A DNA stretch of 53,519 bases from a virus (lineage: Duplodnaviria > Caudoviricetes), in IMG/VR virus record IMGVR_UViG_3300020193_000033, positions 1 to 53,519 of that record, one strand, 5' to 3'. The first letter of the stretch is position 1. Each line of letters starts with the position of its first letter. Shown piece after piece: positions 1 to 53,519 of this stretch. Both the position numbers and the translations under genes were made by a program. The notes beneath the pieces are model-generated. The model ran no database searches. It was given only the letters and a program-made list of their open reading frames with translations, and was not told the origin of the DNA.

Positions 1-256
1 AATTTGTGCAAGACGCTGTCACGGAAGTTCCTGCGTCAACTGTTGCAATAAATCGTAGTGCGTCTGCGGCATCTACCGTGTTATCCGCAGGCACTGGCAA
101 TGCAGCAGGTGTAGAAATAACGGACGCAGTTGTATTAGCGGTTCCATCTAGAGCTACAGCGACTGTCATTACAGCAGCACTTGCAGGTGTTGCGATAAAG
201 GTGCTCAAGGTCATGGCTGCAACCACGGCTAGAGCGATTTTCTTGAATGAATTCAT
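1..256 (-). CDS. Secreted surface/S-layer-like protein, N-terminal part (runs off the window)
   Basis: Translated by hand: MNSFKKIALAVVAAMTLSTFIATPASA-AVMTVAVALDGT..., a Sec signal peptide with an AxA site. GGAG RBS upstream; frame open to position 1. Confidence 0.8.
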   Translation of the reverse strand, partial: MNSFKKIALAVVAAMTLSTFIATPASAAVMTVAVALDGTANTTASVISTPAALPVPADNTVDAADALRFIATVDAGTSVTASCTN

Positions 257-338
257 TTTTCTCCTTGTTCTGTTATTCATCATATAAGTTTATATTCTAT
301 CAGGAAATCTCTAACATCGTCAGGATGGGTAGAGGCCA

Positions 339-590
339 TTAGTTGTCTTCTTCTCCATCTTCCCAACCAATTTTCCTAATTGGGTCGTCGGTAGGAACTA
401 TCCAATCGGGATGAGAGCTGCGATCCATAGCAAAAGCCAAAGCAGTTCCCTCATCCATCCCAGCTTTGCGACAAGCTTTATAAACTTCATTGGCAGCAAT
501 AGCCCAGAAATCAAGTCTTGTTAAAGGAATTTCTTTAGTAGTTCTACGCCTTTTAGGGCGTTTTTTACTTACGCGTTTTCTCGTTGTCAT
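339..590 (-). CDS. Hypothetical protein with basic N-terminus
   Basis: ORF overlapping the endolysin end; protein-like composition. Confidence 0.7.
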   Translation of the reverse strand: MTTRKRVSKKRPKRRRTTKEIPLTRLDFWAIAANEVYKACRKAGMDEGTALAFAMDRSSHPDWIVPTDDPIRKIGWEDGEEDN

Positions 591-1164
591 TTTTGACCCC
601 TTTCGCTAAGGTTAATTCTAGCGGCTTTCCACATGGGCATGTCTCCGCAGCTGCAGGGGATGTGCCTTTGAACTTAGGCCGACCAAATCCAACGATGGAT
701 ATTTGTACATTCTTTTTATTTTTCTTGTATGCACGTAGTTTTTTGCAAACCTCGCCCCCATTGCGTTGACTACCTTTGGAATCCCCAGAGGTGTTTCCTT
801 CTACGCACCACACAGTGCCGTCTTCATTGTCCTTAATGACAATACCGACGTGCGAAATGCGGTCTACCCCATCGGATGGGAAGTCAAAGTAAGCGATATC
901 TCCTGGCTCTGGGTCAGCAAGATCGCCGTCAATCCAAGCGTTCTTTTTCTTAAATGCTTGTGCGCCTGCGGGAGTGTATACCGTATTGGGTACCTTAACC
1001 CCCGCTTCATTAGCACACCACATAACAAAGCTTCCGCACCATGGTTGGAAGTTGGCTTTAGTAAAAGCGCCGTATTTGGTTTGATTATCTTTAGGACCTT
1101 CTACGGTACCAATCTCTGCCTTAGCAACTTCAATGAGGCGTTCTGCGGTTCCTTGCTCTGCCAT
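565..1164 (-). CDS. Endolysin, CHAP/NlpC-type amidase
   Basis: PWCGSFV catalytic Cys, PGDIAYFDF, SHVGIV catalytic His, VEGNTS motif. Confidence 0.9.
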   Translation of the reverse strand: MAEQGTAERLIEVAKAEIGTVEGPKDNQTKYGAFTKANFQPWCGSFVMWCANEAGVKVPNTVYTPAGAQAFKKKNAWIDGDLADPEPGDIAYFDFPSDGVDRISHVGIVIKDNEDGTVWCVEGNTSGDSKGSQRNGGEVCKKLRAYKKNKKNVQISIVGFGRPKFKGTSPAAAETCPCGKPLELTLAKGVKNDNEKTRK

Positions 1165-1541
1165 TAGTCTTTATCCCAATCCTCATCTACTGGCTGTGGT
1201 TTTGGGACTGCGCCATCTGGCTTTGCAAGTCTACGAGCTTTCGCGTCATCAATTTCGGCTTCTAACTTCTTATCAGCTAGCTGTGCTGCCATAATGTCTT
1301 TAGCACCAGACTGACCGATAAGAAGACCGGCGAGAGTTCCGGTAATGAATGTAGCTACGCTGCCTAGTACGTTGAAGAACATCTTGTCATTCTCTGACTG
1401 AGCTCCAATAGGTTGCGTAACAAATAAAAGGCCATAGAGAATTCCTATAGCAGTAAAAAATAATATAGAGCCTAGAGTAATACCTAGAATAAACTTTAAT
1501 CTAGCTTCTAGTTCTTGGGGGGTTAGTCTTTCTTTAGCCAT
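1164..1541 (-). CDS. Two-TM membrane protein in the lysis operon
   Basis: Start refined to MAKERLTPQ after an AAGGA RBS; two long hydrophobic segments; stop/start coupled to the endolysin. Confidence 0.75.
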   Translation of the reverse strand: MAKERLTPQELEARLKFILGITLGSILFFTAIGILYGLLFVTQPIGAQSENDKMFFNVLGSVATFITGTLAGLLIGQSGAKDIMAAQLADKKLEAEIDDAKARRLAKPDGAVPKPQPVDEDWDKD

Positions 1542-1731
1542 TTGATGTTCCTTCTTGTTTAACACCTAAGTCTGAGGGACAAGTCCCACTAGCGGTGCAT
1601 ACGGGTGGTTTACATTCTGCTTTTTCCCAGTTAGCTGGGTCTTGGCATGGGTAGCGGAAATGTCCGTCGTATCCACATCCAGACAAAAGCACTAATGATA
1701 GTCCGGCAAGGACTAGTCTACTCTTCTTCAT
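1534..1731 (-). CDS. Small Cys-rich lipoprotein
   Basis: Basic N-terminus, hydrophobic core, lipobox LLSG-C; four further Cys. Confidence 0.8.
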   Translation of the reverse strand: MKKSRLVLAGLSLVLLSGCGYDGHFRYPCQDPANWEKAECKPPVCTASGTCPSDLGVKQEGTSNG

Positions 1732-1781
1732 TCTTTGGATTCTACCATTTTCCTCGTCTCCTTACTAGCCTTCTTTTGGTG

Positions 1782-1787
1782 TAGTAT
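1782..1787 (+). promoter_or_regulatory. Leaderless -10 element
   Basis: TAGTAT exactly 6 nt before ATG 1794. Confidence 0.5.
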
Positions 1788-1793
1788 TGGAAG

Positions 1794-1973
1794 ATGATTT
1801 TGTGGACTGATTTTATTGCCCTTGCACTGGTGACTCTGGTTGTTGTTCTGTTTCCTCAGATACGTCGACTGGAGCCTCAGGCTCCGAAGTTTCTTCGGAT
1901 TCCGATGAGGGTTCTTCCATATCTGTTGGGGATTCTGTGGGCTTTGATGGTTCTTTTGTGGGCGAGTCAGTAG
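1794..1973 (+). CDS. 59-aa two-TM protein (overprinted)
   Basis: MILWTDFIALALVTLVVVLF...YLLGILWALMVLLWASQ; leaderless start; its stop abuts the next ATG. Confidence 0.55.
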   Translation: MILWTDFIALALVTLVVVLFPQIRRLEPQAPKFLRIPMRVLPYLLGILWALMVLLWASQ

Positions 1974-2342
1974 ATGAGTCTGTCGGTTGATTTGTGGAAG
2001 CTTCAGCAGGATCTTGAGGATTCTCTGTCTCGTCTGTATTGTCTGAAGGCGTGCTATCTTGAGGAGCATCCGATGACTCCTCTTCCGGATTTTGTGTTTC
2101 CTCTTCAGAAGATTCTTCAGGAGACTCTTATTGAGATTCCTCATCTGCAGGAGATTCGTCCTCAGGTTCGTCAAGCGATTGAGGATCTGCAGAAAGATCC
2201 TCAGCATCAGGAGTTGATGGCTCGTCTGGCTGAGGCGGAACTACGGGATCCTGGGGTTGCTGAGGCTCGGGCCGAGAAGGCTCGGAAGGAGCTGGTTCGG
2301 TTGGAGGAACAGGTTGAAGTGTTGGGTCCGTGGAAAGATTAG
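1974..2342 (+). CDS. Helical hypothetical protein (overprinted)
   Basis: TAG-ATG junction with the upstream ORF; amphipathic helical pattern. Confidence 0.55.
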   Translation: MSLSVDLWKLQQDLEDSLSRLYCLKACYLEEHPMTPLPDFVFPLQKILQETLIEIPHLQEIRPQVRQAIEDLQKDPQHQELMARLAEAELRDPGVAEARAEKARKELVRLEEQVEVLGPWKD

Positions 2343-2351
2343 GAGAAGTGG

Positions 2352-2660
2352 ATGAATCAACAGGAGTTTGAGGAGTTGTGGAAGGTTGAGTTGGAGAAGG
2401 CTCGGAAGATTGTGGAGGAGTGGTCGGCGCAGGGCTCTGAGGATTTGTTGATTGAGAAGATTATTGAGCAGGAGGAGTTTGAGAGGGAGCAGGTACAGGA
2501 GTCGGTTCGCTTGGCGGTGTCGACGGCTGTTGAAGCTTTGGCTAAACTACAGGTGTTGAAAGCGCAGATACAGAAGAACGCAGTTACAGAAGAGGGTGTC
2601 ATCTTTAAAGAAGAACCCTACGCAGAACGCTTAAAGTATATGGAAGAGAACGGAATATAG
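2352..2660 (+). CDS. Acidic coiled-coil protein (overprinted)
   Basis: AGGAG RBS at 2341-2345; stays open across 2540-2610, where the antisense relic has four stops. Confidence 0.65.
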   Translation: MNQQEFEELWKVELEKARKIVEEWSAQGSEDLLIEKIIEQEEFEREQVQESVRLAVSTAVEALAKLQVLKAQIQKNAVTEEGVIFKEEPYAERLKYMEENGI

Positions 2661-2752
2661 TGAGCATTAAGGAGATGAATTCGTTGACGATGTTGCTGAT
2701 GTCTGAAATTTACTGTGATTGGTTGTTGGAGTTCGAATTAGAGTCGGAGTAG
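2660..2752 (+). CDS. 30-aa peptide (overprinted)
   Basis: GTG overlapping the upstream TAG (TAGTG). Confidence 0.35.
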   Translation: MSIKEMNSLTMLLMSEIYCDWLLEFELESE

Positions 2753-2767
2753 ATACGGAGGTTTAAG

Positions 2768-2962
2768 ATGGACTTTCAGTCAGTGTGGATGTGGGGTTGG
2801 ACGTTGTATTGCTTGGCGACTGGGATTGTGATTGGGTGGATATGGGGGTCGCAACAGTCGCGGACGAAGTTGGAAGAGGAGTTGAAATGGAAGAAGGCGA
2901 GGGTGTTGGCTCTGGAGTTGGACTTGGAGAGGGCGAACTCTAAGTGGTTGTGGAAAGAGTAG
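2768..2962 (+). CDS. Single-TM plus coiled-coil small protein (overprinted)
   Basis: GGAGG RBS at 2757-2761; N-terminal TM then a charged helix. Confidence 0.6.
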   Translation: MDFQSVWMWGWTLYCLATGIVIGWIWGSQQSRTKLEEELKWKKARVLALELDLERANSKWLWKE

Positions 2963-2965
2963 GAG

Positions 2966-3127
2966 ATGGAGCAGACGCTGTGGTTTTTGTTGGGCTTGGG
3001 GTTGGGTTTGGCTCTGGACTTGCCGTTGGTGTGGGTGATGCTGAAGCCTCTGAAGAAGAGGGTGTTGGCGCTGGAGGTTCAGCAGCGTAAACAGGAAGCA
3101 TCATTATGGCGTAGAGCGCAAAACTAA
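2966..3127 (+). CDS. Single-TM plus coiled-coil small protein (overprinted)
   Basis: MEQTLWFLLGLGLGLALDLPLVWVMLKPLKKRVLALEVQQ...; shares RVLALE with the upstream ORF. Confidence 0.55.
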   Translation: MEQTLWFLLGLGLGLALDLPLVWVMLKPLKKRVLALEVQQRKQEASLWRRAQN

Positions 3128-3244
3128 TGAAAAATGTTATTTTATTGTAACGACCTCTTAAGTTAATAATATTTTAGCAAGACATACTGTGCTGCATGTA
3201 TCATAGTTTGCACACACACCACTAAACACTGCGCAGGAGTTTAA

Positions 3245-3505
3245 ATGTCAGCACTAGATTGGGTTGGAATCATCACCGGGGTAGTTACAATCGTAACTGC
3301 TGTATATATTGCATTTAAAAAATTTAATCAGTATCTAATTAAAGAATACCTGAGCGAACTAAAACCAAATAATGGTAGCAGCCTATCTGACAAGGTTAAG
3401 TTGGAGATTCTCCCTATGTTGATAGAAATCAAGTCAGAATTGGCTGAACTTCGGGGTAGATTTGATCAGCACGTCGTCCAGCAGATCGAACAAACTAAGG
3501 ATTAG
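3245..3505 (+). CDS. Single-TM membrane protein next to the holin
   Basis: AGGAG RBS; TM helix then ELKPNNGSSL, a motif common in actinophage lysis-region membrane proteins. Confidence 0.75.
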   Translation: MSALDWVGIITGVVTIVTAVYIAFKKFNQYLIKEYLSELKPNNGSSLSDKVKLEILPMLIEIKSELAELRGRFDQHVVQQIEQTKD

Positions 3506-3568
3506 CCTGACGTTACACCCCTTTTAGGGCACCATTAGTAGTCTAGGACCCTCCTAGAAAGGATTAAA

Positions 3569-3835
3569 ATGGACAAGAAACAATTACAGGCTATGCTCGC
3601 ATCGTATGGGCGCTCATTCCTAGCAGCAGCTCTTGCGGTATGGCAAGTCGGAGAAATTACAGACATTAAAGGAATCATTGCAGCAGGTCTTGCAGCTGTC
3701 GTACCAGTAGCAGCACGTGCAATCAATCCAAAGGATCCGGCCTTCGGTATCGTAAATGCTATTCTTCCTGAAGTAGAGAAGCAACTCGCTGGTATCATCG
3801 AAGATTCAAAGAAGAAAGCAAAGAAAAAGAAATGA
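3569..3835 (+). CDS. Holin (actinophage type)
   Basis: SYGRSFLAAALAV...AGLAAVVPVAARAINPKDPAFG; two TM segments and a basic C-tail. Hairpin TCTAGGA-CCC-TCCTAGA abuts the RBS. Confidence 0.75.
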   Translation: MDKKQLQAMLASYGRSFLAAALAVWQVGEITDIKGIIAAGLAAVVPVAARAINPKDPAFGIVNAILPEVEKQLAGIIEDSKKKAKKKK

Positions 3836-4017
3836 GTAAGTCATTACCATATTCTTCTTCTCCCAACATTAGTGCAGGGGCAATTAAAGCTGAACCTGTT
3901 GTAGAAAAACCTTTAGTTAATAGCGATGGTTTTCCAATCGCACCCACAGTTGCACCTGAACCAGTGGTAGAAGGAGCAGTGGAAGAAGAAAAGAAAACTA
4001 TTAAGAAGAAGGCGTAA
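3832..4017 (+). CDS. Small hypothetical protein
   Basis: ATGA overlap with the holin stop. Confidence 0.6.
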   Translation: MSKSLPYSSSPNISAGAIKAEPVVEKPLVNSDGFPIAPTVAPEPVVEGAVEEEKKTIKKKA

Positions 4018-4024
4018 CTAACAA

Positions 4025-4567
4025 ATGCCATCATCACATCAAAACTGGCAGTACTTAGGCGCTAGTGGTTACATTGGCGCCTACACCACCACCGGTGGTG
4101 GAGGTACGCCTATAGTTACTCGTAGCGTAATGGACTCGCTACGCATTGGTGTGGGAAAAACTCCTTCTGCAGAATACCCTGACGGTTACCTAGGAACTAT
4201 TCGTTCTCGTCGTGATGATAGAGGAAAACCTTACGCAGTATCAGACGTTGTTTTAGATTCTCTCAAGGCTAGACAAAACCAACGTGGATATCAGCGTGGA
4301 GTTCATAAAGGTGAACGTATTGATCTTGGGGATTACGCATGGCCAGAAGGATTAGAGCCTGATCGTAGACTTAACGTAAGAGTAAAGCCTGTAGATAATG
4401 GTGGAGGCATAAGCTATATGGTTAAACGCAACGCCCCTAACTCTATGCTTGCTCCAGCACCTCACTTAGTCAATGATGGTAAAGCAAACATTTCTGCCAA
4501 TGTCCCTGTGGAGTTTAATACAAAACTTGCCGGACATTTTAATCATTTAAGGCCTAGGTGGAACTAA
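4025..4567 (+). CDS. Hypothetical phage protein
   Basis: 180-aa ORF in a tightly packed operon. Confidence 0.75.
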   Translation: MPSSHQNWQYLGASGYIGAYTTTGGGGTPIVTRSVMDSLRIGVGKTPSAEYPDGYLGTIRSRRDDRGKPYAVSDVVLDSLKARQNQRGYQRGVHKGERIDLGDYAWPEGLEPDRRLNVRVKPVDNGGGISYMVKRNAPNSMLAPAPHLVNDGKANISANVPVEFNTKLAGHFNHLRPRWN

Positions 4568-5298
4568 TGGGGGTATCAGGAAATCCAGCAAAAAGGGGCA
4601 ATAATAAAAAAACCCCCAAGGCCAAAAAGTCTGAAGCAGTAGCCAAAAGTCCATACGCTGATTTGCCAAAAGCAGAGCCTTTGCAAAGTAAAGAACAATT
4701 TGATCAAATTATGAACAAAGTTCATACCCGACCATCTTCTGCTAAGCCACGCCCAGTAGATGAAGAAGGTATTCCATATTTAACTAACAAAGACATTGCT
4801 ACATTGTACGGAGTACATGTCGATACCGCAAAAGAATATACGCATACACGAGAAGTTCCACATATAGTAGAGCAGCACGGACTAGGACGTCAAACAGAGG
4901 GAAAAGATCCTTTTAACGTAGACCCCCTGCAGCGCGGAACACGCACTTGGCACAGACTTAGTGAAGTAGTTGACTTTTTAAATGATAGAGGCCATCTTAT
5001 GGGACAAACAGCAGCTAACCATTTGGCTGAACAGAGAGAGATTATTAGAAAGAAAAAAGCTGCAGGAGAAGTAGTACCTACGCTGCACGATAATCCTGTT
5101 CATCCAAATTTGGCAAGTCGCATGATTCGTTTCCCGACCGGACGACGAAAGACGGAGTCTCTTACGCCTCCGGATTCTTCACGTGGAGAGTCTTTTGAAG
5201 CCGGAAAGTTTACATCTAATGTTTTAGATGCGATAGCGTCTGGATCTGGAAAGATTGGAAATACTGTAGACTCTAGAAGAAAGAGACGTAAGAAGTGA
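4567..5298 (+). CDS. Basic protein with possible HTH
   Basis: TAATG coupling; YLTNKDIATLYGVHVDTAKEY resembles an excisionase/MerR-type HTH; basic termini. Confidence 0.6.
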   Translation: MGVSGNPAKRGNNKKTPKAKKSEAVAKSPYADLPKAEPLQSKEQFDQIMNKVHTRPSSAKPRPVDEEGIPYLTNKDIATLYGVHVDTAKEYTHTREVPHIVEQHGLGRQTEGKDPFNVDPLQRGTRTWHRLSEVVDFLNDRGHLMGQTAANHLAEQREIIRKKKAAGEVVPTLHDNPVHPNLASRMIRFPTGRRKTESLTPPDSSRGESFEAGKFTSNVLDAIASGSGKIGNTVDSRRKRRKK

Positions 5299-5642
5299 TG
5301 CAAGATGGAGTCTATGATCATACTAAGCCAAGGGACATAGTTGATAACGGACCAAAAATCCGGTATGACTACATGGGTCCTTTTGAGGACACCCGGGATG
5401 CCCTTATCAGTCGCGCCCTAATTTCTGTAACTTTGCCTTCTGCTATGGTTCAAGACATTGTGCGGCCCAACTTGCCGCAGGTTCAATTATTTCGTCCAAA
5501 GTTTGGATATAGAACCGAAGAACTTAGTATTATGGACATAATTGATGTAAATATCGAATACTCACCCACCAGAACTGACTATTCACAGTCCCCGACCTCT
5601 TATCAAGGTACTTCAAGAAACGTAAGCGAATCCGTATGGTAG
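5295..5642 (+). CDS. Hypothetical protein
   Basis: Overlapping start/stop in the operon. Confidence 0.65.
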   Translation: MMQDGVYDHTKPRDIVDNGPKIRYDYMGPFEDTRDALISRALISVTLPSAMVQDIVRPNLPQVQLFRPKFGYRTEELSIMDIIDVNIEYSPTRTDYSQSPTSYQGTSRNVSESVW

Positions 5643-5803
5643 AGGAAATCAGCACTACAACTATCTATGATGGTAGTAAACTATGCAGTAGGTGTGGAAA
5701 CATTATGAATCCAATCATGGTTCTATACGGAGACGGCAAAATATGCTCCAACTGTAGGAACTTTAAGTATGAGTCTGCACGGAAAGGAGCTATGAGTGGC
5801 TGA
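5636..5803 (+). CDS. 55-aa zinc-ribbon protein
   Basis: Not in the ORF track; CSRC...CSNC; fills the gap with overlaps on both sides. Confidence 0.6.
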   Translation: MVEEISTTTIYDGSKLCSRCGNIMNPIMVLYGDGKICSNCRNFKYESARKGAMSG

Positions 5804-6071
5804 GCAACCCAAGCGTGTTAAAGCGTATAAGCCTGCCGTAGCTCGCAAACCTAGGACTACGACAGGTGTTAAATATAACTCTGTGGGTAGCACCTGGGAA
5901 AAGAAGCCCGCTGGACGTTGGGTAGGACAACAATCCTCTTCTTTGAACCCAGGGTCTTCATCCGCACGACAGCGTAGAATCTACCGCGCTACCGGACTGA
6001 AGTCTAGAACTAGGAAGGTTATTCGCCCTAGAATTATGCGAAAACAGATTAGAAGGGATGTAAAGTCGTAA
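5796..6071 (+). CDS. Arg/Lys-rich protein
   Basis: AAGGAG RBS, GTG start; very basic. Confidence 0.65.
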   Translation: MAEQPKRVKAYKPAVARKPRTTTGVKYNSVGSTWEKKPAGRWVGQQSSSLNPGSSSARQRRIYRATGLKSRTRKVIRPRIMRKQIRRDVKS

Positions 6072-6232
6072 TGGCGGTCGTTAGACGAGATAAAAAGGTA
6101 TTTACACGTAATACTATGGACGTAGAAAGCCCTCTCAAGAGTGCCAGGGTCGTTCCTTTAAAGGTTAAGACCGCAGCAGACAAAGAGAAGGAAAAACAGG
6201 CTAAGAAAAAGAAACAAGCCGGGAAGAAGTAG
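6071..6232 (+). CDS. 53-aa Lys-rich protein
   Basis: TAATG coupling; MAVVRRDKK...AKKKKQAGKK. Confidence 0.6.
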   Translation: MAVVRRDKKVFTRNTMDVESPLKSARVVPLKVKTAADKEKEKQAKKKKQAGKK

Positions 6233-6234
6233 AC

Positions 6235-6543
6235 ATGTTTAGACGTGAACGAGATGCTCGTAGAACAGCTAAGTCTATTCGCACACACGAAGAGACCATG
6301 GGGGCTTATAAGAGAACTGTTACCCCAGATTACGATCCAAACAGGCCGCCAACTGATTACAGCGAACCTGAGGTATATGTAGCCAATCTTGGGGAGCGTC
6401 CTACCAAGAAAAACCCTGATCCCGTACAAAAAGGAGACATTATGGCTAGATCTCCTAGACCAAATGATTCTCAGGGAAGAAAACAACCAGCCAAGTATTT
6501 TAAAAATAATGTACGTAAAGTAGAAAAATGGGAGAAACAATAA
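6235..6543 (+). CDS. Basic hypothetical protein
   Basis: Operon packing. Confidence 0.65.
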   Translation: MFRRERDARRTAKSIRTHEETMGAYKRTVTPDYDPNRPPTDYSEPEVYVANLGERPTKKNPDPVQKGDIMARSPRPNDSQGRKQPAKYFKNNVRKVEKWEKQ

Positions 6544-6824
6544 TGGCAACTAACGAATCACGTTCACTAAATCAAAGTTTAGACGAAGGTGCTACTGACG
6601 GCAAGTATCGTAAGGTTCGTCCAAATACCACTGTTTCTCCTGGCATGGGAGATGAGATCATGAAGGCTAATCGTCGTGATCTTAATCCATACTGGAACTA
6701 TGATTATATTGATCAAGAAGATCCTTCTAAAGTTAATCCGCTTAAGAAAACTTCTGGCGGTTCTTCTCCACGAGTAGACAACGTAGCTGATACCGAGAAT
6801 AACAAGATGGGAGCTACATACTAG
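6543..6824 (+). CDS. Hypothetical protein
   Basis: GGAG RBS, TAATG coupling; start refined to MATNESRS. Confidence 0.7.
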   Translation: MATNESRSLNQSLDEGATDGKYRKVRPNTTVSPGMGDEIMKANRRDLNPYWNYDYIDQEDPSKVNPLKKTSGGSSPRVDNVADTENNKMGATY

Positions 6825-6825
6825 G

Positions 6826-7200
6826 ATGGATGATATGGGCACACCGGGCCCAAACCATCCAGCTCGTAAAGGACTTGCGCCCACAAATGTAACGCCTCTT
6901 CCTGGTATGAAGATGCGTAGGTTTCGTACCAATAAAAATAAACTAAAAGATTATCTTTTTGGCGCAGAGCAAGTAGAGTACGACACCCCCAAGTCAGACG
7001 ATGGCCCTTTTGTTACAGAGGCCGAATCCCCGTTAGCAAAGCACATTCAAGAGTCTATTAAAAACTCAGGTCTGGAAGGGCTAGAAAAGATGACACGGGG
7101 AGAACACTTTACTGCTGGTGAACAAGAAGCCAAGATTATCTCTATGGGTAAGTATGCAGAAGAGCGTAACATGAGAAAGATGGAGAAATCAAATGACTAA
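6826..7200 (+). CDS. Hypothetical protein
   Basis: Operon packing. Confidence 0.65.
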   Translation: MDDMGTPGPNHPARKGLAPTNVTPLPGMKMRRFRTNKNKLKDYLFGAEQVEYDTPKSDDGPFVTEAESPLAKHIQESIKNSGLEGLEKMTRGEHFTAGEQEAKIISMGKYAEERNMRKMEKSND

Positions 7201-7438
7201 CGTTCCACGCCGTGATAGTAATCGTCCGGGATTTGCTCCAAGTAAAAAAATTACAGCTGCCGATATTATGGCTGATATTGCACGCCGTGCTGCTTTGCCT
7301 AAAGATCATCCAGAATATGCAATTGATGATGCTTCCGGTTCGGAAACCACTGGAGTTATGGGAATTAGAGATAGCAAAAAGTTACGTGCTAATGCGGCAG
7401 AATTAACTAGAGTAAAACGACGATCAAAGAAGAAATAA
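7193..7438 (+). CDS. Basic hypothetical protein
   Basis: GGAG RBS. Confidence 0.65.
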   Translation: MTNVPRRDSNRPGFAPSKKITAADIMADIARRAALPKDHPEYAIDDASGSETTGVMGIRDSKKLRANAAELTRVKRRSKKK

Positions 7439-8563
7439 ATGGCAAAAGATGTCGTAAAATCTAGTTCAGGATCTTCTAAATTTGAACCTGTAAAAATTGA
7501 ACCAACATCTGCAGAATTAGAGCAGCAAGGCGCATCCATTGTTCAAGGTTTATCTGAAACTGTGCATCCTGGTGGTACAAAACGCAGAGTAATTGGCATA
7601 CCTGAAGAGACTAAGGTTGATGACTATACTGGAGAGTTGACTGAACCTAATTTTGATTACTTAGATAAGCTTATGCGCAATAGGCCTGAGGTATCACGAC
7701 CTATACCTTGCGAACATGCCGGTACAAGACACCTAGGAACTGCTAGCCATTTTATTAAAGTTCCAGGGCGAGAAATGCACATGCCTGTTTGCGACCGACA
7801 TCTAGAAGCTGTCAACAGGAGTAGAGAGACAACACCTATTCCACTTACGCCTTCGCCCGCTAGTGAATATATGGGTGGAGAAGAATTTGCTAGTTATCCT
7901 ATTGTAAAAGAGGACTTACTTCATTATCGCATCCATCGTGCTAAAGAAAAAAAGCGTGGAGAGTTTAGGGATGAAAAGTTTGCTCAATCTGCTGGCGCTA
8001 CTCCGTGGACCGGAAGAAAGAAATCTACGCATGGCCCAGGAAGAGCACCTAGACCTAGGACTGCTGGTGACGAATTAAACGACGCAGACTGGAAAGCAAT
8101 GGTAGATGCTGGTATGAAAGCCCCACTAGCTACCCCAGCAGAGATAATCTCTCGTGCAAGAGAGGGTGGTGGACGTTCTAAAGTTCATATTGCACACCAA
8201 GCATTACTACATTCATTAAGCACTGCAGAAGACGGTTCTGTAGAACCTCACGCCCCAACATACTTTATGAGAGCTGGGAGTTTAGGATTAAATGCCGAAG
8301 AAGCAAAATCATTAATAGTTCCGGCTATTGCACACCACCGAAGAATAAACAAAACTACGTCCTTTGTTCCTGCACCGCCCCCAGCTACTCAATTTAAGAA
8401 AGTTGCTGAAGAGGATTTCCTTGCTCCAAAGCGCACTGAAACTCTGGCTAAACTGGCTGGTCTACAGCCTAGAACCCCCGACTCTCCCGCTCCAGAACTT
8501 ATGCAACCAGGACTTCCTGCACCCTCTCAAGGTAAAAAGAAGCGGGATACACGAAGCGAGTAA
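7439..8563 (+). CDS. Pro-rich basic protein with a Cys/His site
   Basis: 374-aa ORF; CEH...VCDRH putative Zn site. Confidence 0.7.
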   Translation: MAKDVVKSSSGSSKFEPVKIEPTSAELEQQGASIVQGLSETVHPGGTKRRVIGIPEETKVDDYTGELTEPNFDYLDKLMRNRPEVSRPIPCEHAGTRHLGTASHFIKVPGREMHMPVCDRHLEAVNRSRETTPIPLTPSPASEYMGGEEFASYPIVKEDLLHYRIHRAKEKKRGEFRDEKFAQSAGATPWTGRKKSTHGPGRAPRPRTAGDELNDADWKAMVDAGMKAPLATPAEIISRAREGGGRSKVHIAHQALLHSLSTAEDGSVEPHAPTYFMRAGSLGLNAEEAKSLIVPAIAHHRRINKTTSFVPAPPPATQFKKVAEEDFLAPKRTETLAKLAGLQPRTPDSPAPELMQPGLPAPSQGKKKRDTRSE

Positions 8564-8584
8564 TTTACCTGCTAGGATAACTAC

Positions 8585-9166
8585 ATGTCTAACATCCCTA
8601 TTTTGGGTAGTGGAAACACGCCCGCTGATCAAGGTACATATACCGCGATCAAAGATGAAGGCCCAAAGATACGTCTTCTCTATTGCTATAACTGTAAGAG
8701 CATAGAAGAGTTGCCTGACTTTGAAGGCCGTCCAGAAGATGACACTTTGCTTGAGATCCTTGTTGAGAAGCACCAATCTGCAGGCGTACCTCACACAGGG
8801 TTTCTATCTAAGATCGGAGTAAAAATCTGGTCACAGGAGAAATACAGAAAAGAGATCATTAAGAATCTCAGAACTAGAGTTGGTGGTGGTCTTGCAGATA
8901 TTGACCCAGACTACTACACCACAAAAGCAACTTTCTATGATGATGCAATGAGGTGTTACAACTTGCATTTGCGTCCAGAAGGAAGCTGTGTAGACTGGCG
9001 AGCTAAGAACAAGCGTCTTTTACCAAAGACTTCTGAACTTAGAAAAGAGGTAGGATTAGAGTCGGCAGCAAAGTCTGCCAGCACTGAAGTTTACCTCTGT
9101 GACTTCTGTCCAGTCAAAACGCATTATGTAACAAAACAACGTCAAGAAAAAGGCCTCTACAAATAA
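8585..9166 (+). CDS. Zn-binding hypothetical protein
   Basis: Leaderless TAGGAT-N6-ATG; CYNC, CYNLH, CDFC motifs. Confidence 0.75.
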   Translation: MSNIPILGSGNTPADQGTYTAIKDEGPKIRLLYCYNCKSIEELPDFEGRPEDDTLLEILVEKHQSAGVPHTGFLSKIGVKIWSQEKYRKEIIKNLRTRVGGGLADIDPDYYTTKATFYDDAMRCYNLHLRPEGSCVDWRAKNKRLLPKTSELRKEVGLESAAKSASTEVYLCDFCPVKTHYVTKQRQEKGLYK

Positions 9167-9174
9167 GGAGCATC

Positions 9175-9429
9175 ATGTCAGAAGAAACAAAAGAAACACC
9201 AAGCAAGCCTAAGATGAAGACGGGCTTTGCCGTATTGATTAATGAGAATGGAGATATGTTCGTAGAGAGAAACCCTCAAGTTTTTGCTCTGGAACTTGAT
9301 CGAGAAACTACTCTTGTCGAAGTACGCCGGTTTTGTGCTGAAATCGTCAGCGATTTGCAAGCGCAGGCTGCTGCTGAGTACACCGTGCTCCGTATGAAGC
9401 AGCTAGAGCCTTCCGTGGGGACGGAATAA
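9175..9429 (+). CDS. Hypothetical protein
   Basis: AAGGAG RBS. Confidence 0.7.
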   Translation: MSEETKETPSKPKMKTGFAVLINENGDMFVERNPQVFALELDRETTLVEVRRFCAEIVSDLQAQAAAEYTVLRMKQLEPSVGTE

Positions 9430-9468
9430 ACCAAGACGTATCGACATACTCAGTGAAAGAATAGGGCT

Positions 9469-10395
9469 ATGAGTTACGTAGATGCTATAGCCAAGAGTGG
9501 GCCTATCCCCGCTATTTCACCAGCATCCACATCCTATTTCAGCGCACCCTCACCTATGCTAGACCCAAAACTATTTGATATAGAAGATAGATTATTACCG
9601 TTCATTCGAACAGGTGTTCTAGATCTATTGATGAGCCACTTAAATAAACGCTTTAACAATGCTCATAGTTGGACTAAGGCATGGCTTGCAGGCTCAGGCG
9701 TATCCCATCAATGGGAAGCTGCTAGACAGCCTGGAGACCTGGACTGTTTAGTCGGCATAGACTATGTTAAATTCAGAGAGTCTAATCAGGACTACATTGG
9801 GTTTTCAGATCGTGAGATTGCTAAAGAAATAAACGAAACTTTCTATGATGATTTAACACCCAATACTATCAACTGGCACGGATTCGAACTAACGTTTTAT
9901 GTTAACGAGCAATCAGACATCAGAACTATCAATCCATACGCAGCGTACGATTTGATTTTAGATGACTGGACTGTAGAACCAAAGTACGAAACTCCTCCTC
10001 GCAATACGCAGTGGGATTTGCGTTCTAATAGAGATTATGAACGGGGGTCTGAATTGGTATCTAGATATACCTTAGCACTAAATGAGGTACGTGCTGCCAA
10101 AAACCCTGCACATCGAATCAACGCAGAGTCAAAACTAAAATTAGCTACTGAACAAGCTATATCATTCTTTGACGAGATTTACGCTGGCCGAAAGGTTGCA
10201 TTCAGCAGCATAGGTCAGGGATATTCTGATTTCAATAACTATAGATGGCAAGCTGGCAAAAAAACTGGAGTAATACAGGCACTACGAACAATCAAAGATC
10301 ATAAAAAGGCAGCAGAAGAAGCAAGCCAGCTAGAGACATATGGCGTAGAGCTACCTGATGCAGATGTTATGGTCAGGAGAGCTCTAAGGCCATAG
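9469..10395 (+). CDS. Pol-beta-superfamily nucleotidyltransferase
   Basis: WLAGSG...GDLDCLVGID (GS...DxD) plus a later ELTFYV strand carrying the third acidic residue. Confidence 0.7.
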   Translation: MSYVDAIAKSGPIPAISPASTSYFSAPSPMLDPKLFDIEDRLLPFIRTGVLDLLMSHLNKRFNNAHSWTKAWLAGSGVSHQWEAARQPGDLDCLVGIDYVKFRESNQDYIGFSDREIAKEINETFYDDLTPNTINWHGFELTFYVNEQSDIRTINPYAAYDLILDDWTVEPKYETPPRNTQWDLRSNRDYERGSELVSRYTLALNEVRAAKNPAHRINAESKLKLATEQAISFFDEIYAGRKVAFSSIGQGYSDFNNYRWQAGKKTGVIQALRTIKDHKKAAEEASQLETYGVELPDADVMVRRALRP

Positions 10396-10860
10396 ATGAG
10401 AACTGCATTAATATCACTTGAGGGCGTGCTGTGCACCGAAGTTGGAGATCCAATTCCAGACGGGATTAAACTATTTCGAGTATTAGCAGAGCATTATCGC
10501 ATCGCAATTGCTTCTGATCAGACACCAGAGTTAACAGAGCACTGGCTTAAATCTAATCTCATTGTTGGGTATGCGGAGATATATGATGATAAATACGCCT
10601 TTGAAGGGCAAGACCTACGCATGCGACAGCTCGACGTCGCTAGATCCCGGGGACGTGTTGAGATGTTTATAGATCCAGATATAGACCGCTGTGCCTACGC
10701 TGTAGAGAACAATGTACCTACATTGTTATTTGCTTCCCCTAAGTTTGTTAGAACTACACGTTCTATCAAGCCTTGGAAGACATTGTCGGAGGAAGTGGAG
10801 CGCCAACGTTTGGCCCTCCTTGAGGCTGAAATAGGTAGCAAGGTGAAAAGATTTGAATGA
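10396..10860 (+). CDS. HAD-fold protein with degenerate motif I
   Basis: ALISLEGVL in place of hhhDxDGVL; IAS (motif II), TEHWLK, MFIDPD (motif IV). Confidence 0.55.
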   Translation: MRTALISLEGVLCTEVGDPIPDGIKLFRVLAEHYRIAIASDQTPELTEHWLKSNLIVGYAEIYDDKYAFEGQDLRMRQLDVARSRGRVEMFIDPDIDRCAYAVENNVPTLLFASPKFVRTTRSIKPWKTLSEEVERQRLALLEAEIGSKVKRFE

Positions 10861-12350
10861 ACATAGTATTCCTAGGGGGAGAAGTACCCTCACATAGATT
10901 GCTGTTGATTGACAACGGGGTTAAGCACATTGGCGTAAGCTACTGGGGCTTGGCAAAGCGAGGCCTACCTAAGACCAAAGACTATCTATTATCAGAGAAG
11001 TACCCTGACGACGTAAAGCTGTATGTTGCCGGCGGCGGAGCTAATCCTAACCTGAGCAAGGCTGAGCTCGAAGAGCATGCGGCCAACTTTGAAGATTGGG
11101 TAGCAATTAACTATGATCGTATATCAGGGGTTATTGAGTTTGATGCACCAGCTCTCGGTCAAGACTGGATTGTCCAGCAGAGAAAGACTTTGGGCTTTGA
11201 GCTCGGAGACAAGTATTGGCCCGTATGGCATTCGCAGCATGGACATCCGGCACTACTAGCTTTATCGGAGCAGTGGACTAACGTTGCTCTTCTAGGAGAG
11301 TCCATAGAAGCGGACGCTACCCTATCAGGACGCACCAGAGCCCTTCAGAACCAGTTTGGAACTAACTTCCACGGTTTAGGGTGCGCCAAGCCTGACAACC
11401 TCAGACAAGTGCCTTTAACGACCGCTAGCACGCTCTCCTGGCTATCGCCAATGATGAGGGGCGAAACAATAGTTTGGGATGGAACTAAATTAGTAAGATA
11501 TCAGAAAAAGCAAAAAGACCAAGCACGTCCTCGTTATAAAGCTGTTATAGAACGAGCAGGTTTGGACTTCGACAAGATTATTAATGATGATAGTAACGAG
11601 GTAACTCGCCTCGCTATTTGGAGCTACCTGCAGTTGGAGGACGCATTGGATAAAAAGAAACCACCACACTTACGTCTGTTATCTGATAACAGTGATGATA
11701 AGGATACCGCAGGTTCTGCGGAAACACTAGGGTTGGAACCTGATAACAAGGGTGTTGAGATGCGGAAAGAAACTGCTTCTGCAACTATAAACATAGTTCC
11801 TAGAGATCCATCAGAAACTATGAATTTACCCGTATTTTCAGTATCTACGAAGAGAGTTATAGATAAAGACGAAGAAGGAAGGGACCTGATAAGAGACGTA
11901 AACGTGCTTGGATCTAACCAGTCTTCATTACGTCAATGTAATACGTGTTTTGTAGCAGCAAACTGTCCTGCATTTAAAGCAGATTCAACATGTGCATTCA
12001 ACCTTCCAGTAGAGGTTAAGACTAAAGATCAACTTAAGGGATTGCTCAACGCCATCATAGAGATGCAAGGTGCTAGAGTTGCCTTCTCTCGTTACGCCGA
12101 GGAATTAAACGGCGGATACCCAGATCCAAATACTGGACAAGAAATAGATCGACTATTTAAGATTGTAAAACAACTGAAGGAGCTGGAGGACAACCGAGAG
12201 TTCGTCAGGATGACCGTAGAACGACAGACCTCTGGAGGTGTTATGTCTGCCCTTTTTGGGGATAGAGCTAACACTCTGAGACAACTGCCCAACGATGGAT
12301 TATCCGAGGCGGAAACTAGTAAAATTATCTCTGAACATATCGAAGACTGA
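10857..12350 (+). CDS. TGT/DpdA-like barrel fused to a Cys-cluster/helical C-terminal domain
   Basis: VSY, EFD, PVWH, FHGLG and SW...RG motifs in TGT-like order; C-terminal CNTC...C...C. Confidence 0.55.
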   Translation: MNIVFLGGEVPSHRLLLIDNGVKHIGVSYWGLAKRGLPKTKDYLLSEKYPDDVKLYVAGGGANPNLSKAELEEHAANFEDWVAINYDRISGVIEFDAPALGQDWIVQQRKTLGFELGDKYWPVWHSQHGHPALLALSEQWTNVALLGESIEADATLSGRTRALQNQFGTNFHGLGCAKPDNLRQVPLTTASTLSWLSPMMRGETIVWDGTKLVRYQKKQKDQARPRYKAVIERAGLDFDKIINDDSNEVTRLAIWSYLQLEDALDKKKPPHLRLLSDNSDDKDTAGSAETLGLEPDNKGVEMRKETASATINIVPRDPSETMNLPVFSVSTKRVIDKDEEGRDLIRDVNVLGSNQSSLRQCNTCFVAANCPAFKADSTCAFNLPVEVKTKDQLKGLLNAIIEMQGARVAFSRYAEELNGGYPDPNTGQEIDRLFKIVKQLKELEDNREFVRMTVERQTSGGVMSALFGDRANTLRQLPNDGLSEAETSKIISEHIED

Positions 12351-12365
12351 GGAGGGGGGTTTATT

Positions 12366-14420
12366 TTGTTTTCATTTAAACTAACAGAAGAGTTTGTGAA
12401 CGGGTATCGAGGAGAGCCAGTACCTTGGGGCTATAAAGATGCTGCGGGTAACTCGGTAGGTGAGATTACCTTTCTAAGAACATACTCTCGGCTTAAAGCA
12501 GACGGCACTAAAGAGACATGGGTAGACGTTTGTGAACGGGTTATCAACGGCATGTACTCTCTTCAGAAAGACCACGCAAAGACGAACCGTTTACCTTGGA
12601 ACGATTCCAAAGCCCAATCCTCAGCCAAAGAAGCATTTGATCGGCTATGGAATTTGAAGTGGACTCCACCAGGACGCGGACTATGGGTAATGGGAACTCC
12701 CATAGTCAATGAGCACAGAAATTCTGCAGCTCTTCAGAACTGCGCATTTGTATCAACCCTATCTATGACTAAAGTTGACCCCTCAAGACCTTTTGCATTT
12801 TTGATGGAAGCATCTATGCTGGGAGTTGGTGTTGGATTTGACAACAAAGGAGCGGATAAAGAATTTACAATCTACGCTCCGCAACAAGGAGAACAATATG
12901 TCATACCAGACACCCGAGAAGGATGGGTTGAATCCGTCATCCTCCTTATCAATGCCTACCTCAGACCAGATTCGAAAACTCCAGTATTTGATTACAAAGA
13001 GATTCGCCCAGCGGGAACGCCAATTAAGACTTTTGGCGGAACGGCAGCGGGACACGAACCGTTAGAAAGGCTTCATAACCATATCCGTCGTATCTTCGAT
13101 GGGAGGTCAGGTGAAAAGCTCACTCGTAAAGATATTGCTGATATCGGCAATTTTATCGGCGTTTGCGTCGTTAGCGGTAACGTACGCCGTAGCGCTGAAT
13201 TACTTATTGGTCGTATTGACGATTCTGACTTTCTCAACTTAAAGAATGCCGAGGTATATCCAGAGCGCAACAGCTACGATCCGACAAATCCTGGGTGGGC
13301 CTGGATGTCAAACAATTCAGTTGAAGTATCTGTAGGACAAGACCTAACTCCCATCATTGATGGTATTGCTCGTAACGGTGAGCCTGGAGTTATCTGGATG
13401 GACGTAACTAAGCAATATGGTCGTTTAGCAGATCCCATTAACAATAAAGACTGGAGAGCTGCTGGATACAATCCTTGTGCCGAGCAGTCTTTGGAATCTT
13501 TTGAATGCTGTACTCTTGTAGAAACATATCTCAATCGTCACGACAATCTTGAGGACTTTAAAAGAACTCTTAAGTTTGCATATCTCTATGCCAAGACTGT
13601 AACTCTTCTCCCAACACATTGGGAAGAGACAAATGCAATTATGCAGCGCAACCGCCGTATTGGAACATCTATTAGCGGAGTTGCCAACTTTGCAGACAAC
13701 CGTGGTTTACCGGAGCTTAGAACCTGGATGGATTCGGGATACGAAGTTATTAAGAACTATGATCGTACATACTCAGAGTGGTTAGGCATCAGAGAGTCAT
13801 TAAAGATGACTACAGTCAAGCCATCTGGAACAGTTAGCATTTTAGCGGGTGAATCTCCAGGAGTACATTGGCCAGTAGGTGGAAAGTATTTTCTAAGAGC
13901 TATTAGATTTGCTAATTCAGACCCAATGCTCCCATTATTCATAATGGCAAAGTATCGAGTAGAACCAGCAGTCGAGTCACCAGACACAACATCAGTTGTA
14001 TTCTTTCCGATCCAGTCAGGCGCAGTTAGGTCGGAGAAAGAAGTCTCTATCTATGAAAAGATTGGATTGGCAGCGACAGTTCAGAGATATTGGTCTGATA
14101 ATTCAGTTTCGGTAACTATCAGCTTTGACCCCGAGTCGGAGGGTAATCACATCGGAACTGTATTGCACATGTACGACGGTCAACTCAAGACGGTCTCATT
14201 CCTTCCGTCAGGAAATCACGTTTATCCCCAGATGCCATACACCCAAATTACAAAAGAAGAGTATGATGACGCAACTATGACCTTATTTCCTATAGACTTT
14301 GTTGGCGTATATGCGGGCATGGCGGCCGATGCTGTCGGAGAAGCATATTGCACCACAGATTCTTGTGAAGTAAAGCTAATCAAAGATAATAGTCAGGGGA
14401 AAGTACATGCAAGAAGATAA
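12366..14420 (+). CDS. nrdJ: Class II (B12-dependent) ribonucleotide reductase
   Basis: PPGRGLW, NCAF, NPCAEQ, CCTL, TVKPSGT, C-terminal CTTDSC; TTG start after a GGAGG-like RBS. Confidence 0.95.
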   Translation: MFSFKLTEEFVNGYRGEPVPWGYKDAAGNSVGEITFLRTYSRLKADGTKETWVDVCERVINGMYSLQKDHAKTNRLPWNDSKAQSSAKEAFDRLWNLKWTPPGRGLWVMGTPIVNEHRNSAALQNCAFVSTLSMTKVDPSRPFAFLMEASMLGVGVGFDNKGADKEFTIYAPQQGEQYVIPDTREGWVESVILLINAYLRPDSKTPVFDYKEIRPAGTPIKTFGGTAAGHEPLERLHNHIRRIFDGRSGEKLTRKDIADIGNFIGVCVVSGNVRRSAELLIGRIDDSDFLNLKNAEVYPERNSYDPTNPGWAWMSNNSVEVSVGQDLTPIIDGIARNGEPGVIWMDVTKQYGRLADPINNKDWRAAGYNPCAEQSLESFECCTLVETYLNRHDNLEDFKRTLKFAYLYAKTVTLLPTHWEETNAIMQRNRRIGTSISGVANFADNRGLPELRTWMDSGYEVIKNYDRTYSEWLGIRESLKMTTVKPSGTVSILAGESPGVHWPVGGKYFLRAIRFANSDPMLPLFIMAKYRVEPAVESPDTTSVVFFPIQSGAVRSEKEVSIYEKIGLAATVQRYWSDNSVSVTISFDPESEGNHIGTVLHMYDGQLKTVSFLPSGNHVYPQMPYTQITKEEYDDATMTLFPIDFVGVYAGMAADAVGEAYCTTDSCEVKLIKDNSQGKVHARR

Positions 14421-14559
14421 CTTAGATCCGGATTTATTTGAGGATGAGTTTGATGATGAATTTGCCGATGAATGGCCAGATGAATTGTCAGATATTGAAG
14501 ACTTAGAAGAATTAGAAGAGTTGGAAGATGATTTTGAGGAAATAGAAGGAAATAGATAA
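14407..14559 (+). CDS. 50-aa hyperacidic protein
   Basis: Not in the ORF track; MQEDNLDPDLFEDEFDDEFADEW...; 27 of 50 residues are D/E. Confidence 0.65.
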   Translation: MQEDNLDPDLFEDEFDDEFADEWPDELSDIEDLEELEELEDDFEEIEGNR

Positions 14560-14587
14560 GGACTGGCGAAATGCGCCAACACAAACA

Positions 14588-14615
14588 TTAGCCCCCGCCG
14601 TAAGGCGAGGGCTAA
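14588..14615. terminator. Hairpin between convergent transcription units
   Basis: TTAGCCC-CCGCC-GTAA-GGCGA-GGGCTAA at the plus/minus convergence point. Confidence 0.7.
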
Positions 14616-14635
14616 CGTATTTATATACAGTCCTG

Positions 14636-14752
14636 TCAGGATGTAGTTTCAGGGTATTGACACTCACAGGTTTCGACATCAAAGTCTCCATCTGGGCTTG
14701 TCCAACCCACAGTCCCACTTCCATAACACGTTGTGCAGTCTGTTTTAGTCAT
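14636..14752 (-). CDS. 38-aa Zn-finger peptide
   Basis: MTKTDCTTCYGSGTVGW...CEC; CxxCxGxG motif. Confidence 0.55.
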   Translation of the reverse strand: MTKTDCTTCYGSGTVGWTSPDGDFDVETCECQYPETTS

Positions 14753-14755
14753 TGG

Positions 14756-14938
14756 CTACACGTCGAACTTGTAATGCTCACGCGAGCCTTTGTTAACCTT
14801 GCGATATCCGGGAAACTTTTCTAAATCCCGGTCTCCATGACTAAACTCCCAATATAGTTGATCAGCTTCTTTTCTATCTTGGGCTTCGAAAGTTATTTCG
14901 AAAGTGTTAGTCACTGTGTGCTCAACTTTAAACTTCAT
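14756..14938 (-). CDS. Small hypothetical protein
   Basis: ATGA overlap chain. Confidence 0.65.
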   Translation of the reverse strand: MKFKVEHTVTNTFEITFEAQDRKEADQLYWEFSHGDRDLEKFPGYRKVNKGSREHYKFDV

Positions 14939-15168
14939 GCGTGTTCCCCCACAACTTTATTCGCCAAATCAACAAAGTCCTCTGCAGCAATACTCTGCCA
15001 ATAGTATTCACCATCTTCGTATTGAAAGACGACCTCAGACCATTGGTCAGGGGTCATAGTCAAATCCTTTGTGTAGCCTTCGATAGTCTCTTTGTCCCAA
15101 TACGCAACAATGAGTTCGTGGTCAGGCTTGTATTGCTTTAATTGCTCTACAAGTTCTTGAACTTTCAT
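14935..15168 (-). CDS. Small acidic protein (paralog A)
   Basis: MKVQELVEQLKQYKPDHELIVAYWDK. Confidence 0.7.
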   Translation of the reverse strand: MKVQELVEQLKQYKPDHELIVAYWDKETIEGYTKDLTMTPDQWSEVVFQYEDGEYYWQSIAAEDFVDLANKVVGEHA

Positions 15169-15401
15169 GCATCACCCCTTGGTTCCGAATACTCAGAAAC
15201 AAAATCAGAAATGATTTCAGAAATTTGTTGGTCGCCTGAATCCAAGCCACCCTCGTCCTCCATCACTGAAACAACTTTTTTCCAAGCTTCATTTGTAAGA
15301 ACATTTTCGTCATCAAAAGTATCTTTAGTCCAAAGCAACATAATTACTTCGTCATCAGGATTTACTTGTTGGATAACGTCAACTGCGTCTCGTGCTTTCA
15401 T
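15165..15401 (-). CDS. Small acidic protein (paralog B)
   Basis: Start refined to MKARDAVDVIQQVNPDDEVIMLLWTK at an ATGA overlap. Confidence 0.7.
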   Translation of the reverse strand: MKARDAVDVIQQVNPDDEVIMLLWTKDTFDDENVLTNEAWKKVVSVMEDEGGLDSGDQQISEIISDFVSEYSEPRGDA

Positions 15402-15682
15402 GCGGCCACCGCATAGGTCATATCTCCAAAGAAAGAGACAGGTTTGATGCTTGAATCCGCCCCATATCCTGGGAGTAATTTGATGCTTTTTCTTGGTGTG
15501 GTAGTTTGAATTTTTTGTTTGATATACCGTTTTGCAGCAGAAGCATTTTTCCACGCAGTCATGTCTGCAGCAAATAGAATCTCGGCATCGTCAAAGTAAC
15601 GAATTTCGCATAACCATCCACCTCCCTTATCGGGATTTAGCTTTAGACTTACTTTTACACGTTGTTTTACTTTTCTAGGCAT
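15398..15682 (-). CDS. Hypothetical protein
   Basis: AGGAG RBS. Confidence 0.7.
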   Translation of the reverse strand: MPRKVKQRVKVSLKLNPDKGGGWLCEIRYFDDAEILFAADMTAWKNASAAKRYIKQKIQTTTPRKSIKLLPGYGADSSIKPVSFFGDMTYAVAA

Positions 15683-15697
15683 TTTGTACTCCTATTT

Positions 15698-15925
15698 TTA
15701 TCCTAGTGTTTTATTGTTGTATCCTACTTGTTTTAGATCTCGCAGGATGTTCTTAGAGGCTCTCCAATCACTAGAGGTAGCTCCGAAGAAGACAATTTTA
15801 CCAGTCTTCGGATTACGCACTTTTACGTGTTGCTTCCCCGCAGTTTTGGTGACCTCGAGACCAGCAGCTTCCAAAGACTTTATTAGCTTTTGGATTTGCT
15901 TGTCTCTTACTCGTATATACTGCAT
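15698..15925 (-). CDS. HicA-like (dsRBD-fold) protein
   Basis: LIKSLEAAGLEVTKTAGKQHVKVRNP...KNILRDLKQVG follows the HicA pattern, including its His. Confidence 0.55.
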   Translation of the reverse strand: MQYIRVRDKQIQKLIKSLEAAGLEVTKTAGKQHVKVRNPKTGKIVFFGATSSDWRASKNILRDLKQVGYNNKTLG

Positions 15926-16001
15926 AGTCTCAACTCCCTTCGTCTTGCTGTATACTAACGCAGTAAGCTCTAATAGGCTACTCCGTCAGATACCTCCGGA
16001 A

Positions 16002-16259
16002 TCACTTTTCCGGAGGTTTCAGTTTCAGTATTTTTTCTACTTCACTTAGTTCAACTACCTTACCCAATTTAACTTCGTACAGGCTGCCGAACTCGCCAGG
16101 TCTTTTTAGGTCGTTGATATTGACCCATTCACCTTTATTACGATCATAGATAGCTAAGGAATACTCCCAATTATCTTTGATCTTGGGATCATCGATACGC
16201 CATTTGGCAACTTGTATATAGAATGATACAAGTATGCTGTAATACATATCTTTATCCAT
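16002..16259 (-). CDS. Hypothetical protein
   Basis: AAGGA RBS. Confidence 0.65.
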   Translation of the reverse strand: MDKDMYYSILVSFYIQVAKWRIDDPKIKDNWEYSLAIYDRNKGEWVNINDLKRPGEFGSLYEVKLGKVVELSEVEKILKLKPPEK

Positions 16260-16261
16260 TG

Positions 16262-16909
16262 TTATTCCTTTCTAAACGTTGCTTTTGTAAGCATTGCTTT
16301 TGTAGCTTCGTGTCGTGTTTTTGTTGATTCTACATAACTTTCCACCTCCTCAAACTCTTCTTCATCGGGAAACCAATAGAACACTTCTTCCATGGTTGAA
16401 GGATTGATATAGTTCATATAATTTGATGGGGATTTGAAATTGCTTTCTTTTACTGCTTTACCTTTTGTAAACATGACATATCCAGCAAAGTCTGCACCTG
16501 GTTCGTCATAGGCAGCGTAAATGTTTGTGTTGGGCCAGCGTGCTGCCAACACTTCGTAGACCGGCAAGGGCGGAGCCCATGCAGAGTCAAACTCAATTCG
16601 CACAGTTCTATGCGCATTAAGTAAGACAGAGTTGCCACTGTCTTCAGTAATTTTTGCATCTACATTCCACTTCGTACCCCAGTTTAGATTAGACCAGTCG
16701 TACCAATCTTTAGCTCCGTAGAGCTTTAGATTAGTGGATGCTGTATTGTCATCACGTTCGGGAGCAGATACGCCACGCAATGCGTTCGGCATTGTTATGA
16801 CCTTATCTAGGCTGAATACAGTAGAGCCCTCTTTTACTGACTCTAACAGTTCACCAACCTCATCAGGTTCTCCCTGAATGATGAGCACATTGCTACACCA
16901 ATTAGGCAT
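16262..16909 (-). CDS. YubB/DUF1281-like ferredoxin-fold protein
   Basis: MPNWCSN, WYDW...NWGTKW, FDSAWAPP, YDEPG signatures. Confidence 0.85.
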   Translation of the reverse strand: MPNWCSNVLIIQGEPDEVGELLESVKEGSTVFSLDKVITMPNALRGVSAPERDDNTASTNLKLYGAKDWYDWSNLNWGTKWNVDAKITEDSGNSVLLNAHRTVRIEFDSAWAPPLPVYEVLAARWPNTNIYAAYDEPGADFAGYVMFTKGKAVKESNFKSPSNYMNYINPSTMEEVFYWFPDEEEFEEVESYVESTKTRHEATKAMLTKATFRKE

Positions 16910-17084
16910 TTTTTTCCTCTCTTTTTTCTGTTAGTACATCTTCTAGTCCTAATATAGGCAGAAGATCTTCTTGCCCATGTTTGATAAATAGTTTTGCAAC
17001 TATTTTTCTGTCTTCTTCATGACGAGCATCGGATTGTTCTTTGAACCGTCCGGCTGTCATATATAGTTCATGCTTGCTTGGCAT
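16902..17084 (-). CDS. Small hypothetical protein
   Basis: GGAGG RBS. Confidence 0.65.
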   Translation of the reverse strand: MPSKHELYMTAGRFKEQSDARHEEDRKIVAKLFIKHGQEDLLPILGLEDVLTEKREEKNA

Positions 17085-17087
17085 TAG

Positions 17088-17294
17088 TTAACCTCCTGAA
17101 GTAGAAAATACCGAACCATCTAGTGAGTTGTCAAGAGCCCACTCTTGTGGATCAGACACAGGTTCGATAGTTAGTTCAGAAGCACTGGTCTCAGACAAAA
17201 CGTCGCCAGCATGTAGCACGAACATCTGAGCATCTTCATATGCATTGAATGGACCTATTATGGTTTCAGTCAAGCTGTCCCAAACTATGTACAT
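17088..17294 (-). CDS. Small acidic protein
   Basis: GGGAG RBS. Confidence 0.65.
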   Translation of the reverse strand: MYIVWDSLTETIIGPFNAYEDAQMFVLHAGDVLSETSASELTIEPVSDPQEWALDNSLDGSVFSTSGG

Positions 17295-17306
17295 AGTTTC
17301 TCCCTT

Positions 17307-19301
17307 CTACCGTCTCGAGCGCTTACGAATGGCACCAGTAACTACCGCTTTGGCAAACGGCAGCAACTCTCCCGCATGGGATATACGACCAAAGATCTCA
17401 GCTTTGTGGGCTACAGTTTTCATATCTTTACCATCATAATGGCTTTTAAACGTTCTCTCGTCCATGATTAGAATTGTCGAAGTAAGAATACCTCGCTTTG
17501 CGATACGCTCAATAACCTCATCATTCGGGTTACTGTGGAAATCGCCATCGGTGATGATAAACAACATCTTATTCTTTTTGCGTGAAGACATGAGCAACTG
17601 CTCAGCCTCAAGCAATGCGGTATAAGGATTGGTTCCACCATCTCCGTAAATGAATTTATATTGCAAACGATCGGCTTTCTCGTTTCTACTGTATGCAACT
17701 TCATTCTGATCGTCAAAAGCGTATACAGTAACTGGAGCACCGATATGCTCAAGAGCACGTTTGATAGTCCAGCATGCAACAGACGCATTTCTATCGTTGT
17801 TTTTGTATGTCATAGAGCCAGATCTATCGATGCAAATTACTGCTTCAATATCACAGCTCTCGTCGCCTTCATCCCATCTATCAAATGCCACGTCAGGCTC
17901 ACACCCAGCCATGGCTCGTTTGATATTGAGTTTGCCTGATGGCGTTTCTCTAATCCAACCAGGTTCTGAGAGATCACGCAAGCGTTGCAGTTCTTTGGCA
18001 AATCTACGATAGTTTGTAATTGCCTCGTAGGGAATTGTTGTGTCGTCAAACTTGCCACGCTTACTTTGATCGTCATACTTACCATCGCCACCAACAATGA
18101 TTCGTTGCTTGGCTTTGATGTCGGTTATAACGTCTTTGTTGTTTAGAGTATCAAAGATGATATCCTCTAGCATGTCTCCAATGTGCTCTGGAATACCGCC
18201 AACACTAGGAGTATGACCTGAACCTATACTTGGGTCTAGGTGTTTGATTTCTTCTCGTATTGCTAGCGCTTCATCTACAGTGCGGTGAGTAACTTCAGAT
18301 TTTTCTTTATTACTGTTACCAGCACTAGGATTATCTTCTTTGTTTTTATTATTGTCGTTGCTATTTGTAGCTTTTGGTTTATTGTCGTTGCTATTTGTAG
18401 CTTTTGGTTTAGGTTTATATGTATAGTCAGATTCGGCTTTACCTTGACCTTTTGCTCGTTGAGCATCACGCTCTTGAGCTTTACCTGGCTCTGGTCTGCC
18501 TTTAACCATAGGTGCACGACCACCGCAGCCCGAAGGACCACCGTGAGTGCAGCCTGTGCTATCTGCAGGATTGCAGTTGTAAGCAGCAACCTGTTGTCTG
18601 ATTGCATCCAGTATTCCTGTGGGCTTGAGAATATACTCATTGAACTGTTCTATCAGTTCTATGGCTCTCTTGTAGTCTTTAGGAAATACCAACAACCTAT
18701 ACTCGTCGATGATTCTTGCGATAGTGGGAATAAGTTCGGGGTATGCAAACGCATCTCGGTATGCTTCTCGAACTTCTACCGGTAGATATCGACGACCACG
18801 TATAGCCAGATAGTTACCAGACGTGTCTGCGTCTTTAGAACTTAGCCAGCGAGCACAGGTGGCAGACAGATAAGGAATAACTGCAGGATATCTAGCAGTG
18901 AATAGCGTCTCGATACGTTGATCCTCGAGGATATTCATACTTTCCATTAGTTTATTCTCTATCACATACTTGACCATCTCTGTGCCTTTGCGAGGCGTAT
19001 ATAACTGATGACACAGCTCGTGATAATTTAGGCCGTTTACTTGTGTCAATGTTTCCAAATCCATTTCTAGAATTTCAGAAGCATTGAGCGTGATTGTCGC
19101 ACCGTCAGACCACGCTGGTGCGGGACCTTCTTTTACGACATTCACAACAATCGGATCGCCAGTTAGGACACGATCTGCTTGTTCATACACACGACTTAGA
19201 GTTCCAAGTTGTAATGCACGTTCCTGCACATCTTCCTCTCTAACTTCCCTTTGCCAACTAAATCCTTGATAAATATCATCAAGGTCATTTATAAGAGGCA
19301 T
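17307..19301 (-). CDS. vWA-domain protein with N-terminal HExxH domain (CobT/NorD-like MoxR partner)
   Basis: HELCH...NILEDQRIE; low-complexity linker; SGKLNI; MIDAS DRSGSM, GGT, ITDG. Confidence 0.85.
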   Translation of the reverse strand: MPLINDLDDIYQGFSWQREVREEDVQERALQLGTLSRVYEQADRVLTGDPIVVNVVKEGPAPAWSDGATITLNASEILEMDLETLTQVNGLNYHELCHQLYTPRKGTEMVKYVIENKLMESMNILEDQRIETLFTARYPAVIPYLSATCARWLSSKDADTSGNYLAIRGRRYLPVEVREAYRDAFAYPELIPTIARIIDEYRLLVFPKDYKRAIELIEQFNEYILKPTGILDAIRQQVAAYNCNPADSTGCTHGGPSGCGGRAPMVKGRPEPGKAQERDAQRAKGQGKAESDYTYKPKPKATNSNDNKPKATNSNDNNKNKEDNPSAGNSNKEKSEVTHRTVDEALAIREEIKHLDPSIGSGHTPSVGGIPEHIGDMLEDIIFDTLNNKDVITDIKAKQRIIVGGDGKYDDQSKRGKFDDTTIPYEAITNYRRFAKELQRLRDLSEPGWIRETPSGKLNIKRAMAGCEPDVAFDRWDEGDESCDIEAVICIDRSGSMTYKNNDRNASVACWTIKRALEHIGAPVTVYAFDDQNEVAYSRNEKADRLQYKFIYGDGGTNPYTALLEAEQLLMSSRKKNKMLFIITDGDFHSNPNDEVIERIAKRGILTSTILIMDERTFKSHYDGKDMKTVAHKAEIFGRISHAGELLPFAKAVVTGAIRKRSRR
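18349..18411. repeat. 30-bp tandem duplication in the vWA linker
   Basis: TTATTGTCGTTGCTATTTGTAGCTTTTGGT x2, encoding KPKATNSNDN twice. Confidence 0.9.
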
Positions 19302-19312
19302 TTATATCCTTT

Positions 19313-20719
19313 CTAGTGTGAAGGGACAAAACCACCAACCCACTGTTCAAGTTCTTGCTCAGGGGTCAATGACTCTTCGGGTTGTACAACAGTGACTGGA
19401 ATTTCAATTCCGAAGTCAGACTTGATATTGTGTTCGTGGGTCTGGAATACGAGACGAACAGACGCTGCTTCTTCTGGTGTGAAGTGAGCAATGAAGTTCT
19501 CAACAGCAAACTCGTAGTTCAATCCATTTACAAATTCCATAAACTCCATCAACATATTTGTGGAGATAGGGGTTTCGTATTGACCTTTGTTTGCTTCTAC
19601 ACGAAGCTGACGAGCCACAACAAGTAACGCTTTTGAACTGACCAATTTGGACTCGACTTTGTCATCGTAATCCCACGGGATTTGGATGTCAAAACGATTG
19701 CGAAACGCAAAGTTTAGAGGCGTTGTACCGATGTAATCAGGATTCATGGTAGCGAAGATAGTCAGGTCTGGATGAGCCTGAATTGTTTCGCCCATGTGGT
19801 CCAACAATTGCAATGTACGCTGCGAACCTGTCGCTGGATACAATGTGGTGTAGATTTTTGGATTGATAAAGTTGACCTCATCGAGGAGCAACGAGCCACC
19901 GTTACGAAATACATCAGTAACAGGACCGTCAATCCAAACCCACTGACCATTTAGCATGATCATTTTGCCAAACATTTGACTTGGTTCGAGCGATGCATTG
20001 CCAGATACGGTTGCGAGTTTTAGCCCGCGGGAAGCACACCAAGCCTCGACAGATGAAGTCTTGCCGGGACCTGTTGGACCGTAAATAAGAACATTTACCT
20101 GATTGGCACGAGCATAGTCATAGATTTCGAAGTCTTGTTTACCCCAAATCGTACGACTGACGTAACGTTCGGCTATTTCCTTTCTTGGCACTGTTGCTAG
20201 AGCAGCATGTGTTGGCGCATATGTTTGTGGCATTGCGTTAATTTCCGCTGCTGGCTGTGCGATTGTTTGTGTTGGAGCAGCTGCAACTGGCACCACAGAG
20301 CCGGCTTGACGACGACCATCGATAACATATTCCTCGAGTGATTCGTCGCGTTCGGATACCTGTGAATAAATATCTGGGAGGATATCATTCAAGTTATCTG
20401 TGGATACGGTTGCTTTTGTATGAGACTGACACGCTTTCGTGCCAAGAACAGGGGAATAACCCTTGCTCGTCATAGCACGCTCATCAGCAGATGTAACATA
20501 TACACCAACTGGAGTGCGTGTGAGTTGCTCGGCTGCACCGATCTGTCCCACGAGTATGTCGTACTCAGTTTCCTCCCATTTATTGTGAGGACCCTTAGTC
20601 CCATCAGTGACCCGTGTGTAGATTCTTACGAGTTCGCCACCATGTGGCGTAATGAGAACTTGACGGCGTTTTGCTCCCATTATCGGCTCGTAGGATTCTG
20701 TGAATATAGCGATATCCAT
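19313..20719 (-). CDS. MoxR/CbbQ/CobS-family AAA+ ATPase
   Basis: Walker A GPTGPGKT, Walker B LLLDEVN, ATMNP, AFRNRF. Confidence 0.9.
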   Translation of the reverse strand: MDIAIFTESYEPIMGAKRRQVLITPHGGELVRIYTRVTDGTKGPHNKWEETEYDILVGQIGAAEQLTRTPVGVYVTSADERAMTSKGYSPVLGTKACQSHTKATVSTDNLNDILPDIYSQVSERDESLEEYVIDGRRQAGSVVPVAAAPTQTIAQPAAEINAMPQTYAPTHAALATVPRKEIAERYVSRTIWGKQDFEIYDYARANQVNVLIYGPTGPGKTSSVEAWCASRGLKLATVSGNASLEPSQMFGKMIMLNGQWVWIDGPVTDVFRNGGSLLLDEVNFINPKIYTTLYPATGSQRTLQLLDHMGETIQAHPDLTIFATMNPDYIGTTPLNFAFRNRFDIQIPWDYDDKVESKLVSSKALLVVARQLRVEANKGQYETPISTNMLMEFMEFVNGLNYEFAVENFIAHFTPEEAASVRLVFQTHEHNIKSDFGIEIPVTVVQPEESLTPEQELEQWVGGFVPSH

Positions 20720-20800
20720 TTCCTACCCCTTCTCGGTATTTGGATTCGTGTCCGTAAGCGATTTGCTTACAGTTCCCGGCACCGTGCCGGAAATCTATTA

Positions 20801-20972
20801 AAAGACAGAGGGCGTGGAGTGTAAACAACGTGCAGATAGGCCCATTCACTTAGCCTTGCTGGTGGCAAGGCACCTGTTCGTCGCACCATACGTTCTAGTG
20901 CGGAGGATACGGCTGAATGCGTTAAGTCTAATTTCCTCGCGTTGTCAGGGAATCCACGCTCGCTCTGTCTTT
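20801..20972 (+). ncRNA. Candidate structured RNA of about 170 nt
   Basis: Nested long-range helices; four non-WC positions are G-U only on the plus strand; U-rich tail follows. Confidence 0.5.
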
Positions 20973-21226
20973 GTTTTATATAGTTTACGCACGAAGGAGA
21001 TTGGTGACGCAGATCGTCCGGCCGCACCGTCAGCAACGTAAAACAGGAAACAACAAAGATGGTTATCACCTCACCCCGTAGTCAGGGTTTTTGCTCTTAT
21101 TGGCTTGGGTGTGACGTTCTTTATTCCTGAAGCGTTTACGTTCATGTTCATCCGCAGATTACGGTTTGGCGTCGGAGTAGAATGGCAGGCCAAATCTCGA
21201 GTGCTTCTTGCCATATATAACCTTAT

Positions 21227-21523
21227 TTAAAATGGGCTGGGGAAATCATCTGAGAGCACACGGCGTCTCAGTTCTAGTGGCAATTCTTCTGGGTGACGAA
21301 GTGCTATGGTAATGCCCATCAGGTTTGCGACATGGAACGTAACGCATGTAACACAGGGTGGGTTCATCATCTTGTGTTCTTTTTCATTGTAGTTTTCGTT
21401 TAGATGAGCCATAATCATTTTTGCTGTATCCATAAGCGATGTACAGTCATCATGCTCACAGTTATCATCGTTATCGTCACCGTTGATAAACATATTTATG
21501 TCGAACTTGTCAAAGTGTGACAT
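21227..21523 (-). CDS. Cys/His-containing hypothetical protein
   Basis: AAGG RBS; CEHDDC, CVTC. Confidence 0.65.
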   Translation of the reverse strand: MSHFDKFDINMFINGDDNDDNCEHDDCTSLMDTAKMIMAHLNENYNEKEHKMMNPPCVTCVTFHVANLMGITIALRHPEELPLELRRRVLSDDFPSPF

Positions 21524-21691
21524 TTACTTACCTTCTTTCACTTTCTTGATACGGAAAGGCACTTTCTCGTTCTTGCGATAATCTTTCAAGATAGAGAGAG
21601 CTTCCTTTTTAGTGCTGGCGGTAAATACCGCTTCCCACCCGTATGTCTTGGGATTGTATAAGCCCTGAACTTCATAGGCATATGTTTTCAC
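21524..21691 (-). CDS. 55-aa hypothetical protein
   Basis: Not in the track; GTG start after AAGGT; VKTYAYEVQGLYNPKTYGWE... Confidence 0.6.
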   Translation of the reverse strand: MKTYAYEVQGLYNPKTYGWEAVFTASTKKEALSILKDYRKNEKVPFRIKKVKEGK

Positions 21692-21710
21692 TCGCTTACC
21701 TTCTCTTTCT

Positions 21711-22244
21711 TTATTGTAGGTAATGCTTTAGATATCCGTTTTGCTGTTGTTCCTCTAGTTGTCGGAGTGCAGAATGACGGCTGTTGATTATCAAGTTTTG
21801 ATACATGACGCCAGGCATACCTTTTTTCATGGCATCGACTATCAACCAGACAGCAGGTGAGGTTTCTCCTGGTTCTCCTCGCTTGATAATCTTTACTGTC
21901 AAGTCTTTACGCTCGACAGCAAAAGTAATGGCTGCTGAATACTCTTGTAGAGTCTTCAACGTACTAACTCCTGATGGAGTCATTTGAAGCCATCCAGTAA
22001 ATGTGTCTATAAGGCTGTCATGGTCAGTGACATCCGTGAGAAGCTGGGCTGTCAATGCTTCTCTAAACGCTTTACTTGCTTCAGATAATCTGATGAAGTT
22101 TTTAGGCATCATCTTGTCCTTTAAAATAACCCTGCTGTATTCAGCAACCAACACTTCTGCTGACATTGATTCAGCGTCAGTAATTTCTGCTTCTGTAAAT
22201 GATATGCCTTGATACATTGGGTTGAACTCAACTGATTGAGACAT
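21711..22244 (-). CDS. Hypothetical helical protein
   Basis: Overlaps the upstream gene end. Confidence 0.7.
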   Translation of the reverse strand: MSQSVEFNPMYQGISFTEAEITDAESMSAEVLVAEYSRVILKDKMMPKNFIRLSEASKAFREALTAQLLTDVTDHDSLIDTFTGWLQMTPSGVSTLKTLQEYSAAITFAVERKDLTVKIIKRGEPGETSPAVWLIVDAMKKGMPGVMYQNLIINSRHSALRQLEEQQQNGYLKHYLQ

Positions 22245-22944
22245 ATGCTGCTATCGCTTTCTCTAGTTCGCTTGGTTTGTGATTTATCAATATGCCTTGT
22301 TGTAGGCGCAATGGTGAGCCGTCCCACAGCATGCTTTGATAGCCTGCTCCGTAAACGGCTTTTCCACTTCCATTACAACGAGAACAAGTCTCTGCTCTGG
22401 GAATGTAATGACTTTGGGTTTGTCCATGTTCACATGGGTGCTTGTGCTCTAGTGAAGGGCTCCCCTCTAAGGGTTCCCATCTTGGTTGTATGGTGCACTC
22501 TTTGCCATATGAGCACCACCAAACTTGACACCAACCATCTACTAATCCAGAACCACCGCAACGTCTGCATTTGCATAATTTGCCTGGTTTGTTTTTAGCA
22601 TCTTGAAACACCACATGTATTTTATGTTTGCGTTGATATACATCACGAAGGTTTGCAAAGTCTCTGTAGACTGTGCGTGTACTCCATGAATACAATGGGT
22701 TGTGTGATCTACCCCAATGAGTTTGATAATTTTTGGCTTGTATAGTTGTCGTACCATCTGCATGATACGTAACTAATGTTTGCTGATTCCATCTACAGAA
22801 CACTTCAATGTCTGAAGATGTAGTTATGTTCCCAGTTCCTGGTACACGCCGTAGTGCAAGACCACGTGTGTAGAGCGGGCGCTCCCACTTACGCTTACCT
22901 CTACTGAGCCAATCAGCAGCACTTTGATAGTTGTCAACTATCAT
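22228..22944 (-). CDS. Protein with DnaJ-type Zn-finger repeats
   Basis: CRRCGGSG and CSRCNGSG; GAGG RBS. Confidence 0.7.
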   Translation of the reverse strand: MIVDNYQSAADWLSRGKRKWERPLYTRGLALRRVPGTGNITTSSDIEVFCRWNQQTLVTYHADGTTTIQAKNYQTHWGRSHNPLYSWSTRTVYRDFANLRDVYQRKHKIHVVFQDAKNKPGKLCKCRRCGGSGLVDGWCQVWWCSYGKECTIQPRWEPLEGSPSLEHKHPCEHGQTQSHYIPRAETCSRCNGSGKAVYGAGYQSMLWDGSPLRLQQGILINHKPSELEKAIAAYVSIS

Positions 22945-23237
22945 TGATACACCTCTTTCTCACGATTGATGTATTCAAACGTGCGCTCCCTCTCTGCTTC
23001 TTGAATACGATCAAGTTCTTGCTTGGATACTTGTTCGTCCTCTTCGAACCAATTAATAGAGATGGGAAACCTTCTTGCTCTTTCTGGTGAGAGAGCATAT
23101 AGAATGTCACCCATTCCGTCAATGACTCCAGAGTGGTAGGCACGACTGTGCATGTTGTCTAAATCCTGAGCGTCTAACTCAGAACGAAGCATCATGTCTT
23201 CAATCAGCTTGAGAACTTTCTTTTTTCTCATATACAT
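22941..23237 (-). CDS. Hypothetical protein
   Basis: Start refined to MYMRKKK after an AGAAAGG RBS. Confidence 0.7.
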   Translation of the reverse strand: MYMRKKKVLKLIEDMMLRSELDAQDLDNMHSRAYHSGVIDGMGDILYALSPERARRFPISINWFEEDEQVSKQELDRIQEAERERTFEYINREKEVYQ

Positions 23238-23408
23238 ATGTGCCTTTCTGCCACGTGCCATGTGTTGACACGAGCGTGCCCACGTAAACTTTGACGCTTA
23301 CATGGGCTTGACTAGATGTAACCGCTAGTCCGGTATTGCGAGGGAGGACATATTCAACCCTACAAGTCAATTGACACCATTGGTGATCCCCCGTGCAAAC
23401 CTGAATGA

Positions 23409-23677
23409 TTAGATGACACATTGAATTACTTGTGGAATTGTGCGAGACTCGCTACACAGCCCCTCTTGCATCGCAGAACTACATACATGGTGAATGTCAT
23501 GACCACTTCACTATGCCTCTGCTCTTACTTAGATAGGTAACTACCTCAGAGCCTGTACCTCAAGCACCTAAGTCCGTACTGTTTTGCTTCTTCACGCTCG
23601 CTGTAGTTTCGCAGTTACACCCTACTACAGGTTACGTTCTCAGTTACAATCACAAGCCTATTCAATGTGTCTTCTAA
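23409..23677 (-). ncRNA. Candidate multi-helix structured RNA of about 270 nt
   Basis: Ends pair over about 30 bp (GACACATTGAAT 23415-26 with ATTCAATGTGTC 23660-71, plus flanking helices); internal helices with G-U on the minus strand; no credible ORF. Confidence 0.6.
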
Positions 23678-23710
23678 GAGCTCTTTTTTTGTCAAGTCAT
23701 GCTCAGGACT
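23678..23710 (-). repeat. Pseudoknot motif, copy 1
   Basis: AGUC-CUGAGCAU-GACU-UGACAAAAAAAGA-GCUC. Confidence 0.6.
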
Positions 23711-23884
23711 TTGATTTGTTTTCTGCCAACGGAGCCCATCTATTGTCTAGCAATAGGAATGGGACGTATCTGGCTGCGGAACTTCTGCTGTTCCGGTGCT
23801 CCCTTATTTATCGTCGCGAGCACGACGTCCCTTCCTTTCGATGCAAGCACCTACTAGGCGAGAACTCTATTTTTGTCACGATAT

Positions 23885-24391
23885 TTACCAAGATGACTGG
23901 TAATAGAATGAAAGTTTATCGAAATCAGGTCTATCGATAAGAGGCTGAAGTTGATTAATGGTCTCCATTAGACCTTCCCAATACCACCCGTCTATGTCCG
24001 TTCCGCCAAAGAAAAATCCTCCTCTCGGCGGTATTAGATTAGGGTTTTTATTGGCAACGGCAAAAGTACACAGTCTAACTAATTCTCTCAATTTTTCATG
24101 CGATACATAGTATTCGCCACAGTCGTCCTCGCCATTCTGCACATTCTCTACGAACCAGCCATGAACCGCATTGACCTTGCGCCAATATGCAACATTCACG
24201 GTAACATCTAGCCCATAAATACTTTCTCTATCGACTAGAGTAGTTAATCCAGCAGACTTAACAACATTATCCCATTGTGGGAATGTCGCTTCGGAATAGC
24301 GAGTTTCGCTTCCAAAGTTATCTCTATCTAATTTATTCCAGTCGGTTTTCTCAATATGCTTTCTAGCACTTAAGTACATATCTAAACCCAT
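23885..24391 (-). CDS. Conserved phage early protein (MGLDMYL...YWRK...GFFFG...YQSSW type)
   Basis: Recognisable motifs of a widespread uncharacterised phage family; AGAAAGGA RBS. Confidence 0.8.
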   Translation of the reverse strand: MGLDMYLSARKHIEKTDWNKLDRDNFGSETRYSEATFPQWDNVVKSAGLTTLVDRESIYGLDVTVNVAYWRKVNAVHGWFVENVQNGEDDCGEYYVSHEKLRELVRLCTFAVANKNPNLIPPRGGFFFGGTDIDGWYWEGLMETINQLQPLIDRPDFDKLSFYYQSSW

Positions 24392-24424
24392 TTTATTTCC
24401 TTTCTTATTAGGTTAGGCTTTGTG

Positions 24425-24454
24425 TGAGCCTTTTTAATTGTCATGCTCAGGACA
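24425..24454 (-). repeat. Pseudoknot motif, copy 2
   Basis: UGUC-CUGAGCAU-GACA-AUUAAAAAG-GCUCA; 14-nt core identical to copy 1. Confidence 0.6.
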
Positions 24455-24526
24455 TTTAGCGTAAGCGAGGGGTCCCAAAGGCTAATAAGCCTGCCAAACC
24501 CGTGCTGTACTAATTTTATTGCGTTA

Positions 24527-24931
24527 TTACATTGGCGTTATTACAGTTCTTGGCTCAACGAACTGACGAACTCTTTCAACAATATTTGAAATGATTTCAG
24601 TTTGCTCGTCTGAGAGTCCCAGCGTTTCGCCTTCTTTGTCTGTGCCACCTGTGAGAACGATGTCTCCCACGATGTAGTCGGTGTGTGGACCGAAAGCTTT
24701 ATCCCACATGAACTGTGCAAAAGGGTTGTGCGGTAGTCCAGTGAGTTTGCCTTCCTCGTTGCACCACATGGTTATGCCAGTCCATTGCGTTGATGTAAAC
24801 GTAGGGTTTGTGGCAATGTCGATTGCTTGCACCCAACCACCAACTGCAGTTTGCAAGGTAGTGAGTGAGTTTTCAGTGATGTCTAACTCAGCAACCTCAC
24901 CTGTGGTCTTGATTTGAATTGCCTTTTTCAT
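24527..24931 (-). CDS. DUF3846-like protein
   Basis: LQTAVGGWVQ, WCNEEGKL..LPHN, IVGDIVLTG motifs. Confidence 0.8.
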   Translation of the reverse strand: MKKAIQIKTTGEVAELDITENSLTTLQTAVGGWVQAIDIATNPTFTSTQWTGITMWCNEEGKLTGLPHNPFAQFMWDKAFGPHTDYIVGDIVLTGGTDKEGETLGLSDEQTEIISNIVERVRQFVEPRTVITPM

Positions 24932-25045
24932 GGCTTGGGTATCCTTCTTCTATCTTCTATCTGTGCGTATCACAGATAGATAGAGCACCACAGGAAAGCC
25001 TGTGATGCCCTATACATCTATGCCCATTTCTTTTTGTAGTTCATA

Positions 25046-25366
25046 TTATTCCTTTACGAGAACTGATAACTTCTTTAGACGTTCTGATAGTTGTTCGCTT
25101 TTTTTCTGTATAGAGCGCAGCTGCCTCATAGTCATTGTGGAATAGCCAATAAGTTTGGCATGAATCTCAAATTCACGCTTCCACTCTATTTTGTATTTGA
25201 CTCGAATGACGGTATCAGCACGTTTTTGAGGATTAGCATAGTTACTCTGTGCTGCCTCAATTACGGCTTGTTTCCACTCTTGTTTATACCTATTACGCAA
25301 GATTGTGCCTGCTCTTTGAGCACATTTGTTATGATCACGTCTACCTTGAGCATTACTCCACTTCAT
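25046..25366 (-). CDS. Basic helical protein with an internal repeat
   Basis: QRAGTILRNRYKQEWK / KRADTVIRVKYKIEWK. Confidence 0.7.
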   Translation of the reverse strand: MKWSNAQGRRDHNKCAQRAGTILRNRYKQEWKQAVIEAAQSNYANPQKRADTVIRVKYKIEWKREFEIHAKLIGYSTMTMRQLRSIQKKSEQLSERLKKLSVLVKE

Positions 25367-25662
25367 TTAATTATTCCTTTACGCACCGCGTTACGCGTTA
25401 TTTTTTGTTCTAGGTCTACGAGAGCGCTTATTACATTTCGTTTGTTTTGTGACTCGTATTTTGCATACTTTGATTGAATAGACATCACTCTGGTATCTAT
25501 ACCAAACTCTTCTTTTAGTATTCGGGTGTATAAAACCCTGTATTCGTCACGATACCTACGAGCGAGTATGGTTTTAGCCATTTGCGCTGCATTAGTCCTA
25601 GCATTGAGTATGCGACGCTTTTCTTTATTGATTATCAAGGTGTTTTTGCTTTTGGTTTTCAT
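25363..25662 (-). CDS. Basic helical protein
   Basis: AGGAG RBS; QMAKTILARRYRDEYR resembles the repeat in its neighbour. Confidence 0.7.
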   Translation of the reverse strand: MKTKSKNTLIINKEKRRILNARTNAAQMAKTILARRYRDEYRVLYTRILKEEFGIDTRVMSIQSKYAKYESQNKRNVISALVDLEQKITRNAVRKGIIK

Positions 25663-25720
25663 TGTTTTCTACTCCTATTAAGTAGTTTTGATGGTTTTTT
25701 TTCGGTAAGCGGAAGTGCAT

Positions 25721-25936
25721 CTAATCCTTTCCGAACATTAGATTTTGATAGGTGACACCTAGCGCAAAAGCAAGGCGATGAATTTCTAGCGCATTTACGC
25801 TGTTATCTTTGCCACTTTCAATAGACGCTACTCGTTCAGGTGTTAGTTGAGAAAATAATGCTATCTCTTCAATCGTGGCTGGAATTGCCTCTCGAGTGTC
25901 TTTGACTCTTTGAGCGAATTTCTCTAGTGTTGTCAT
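25721..25936 (-). CDS. XRE/Cro-family HTH protein
   Basis: RVKDTRE...TIEEIA...VASIESG...RLAFALGV. Confidence 0.8.
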   Translation of the reverse strand: MTTLEKFAQRVKDTREAIPATIEEIALFSQLTPERVASIESGKDNSVNALEIHRLAFALGVTYQNLMFGKD

Positions 25937-25940
25937 TTAA

Positions 25941-26168
25941 CTATTCCTCATCTACTCCCAAGTTCCCAACGCTCGGGAATGACGGGATCACCGCATGTGT
26001 CACAAGTGAACATGGTTCTCCTCTATCTTGCATTACTTGGTTGTTTATTATTAGGGATAGAAGAAAGCGGTTGATTTCCGCTTCTAATGAAGTATGTATC
26101 CGTTGAAATTGCGATAAAGTAATCTTCTCATCAACAGATACTTTGATGTTTATCGTTGATTTAATCAT
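25941..26168 (-). CDS. Hypothetical protein
   Basis: TAATG coupling; AAAGGA RBS. Confidence 0.55.
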   Translation of the reverse strand: MIKSTINIKVSVDEKITLSQFQRIHTSLEAEINRFLLSLIINNQVMQDRGEPCSLVTHAVIPSFPSVGNLGVDEE

Positions 26169-26428
26169 TACCAAGTCCTTTCAGCAAATTCCGCTGCTGC
26201 TTCGGCTTGGTTTTGAAAATAATCTCCTGTTGAGCATGAACCAGTGATTTCGTTATAAGTCCATACAACATAGGGGCTGTTAACGGACTTAGGCGCATAG
26301 CACAGAACAGTAGTATTTGAAGCATCGTTTGGAACGGGTTTGAAGAGCAATACTGTTGCTCCCTCCGATACACCTTTGCCCTGTAATACTGTTCCGCATC
26401 TTATTACGGATACAATAGGCTCAGTCAT
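26168..26428 (-). CDS. Hypothetical phage protein
   Basis: AGAAAGGAG RBS; PYVVW...GDYF...A..EFAER. Confidence 0.7.
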   Translation of the reverse strand: MTEPIVSVIRCGTVLQGKGVSEGATVLLFKPVPNDASNTTVLCYAPKSVNSPYVVWTYNEITGSCSTGDYFQNQAEAAAEFAERTW

Positions 26429-26473
26429 TGTGTTCTCCTTTCTTTACTATTGGTTTGATGGGGAAATAAGGGG

Positions 26474-26537
26474 AAAAAAAACAAAAAAAATAAGCCCCTT
26501 CAACTTACAGTCGAAAAGACTATAAGTCAAAGGGGCT
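26474..26537 (-). terminator. Intrinsic terminator inside the early region
   Basis: Long stem AGCCCCUU...AAGGGGCU followed by a long U-rich tract on the minus strand. Confidence 0.75.
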
Positions 26538-26570
26538 CTTCCCCATGCGCACAAAAATTTCGCGGGGGAC

Positions 26571-26708
26571 TTACTTTGTCGTTACATCAGGCATAGAAGG
26601 CACAACCTTCTCTATCTTGGCTCTGTTGTAACGGCGTAATCGAATTAAGTTGAGAACAGTTAAATAAGCGATACAGAACATACCGCCAAATAAAATAAAC
26701 TCAAACAT
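26571..26708 (-). CDS. 45-aa single-TM protein
   Basis: AGGAG RBS; MFEFILFGGMFCIAYLTVLNLIRLRRY... Confidence 0.6.
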   Translation of the reverse strand: MFEFILFGGMFCIAYLTVLNLIRLRRYNRAKIEKVVPSMPDVTTK

Positions 26709-26934
26709 TCGTTACTCCTGTCTTCCTACGGGGAATTGCTCGGGGAATTACTCCTGTTTTCCAATGAGGAATGTGGTTGCTATCTGCTCTACCACCAATG
26801 GCTTTCCAAGACTCACGCAAAGCATGAGACTCAGCACTACGACCATTTACATGGGCGAAGTTCGTCTTCGGGGGTTGAGCTGAACCAGGGTTCTTCTTGA
26901 ACGCTTTTCCATTCTTGCGTTGGCTATTAGTCAT
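26701..26934 (-). CDS. Basic hypothetical protein
   Basis: Start refined to MTNSQRK after AGAAAGGAG. Confidence 0.65.
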   Translation of the reverse strand: MTNSQRKNGKAFKKNPGSAQPPKTNFAHVNGRSAESHALRESWKAIGGRADSNHIPHWKTGVIPRAIPRRKTGVTNV

Positions 26935-26947
26935 AACAGACTCCTTT

Positions 26948-27404
26948 CTGATAGCCAAGAGCATACACAGAGATTAGGCATTGTTCCAGCAAGGGTAGAA
27001 AGAATAAGACCCAAGTGTTATAGCCGATAAGGAGAAAGGGGGTTAGTCCCTATGTATGCTCTTAGCCATCAGAGTAATACGCCCCAACCGACAAATAAAC
27101 AGGGGTCGGCGGGGGCGTATTCTCTTTTAGACAGAAGACACAAGTTGTTAGATAGCCACCTACGAAGAGAGAATACAGTCCGCCTAGACTACTCTTGCCA
27201 AAAGGCAGTTCGTCTAGGTTATGGACACTCCCTATCTATACTCACAGTTATCCGCAAACTAAGTATGCGAACTATCTGCTAATAGCGATACGGGGCATTA
27301 CCAAACCCGCTTGGACTCTCAAAGATGAGAGTTCGCTATCGGCAGTAGCCAAGTGATAACTATGAGTATAGATAAGGGCAGGGAGAGCCTAAACTCCCCC
27401 TGCC
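26948..27404 (-). ncRNA. Array of long RNA hairpins (structured intercistronic RNA)
   Basis: Six helices including 23-bp and 20-bp stems. In those two and in the 27377-27404 hairpin the plus-strand mismatches are all A/C, i.e. G-U on the minus strand. Confidence 0.65.
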
Positions 27405-27422
27405 ATGCGATTTACGCCACGA

Positions 27423-27941
27423 TTAGGCGTGGGTAGCGACCTGCTTATCAACGACCCTAAATGACCCCTGAAGGGCTGTCATACGGGAGAGCAAACGCTC
27501 AAATGAGTTGGTCTGCCCTAGTGTTGGGTATAGCGGATTACTCTCAATAGCCTTGACCGCTGAGTCAATGCTATCAAGTTGGTCGGTGAGATACTCGCCG
27601 TTAGCCACGCTTTCGGCAAGTAGGATTTCCTTATTAACAACCATCTCAGCACGAAAGGCGTCAAGTTGCTTGACGATTTCGGAAGGTTTAGCGTTGGTGT
27701 CTATCTTGTCGTAGGCATAGGCAAGAACCCTGATGTTCTTGGATACTACCTTGTCCTCTACACCGAGGTAGATAAGATACGCACCCCACGCCTTGCCACG
27801 AGAAGTCTTGGAAGGCTTCTCACCAAGTAAGTCGTTAGGGGAGGTTGCTGTGCCGTCAGAAAATACCTGAGCGACAATACCGAGCAACTCGGAGGTGTTG
27901 CTTTTGATGATGGCGCGAGCCATCTCTAGTGATGTATTCAC
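27423..27941 (-). CDS. First gene of the leftward unit, hypothetical helical protein
   Basis: Start refined to GTG (VNTSLEM) after AGAAAGGG. Confidence 0.7.
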   Translation of the reverse strand: MNTSLEMARAIIKSNTSELLGIVAQVFSDGTATSPNDLLGEKPSKTSRGKAWGAYLIYLGVEDKVVSKNIRVLAYAYDKIDTNAKPSEIVKQLDAFRAEMVVNKEILLAESVANGEYLTDQLDSIDSAVKAIESNPLYPTLGQTNSFERLLSRMTALQGSFRVVDKQVATHA

Positions 27942-28128
27942 TAGCGTTCCCTTTCTGTATAAGCCATGCGAGCGCATGACTAGCGCCTATGCGGGGATAA
28001 CTTCAGTTGAACCCCGCATAGGCAACGCAGGAAGGCTACCTAACAGGAGGCGTGTAGGTATAGAAATACCACCTACCGCCTAACTTGGTCGCGCTTGCGA
28101 GCCACCCCCTATGGATATCGAATTACCA

Positions 28129-28156
28129 CCCCCCACCCTTAAACCCCTAGCACCCC
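28129..28156 (-). other. G-quadruplex-compatible tract at the divergence point
   Basis: GGGG-TGCTA-GGGG-TTTAA-GGG-T-GGGGGG on the minus strand. Confidence 0.55.
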
Positions 28157-28199
28157 GACTTTGCAGCAGCTGAAACAAACTAGTACGACTATGTTTACA

Positions 28200-28250
28200 A
28201 GGCAGTAGCCGGACAACTCCAGACCTTTGTCATTTCAGGCAGTGGCCGGA
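28200..28250 (+). repeat. 14-bp direct repeat pair
   Basis: AGGCAGTAGCCGGA (28200-13) and AGGCAGTGGCCGGA (28237-50). Confidence 0.7.
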
Positions 28251-28254
28251 GAGG

Positions 28255-28260
28255 TATAGT
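28255..28260 (+). promoter_or_regulatory. Leaderless -10 element
   Basis: TATAGT 6 nt before ATG 28267. Confidence 0.6.
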
Positions 28261-28266
28261 GCAAAC

Positions 28267-28737
28267 ATGGCCAGAAGGAATCAAAACATAGATCCAAGCT
28301 ACTTTCGTCGTAGACAACAAGCGGAAGAGCAACAAGGCGATAGAACCTTTAACATTCAACAAGCTATCGCAGATCGCATGGGAGCGCCTAGAAATTTATT
28401 AGACGAGAAAAGTTCAGGCTATAATCCATTCGGACCAGGGTATGAGGTAGTAATCGCTCCTACAACTAATTTAAGTTTTCCTAGAGCCAAAGTATTAGGC
28501 TATAACAAAGATACAGGAACGCTAGTAATTATCTTTCGTGACAACAAGTGGATTATGTACACAGAGTCGATAGAGGAAGAGCTATGGGAAGGCTTGAAGT
28601 CTTCCGACTCTACAGGTAAATACCTCTACTATAACGGTATTGACACCCTTCCCTGGCAAGAAGTAACCAATTCCCCCGGTATGTTGCCCCGTAAAGTCCC
28701 CGACAACCTCCAGTACGGTAGCGAAGAAGGTCGTTAG
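28267..28737 (+). CDS. KTSC-domain protein
   Basis: GYNKDTGTLVIIFRD...Y...WEGLKSSDSTGKYL pattern. Confidence 0.7.
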   Translation: MARRNQNIDPSYFRRRQQAEEQQGDRTFNIQQAIADRMGAPRNLLDEKSSGYNPFGPGYEVVIAPTTNLSFPRAKVLGYNKDTGTLVIIFRDNKWIMYTESIEEELWEGLKSSDSTGKYLYYNGIDTLPWQEVTNSPGMLPRKVPDNLQYGSEEGR

Positions 28738-28808
28738 CTCTGATAGTATTAATACTCGGCTAGGGTGTATCACACCAATACGGGCCCCCGAAATGTTGAA
28801 GGGTATTA

Positions 28809-29375
28809 ATGACAACACTTGCTGCTATACAAGGTGATGGCTGGGCCGTTATAGGTTGCGATTCACGAGCATCTGATGAAGGTGGTCGTTATATGGAACT
28901 AGCAAACTCTAAGATTATTAATAATAACGGAATCTTAATTGCCGTATCTGGTGCATCCCGTGGTGGAAACATTGCACAGTTAGGTTGGAAAGCCCCCAAA
29001 CCTCGAGTTGGAGAAGAGTTAGATCGTTTCATTACCCGCCGTTTTATCCCCTCAATGCGTAAAGCTTTCATTGAGGCTGGCTTTGATGGTAAAGAAGATG
29101 GCGACGCTGCTTGGCAAGACTCTAACCTTCTAGTTGTTGTTAGAGGCGTTATATACCCGATCTTTAATGATTACTCTTGGGATCGAGAAGCCCGCCGCGT
29201 TTACTATGCCGGCAGTGGTGGAGATATAGCTCTTGGAGCTTTAGAGGCCTATAACTATACGAAAGTAAGTACACCGGCCGTCGCGGAAAAGATTTTGAAG
29301 AAGGCTATTGAGATCTCCTGCAAGCATGATATCTATTCAGGTGGAAACATTCATACATACGTACAGGAGGAATAA
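28809..29375 (+). CDS. Proteasome-beta/HslV-like Ntn protease
   Basis: M-TT N-terminal nucleophile, GCDSRAS, SKI Lys, YAGSGG, D.YSGG. Confidence 0.85.
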   Translation: MTTLAAIQGDGWAVIGCDSRASDEGGRYMELANSKIINNNGILIAVSGASRGGNIAQLGWKAPKPRVGEELDRFITRRFIPSMRKAFIEAGFDGKEDGDAAWQDSNLLVVVRGVIYPIFNDYSWDREARRVYYAGSGGDIALGALEAYNYTKVSTPAVAEKILKKAIEISCKHDIYSGGNIHTYVQEE

Positions 29376-29437
29376 ACTGTGTCACTATATGTGGGTTCAA
29401 ACCCGAACAATCACCTTGATCAAGTGAAGGAAATTTA

Positions 29438-29971
29438 ATGGCAAACGATACATCAGGAAACATTAAGGTTGACTTCGTGTGGGGTAACCTACCGATGCAA
29501 CCTGACGACGAACGTGTTGGAGATGGAAGCTCTACCACAGTCGTAGCTGCAAATTCTGCACAAAATGTAGATTGGAGCGGCTATTCTGTTAAAGCAAGCC
29601 CAGCTCTAACAAAGACAGATATTACAGTTACACTTAGCCCAGGACTTGGCTCACCAGGAACAGTTGTAGGAAACAACCATAGTATTGCACTTAACAACTG
29701 GAACGGTTATCCAGACTACACTCCTGAAGCACCATTCCTAGATACAATTGACCAAGCTGCAATTCCTAACGTAGTAGGATTGACAGAGGCTGCAGCTAAT
29801 ACTGCACTCGTTGCTGCTGGCTTTGTTAAGGGTGCTGTAACCACTGCAAATAACGCAGCTGGTGCAACAGCACAGAATGATGGACTAGTAAAGACTCAAA
29901 CTCCAGCTGCCGCAACAGTGGCAAACCTTGGAGCTTCAGTTGCTCTTGTCAAGTTCGCATTCACCGCATAG
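29438..29971 (+). CDS. PASTA-domain protein (probably virion-associated)
   Basis: IPNVVGLTEAAANTALVAAGF...GLVKTQTPAA.T...GASVAL; AAGGA RBS. Confidence 0.75.
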   Translation: MANDTSGNIKVDFVWGNLPMQPDDERVGDGSSTTVVAANSAQNVDWSGYSVKASPALTKTDITVTLSPGLGSPGTVVGNNHSIALNNWNGYPDYTPEAPFLDTIDQAAIPNVVGLTEAAANTALVAAGFVKGAVTTANNAAGATAQNDGLVKTQTPAAATVANLGASVALVKFAFTA

Positions 29972-29987
29972 TACAACTGAATAGCGC

Positions 29988-30019
29988 AGAGGCCGGTGGA
30001 GTTTATCTCCCCGGCCTTT
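29988..30019 (+). terminator. Terminator hairpin
   Basis: AGAGGCCGG-TGGAG...CTCC-CCGGCCTTT. Confidence 0.65.
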
Positions 30020-30042
30020 GGCATTTGTGAGAAGATTGCTCT

Positions 30043-30258
30043 ATGACAACTGTTAAAGAAGTCCAAGAAGTTTTAGTAGAAGTCACTGTAGTAGATCGTT
30101 GCGACCGATGCCCAGCCCGGGCTGGAGTTAGGGTAGATATGCCCTCTGGAATCCTTGTATTTTGCTTCCATCATTACAATAGGCACGCTAAAGCCCTTAC
30201 AGACCAAGGAGGAATTGCTAGACTTCTGAGTACCAACCAAGAGCGGAGTTTTTCGTGA
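30043..30258 (+). CDS. Small Zn-finger protein of actinobacterial type
   Basis: DRCDRCPARA...LVFCFHH. Confidence 0.7.
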   Translation: MTTVKEVQEVLVEVTVVDRCDRCPARAGVRVDMPSGILVFCFHHYNRHAKALTDQGGIARLLSTNQERSFS

Positions 30259-30923
30259 ATAAATCAGTAAACAACCTACCGGTTAATCCAAGTTCTGGAG
30301 GCGGAAGTGGGGGTGGTTGGGTAAATAAAATTTTTGGCATGTTCCGTGCAAGAAGTATGGAGCAGCTTAATAAAGAACGTTTTGCCTGGCAGCAACAGTT
30401 TTTAACTGAAGAAATGAGCAAGAGATCCATGAATGCTGCAGCTGCTCAAGCTGCTGGCAAAGTTGTTGGTACAGACATGGTTCAAAAGAACAACGCAAAA
30501 AATGCTTTTGCATTTGAAAAAAAGCGCACGTCTAAAAATAAAAAAACTGGTGAATTTAATTACCCAGCGCTTCAAAAGTATGGTCCTGCTGAAGATCCAT
30601 TAAATGCTCGTTGGTCTCCACGTTCGGGAGTTGCCTATCAAGAGTCAATGTTACAACGTCAAGATGCTATGGCAAGAGGTAAAGATGTCCAGGAATTTCC
30701 GGTGATGGCACCTAAACGTAAAAAACGACCCTATGTAACTAAAAAAGAAGTTTCTGACGCAGTTTCTAGTGGAAATATTCAAGAAGCAGAAGGTCTTGGA
30801 TTAAACAAAGCTTATGATTCCATGGTAGCCAAGCGTGAAGATAGTGCTGGAAAAATAGATACTACTCCGTCTGTTGGACCAAAGAAAGTTCGTAAACCTA
30901 GGGTACGTAAAGCGGGCGCATAG
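30255..30923 (+). CDS. Basic low-complexity protein
   Basis: GGAG RBS, GTG start. Confidence 0.7.
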   Translation: MNKSVNNLPVNPSSGGGSGGGWVNKIFGMFRARSMEQLNKERFAWQQQFLTEEMSKRSMNAAAAQAAGKVVGTDMVQKNNAKNAFAFEKKRTSKNKKTGEFNYPALQKYGPAEDPLNARWSPRSGVAYQESMLQRQDAMARGKDVQEFPVMAPKRKKRPYVTKKEVSDAVSSGNIQEAEGLGLNKAYDSMVAKREDSAGKIDTTPSVGPKKVRKPRVRKAGA

Positions 30924-33280
30924 TGGCAAAAGAAAAAAAACCAAGAAAGCCAAAGCGTAAGGGTATTGAAGATCCTCGCAAAGCTGAACGAAAGAAATCT
31001 CGTTCTGAAGCATTGAGCAAACGTACTGAACGTGATATAGCTGAGTATGCGGGACGTCGTGCTGCACGTAACATTACTCCTAAGCCTAAAGAATCAACCC
31101 CAATTGTTGATACTACTGTTGCTAGGCCAATAGCAAAACCAAACGAAACTTTAGAAGCAAACCCTACTGGTTATGGCGAAAGAATTACCACCCCTCGTCA
31201 AAAAGCTAAACTAGATCCAAGAGATGCTGCAGAAGATAGGGCAACTGTTGAAGCAGTGCAAAAGTTTGAAGCAGAGCCGCCAAAATCAGATCCTACAGTT
31301 ATTAAAACTATTATGGAAAAACGCAGAGCTGCAAAAGCAGCATCTGCCGCTTCTAGAACAAACCTAACTGAAGACGCTACTGTTAGTGGTGTAGGTATGG
31401 GAGAAGAACCCACCCCCGCTCAACAAAGATTCCAAGAAGCTCAGCGTGGCCCCTCTACCCTAGGAAATATTAATTACAGTAGGACTGCTACTCCTACTCC
31501 AGAACTTGTTCCTACCCAATCCCCTAGACGAGCTGAAAAGCGTCTACAAAGGGGAATGCAGAACCCACCGGTAGCTAGAACAGCTAATGAAGAGTCTAGA
31601 TACGAAATTGATAGCGTATCAAAACGTCTAGCTGCAAGTTCTTTGTTTGATAGGGGTATTGAACCTAACGAAGATTCGATAGAAGTAGAACGTATGACTA
31701 ATGTCGAGCACGATCAAAAAGCCCGTGTTATGACATATACCAATTTGTCTCATGATGAGATTACAAATTATCTTGGAAAAAATGACAGAGAAGCAAGAAA
31801 TCGTCTTTCTACTCTTCATGAAGGTGTTATGCAGTTCCAACGTTCTCGACGTAAAATGGAAATTCACAGAGAGATGGGATTAGAAAAAATTGCAGAAAAT
31901 GAATTTAAACCAACAGAAGCTGCAAAAACACAATTTTGGCAACATCCTACGGAAACTGACAAATCAGGAGCTCCAAAAGTTTATAGAGTTTCTGACATGC
32001 ACCCCGATATGGTCAAGCAATTGCAACATCCATGGGGAGGACAAAGAACAGTACAAGAAGTTGAAGGTACTAAAGGATCTGCAGCTTCAGGAACTGTTGA
32101 GCCTGTAATAACTCATTATGGACATCATAAAGGTGGAGATAGAAACAGACCTACTTGGAGATTTACTGCACCTCCTAAAGGATGGGGAGAAGACGGCTCT
32201 CTTGCTGGATCGCTTAAAGATAGAGAAACTTTAGCTAAGGTAGGTATTACTCCAAACGTTTCTACGATGATTGCTCGTGTTCTTCAAGGATTTAGAGGCG
32301 ATATTGATGTTCTTAAGCAAAAAGGCGATGATTCTAGATCCTCTAGACAACGCCATCAGGATGACGTAACCGGACTTTTAGAAGCAGCTCAATCTTCACA
32401 CGATGAAGTATCCGGCAGACCTAGCAGGGGTTTTGTAGGAAAACGCAAAGTCGCTAAAGGTATTCAAAAAGTTCCTGGTCCAGGATTTAGTAACGTTGAA
32501 GAGTTAGTTCCTATTCCCGTTGGAAGACCAAAAAGAAGTAAAGACGATATGTTTACTATTAAAGGAGAGGGTATACCTGCAGTTCGAGACGAACAAGGTA
32601 ATCCTAAGCCTTTGCCTCCTCGTGCCGGACGTCGTGGTGGCACTACGGTTGTAGAAAACCCTGTAACTGGAGAGTCTCAGCAACGTCGTGCTGTATTAGT
32701 TACTCAGACCGGTACTGGTGGATTTTCAGAAGAAGATCTACGTAAGGTATATGCAGGCCGTAGATCTGATGAAATGGGCAAAATGTTCCGCGGTCCTCAA
32801 CCTCAAGGAAGACAGCTTTCATTTGATTTCGGCGTAAAAATTCAACAAGACGCTGGCGCTGCTCGTGCACAAGATGAAGCAGCTTCTGGAAAACCTAGAA
32901 TATCTGGATATGCCAATGAGGTTAGGCAGGTAAGTGATTTTAATAATCGTGAAGAGGCTCCTACACCAAAGGCAGCTTCAAAACAATACATGATTCCATT
33001 TGAAGGTAGGAGTCGTCAATTCTTGGGCGGTAATGTACGTGCGCTTACAGAACAAGAAGCTAACGTAGAAACTGCTGGCGCTAACACAGTGCGAGGATCT
33101 AATCCTCCACGACGTCTATTTGACGTGGGTGTGCCAGAACCTACGGCTGCAAGAAGTAAACAGCTTCCTCCTAAAGAAGGCAAGACTATGCCATTAATTG
33201 GCAGAATATTGCCTGCAGGAGAAGGTAGCCCTAAAAAACCTAGAAAGACTTCTGAGAAGGCTCCTAAGAAGGGCCAGTAA
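30923..33280 (+). CDS. Large basic disordered protein (possible internal virion protein)
   Basis: 785 aa, rich in R/K/E/P/G, no Cys, basic termini. Confidence 0.75.
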   Translation: MAKEKKPRKPKRKGIEDPRKAERKKSRSEALSKRTERDIAEYAGRRAARNITPKPKESTPIVDTTVARPIAKPNETLEANPTGYGERITTPRQKAKLDPRDAAEDRATVEAVQKFEAEPPKSDPTVIKTIMEKRRAAKAASAASRTNLTEDATVSGVGMGEEPTPAQQRFQEAQRGPSTLGNINYSRTATPTPELVPTQSPRRAEKRLQRGMQNPPVARTANEESRYEIDSVSKRLAASSLFDRGIEPNEDSIEVERMTNVEHDQKARVMTYTNLSHDEITNYLGKNDREARNRLSTLHEGVMQFQRSRRKMEIHREMGLEKIAENEFKPTEAAKTQFWQHPTETDKSGAPKVYRVSDMHPDMVKQLQHPWGGQRTVQEVEGTKGSAASGTVEPVITHYGHHKGGDRNRPTWRFTAPPKGWGEDGSLAGSLKDRETLAKVGITPNVSTMIARVLQGFRGDIDVLKQKGDDSRSSRQRHQDDVTGLLEAAQSSHDEVSGRPSRGFVGKRKVAKGIQKVPGPGFSNVEELVPIPVGRPKRSKDDMFTIKGEGIPAVRDEQGNPKPLPPRAGRRGGTTVVENPVTGESQQRRAVLVTQTGTGGFSEEDLRKVYAGRRSDEMGKMFRGPQPQGRQLSFDFGVKIQQDAGAARAQDEAASGKPRISGYANEVRQVSDFNNREEAPTPKAASKQYMIPFEGRSRQFLGGNVRALTEQEANVETAGANTVRGSNPPRRLFDVGVPEPTAARSKQLPPKEGKTMPLIGRILPAGEGSPKKPRKTSEKAPKKGQ

Positions 33281-33459
33281 TGAACAGAAAGTCTAGCTTT
33301 AAGCAGAATACTTCTAAAGCACGGGGTGCTAAGTCTTTACGACATAATGCTAGGGAAGCCGCTGAATACTTAAGCGGTATACCTTACCTGCCTAAAATTG
33401 ACAAAGACGTACAGTTACGTACGCCTGGTCGTGGAGTAAGCGGAGAATCTAGTAACTAA
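33280..33459 (+). CDS. 59-aa basic protein
   Basis: Not in the track; TAATG coupling on both sides. Confidence 0.6.
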   Translation: MNRKSSFKQNTSKARGAKSLRHNAREAAEYLSGIPYLPKIDKDVQLRTPGRGVSGESSN

Positions 33460-33737
33460 TGGGACGTCGTAAAAAGGATCTTAATTACGGTACACGAAAA
33501 GTACGGATGAGCGTTTCTGACCGTACATCTAAATCAGCACGCCCTTGGAATGATCCCAGAGTTGTAAACGCTTCTATTGCCTACGGTGTTCCTCTTGCTA
33601 GCTATAAGCAAGTACATTTATACGAAAATAGACAAGAATCTACTGGCGGGTTAACCCCCAAAGAACGTATGACCTGCGGTCCATGCGGACAATTTAAAAA
33701 CGACTGCTCATGTGGAGAGGCTCAAACAAATGGCTAA
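33459..33737 (+). CDS. Basic protein with C-terminal Cys cluster
   Basis: CGPC...CSC. Confidence 0.65.
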   Translation: MGRRKKDLNYGTRKVRMSVSDRTSKSARPWNDPRVVNASIAYGVPLASYKQVHLYENRQESTGGLTPKERMTCGPCGQFKNDCSCGEAQTNG

Positions 33738-34191
33738 ATCAGCAGCTTGGAAACGCAAAGAGGGTAAAAACCCTGAAGGCGGACTAAATGCTAAAGGACG
33801 TGCATCATATAAACGTGAAACCGGTGGAACATTAAAACCACCCGTGTCTAGAGAACAAGCTAAAAAATCAGAGTCTGCCGCACGTGCTAACGCTTTACGA
33901 GTAGGTCAATCAACGCATCATTTAGTGGCCCAACCAGGAACAAGCAGCGATCATAATTCCAAAAGATTTACTCCTAAAATGCAGCAGGAACGAAGTAAGG
34001 AAGTACCACCAGAATGGCTTGGCGCAACTACTCCAGAAGAAGCTATGGCTGATTTAAGAGATTCAGCGGCACGAGGAATTATGGCTTGTGATTGGGGATG
34101 TACTCAGAAAGTACAGAGTAGAGGTTGTGCTCAACATGCTCAAGCTAGGTGGGCTCCAATCCAACCTGGACGGCAATTTAGGACAACATGA
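33730..34191 (+). CDS. DUF6321-like N-terminus with unrelated C-terminus
   Basis: MAKSAAWKRKEGKNPEGGLNAKGRASY...LKPPV. Confidence 0.65.
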   Translation: MAKSAAWKRKEGKNPEGGLNAKGRASYKRETGGTLKPPVSREQAKKSESAARANALRVGQSTHHLVAQPGTSSDHNSKRFTPKMQQERSKEVPPEWLGATTPEEAMADLRDSAARGIMACDWGCTQKVQSRGCAQHAQARWAPIQPGRQFRTT

Positions 34192-34346
34192 TGTGTGAGC
34201 ATGTCTATAAAGACATGGATGAGGACATATGCACTCTATGCGGTAAGCTTACGCACAGAATAGATTGGAAGTTTCAGAACAAACTACATCGAGAATGGAG
34301 AGAAGCCAACCCAGGTGCCAAATATGGCGGCTGGTGGAGTATATGA
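34188..34346 (+). CDS. 52-aa Zn-binding protein
   Basis: CEH...CTLCG; ATGA overlaps at both ends. Confidence 0.6.
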   Translation: MMCEHVYKDMDEDICTLCGKLTHRIDWKFQNKLHREWREANPGAKYGGWWSI

Positions 34347-34663
34347 GTATTGATAGGCCTGCGTGGTATAGAAGGCTACATGCTATAGAGGCTCTTAATG
34401 AGGCAGATAAGCGTAGACGTTATGGCATACCTCCTGCTGAGGGCATCCTATTTATGGATCATGATGATGAGTGTGAGGAATGTTCTACTTACAGAGCGGA
34501 TGCTAGGCAGAATAAGGGATGGCTTAAAGAGCATGCCTCTCAGTCAGATAGGAAAACTAATTTAAATCATGGGTCTAAATGCGATAGCTGTAATGAGGGT
34601 ACAATTAATGATATGACCCGAAATGATCATTTTGGTACTGGAAGTGAAGAAGGAAAACAGTGA
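34343..34663 (+). CDS. Cys/His-rich hypothetical protein
   Basis: Start refined to MSIDRPAW; H..ECEEC and H..KCDSC. Confidence 0.6.
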   Translation: MSIDRPAWYRRLHAIEALNEADKRRRYGIPPAEGILFMDHDDECEECSTYRADARQNKGWLKEHASQSDRKTNLNHGSKCDSCNEGTINDMTRNDHFGTGSEEGKQ

Positions 34664-34767
34664 GTTCAGTAAAATTCGTGTGTTTTAACTGCGGAGTATC
34701 TAATAGAATACCCTTTGGAGATCCATTGAAATGTAAGGAGTGCGGGCATGAGCTCAGGAAGTTTTAA
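34660..34767 (+). CDS. 35-aa zinc ribbon
   Basis: CFNC...CKECGH; GTGA overlap, AAGGA RBS. Confidence 0.5.
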   Translation: MSSVKFVCFNCGVSNRIPFGDPLKCKECGHELRKF

Positions 34768-34897
34768 ACCACATCGCGGTTTTAATAAAACTCAAATTAA
34801 AGACGGCTGGATTGTGTATTTACGTAAGGACGGAACTATTAAAGCTCGTATTGAGCCGTATCCTCGTGAAAAGGTTGTAAAGAATGTCAAACCGTAA
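34748..34897 (+). CDS. 49-aa basic protein
   Basis: AAGGAG RBS; MSSGSFKPHRGFNKTQIKDGWIVYLRKDG... Confidence 0.6.
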   Translation: MSSGSFKPHRGFNKTQIKDGWIVYLRKDGTIKARIEPYPREKVVKNVKP

Positions 34898-35177
34898 AGT
34901 TGTAGCCAAAGGTAAAGCTTACAAGGGATCTAAGCAAAACGGTGGTCGTAAAATTATTGTTGAACATTACAAGGATTCTGAGGGTAAATGGCACACTACA
35001 TCTAAAAACGCTGCTCGTGATAAATATGAAAAAAAACACGGTAAACTATCTAAAGATACCGATGTAGATCATAAGAATAATAATCACGATGACGACAGCG
35101 ATAGTAATCTAAGACCCCTAAAACACGGAAAAAACACAGCTAAAGAAAACAAGAGACGAACAAGGAAAAAGAAATGA
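34884..35177 (+). CDS. HNH-motif protein
   Basis: DVDHKNNN...DSNLRPL.HGKN. Confidence 0.7.
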   Translation: MSNRKVVAKGKAYKGSKQNGGRKIIVEHYKDSEGKWHTTSKNAARDKYEKKHGKLSKDTDVDHKNNNHDDDSDSNLRPLKHGKNTAKENKRRTRKKK

Positions 35178-35323
35178 AAAAATTTGAATCAAATAAAGAT
35201 GAATCAGTAAATCTCCCAAAGAAAGCTTCTAGACCAGCACCCTTTGATGGTCCTTCTAAGCGTAGGGGCGGTTTAAAAGGAAACTATAAACCTGGAAAAG
35301 ATTTTAATAGAAGAAAGCATTAA
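35174..35323 (+). CDS. 49-aa basic protein
   Basis: ATGA overlap; ends just before the terminator. Confidence 0.55.
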   Translation: MKKFESNKDESVNLPKKASRPAPFDGPSKRRGGLKGNYKPGKDFNRRKH

Positions 35324-35324
35324 T

Positions 35325-35355
35325 AAAAAAGGCCGGGTTTCCCCGGCCTTTCTTT
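35325..35355. terminator. Bidirectional intrinsic terminator
   Basis: AAAAAAGGCCGGG-TTTC-CCCGGCCTTTCTTT between convergent genes. Confidence 0.85.
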
Positions 35356-35893
35356 AATTTGTTGGAAACTTTTCCAACCACTGCTCAATCTTTGGCTCTG
35401 ATGGATCGCCATCATGGGCGTATGGGCCATATCCCCAAGAACCCCAGTTAGTGCCTTTAGCGGTCATATAGAACACTGCTTTGGCATTTTCTACTGGATC
35501 AAACAGCTCGGTATTCTTTTTTAGACCAAATTTTTCTCTACGGTCATCTCCCAGAGAACCCAACATGTTAATCTGGAATATCCCATAAGAATCGTCTCCC
35601 GTTGCAAGATCGTCATTGTGCGCCTTTGGTCGTCCGTTAGACTCTTTCTTAGCTACAGCCCAAGCTATTTTAAGAGCTTTCCCCTCAAAACCTACTAGAG
35701 ATAAGAGATCTACCAATTCCTCATCTGTAAGGGTTTTGGCTTTTCTGTATTTATCTAGAGGATCCGCAGGAGCTTCTGCAGTTATAGTAACTGTAGCTCC
35801 ATCTATTCGACTTGCTAGTGCTGCAGGTATTCCTGCCAGTATCAGTGCGGCTATCCAAGAGGCTATATAACGTTGTTTTTCATTTTTTGGCAC
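35354..35893 (-). CDS. Lytic transglycosylase (SLT/lysozyme-like), exported
   Basis: Signal/TM N-terminus; AKKES catalytic Glu, SYGIFQIN, FDPVENAKA. Confidence 0.85.
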   Translation of the reverse strand: MPKNEKQRYIASWIAALILAGIPAALASRIDGATVTITAEAPADPLDKYRKAKTLTDEELVDLLSLVGFEGKALKIAWAVAKKESNGRPKAHNDDLATGDDSYGIFQINMLGSLGDDRREKFGLKKNTELFDPVENAKAVFYMTAKGTNWGSWGYGPYAHDGDPSEPKIEQWLEKFPTN

Positions 35894-36068
35894 TCGTTCT
35901 CCTAGGCTCGAGAGCCAGTCCTAACTCTATGTGTCTGTCACTCACACTGAGCAATTCGGCCTCTTTCTGCCGAATTCGGTCTGCAACTCTTTTGTTACGG
36001 AGGTGCTAATGGCCGGTTTTACCCGGCCACAGGTAATACCATACCAGTAAATACACACTACATGTCAA
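35894..36068 (-). promoter_or_regulatory. SigA-like promoter and structured 5' leader of the transglycosylase gene
   Basis: TTGACA (36068-63), 19-nt spacer, TATGGT (36043-38) with an upstream TG; several leader hairpins. Confidence 0.55.
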
Positions 36069-36124
36069 CCGCAACCCGATATAATATTCTTTATCGAATC
36101 GTTATAGAAAATGGACTATGATTA

Positions 36125-36391
36125 ATGAGAGTTGAGCGTATAGCTACAAAACAAGGACATCCGGTGCCAGAAGTTGCTACGCAACCTAAGGGTCCATTTC
36201 CACAAGAATTGTTTCAACGACCAGAAGTTGTAGTTGACTACGATCCTTATGATGGAGGCGGAGAATCCGCTGTTGGTGGAACTGCACAAAACAACTTTGC
36301 AGCTATGAAATACTTTAGATGCAAAGATTGTCAAAAAGTCATGAGCGAACGGGAGACATATGAGCACAGCTGCCAGGTTGATAATGGCTAA
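36125..36391 (+). CDS. Small Zn-finger protein
   Basis: FRCKDC...HSC. Confidence 0.7.
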   Translation: MRVERIATKQGHPVPEVATQPKGPFPQELFQRPEVVVDYDPYDGGGESAVGGTAQNNFAAMKYFRCKDCQKVMSERETYEHSCQVDNG

Positions 36392-36692
36392 GCCTCGTAG
36401 TATTAAATCTATATACTGGCATCCGCTGATTTACCCAATAAAGCCGCCAGTATTATGGGAAACAGCAGAAACGCAAGAGATTGAAGAGCCGTATCGGTTT
36501 GGAAAAGGATTTGCGGTAAGATTCCCTCTAACTAGAGCTGCTTTAGTTGTAGGCAAGTGGATATCTAGATACGATGAAAGTCAAGCATTAACAAACGCCA
36601 TTCGTGGCAGGATAATGACGGAAGATGAGGTGGATTGGGATTATGTTCGGTTTGGGGGGCAAGAAAATCAAACAAGAGAGACAGAAGACTAA
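36384..36692 (+). CDS. Hypothetical protein
   Basis: Start refined to MAKPRSI. Confidence 0.7.
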   Translation: MAKPRSIKSIYWHPLIYPIKPPVLWETAETQEIEEPYRFGKGFAVRFPLTRAALVVGKWISRYDESQALTNAIRGRIMTEDEVDWDYVRFGGQENQTRETED

Positions 36693-36891
36693 AGTAGAAC
36701 GGCGAGTTGAGTCGTTACCTACTTCTGAATTACTGCAGTGGGCAGAACAAGCGTTGTATCCAATTGGACGAAACCTATCGTCATGGCAAAAAACCAATGA
36801 AGAAGTTTATTTGGAAGAGGCTAGATTGAACGCGGAAGTTATTTACGTCATAGTAGATACTATATCCAAGAGGCAAAATGCAAGATTTTAA
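36643..36891 (+). CDS. Small helical protein upstream of terminase
   Basis: Start refined to MFGLGGKK; overlaps the terminase start. Confidence 0.65.
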   Translation: MFGLGGKKIKQERQKTKVERRVESLPTSELLQWAEQALYPIGRNLSSWQKTNEEVYLEEARLNAEVIYVIVDTISKRQNARF

Positions 36892-38458
36892 TAAAGACCA
36901 ATTTGAAGAGCTAGGAGAAGAGCTAGACTTTGAAGAAGAAGAGCTGCAGGACGAGGAAGAAGAACAGCTAGATGAGCTCTCTAGAGAGTTTGTTAATCTT
37001 CTTATAGAAAAAATAGTTCAATTTATGGCAATGCTGGTTGGACACCAGCTACACCCCTATCAAATGCCTCTAGCTAGACGAGTAATAGAATCTGTAATTA
37101 TAAACGATGGTGAAGAAGTAACCGCTCTTGCCGCACGTCAGTCTGGTAAATCAGAGACTATTGCTAATACCGTGGCTACGCTTATGGTTATTCTTCCACG
37201 CCTTGCAAAGATGTACCCAGATCTTTTAGGTAAGTTTGGAGACGGTATTTGGGTGGGAATGTTTGCTCCTATCCAATCACAGGTAGAAACCTTGTACGGT
37301 AGAACAGTTTCCCGTTTGACTAGCCAACGTGCTTTAGAAGTCCTTGGAGATCCAGAAATAGATGACATACCAACTAAAACTCCAGGTATTGTAAAAAATA
37401 TAAAGCTTAAGAACTCTGGCTCTACGCTAATGATGATGACCGCTAACCCACGAGCTAAGATCGAATCTAAGTCCTTCCACTTAATTATTATTGATGAGTG
37501 TCAAGATGCTGACGATTTCGTAGTTTCTAAGTCTATTGCTCCTATGGGTGCGTACTACAACGCCACTCTAGTAAAGACTGGAACCCCAACTACAATCAAA
37601 AACAACTTCTACAGAGCTATTCAATTAAACAAACGACGTCAAACTTCTAGGTCAGCTAAGCAGAATCATTTTCAATGGGATTGGAAAGACGTTGCTAAGT
37701 TCAACCTTAACTATGAAAAATTCATTAAAAAAGAAATACTACGCATCGGAGAGGATTCAGATGAGTTCCAGCTATCGTATAACTGTAAATGGCTTTTGGA
37801 AAGGGGCATGTTCGTTACCTCGTCTATTATGGACAACCTTGGTGACACGTCCCAAGAGTTGGTTAAGAGCTGGCATAGGTCGCCAGTTGTGGTCGGAATC
37901 GACCCCGCAAGAAAGATGGACTCTACAGTTGTTACTGTTGTCTGGGTCGATTGGGATAGGCCTGATGAATTTGGTTATTATGATCATCGTGTTCTTAATT
38001 GGCTAGAGATGCAGGGAGATGATTGGGAAGAGCAATACTTTCAAATAGTTAACTTCTTAGAAAATTATGATGTTTTAGCTATTGGTGTAGATGCAAACGG
38101 AGTAGGCGACGCTGTAGCAAGCCGTATGAAAATACTTATGCCTAGAGCTGAGGTTATTTCAATTACCTCTAGCCCATCAGAGCAATCTAGACGTTGGAAA
38201 CACTTGCAGGCCCTAATTCAACGACAGATGGTTTCTTGGCCTGCCCATGCAAAAACCCGTCGTCTGCGTCTTTGGAAGAAATTTCACCAGCAAATGTCAG
38301 ATGCTGAAGTCAAATACAGGGGGGCTAACTTTTCCGTAGCTGCCCCTGACGAAGCTCATGCTCACGACGATTTTGTAGACTCTTTAGCACTTGCCTGCTC
38401 ATTAACCCAGGATATGGTTATGCCTACGGTGGAGGTTAGCTCCTCCCCATTTTTTTAA
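36878..38458 (+). CDS. terL: Terminase large subunit
   Basis: Q motif HPYQ, Walker A ARQSGKS, Walker B IIIDECQ, TGTP, nuclease GIDPA and HDDFVDS. Confidence 0.95.
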   Translation: MQDFNKDQFEELGEELDFEEEELQDEEEEQLDELSREFVNLLIEKIVQFMAMLVGHQLHPYQMPLARRVIESVIINDGEEVTALAARQSGKSETIANTVATLMVILPRLAKMYPDLLGKFGDGIWVGMFAPIQSQVETLYGRTVSRLTSQRALEVLGDPEIDDIPTKTPGIVKNIKLKNSGSTLMMMTANPRAKIESKSFHLIIIDECQDADDFVVSKSIAPMGAYYNATLVKTGTPTTIKNNFYRAIQLNKRRQTSRSAKQNHFQWDWKDVAKFNLNYEKFIKKEILRIGEDSDEFQLSYNCKWLLERGMFVTSSIMDNLGDTSQELVKSWHRSPVVVGIDPARKMDSTVVTVVWVDWDRPDEFGYYDHRVLNWLEMQGDDWEEQYFQIVNFLENYDVLAIGVDANGVGDAVASRMKILMPRAEVISITSSPSEQSRRWKHLQALIQRQMVSWPAHAKTRRLRLWKKFHQQMSDAEVKYRGANFSVAAPDEAHAHDDFVDSLALACSLTQDMVMPTVEVSSSPFF

Positions 38459-38540
38459 GGTTTAGATACCTAAATGTCTAAATTAGGCCGATACTTTTAC
38501 CTGAGGAACCTCAACTCAACACCCTATAGGAGAAATAAAC

Positions 38541-38948
38541 ATGGCAGTGAATAACATCGCACCAGCCCCTCAGTTCCCTGAGAAGGTTGGCGCAAATTAT
38601 GAACGCAAAATGTCTCCTGCAACTCCGGGAATGCGTGGTCCGCTACGCTTTGAAGAAGGCGTTGCAACAGACACAGATATCCCAAATGACTTTCAAGTGG
38701 GATTGGATCAGGGGTATGACGTACCACCTACCCGTCCAAATCACAACATGAATGTCATGGAGAAGTATCCTGAAGAGACAATGAAACAACGCGCCCACGT
38801 CGGCTCAGCCGCATGGGTAGAAGGTCCAGCATACGTCAATGAATTTTCACAAGGCGGATATGGAGATCACTCTCAGGTCGAAATTGAAGAAGTCATTCGT
38901 TCAGGTGCTCGCTATCAGCGTGTAAACCCTGCACAGGTAGCTGACTAA
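38541..38948 (+). CDS. Hypothetical head-region protein
   Basis: AGGAG RBS; lies between terminase and portal. Confidence 0.75.
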   Translation: MAVNNIAPAPQFPEKVGANYERKMSPATPGMRGPLRFEEGVATDTDIPNDFQVGLDQGYDVPPTRPNHNMNVMEKYPEETMKQRAHVGSAAWVEGPAYVNEFSQGGYGDHSQVEIEEVIRSGARYQRVNPAQVAD

Positions 38949-38960
38949 TACAGTAGACTA

Positions 38961-39003
38961 TAGGTTCCCAGCCTCGTATTCCCTTCTCCGGGGCTGGGGC
39001 CTA
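38961..39003 (+). terminator. Long hairpin, probable terminator or processing stem
   Basis: TAGGTTCCCAGCCTCG / CGGGGCTGGGGCCTA followed by ATTT. Confidence 0.55.
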
Positions 39004-39033
39004 ATTTAATATTAAACAAATAAGGATGAGGTA

Positions 39034-40752
39034 ATGGCTGGCGGAATAGATTTTTCACCCCCAAGTTATAGAGCAGCATCCTCTGATTTAACAATCTCAA
39101 TTTCTCCACTTGGATTAGTGGAATTAGCAGATGAAGAATTTGAAGTTCACGGCCCACGCCTAAATCGTTACTCTCTTAACTGGGCAATGTACCTTGGTCA
39201 TCACTGGTCATATCGTCGTGAGATCGGTGAAGCTCAAATGGTTTATAACTATTACAGAGCGTTTACAGATTACATAATTAATTTTACTTTTGGCAGAGGC
39301 GTACAGTTTAGAAGCCCTGCAGCTACAGAAGCTGTTATCCCAGATATTTTAAAAAGAGTTTGGGAAGTAGACAACGATAGAAGCTCTATTCTTTGGGAAA
39401 TGGGACAGCAAGGCGGAGTCTCAGGAGATTGTTTTGTTAAAGTAGCTTACGAAGAAGCTTACGTTGATCCTATTGGTCGCGCTAACCCAGGTAAGGTACG
39501 CATTCTTCCGCTAAACGCTTCTTTTTGTTTTCCAGAGTTTCATCCACACGATCGTTCCCGCCTAATTCGTTTTAAGCTTAAGTATCGTTTCTGGGGCACA
39601 TCTGCAGAAGGTACTCGTCAGGTTTATACCTATACTGAAATTCTTACTGATGATCGCATTGAAGAGTATATCAATGACGAGATGATTGACTCACGCCCTA
39701 ATCCAATTGGCATAGTTCCTATCGTCCATATTCCAAATGTGCGTATTTCTGGATCTCCTTGGGGTCTTTCTGATTGCCACGACATTATCGTCTTAAATAG
39801 AAATTACAATGAGGTAGCAACAGATATCGCAGACATCATTAACTACCACTCTGCTCCAGTTACCGTTATTATCGGTGCTAAGGCGTCTTCTCTAGAAAAG
39901 GGTCCTAAGAAGGTTTGGGGCGGTCTTCCAAAAGATGCTCAAGTATTTAACCTAGAAGGTGGCGGTTCAGGCTTAGCGGGCGGTCTACAGTATCTAGAAA
40001 CTGTTAAAAGAGCTATGCACGAAATGGTAGGAGTTCCAGAGACAGCTCTAGGTCAAGTACAGCCAATCTCTAATACCTCCGGAGTTGCTCTTTCAATTCA
40101 ATATCAGCCGTTGATGAATCGTTATAATCAAAAGCTTATTCAATACGGCGAAGGCATACAGAAGATTAATAGCCTAGTTCTTAAGACTCTTGCCTTTAAA
40201 GAGCCAGAAGTCTTTATCTATAACCCAATGGTTAATGGTCCTATCAAGAACTACCAGCTTCCAGCTTTAGATTTAAACAGCCCAACAACTTTTGAAAGCA
40301 CAGTTTACTTCCCACAACCACTACCTCTAGACAAGTTGATAGTATTAAGTGAAATTGAACGGAAGATGCAGCTGGGCCTAGAAAGCCGTGAAGGAGCTTT
40401 GCGTCACTTAGGCGAAGAGTTTCCAGACGAGAAGCTTGAAGAAATTAGAGCCGAGCTCATTTCTGACGCTAAGGCTGATGGGGCTATCCAGCTAGTACGT
40501 AATCAAATTGCTTCGTCCATTGCTTCTTTAACAGGCATCCTTCCAAACGGAGAGGCACCCCCAGGATTAAAGCCTGGAGACGGTACCGGCCCTGGTCCAT
40601 TTGGACAACCTGGGGTTGTAAGTCCAGCAGAGGGAGTAGTTTTAACTGAGCTAGCCCAACTACAGGCTGAGCTGGTAACCGAAGCGTACGGCACTAAAAT
40701 GCCTATGCGTCGTACTCCAGATGAAAAATACCCAGATCAGTCTATAGGATAA
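39034..40752 (+). CDS. Portal protein (SPP1 gp6-like)
   Basis: Position after terL; NYYRAFTD, NPIGIVPIVHIPN, SGVAL motifs. Confidence 0.88.
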   Translation: MAGGIDFSPPSYRAASSDLTISISPLGLVELADEEFEVHGPRLNRYSLNWAMYLGHHWSYRREIGEAQMVYNYYRAFTDYIINFTFGRGVQFRSPAATEAVIPDILKRVWEVDNDRSSILWEMGQQGGVSGDCFVKVAYEEAYVDPIGRANPGKVRILPLNASFCFPEFHPHDRSRLIRFKLKYRFWGTSAEGTRQVYTYTEILTDDRIEEYINDEMIDSRPNPIGIVPIVHIPNVRISGSPWGLSDCHDIIVLNRNYNEVATDIADIINYHSAPVTVIIGAKASSLEKGPKKVWGGLPKDAQVFNLEGGGSGLAGGLQYLETVKRAMHEMVGVPETALGQVQPISNTSGVALSIQYQPLMNRYNQKLIQYGEGIQKINSLVLKTLAFKEPEVFIYNPMVNGPIKNYQLPALDLNSPTTFESTVYFPQPLPLDKLIVLSEIERKMQLGLESREGALRHLGEEFPDEKLEEIRAELISDAKADGAIQLVRNQIASSIASLTGILPNGEAPPGLKPGDGTGPGPFGQPGVVSPAEGVVLTELAQLQAELVTEAYGTKMPMRRTPDEKYPDQSIG

Positions 40753-40869
40753 AACACTAGATTTAGGCAGACAAATTGACAAAAGTTTGCCAGCCTAATA
40801 CCACCAATAAATCCGCAGGTCATCGTGGCACTAAATCGGACAACGACCTCCAAAACCTAAGGGACAACC

Positions 40870-41643
40870 ATGGCAGAAACAACGAATATCGTTGATGCTC
40901 CAGACGTCAAAGATGCATTTTTAACTGACGTTCCGGCAGCAACGGAAACTAAAGCAGAACCCGCTGTAAGTGAAGTTAACGAAAAAACTTACACAGAATT
41001 AGATCTAAAAAGAGTGCGGGAGCAAGAGAAGTCAAAGCTCTACCCTCAAATAGATTCGCTTAAAGAAGAGCTCGCCTTGCTTAAAAAGGAACGAGAAGAG
41101 CGATTGGCAGAGGCAGAACGCCAAAAGGCTGAAGCGGAAGCTGAGGCAAGGCGCAAGGCTGAGTCAGAAATGGATGTACGCCAACTTCTTGAAGCTAAGG
41201 AAAAAGAGTGGCAGCAAAAGCTAGAAGAAGAGAAATTAGAGCGTGAACGCACGTTTGCTCTACTCCAGAGAGAGCGTCAGTATGCGGAAGTCACCGAATA
41301 CCGCAATCGTCGCCTCGAAGAAGAGCGGGATAACATCATCCCAGAGCTCGTAGACCTGATCTCAGGAAATAATCCTGAAGAGATCGAACAAAGTATTGCA
41401 GGGTTGCGTGAAAGATCTTCACGAATTCTGGAATCGGCGCAGACTGCTATGCAGAATGCCCGTAAAGAAATGACAGGCAGCCGGGTAACCGCGCCGCCGA
41501 CCGGACCGATGGACACTAATTTGGAGCAAAATCAGTTAACGGCAGAACAAATATCCGCCATGTCGGTTACCGAATACGCAAAACACCGATCTAAGCTACT
41601 TGGAAAAGCAGCAAACGATCGAAATAAGGGAATCTTCGGGTAG
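40870..41643 (+). CDS. Capsid scaffolding protein
   Basis: E/K/R-rich coiled coil directly upstream of the capsid gene; C-terminal MS..EY...R. Confidence 0.82.
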   Translation: MAETTNIVDAPDVKDAFLTDVPAATETKAEPAVSEVNEKTYTELDLKRVREQEKSKLYPQIDSLKEELALLKKEREERLAEAERQKAEAEAEARRKAESEMDVRQLLEAKEKEWQQKLEEEKLERERTFALLQRERQYAEVTEYRNRRLEEERDNIIPELVDLISGNNPEEIEQSIAGLRERSSRILESAQTAMQNARKEMTGSRVTAPPTGPMDTNLEQNQLTAEQISAMSVTEYAKHRSKLLGKAANDRNKGIFG

Positions 41644-41686
41644 TAATACCTATCTAACAACTTAATAACTAAGGAGAAAACCGACT

Positions 41687-42763
41687 ATGGCATCAGCCGT
41701 AACAGGTACCGGCAATTTAGCTGCCGCACCTACCGCGTACTCTGGTTCTAACAGCCAGTTGACGCAAGCAATCCAAACAATCTGGTCAAAGGAAATTCTT
41801 TTCCAGTCGATGCCAATCCTCCGCTTTGAACAGTTCGCTGTTAAGAAGACAGAGCTTGGCGTTGCACCTGGTCTCCAGATTAACTTTATGCGTTACAACA
41901 ACTTAGGTTTTGCATCAGCACTTGTTGAAGGTGTTCGTATGCAGACCAACGCATTGACCGCACAGCAGTTCTCTATTACCGTTGCAGAGCAGGGCTATGC
42001 AATTGCAGTATCTGAACTCTTGCTCAATGCTTCTTTTGATGACGTAATGGCTTCGGCTTCACGTCTTCTTGGCCGTAATATGGCCCTCTATCTTGATGGC
42101 CAGGCTCGTGACACACTCATGGCAGCATCTTCCGTTATCTACGGTTATGATCGTTCTGCTAACACTGCTGTTAACGACTGGTATACCTCAGGAACCGTTG
42201 GAACTAACCGCGCTTCTTTGACTGGTAACTTCAATTTAACAACATCAACAGTTAAGGACGCTGTTGAGACCCTCGCAACCAAGAACATTCCAAGGCTTGG
42301 AGAGACTTACGTTGCGTTTATTCACCCACACCAGAGCCGTCGTCTTCGTGATCTCCCAGAGTTCATTGAAGTAACCAAATACGCTGCTCCAGGTAACTTC
42401 ATGCTCGGTGAGATTGGTCGTTTGTACGACACAGTCTTCATTGAGACCACTCAGATCCAGAAGGTAACAAACGGTGCAGGCACAGGTTATTCTGCAGACA
42501 CCGACGTTGCTGCTGGCTCCATTGTCTACCCAACTGGTGGAGGTTATACCACCCCAGTAACAAAGACCGGTAACGGTAATAAGGATCGCTACACCGCGAT
42601 CTTCATTGGTGACAATGCATTTGGTCACGCGATCTCTCTTCCAGTCGAACTCCGCGATGGCGGTATTCTTGACTTCGGTCGTGAGCACGCTCTTGCTTGG
42701 TACGCTATTTACGGTCTTGGTCTAATTACTGACCAGTCTGTAGTCTTGGCAGAAACCAACTAA
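41687..42763 (+). CDS. Major capsid protein (N4-gp56-like, HK97 fold)
   Basis: LVEGV, EQG.AI.VSE, YVAFIHP, GEIGRLY..VFIET; strong AAGGAG RBS. Confidence 0.92.
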   Translation: MASAVTGTGNLAAAPTAYSGSNSQLTQAIQTIWSKEILFQSMPILRFEQFAVKKTELGVAPGLQINFMRYNNLGFASALVEGVRMQTNALTAQQFSITVAEQGYAIAVSELLLNASFDDVMASASRLLGRNMALYLDGQARDTLMAASSVIYGYDRSANTAVNDWYTSGTVGTNRASLTGNFNLTTSTVKDAVETLATKNIPRLGETYVAFIHPHQSRRLRDLPEFIEVTKYAAPGNFMLGEIGRLYDTVFIETTQIQKVTNGAGTGYSADTDVAAGSIVYPTGGGYTTPVTKTGNGNKDRYTAIFIGDNAFGHAISLPVELRDGGILDFGREHALAWYAIYGLGLITDQSVVLAETN

Positions 42764-42775
42764 TTTAGTAGTACA

Positions 42776-42797
42776 GGGGGCGGGTTTTCCCGCCCCC
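42776..42797 (+). terminator. GC hairpin after the capsid gene
   Basis: GGGGGCGGG-TTTT-CCCGCCCCC with no U-tract. Confidence 0.55.
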
Positions 42798-42823
42798 ACA
42801 CAACCTATAGGAGAATAATAATC

Positions 42824-43192
42824 GTGGCAAAAGCAAAAGTAACAGACGTCACAGGACGTCAGCGTGAAGAACAACTTAAAGCTCACGCAGAAGAGCTAGC
42901 ACGACGTGCTGGCGAAATGTCAATGGCAACTCAGGCTGCTGCAGCTCGTCTAGAGACAGAAGTTGTAGATGTAACTAAAAATCCTGATTCGCCAACAATA
43001 CTTGATGAGATTGAATCAGTGGGCGTTACCATGGCGGATGATGCACAAGTTGTCCGTGTAGCCGAAGATCTAGAACACGTAACTATCGGCGTAGGCAAAC
43101 ACTATACTTTCAAAGCCGGTCAAAAATACAAAGTACCTAAGCATGTAGCTCAACACCTACAAGAAAAGGGCTATTTGTACGAACGGCTCTAA
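42824..43192 (+). CDS. Hypothetical head-associated protein
   Basis: AGGAG RBS, GTG start; YKVPKHVAQHL.EKG. Confidence 0.75.
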   Translation: MAKAKVTDVTGRQREEQLKAHAEELARRAGEMSMATQAAAARLETEVVDVTKNPDSPTILDEIESVGVTMADDAQVVRVAEDLEHVTIGVGKHYTFKAGQKYKVPKHVAQHLQEKGYLYERL

Positions 43193-43206
43193 TTTAAACT
43201 AAAGTT

Positions 43207-43255
43207 GCCCACTCCGACGAAGACACGCCCTCCTAGTCGGGGTGGGTCTTTATTT
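43207..43255 (+). terminator. Terminator hairpin
   Basis: GCCCACTCCGAC / GTCGGGGTGGGT followed by CTTTATTT. Confidence 0.65.
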
Positions 43256-43322
43256 ACCCTGCGTATTTCTAATCTTCTTGAGATTATAGGATGCCGGTTT
43301 ACCAAGATAGATGCGAGGATTA

Positions 43323-44399
43323 GTGGCGACTTTATCAGGACTTAGCGACCGTCTACGGGCGGAAATAGGCGATATCACTAGAACCTTCGTTGAAGAGTTT
43401 CGAGGAGATGGCGAGCGCAAGCGATTTCAGCTAACTCATTCCCCAGTAAATGCTGCCTCCCTATCTATAAAAGTAGACAACGTAGAAGTTTCTAGTTCAG
43501 CTAGCGTTGAAGAAGTTATGGGTATGGTTACCCTAGCAGCAGTGCCGGCAAATAACGCAGCTATTGTTATCTCTGGAACTGCTTTTAAATATTTTACTGA
43601 TGCAGAAACTCAATACTATATAAATAACGCTTTTCTAGAGCATGCGGCACATCTTACAGACAGCAGCGGTTCTAGAGTTACTATAGCAACTGTTCCAGGG
43701 ATTGATGAATACCCAATAGTTCTTTTGGCTTCAACTATGGCCTTATATACCTTAGCTACAGACTCTGCCTTTGATATCGACATCATTTCACCTGACGGCG
43801 TATCTATTCCTAGATCAGAGCGTTTCCGTCAGGTATCCGATATTATTCAACAAAGAAGAGAACAGTACCGCGAACTATGTATGCTACTTGGTACTGGTCT
43901 ATACAAGATTGATGTATTTAATCTTCGCCGTATCAGCAGACGTACAAATCGCTACGTGCCTCTGTACCGCCCACAAGAGATTGATGATGGTTCACTGCCA
44001 CAACGTGTTTATCTACCTATTCCAGATTATGGCGATATTACTCCTGCAAGCTCGGTAGTAAACAAAGATCTATCTCTTTACTCAGGAGATAACTTCAGTA
44101 TCCAGCTTAAGTTTTCAATGGATCTTGCTGGCTACACTCCACTATCGCAGATACGCCTATTCCCAACATATCCAAGCAATCAAGTTGGACCTATTATTCT
44201 TGCAACATTTACTATTGTAAAAAGCGCATCAGTTCTTAATGGTATTTTAGATACCCTAACCTTGTCTTTAACTAGCGATCAAACAGAAGCGCTACCCCGT
44301 ACTGCGTACTATGATATTCAATTAACTAACAACTCTACGGGAGCAGTAAGAACATACTTAGAAGGTAAAGTGTTTACTAAGCCTGAGATCTCGGAGTAA
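43323..44399 (+). CDS. Head-tail adaptor-like structural protein with beta-sandwich domains
   Basis: RLRAEIGD...YFTDAE adaptor-like motifs; GDG..KRFQL insert; C-terminal YYDIQL...YLEGKV. GTG start after GAGGA. Confidence 0.6.
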
Positions 44400-44401
44400 C
44401 T

Positions 44402-46228
44402 ATGCCACATGATCCAGAGATCGTAGAGATAACTCAACAAAGTCCAGAAGTAGTTATCTTTGGTTCTGATGCAATGGGACCAGCCGGTCCTATGGGACCT
44501 ACCGGTCCTACAGGCCCAATTGGTGCTGCATCAAATGTAACTGGTCCAACTGGTGCAACCGGTGCTACTGGCGCAACAGGACCTACAGGTGCAACAGGTC
44601 CAACAGGTGCAGCTAGTACAGTTACTGGTCCTACAGGTGCGCAAGGTCCTACAGGATCTACTGGCCCTCGTGGTGAAACAGGACCGCAAGGTGTAACAGG
44701 TCCCGCAGGCGCAACTGGTCCTGCTGGTATTCAAGGACCTACAGGTATTCAAGGTCCACAAGGTGCTACTGGTCCTATTGGTCCAACTGGTTCTCGTGGA
44801 GCTACTGGACCTACTGGTGATACAGGTGCCACTGGTCCTGCTGGTACAGGCGTAAATATTCTTGGAACTTTACTTAATGAAGGCGCTCTCCCTCCCGCAG
44901 GAAATCCTGGTGATGCATACCTAATTGATGGTGATCTTTATGTGTGGGACGATATTAATGATGAGTGGGACAATGTAGGAACTATTCAAGGTCCTGTTGG
45001 ACCGCAAGGTCCTGTAGGTGCTATTGGTCCTACAGGCCCAACTGGTCAACAAGGTTTGCAAGGTATTCAAGGTATTCAAGGTGCGCAAGGTCCACAAGGA
45101 TTAGTTGGTGACACCGGTCCTGTGGGGCCACAAGGTGAACAAGGTATTCAAGGAGAAGTTGGTCCTGCTTCGACTGTTACAGGACCTACAGGTCCAATTG
45201 GTTTAACTGGTGATATCGGACCACAAGGACCTATTGGTGACACAGGCCCTATTGGTCCTCAAGGAGAACTTGGACCTATCGGTCCACAAGGTATACAAGG
45301 TGCAACTGGACCTACTGGTCCTACTGGTGCAACTGGCCAAGGATTAAATATACTCGGTGCTCTAAATAATTCTAACCAGCTACCTGTTTCAGGAAATCCT
45401 GGAGAAGGTTATTTAGTTAATGGTGTTCTTTATGTTTGGGATTCAGGTACAAGTCAATGGATTAATGTTGGAAACATTCAAGGTCCTACTGGTGCGACAG
45501 GTCCAACTGGTTCACAAGGTCAACAAGGTTTAATAGGTCCACAAGGTGAACAAGGACCAACAGGTCCTCAAGGTAATGTTGGCCCTACAGGACCACAGGG
45601 TGAAGCTGGACCAACTGGTGCAACAGGTCCAATTGGATTAACCGGTGAATCTGGAGTTCAGGGACCTACTGGCGCAACAGGTCCAACTGGACCGACAGGT
45701 GCGCAAGGCGTACAAGGTGAACAAGGTGTTCAAGGAAATCAAGGCGAGATTGGACCTACTGGTCCAACTGGCGCAATAGGTGCAACTGGTCCAACTGGAG
45801 CAACAGGAGCAACTGGTGAGGCTAGTACTGTAACTGGCCCCACAGGTCCGCAAGGAGATATAGGACCTACAGGTGCGACGGGACCCACTGGTCCAACCGG
45901 ATCTACTGGACCCATAGGTAACTTTTCGTACACCTCTGAAACTCCTCCAGTAGGAGCCTCAAATGGTGACGCTTGGTTTAATCCTACTGATGGATCTGCG
46001 TATATTTGGTATGATAACTATTGGATTGAGGTGGGTGCTGCTCCTATAGGACCTACCGGACCTACCGGACCTGCAGGCCCAATTCAAGAAATTATTCCTG
46101 TAATATTTTCTACCTTTAACCATGATAACCATCAAGGCCTTACAGTAGTCTTCGATGAAGAATCCGAAGAAGTAAGAATTATTTCTGACGTAGCGTTTAT
46201 TGAGGCAGTAGCCTTAGCAGGCTTATAA
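44402..46228 (+). CDS. Collagen-like fibre protein
   Basis: Long Gly-X-Y runs split by two homologous globular knobs (NILG...GNPG..YL..G.LYVWD...W.NVG.IQGP). Confidence 0.9.
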
Positions 46229-46238
46229 GGAGACCATA

Positions 46239-46967
46239 GTGCCTATTACTCCCGACTTCTCTGCATTAGAAGCGGTTATTACCGCTAAAGTTGAAGCGGT
46301 AGCTACCAACATCGACAACAAAGACCTTCTAATTCAGATGAAGGCTCTTGAAGCCGCAGTAGCTAATCTAGCTCTTACTCGAGTTATTGCAGAGGGTACC
46401 TATCAACAGGGGCAGGTAACCTCAACAGCTACTGCAGCCTCTACAGCATTAAACAATACGGTATCTACCGCTAATACTAATCTAACTGCGGTTGTAGACA
46501 CAGCTACTACAAACCTAAACTCTGCAGCAACAGCAGCTATTGCATCATTTAATGCAGTGGCTAACCCCGTTATAGCAACAATTGAAGACTTGTTAGAAGA
46601 GTTGGGTGAAACCAACACTCAAGACATTATTGACCTTGTTATTCAGTCTTTGGGGCAGATTACTACGGCAGCAAATAATGCTACTACAAGCATAAATCAA
46701 CTAAAGAATGATGCAGAAACCGTCGTTGCCTCAACAGGTACCTCAGCTGTTGGAGCGGTAAATACAGCAAGAGACGCCTCCCTAACCGCACTAGCCAATG
46801 CAGAAGAAGACTCTATAGACGACATTGAGCTAGCCAGAGACCAGGCAATAGCTGCTGTTAGTGCCTCAGGAGACGTCACTAATCAGATCAATTTCTTAAG
46901 AAATGACCGTTGGTTGGGCCTTAATATTTTTGGTCCTTCTGATTACGGTCAGAAGACAGGTAGTTAA
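46239..46967 (+). CDS. Ala/Thr-rich helical fibre protein
   Basis: AAGGAG RBS, GTG start; heptad-like A/T pattern. Confidence 0.7.
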   Translation: MPITPDFSALEAVITAKVEAVATNIDNKDLLIQMKALEAAVANLALTRVIAEGTYQQGQVTSTATAASTALNNTVSTANTNLTAVVDTATTNLNSAATAAIASFNAVANPVIATIEDLLEELGETNTQDIIDLVIQSLGQITTAANNATTSINQLKNDAETVVASTGTSAVGAVNTARDASLTALANAEEDSIDDIELARDQAIAAVSASGDVTNQINFLRNDRWLGLNIFGPSDYGQKTGS

Positions 46968-47032
46968 GGACTTAAAATGACCGATTTTATTTATACTAGC
47001 TTACTGGGTACATCCCTCGAAGGAGATAACTA

Positions 47033-48409
47033 ATGCCGTCCTACTCAGCGCTTAATACGCAAATTGAAGCGGTCAAAGCAGAAATCACTGCTTCACTTGC
47101 TGCAAGCACTTATACAGCTCAAGATTTGGTTTATATTGCCAAAACTCTTGAAACGCTAGGCAACCTACTTGGCATTAATGACCTAGTAGCCGCATCTGCA
47201 GATGCACAGGTTGCACTTAATGATCAACTAGAAGCAATTCTAGATGGCAGCGCTCCAGCAAACGTAGGTAAGTTATACGTTGGTGCAGAAGCTCAAGCAT
47301 TTGAAACAGCCGCTGGCCTTCAAGATCCAGCAATCATTGCAAGCATTGATACGTCTGATTATGCTCAAATCGCTTTTCAAAATAAAGGCGGTGGCGCAAA
47401 CTCTTCTACTGACTTTATTGCGTACTCAAACAATGGTGTCGATGATGCTGGTTATATTGACTTGGGTGTTACATCAAGTAACTTTAATGATCCAGAGTTC
47501 ACAATTACTGGGCCTAATGACGGTTATATTTTTATGGAAGCACCAAAAGTGCTTACATCAACAGTTAATGGTAAATCATTAACAAATAACGTAGCAACAC
47601 TTACTACTCCAACAGCTCATCAATTCCGTGTTGGTATGCCAGTTGTTATTACTGGTGTTGACGGCGTATTTAATGGAACCTATACAATCACTGCTGTTCC
47701 AACAACTACAAGCTTTAGATATGCTAAAACAAATGGCGACATAACCTTCCTAGCAGTAAATCCAGTGGGAAATGCAGTAGCTGGAACTACTGGTAAAGGT
47801 AACCTTGTTCTTGCAACCTCTAACAATGGTACTGAAAATAAAATTGTTTTTGCTGCTGGCGGTCTAGCATCTGATAACACTCAGATGATCATCATTCCAG
47901 ATGAGCAAGTACATATTGAAATTGCTACGCAGTCTACAAGCCCAACAACTGGTGCTCTTCGCGTAGCTGGTGGTCTTGGTGTCTCTGGTAACGTTAACGT
48001 TGCTGGTAACGTAAACATTGCAGGTACCATTTCATTCTCTGGTGGCGGAACAACAGTTGAAACAGCAAATATATCAATTGTTGCTCCTATGATTTTTACA
48101 GCGCAAGATAACCCATCAAATTTACTAGATTTTGCTTTAGTTGGAGAATACAATGTTGGTGGATCTGACAAGTGGTCAGCTTTCTCTAAAGATGCTACAG
48201 ATGGCGTCTGGAACCTTGTTTCTAACATCACTACAAAACCAACCACAACTATCAACTACGAACAAGCAGAGCTTGTTTATGATAAACTTAAAGTAAGTCA
48301 AGTAGTTCTCGTTTCTGCTCCATCTTCATCAAATGAAGCTACGAGTAAGGGGTACGTAGACAACCTTCGTTCTCAAGGACAACTTGAAGCAGTTATGGGA
48401 ATTTTCTAA
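47033..48409 (+). CDS. Tail fibre-like structural protein
   Basis: TGALRVAGGLGVSGNVNV fibre motif; ATLTT..AH.F.VG..V.ITGV...FNG.YTI module; EATSKGYVD. Confidence 0.75.
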   Translation: MPSYSALNTQIEAVKAEITASLAASTYTAQDLVYIAKTLETLGNLLGINDLVAASADAQVALNDQLEAILDGSAPANVGKLYVGAEAQAFETAAGLQDPAIIASIDTSDYAQIAFQNKGGGANSSTDFIAYSNNGVDDAGYIDLGVTSSNFNDPEFTITGPNDGYIFMEAPKVLTSTVNGKSLTNNVATLTTPTAHQFRVGMPVVITGVDGVFNGTYTITAVPTTTSFRYAKTNGDITFLAVNPVGNAVAGTTGKGNLVLATSNNGTENKIVFAAGGLASDNTQMIIIPDEQVHIEIATQSTSPTTGALRVAGGLGVSGNVNVAGNVNIAGTISFSGGGTTVETANISIVAPMIFTAQDNPSNLLDFALVGEYNVGGSDKWSAFSKDATDGVWNLVSNITTKPTTTINYEQAELVYDKLKVSQVVLVSAPSSSNEATSKGYVDNLRSQGQLEAVMGIF

Positions 48410-48452
48410 CCGACTGGTAAGAACTAATAGTTACTTAGGAGGTAACAAATAA

Positions 48453-48755
48453 ATGCCAAACACAGTAAAGAAACTGTTCCGCGGTAACGTAGGAACTTCT
48501 GCAGCAGATGTGTACACAGTGCCATCGGCTACAACCGCAGTAATCACTAACATCGTATTAACTAACACAACCAGTAACGTACTAACTGGTACCGTAAAGT
48601 TAGGAACACACGATGTTTTATCCGCAGTAACTGTTCCTGCAAATGGAATTTTTGCTTTTGATCTTAAACAAGTACTTGATGCATCAGAAACCGTAAATGC
48701 TGTTGGGTCTGGAGCAGGTATTAAGCTTCACGTCTCAGGGATGGAGATTAACTAA
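48453..48755 (+). CDS. Small beta-sandwich fibre-associated protein
   Basis: YTVPSATTAVITNIVLTN...LHVSGMEI; AGGAGG RBS. Confidence 0.75.
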   Translation: MPNTVKKLFRGNVGTSAADVYTVPSATTAVITNIVLTNTTSNVLTGTVKLGTHDVLSAVTVPANGIFAFDLKQVLDASETVNAVGSGAGIKLHVSGMEIN

Positions 48756-48757
48756 CA

Positions 48758-51607
48758 ATGGGTGCTCTAGTATATCCTTCAACCTCTGGCGCTGGCGTAG
48801 GTGCATTAACCTATAGCTTTGCTGCCGTTCCTGGTGCAGAATATGACACCACCGAACTTAATGCTAGCGGAGTTTATGAATTCCGTGCACAAGAAGAACC
48901 ACTAACAGTTGCTATTTACGCTGTAGGTGCTCTTACTACTCCTATTGAGACAGTGTCCCTTGCAAAAGGTAAGACATTTACTTATAGTGGTACTGTCGCC
49001 CGTATTCGCATTTTAACTGCAACTACTGGTGGAACTGCCACAGGTACCGGATCAACTCTTTTAATTATCAAGTACAGCTCGTCAACGCCTACTCGCACAG
49101 GATCTACAATTGATGGTCTTGGCGAGGAATTCGCACATACAGAAAAGTCAACTGACTTTATCTCCTTCGAGGGATACGGACAGAATACAAGCCGTAACCC
49201 TATGACTGCTCGTCTAGATAATACTGCAAACACTGCAGCTTGGGTTTGCTGGACATACAACTCTACCGGAGATGGCATATACCGTTTCCGTAACACACCA
49301 TCTCCAGGACAAGGAATTGGTACAGCAGCAACTACCTTCTCAGGTCTTGCTGGTAACTTCTTCTTTAAAGCAACTAACAACACAACAAATACATGGACTC
49401 GTCTTGCAGACCTTCCACTTCCTCCACAAGCTGATGATTCTGGAACTACATTTGTTGAACAGCGTTTACGCCGTGCAGTTATATGGGATACTGGACTTGA
49501 CCTTATTGTATGGTTCCGTTGCGTAGATAACAGAACTCAAACAATTAACTCTGTTACCTACTCTTCAGTAGATACCTACATATACACCTACACAAAAGCT
49601 TCTGATACCTGGACATTTAATGGCGCATGGAACCTTGGTACGACTGGCTATAACACATATGTAGATGGCCCACAAATGTGCTTTACACACAACATTAATA
49701 ATGTTATGTTCTTCTATAACTGGCAGCAAGAACGTTCTGGTAACGGGTTTATCCGCTATAACTTGTCAACAGGTGTTCGTGAGGCTATTACTGCTGCAGC
49801 TGATACCTGGCATGAAGGTTCTTATGTAAATAACTACTTCCTTGCCAGCCCAACTCAGGGTATTGGTAACACTGATGGTGGTACAACTGATTATCAGATT
49901 TACGATCCAACTAACAACGTATGGGCAAAGGTAACTCCTCCATCACGTTTGAATGAGGCATCAACTTGGTTCCGTGGCGGTCAAATTTTCCGCTATAACT
50001 CAACCTCGTTTGGTGTTATTGGTCGCCGTACATACACAACCAATAACACAGCTCCTTCAAATGGTGATCGTTATTGGGGTCGTCGTCTATGGATCTACGA
50101 TACTGCTACTCAATCACTTGATCGTTGGCTAGATAAATCCTTTGAAATGGGAGACTTCTACCCGTTAGCAATGCGTCCAGGAAGCGATACCTACGGCTCA
50201 ACCTTTATTTGGCAACCTGTGGGTGCTAATTGGAACGGTCGTTTCTGGCGTTTCCGTAACAGCTACGGCGGAAGTGCTCTAGGTCGTTATAACCACGACT
50301 ATGTAGATGTTACAAAACCAAAGAAGGTTGATGTAATTGGTTCGTTTCGTGCACGTGGAGAGATGTCTGTTGGTCTAAATAGCGTTCTAGCATTTGGTTA
50401 CCACAGAAACCCATTTTCTGTTCCGGTAATCTTTGCAAGGTACAGCCAGAGCAATGCCGATTCTGAAATTCGAGGAGGTCGCTCAAGTGGCACTACGACA
50501 GATACTACAGCAAAACAGAGACATGACTTTGAATCTTGGGGTGCTGAACTAATCACCACCTCTGGAGAGGTCTATCCTGTAGTGCCTGAGATGCCGATTA
50601 TGCATGCGATCTATGATCCTCAAATGCGTCGTTACTATGTAACTGGTTTCTTGCCATCTCGTCTGTGGAACAACTGGAATGATGGCAATACAAACAACTC
50701 CTTCTACAGCAGATCTCCTTGGAGACAAGCTTCTGCTGTTATTGAAGAAGATACCGGCAGATTCTATTACCAAGACTACAGTCAAACTGGTAACGATCAG
50801 AGTGATTCTCATGACAATAGCTGGACTAGCAATGGTCAACCGTTTACTTCATCTGTTAACGCTCCTGGTGAACTTAGCATCATGTCAACTGGTAGGGCAT
50901 ACCGTCCCGGTATCCACTTTATTCGTCCATACGATGCCAACGCTTGGGAAACACAAAACCTTTGGAACCTATTTAACTGGGAATACTCCATACAGCAGCG
51001 CTGGACTAGCTATAACTGGATTAGCTCACAGTTCCAAGGAGATGGAATGAATCCACAGACCTATCATTTTGGTCATGATGCTATTGATAATCGTTACGTT
51101 CAGGTTGTCAAGTTTGGTAGCGGTCGACTAAGTCGTACAGGTATTCCAGAAGGAACTATTTTCTGGGATGGCCGTACACTTGCTCAATACAGTCAAGAGT
51201 CTGGTGTTGCACCATTTACAGCAGCTCAAACTGGATGGCGCCGTTTGCATACAACTTCAAGCCCATATATGACAGGTGATACAACACTACACCGTACACC
51301 TCACGTATGGTTTGACGGTCGTTATGCAATTTGCGAAAAGCCAGATAGCACAGGCTATTACGTATTTGATATGGATAACCTTTTGGCTGAGCCTAGAATT
51401 ATCTCGTCTCATATCCCAATTAACTCTCGTCCAACCCCGCAATACAATACTGCTAACTCTGGTACGGTTGGTAACAACTGGTCTAACTTCACCTACAACA
51501 AGGCTTGCCTTGGTGGCGTAGAAATTATCGCTGGTGGTTCTGAAAATGATGGTGTTCGTACCTGGAGAAATAGCGTATACTTCCTAGTTAGATCTAAGGA
51601 GGTCTAA
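48758..51607 (+). CDS. Large beta-rich (propeller-like) putative receptor-binding protein
   Basis: Kelch-like YDPTNNVW, YTKASDTW, WTRLADLP; rich in W/Y/T/N. Confidence 0.65.
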   Translation: MGALVYPSTSGAGVGALTYSFAAVPGAEYDTTELNASGVYEFRAQEEPLTVAIYAVGALTTPIETVSLAKGKTFTYSGTVARIRILTATTGGTATGTGSTLLIIKYSSSTPTRTGSTIDGLGEEFAHTEKSTDFISFEGYGQNTSRNPMTARLDNTANTAAWVCWTYNSTGDGIYRFRNTPSPGQGIGTAATTFSGLAGNFFFKATNNTTNTWTRLADLPLPPQADDSGTTFVEQRLRRAVIWDTGLDLIVWFRCVDNRTQTINSVTYSSVDTYIYTYTKASDTWTFNGAWNLGTTGYNTYVDGPQMCFTHNINNVMFFYNWQQERSGNGFIRYNLSTGVREAITAAADTWHEGSYVNNYFLASPTQGIGNTDGGTTDYQIYDPTNNVWAKVTPPSRLNEASTWFRGGQIFRYNSTSFGVIGRRTYTTNNTAPSNGDRYWGRRLWIYDTATQSLDRWLDKSFEMGDFYPLAMRPGSDTYGSTFIWQPVGANWNGRFWRFRNSYGGSALGRYNHDYVDVTKPKKVDVIGSFRARGEMSVGLNSVLAFGYHRNPFSVPVIFARYSQSNADSEIRGGRSSGTTTDTTAKQRHDFESWGAELITTSGEVYPVVPEMPIMHAIYDPQMRRYYVTGFLPSRLWNNWNDGNTNNSFYSRSPWRQASAVIEEDTGRFYYQDYSQTGNDQSDSHDNSWTSNGQPFTSSVNAPGELSIMSTGRAYRPGIHFIRPYDANAWETQNLWNLFNWEYSIQQRWTSYNWISSQFQGDGMNPQTYHFGHDAIDNRYVQVVKFGSGRLSRTGIPEGTIFWDGRTLAQYSQESGVAPFTAAQTGWRRLHTTSSPYMTGDTTLHRTPHVWFDGRYAICEKPDSTGYYVFDMDNLLAEPRIISSHIPINSRPTPQYNTANSGTVGNNWSNFTYNKACLGGVEIIAGGSENDGVRTWRNSVYFLVRSKEV

Positions 51608-51610
51608 TAA

Positions 51611-51892
51611 ATGTCATTTACTGTAGAAGTAGATAAAAAAGTAGCCACTATCCTTCGTGATGGCGGAACCTTTCTAACTCAAGCGTTTGATCCTCGTGAA
51701 GAGGGAAGTACTCCCTTTACATCAAATGCAAAAGCTCAAGAGTGGGCAGATGCGTTTGTTATTCAAACAGAGGCTGAAGAAGCTGCAAAAGCTGCGGATG
51801 AAGCTGCTAAAAAAGCTGCTTTTGAGGCGGATGAAGCCGCACTAAAAGCCGCTGCTGAAGCAGCTACCGAAGCGTCTTCCGAACAAGAGTAA
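51611..51892 (+). CDS. Small protein with A/E/K-rich helical tail
   Basis: AAGGAGG RBS; QAFDP...PF.S..AQEWA. Confidence 0.65.
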   Translation: MSFTVEVDKKVATILRDGGTFLTQAFDPREEGSTPFTSNAKAQEWADAFVIQTEAEEAAKAADEAAKKAAFEADEAALKAAAEAATEASSEQE

Positions 51893-51904
51893 TATTTACT
51901 ATAG

Positions 51905-51935
51905 AATAGGCGGGTATAAAAACCCGCCTATTTTT
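51905..51935 (+). terminator. Intrinsic terminator
   Basis: AATAGGCGGGT...ACCCGCCTATTTTT. Confidence 0.8.
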
Positions 51936-51949
51936 ATTTGGAGCATAAA

Positions 51950-52627
51950 ATGAAAAAAGTACTTATAGCAACGTGTTCAGTTCAACCCGTTATTTCTGCA
52001 TTTTTTGCAAAGTCTCTTGCAGAAACATTTGCAGAAGGACAAAAACAAGATATTTCTTTTCAGTTCTACTGGTCTCCAGATGAGGGTTCCTATAGAAATC
52101 AAGCGGCTGAAATAGTCTTAAATAATAATCTTGATACCCTTGTTTTTATACAACCGCATATTCAATGGGTGCCAGAGACATTAATATCTATTATTAATAA
52201 TAGTTCTTTAATAGAGGGTGTTCCTACAAAAGATTTTTACTCTCCCCAACAATCTTTTAAAATAGCATTAAATACAATTAAAGACGATCAAGAAATCTCA
52301 GCAAAATTGATCACACTTGATTTTATAAAAATAGAAAAAGAAGTATTTTCTAGAATAGAAAGTTTTGTCGTAAAAGTTAATAAAGTAAAAGAAGATGTAA
52401 TAGAACAAATTCCTATGTATTTTTATGCCACTGCTGACGAATCCGGGCAGGTAAGTCAAGATCTTAATTTTTGTCTAGCTGTAGAGAAGGCTGAAATACC
52501 AATTGAAATTAACGCAAATACTGCCTTTTGGGAACACATGGTGGTTCCTTACAAGACTGATTTTGGAGCAGAACTTCGACGATATGCTGTTTCTAAAGGT
52601 TTAGAATCTTTAGAAAAACAAGGCTAG
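51950..52627 (+). CDS. GT-A glycosyltransferase-like protein with degenerate DxD
   Basis: KVLIAT, RN, LVFIQPHIQW.PE, FIKIEKEVF, SQDLNFC; GGAG RBS; AT-rich. Confidence 0.55.
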   Translation: MKKVLIATCSVQPVISAFFAKSLAETFAEGQKQDISFQFYWSPDEGSYRNQAAEIVLNNNLDTLVFIQPHIQWVPETLISIINNSSLIEGVPTKDFYSPQQSFKIALNTIKDDQEISAKLITLDFIKIEKEVFSRIESFVVKVNKVKEDVIEQIPMYFYATADESGQVSQDLNFCLAVEKAEIPIEINANTAFWEHMVVPYKTDFGAELRRYAVSKGLESLEKQG

Positions 52628-52651
52628 ATTTCGTTGATATACTGACATGCT

Positions 52652-53017
52652 ATGCCCATAGACTTTCCAGATAATCCCACATTAAATCAACAGTTTACTG
52701 TTGGTCAAACCACGTGGTACTGGAGTGGTTCTGTATGGAGATTACTAATCTCTGAGGGTGTTCAGGGAGACTTAGGTCCTACAGGTCCTATAGGACCAAC
52801 AGGTCCTACAGGTCCAAACTCTATAATTCCAGGACCTACTGGTCCTACTGGTCCTACTGGCCCAACCGGATCTACTGGACCTGTATCAACAATTCCTGGC
52901 CCTACAGGTCCAACTGGTCCTACTGGCCCAGAAAATGACAACATTGATGGTGGAGTTCCCAATACAGTTTACGGTGGAGGAATTACAATCAATGGTGGTA
53001 ACGTACTAGGAGTGTAA
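52652..53017 (+). CDS. Short collagen-containing virion protein
   Basis: [13 protein letters not shown]...[11 protein letters not shown] repeats, NIDGG. Confidence 0.8.
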
Positions 53018-53519
53018 ATGGCTGTAAAAATTCAATTTAGACGTGGTACTGCTCTTGAGTGGAGTCAATCAAATCCAATTCTTTCTCAAGGAGAAGCGGG
53101 TTATGAATACGACACAGGTAAATTTAAAGTCGGTAATGGATTAACTCCTTGGAACTCTCTTGCATACTCTTCTGGTGTTACTGGACCAACTGGTCCCATA
53201 GGAGTTACAGGTCCCACAGGTGCAGCATCCACAGTAACCGGACCAACTGGTTCTACAGGACCGTCATCAATCGTAAACGTAGGAACAGTAACAACTCTTA
53301 GTCCTAACGCAGCTGCCACCGTTGTAAATTCTGGTACTCCGGAGATTGCTGTTTTTGACTTTGGAATTCCTAGAGGTGTTACAGGACCGCAAGGTCCAAC
53401 CGGCCCCACAGGCCCTACTGGACCTACTGGTCCAACTGGACCTACAGGACCTACGGGTGCGGACTCAACAGTAACAGGACCTACAGGAGCAACTGGTCCT
53501 ACAGGCCCACAAAGCGTAG
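53018..53519 (+). CDS. Fibre protein with Mtd/hyaluronidase-type N-terminal domain and collagen repeats (partial)
   Basis: [49 protein letters not shown] then GPT repeats; open to the window end. Confidence 0.85.

Follow-up and report, generated by a model that had tools for sequence, protein, structure and literature searches.

The window analysed here, meaning the whole stretch of 53,519 nucleotides, is a 53.5-kb tailed-phage contig with an estimated completeness of 44%. Its genes include those for a terminase, a portal protein, a major head protein, a tail-fibre protein, a ribonucleotide reductase, and a DpdA-like transglycosylase. The major head protein is 73-75% identical to those of the Streptomyces phages LuckySocke, Alone3, pSt2308, GiJojo, and BRock, whose genomes are about 113 kb in length. 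From this capsid similarity, the abundant freshwater Actinobacteria may be inferred as possible hosts of the lake phages that carry the RNA described below. All 24 sequencing runs listed with the window DNA are lake, freshwater, or wastewater DNA metagenomes; no RNA sequencing run with the region is among the runs listed. Two gene pairs of the window can be mentioned in passing. An AAA_5 ATPase (468 aa) adjoins a protein of 664 aa whose C-terminal domain is of the von Willebrand A type, and the two resemble a CobS/CobT-like pair (region 17307-20719, minus strand), and the DpdA-like queuine tRNA-ribosyltransferase homologue adjoins the ribonucleotide reductase (region 10857-14420, plus strand).

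The RNA is located in a block of small minus-strand genes, within a 623-nt gap between the open reading frames (ORFs) 23885-24391 and 22941-23261, and the packaging genes lie elsewhere, at 36878-42763. The upstream ORF encodes 168 aa and belongs to a PHROG without known function. Pfam and PHROGs searches with the flanking ORFs and with the ORFs overlapping the RNA returned only families of unknown function, and these neighbouring proteins gave no functional clue. No tRNA or tmRNA gene was found, and no tRNA genes lie near the RNA. The called start of the downstream ORF, at 23261, is probably wrong; the syntenic relative L037 has no ATG at that place, and AGAAAGG followed by 5 nt and an ATG is kept in both sequences (window ATG at 23237-23235). 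With the latter start, the downstream gene would encode 98 aa rather than 106. The features of the RNA are collected in Table 1.

Table 1. Features of the structured RNA, with positions in the window and the evidence on which each rests
Feature	Position	Strand	Evidence
Conserved RNA unit in full, about 269 nt, with P1 as closing stem	23409..23677	-	covariance model R1 and BLAST ends
P1, 5' strand of the long closing stem with internal loops	23645..23675	-	pairs with 23411-23441
P1, 3' strand	23411..23441	-	alignment
P2, 5' strand GAGA	23638..23641	-	pairs with UCUC 23444-23447
P2, 3' strand UCUC, within the conserved GUGAGUCUCACG block (window GCGAGUCUCGC)	23444..23447	-	alignment
P3 (23635-23637 with 23594-23596), around hairpin P4	23594..23637	-	covariation
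P4 (23624-23629 with 23602-23607), 16-nt loop	23602..23629	-	covariation
Pseudoknot, 5' strand GUAACUGC, in the P4 loop	23611..23618	-	pairs with GUAGUUAC
Purine-rich junction GAAGAAGCAAA, near-invariant	23583..23593	-	alignment A5
P5 (23578-23582 with 23456-23460), around the P6/P7 arm and the P8 arm	23456..23582	-	5/5 pairs double-changed
P6 (23565-23576 with 23524-23535), with inner hairpin P7	23524..23576	-	covariation
P7 hairpin	23547..23555	-	100% paired; 2/3 pairs double-changed
Pseudoknot, 3' strand GUAGUUAC, in the P6 internal loop, immediately 5' of the P6 3' strand	23537..23544	-	covariation
P8, long hairpin	23472..23522	-	4/4 pairs double-changed (helix 11)
P8 apical 9-nt loop GGUCAUGAC, self-complementary core UCAUGA	23496..23504	-	alignment

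A first-pass annotation, made from this one sequence, had drawn a closed multi-domain RNA here, and the five helices of that drawing are all present at the minus-strand positions where it had placed them. These are the closing stem P1 (UUAGA-A-GACACAUUGAAU..CUUGUG-AUUGU with ACAAU..CACAAG..AUUCAAUGUGUC-A-UCUAA), P2 (GAGA/UCUC), P4 (CUGUAGU/ACUACAG), P6 (ACUUAGGU/AUCUAAGU), and P8 (GCAGAG-GCAUA/UAUGU..UUCUGC). P3, P5, P7, and the pseudoknot were absent from it and are newly identified in the current work. In the resulting layout, P1 leads into P2, from which the P3/P4 arm and the P5 arm branch off, and P5 carries P6/P7 and P8. The junction strands GAAGAAGC, ACGCAA, and GUGAG are purine-rich and almost invariant. 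GAAGAAGC is retained in 26 of 28 sequences, and the P1-anchored pattern used on the metagenomes did not select for it. Folding of a single sequence leaves the question of structure undecided (z-score -2.91 for the minus strand and -4.85 for the plus strand), but comparison with relatives shows that it is more than chance.

The phage GenBank collection gave no match to positions 23200-23900 with blastn in distant mode, and a pattern requiring both 12-nt arms of P1 gave no match among viral contigs. The upstream 168-aa gene is shared by 35 viral loci, which share no further neighbouring gene and in which the intergenic region gave no blastn match at E<=1e-3. The downstream gene led to three loci, L037-L039, which are syntenic with the window and mutually identical in this region. 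They are 72.6% identical to window positions 23861-22860, with compensatory changes visible. Patterns drawn from conserved blocks then yielded L044 and L046-L050, 30 metagenome loci (L051-L080), and L101-L106. In all, pattern scans and the covariance model R1 gave 48 further loci on viral and lake metagenome contigs, with 30 distinct sequences. Of these sequences, 28 come from the window and 42 loci and form alignment A5; L101 and L106 bring two more. All loci put to R1 pass, with scores of 169-298 bits; twelve duplicate loci were left out of this search. Nearly all homologues were found by exact patterns taken from the RNA itself, so the invariance of the pattern positions, and the apparent breadth or narrowness of the family, are partly artefacts of the search.

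Several pattern matches were rejected as chance. L041 has no blastn match to the window region, and its pattern match is within coding-looking sequence; L045, likewise within coding-looking sequence, shares only the 23 pattern bases; and none of the 11 bacterial metagenome-assembled contigs L090-L100 passes the model at E<=1.

The base pairs are supported by comparison of the 28 distinct sequences in A5. Canonical pairs fill 96.0% of 1901 pair cells, against 86.4% in shuffled alignments, and only 32-44% are paired when the partners are slid by 1-3 columns as a control. Changes on both sides were observed in 31 of 68 pairs (shuffled, 19.4±2.0), and the covariation score is 0.324 (shuffled, 0.154). 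None of 500 shuffles reaches the observed value in any of these three measures. The 68 pairs comprise the RNAalifold structure and the pseudoknot on the same alignment; RNAalifold itself predicts 60 pairs for the 28 sequences, and 26 of these are changed on both sides. In the MAFFT alignment, the gap in P8 is misplaced and the type 2 pseudoknot (see below) is off by one column, so that both are under-counted.

Support extends over the individual helices. The 25 pairs of P1 are paired in 98.9% of cells and six are changed on both sides; some P1 positions were fixed by the search patterns, and invariance there is partly due to the way in which the sequences were found. P2 is 100% paired, with pair 41-242 occurring as AU in 22 sequences, GC in 4, and GU in 2, and P1 and P2 together form a closing stem of roughly 35 bp. 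P3 and P4 are also 100% paired, with changes on both sides in 2 of 3 and 4 of 6 pairs, respectively. Among the paired cells, 180 are G·U and 15 are A·C, and R1 scores 15.7-22.6 bits on the antisense strand against 241-298 bits on the sense strand. It follows that a single strand is constrained and that the folded strand is the gene strand.

Base pairs held by compensatory change beyond both shuffled and slid controls are the criterion for a conserved structured RNA, and this criterion is satisfied. The earlier proposal would have failed if homologues did not conserve the helices; instead, these are conserved in the 28 distinct sequences with covariation beyond that of shuffles. A conserved RNA structure on the minus strand is real almost beyond doubt.

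Columns of the P4 loop covary with those that immediately precede the P6 3' strand, and the 8-bp pseudoknot formed by these strands ties the P4 arm to the P6 arm. In type 1 (16 sequences), GUAACUAU pairs with AUAGUUAC, and all eight positions are paired in 16 of 16 sequences. Compensatory variants of this type are found in the window (GUAACUGC/GUAGUUAC), in L064 (ACAACUAU/AUAGUUGU), and in L051 and L071 (GGAACUAU/AUAGUUUC). The 12 sequences of type 2 have a different P6; here G(G/A)CUA(A) pairs with (U)UAG(U/C)C, the register being shifted by one column, and the middle pair varies among A-U, G·U, and G-C. When compared with shuffled loops, the type 1 duplex gives z of about -2 to -4. The type 2 duplex is not significant in the same comparison; its G-rich loops pair readily with anything. 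A different pseudoknot, between a hairpin loop and the downstream 3' tail of the relatives, was considered and dropped for lack of covariation between the loop and its candidate partner.

The ends proposed for the unit were borne out. R1 matches the window at 23408-23678 on the minus strand (242.1 bits, E 3.9e-70), and in L044 and L047, whose flanks are unrelated to the window, BLAST similarity begins at 23677 and ends at 23411. Similarity that starts and stops at these positions in unrelated contexts indicates that the ends are those of the conserved unit. The R1 search found one copy of the RNA per complete genome of about 102 kb, in 3 of 3 genomes. It gave no further copy in the window, nor in loci totalling 529,636 bases, where each source gave one sense match. 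The RNA is absent, by the same model, from five related viral records, two of them complete. Nothing convincing was found by R1 in three cultured Streptomyces phage genomes, the one match there having 11.3 bits (E 0.045). Two exact patterns found no true copy in a prokaryote collection of 185,579 species with one genome per species. The RNA was thus found only on viral and lake metagenome contigs.

A sharp-ended unit that occurs in two different flanking contexts might be a miniature inverted-repeat mobile element, or some other DNA feature such as an origin or a cruciform, with the terminal repeats serving as protein-binding ends. The outer arms of the unit do form an 18-nt inverted repeat, 94% complementary with arms 233 nt apart (repeat scan), as in the short non-coding miniature inverted-repeat transposable elements, and related phages carry the unit unevenly (none of 5 related records has it, 3 of 3 others do). 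Such elements differ from the present RNA, however, which is single-copy in each of the three complete genomes, keeps one orientation with respect to the genes throughout, and has no evident target-site duplication, no direct repeat flanking its ends. Moreover, compensatory changes occur in all internal helices and in the pseudoknot, and the preference for G·U over A·C shows that one strand is constrained. The copy number and the strand-specific covariation through the interior effectively exclude a mobile DNA element.

A self-splicing intron was also rejected. No intron model matches, and the flanking genes are complete in relatives: residues 1-168 of 168 of the upstream gene are matched in 33 of 35 loci, in which the RNA is not beside the gene, and residues 1-104 of 106 of the downstream gene in 3 of 3 loci.

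In the first-pass annotation, the RNA was suggested to be either a new class or a compact relative of ROOL, GOLLD, raiA, or Ms1, and a strong hit to a known family was named as the result that would remove its novelty. The scope of Rfam 15 includes ROOL, GOLLD, raiA, OLE, 6S/Ms1, Y RNA, group I and II introns, RNase P, and tmRNA. No family matches the whole window at gathering score. At E<=10, the region 23150-24000 gave only two eukaryotic chance matches of 15-16 bits, against gathering scores of 47-65, and seven homologous loci at E<=5 likewise gave only two eukaryotic chance matches. Novelty is therefore not removed. The new-class alternative is supported by the covariation, its strand specificity, and the lack of an Rfam match, and a compact relative finds no support in the same scans. 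Full-text literature searches gave no description of such an RNA, which is weak evidence since the sequence is not searchable as text. The RNA very probably represents a new family.

Comparison with known systems shows both likenesses and differences. Similar to ROOL and GOLLD, the RNA is phage-borne and elaborately structured with pseudoknots, and has no known protein partner and no known function; GOLLD was, as its name says, first found in lake metagenomes. Unlike those RNAs, the present one is much smaller, at about 270 nt, has no tRNA genes nearby and no Rfam match, and its oligomerisation is only inferred, from one loop. OLE and raiA are chromosomal and bacterial, the raiA motif being present in many bacterial species, Actinobacteria included, and neither model matches; the present RNA was found on viral and lake metagenome contigs only. 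The pRNA of phage phi29 has paired 5' and 3' ends and multimerises by loop-loop pairing; the two loops involved differ from each other and are complementary, and the resulting ring sits on the packaging motor of a small phage. It resembles the present RNA in being phage-encoded and closed at its ends, but there is no sequence or model match, and the present RNA lies in a small-gene block away from the packaging genes.

The most specific mechanistic prediction that the data allow concerns the apical loop of P8. The P8 stem covaries strongly, including the loop-closing pair 182-192. Most sequences have AGACGCGAC as the loop; five, the window among them, have GGUCAUGAC, and UUCUAGAC and UUCGCGGC occur once each. 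Among the 27 sequences with this apex, the core is CGCG in 21, CAUG in 5, and CUAG in 1, so that the central dinucleotide changes from GC to AU or UA and every one of the 27 cores is self-complementary. A U in column 185 lengthens the core to UCAUGA or UCUAGA. No other column was found to covary with the apex core. The criterion that a hairpin-loop core be self-complementary, and stay so on variation, is thus met in the apex-bearing sequences. Neighbouring bases cannot pair within one chain, and pairing between two copies is therefore the simplest reading.

Palindrome switching of this kind has precedents. In the report by Kretsch et al. (Nature 2025, PMC12286853), the symmetric kissing loops of OLE and GOLLD are supported by a tetranucleotide that switches among palindromes, from GGCC to GAUC or AGCU. 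The same report describes OLE as an RNA-only dimer with such a symmetric kissing loop, and assemblies of ROOL and GOLLD that use kissing loops, with palindrome-preserving covariation in a GOLLD loop (PMC12286853). The switching among CGCG, CAUG, and CUAG in the present RNA parallels that of OLE. A similar loop layout, in unrelated biology, is that of the HIV-1 dimerisation initiation site, which serves dimerisation of a retroviral genome: it has a 9-nt loop with a 6-nt self-complementary core and unpaired flanking bases, and variants of its core remain palindromic.

The palindrome argument rests on three core variants only, with a chance of roughly 1 in 16. Self-pairing of the P8 loop between two RNA copies, with dimerisation inferred from this one loop, can be put forward only tentatively. 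In the L057 group (L057 and L106 among the distinct sequences), P8 is shortened and the palindrome is absent. The shortened-P8 subgroup comprises L057, L103, L105, and L106, along with the sequence-identical L076-L078, and provides a natural 'mutant' for comparison; L057 and L106 also have no downstream terminator-like hairpin.

The evidence for a real, discrete structured RNA would fit a monomer equally well, namely a trans-acting decoy or scaffold whose P8 loop binds a dimeric protein or another nucleic acid rather than a second copy. Palindromic sequences are the targets of dimeric proteins, and the L057 group manages without the palindrome. In the present RNA, however, the palindrome lies in a 9-nt single-stranded hairpin loop and not in a duplex, and self-complementarity that survives sequence change in 27 of 27 apex sequences is the published signature of a symmetric kissing loop (PMC12286853). 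A monomeric decoy is held to be quite improbable.

Further information is found in the sequences on either side of the RNA. In 26 of the 28 distinct sequences, a common 5' flank (GTAATACACC, a short spacer, TTCCCCGCGAAG, and TTGAGATGGA) precedes the RNA despite differing upstream genes. The promoter scan found no sigma-70-like promoter beside the RNA. The flank occupies the 45 nt before the RNA in L044, L046-L075, and other loci; it begins with GTAATACACC and overlaps the stop codon of the upstream gene, whichever that is. In 9 of the 26 flank-bearing sequences, the motif TTCCCCGCGAA is tandemly duplicated. GTAATACNCC occurs 3-5 times per 100-kb genome (G006-G008) against no occurrence of the reversed control, with three copies on one strand within 4 kb in G008. 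It could be a promoter specific to the phage or a signal that marks gene boundaries.

After the RNA, the relatives have a small covarying hairpin and a purine-rich Shine-Dalgarno (SD)-like stretch. A strong hairpin with a U-run follows 70-115 nt past the RNA in 20 of the 28 loci with at least 150 nt of downstream sequence, and an SD with a start codon lies within about 60 nt in 7 loci. The common neighbouring ORF families all share the strand of the RNA and are of unknown function; downstream genes belong to different families between loci. A 66-aa zinc-ribbon-like ORF, usually upstream, was rejected as a consistent partner: G006 and G007 have it, but the RNA-bearing complete genome G008 does not, and the window has only a weak 18-residue match. 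Within the stretch 60-120 nt past the RNA, nine loci (L047, L051, L059, L061, L064, L068, L069, L071, and L080) have the SD-like AGAGAAAGGGG immediately ahead of the terminator-like stem and the next ATG directly past the U-run, so that folding of the stem would juxtapose SD and ATG. This arrangement resembles the split ribosome-binding site of T4 gene 38.

The order of RNA, terminator, and gene keeps a cis-acting leader a serious rival, although in our estimation an unlikely one. The RNA would then be the 5' part of an mRNA and control the genes that follow, either as a riboswitch, with the downstream hairpin and U-run as its expression platform, or as a polymerase-modifying antitermination element, in the manner of the put RNAs of phage HK022, which let transcription pass terminators by modifying the polymerase. 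The location on the same strand as all flanking genes, the terminator-like hairpin before the next gene, and the nearby SD and ATG in 7 loci are all consistent with a leader, and a multi-helix junction closed by P1 and containing a pseudoknot is the typical layout of an aptamer. The downstream genes are, however, unrelated between loci; the window and L037 have neither a terminator nor an adjacent start codon, but 170 nt of other conserved structure in between; a P1 of about 35 bp is far too stable for a switching helix; and no convincing alternative pairing between RNA and terminator was found on inspection. Elements of the put type are also several-fold smaller than 270 nt.

A discrete trans-acting RNA, its transcription being inferred, is favoured with modest confidence. 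This preference follows from a P1-closed core that is the conserved unit whatever flanks it, from the RNA's own 3' terminator-like hairpin in most relatives, from the variation of the genes that follow, and from a closing stem more in keeping with a stable RNA than with a switch. Both the common 5' flank and the terminator-like hairpin are missing from the window and L037, as are the small covarying hairpin and the purine-rich SD-like stretch that follow the RNA in other relatives; the discrete transcript is thus least supported in the window itself. In these two, other conserved structured DNA is found on both sides of the RNA instead.

The best explanation of these observations, with a probability of roughly 0.55, is that the window encodes a minus-strand RNA of about 270 nt, a member of a phage non-coding RNA family not catalogued before, and that this RNA is discrete, trans-acting, and possibly dimeric; transcription and function are inferred. 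In this model, the RNA would be made as a discrete, stable species within the small same-strand gene block of the phage, ending in most relatives at its own terminator-like 3' end, and would act in trans rather than as the leader of one particular gene. The self-complementary 9-nt apical loop of P8 could join two copies by base pairing into a homodimer with a symmetric kissing loop, or into a larger assembly, comparable to the solved structures of OLE, ROOL, and GOLLD. One guess is that the assembled RNA captures a host or phage factor in early infection.

The full form of this proposal, a compact 270-nt RNA that self-assembles via the palindromic P8 loop into a symmetric dimer or larger RNA-only complex and is made early to capture a host factor, remains doubtful. 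If true, it would be a small and tractable addition to natural RNA quaternary structures, and the first from actinobacterial-phage relatives in lakes. Non-coding RNAs that are large, intricately folded, and without known function are rare and were mostly catalogued years ago, and each new ornate RNA is a source of new architecture, lately of RNA-only assemblies. Advantages of the present family are a set of about thirty natural variants that covary richly, a pseudoknot that stands out clearly, a loop that is a candidate for self-pairing, and a size suited to chemical probing and cryo-EM. A function in host takeover, if there is any, would be new biology for the system of lake phages and Actinobacteria.

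The conserved DNA beside the RNA in the window has features of its own. Between the upstream gene and the RNA, the 185 nt at 23678-23862 (minus strand) are conserved and non-coding, and common to the L037 group only. They contain a near-invariant 33-nt block (CGCCTAGTAG..GCATCGAAAGGAAGGGA) and several hairpins, and in the comparison of two sequences 6 of 28 predicted pairs are changed on both sides. This region may be a second structured RNA, and is presumably what the first-pass annotation called 'pseudoknot copy 1'; its core motif occurs only once in the window. On the other side, 23238-23408 (minus strand) contains conserved hairpins between the RNA and the next gene, namely a 12-bp hairpin (GCCCAUGUAAGC..GUUUACGUGGGC) and a second hairpin ending at the SD, with 8 of 42 predicted pairs changed on both sides relative to L037. 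A similar hairpin with an SD stands ahead of an apparently homologous gene in G008, and the region therefore looks like the downstream gene's own 5' UTR. Finally, an 18-nt direct repeat, TGACAAAAA(A/T)AGAG(C/T)TCT, occurs at 23677-23694 and 23861-23878 (minus strand), 184 nt apart. It is not conserved in L037; each copy lies just 5' of a structured non-coding domain and could be a promoter or the site of a regulator.
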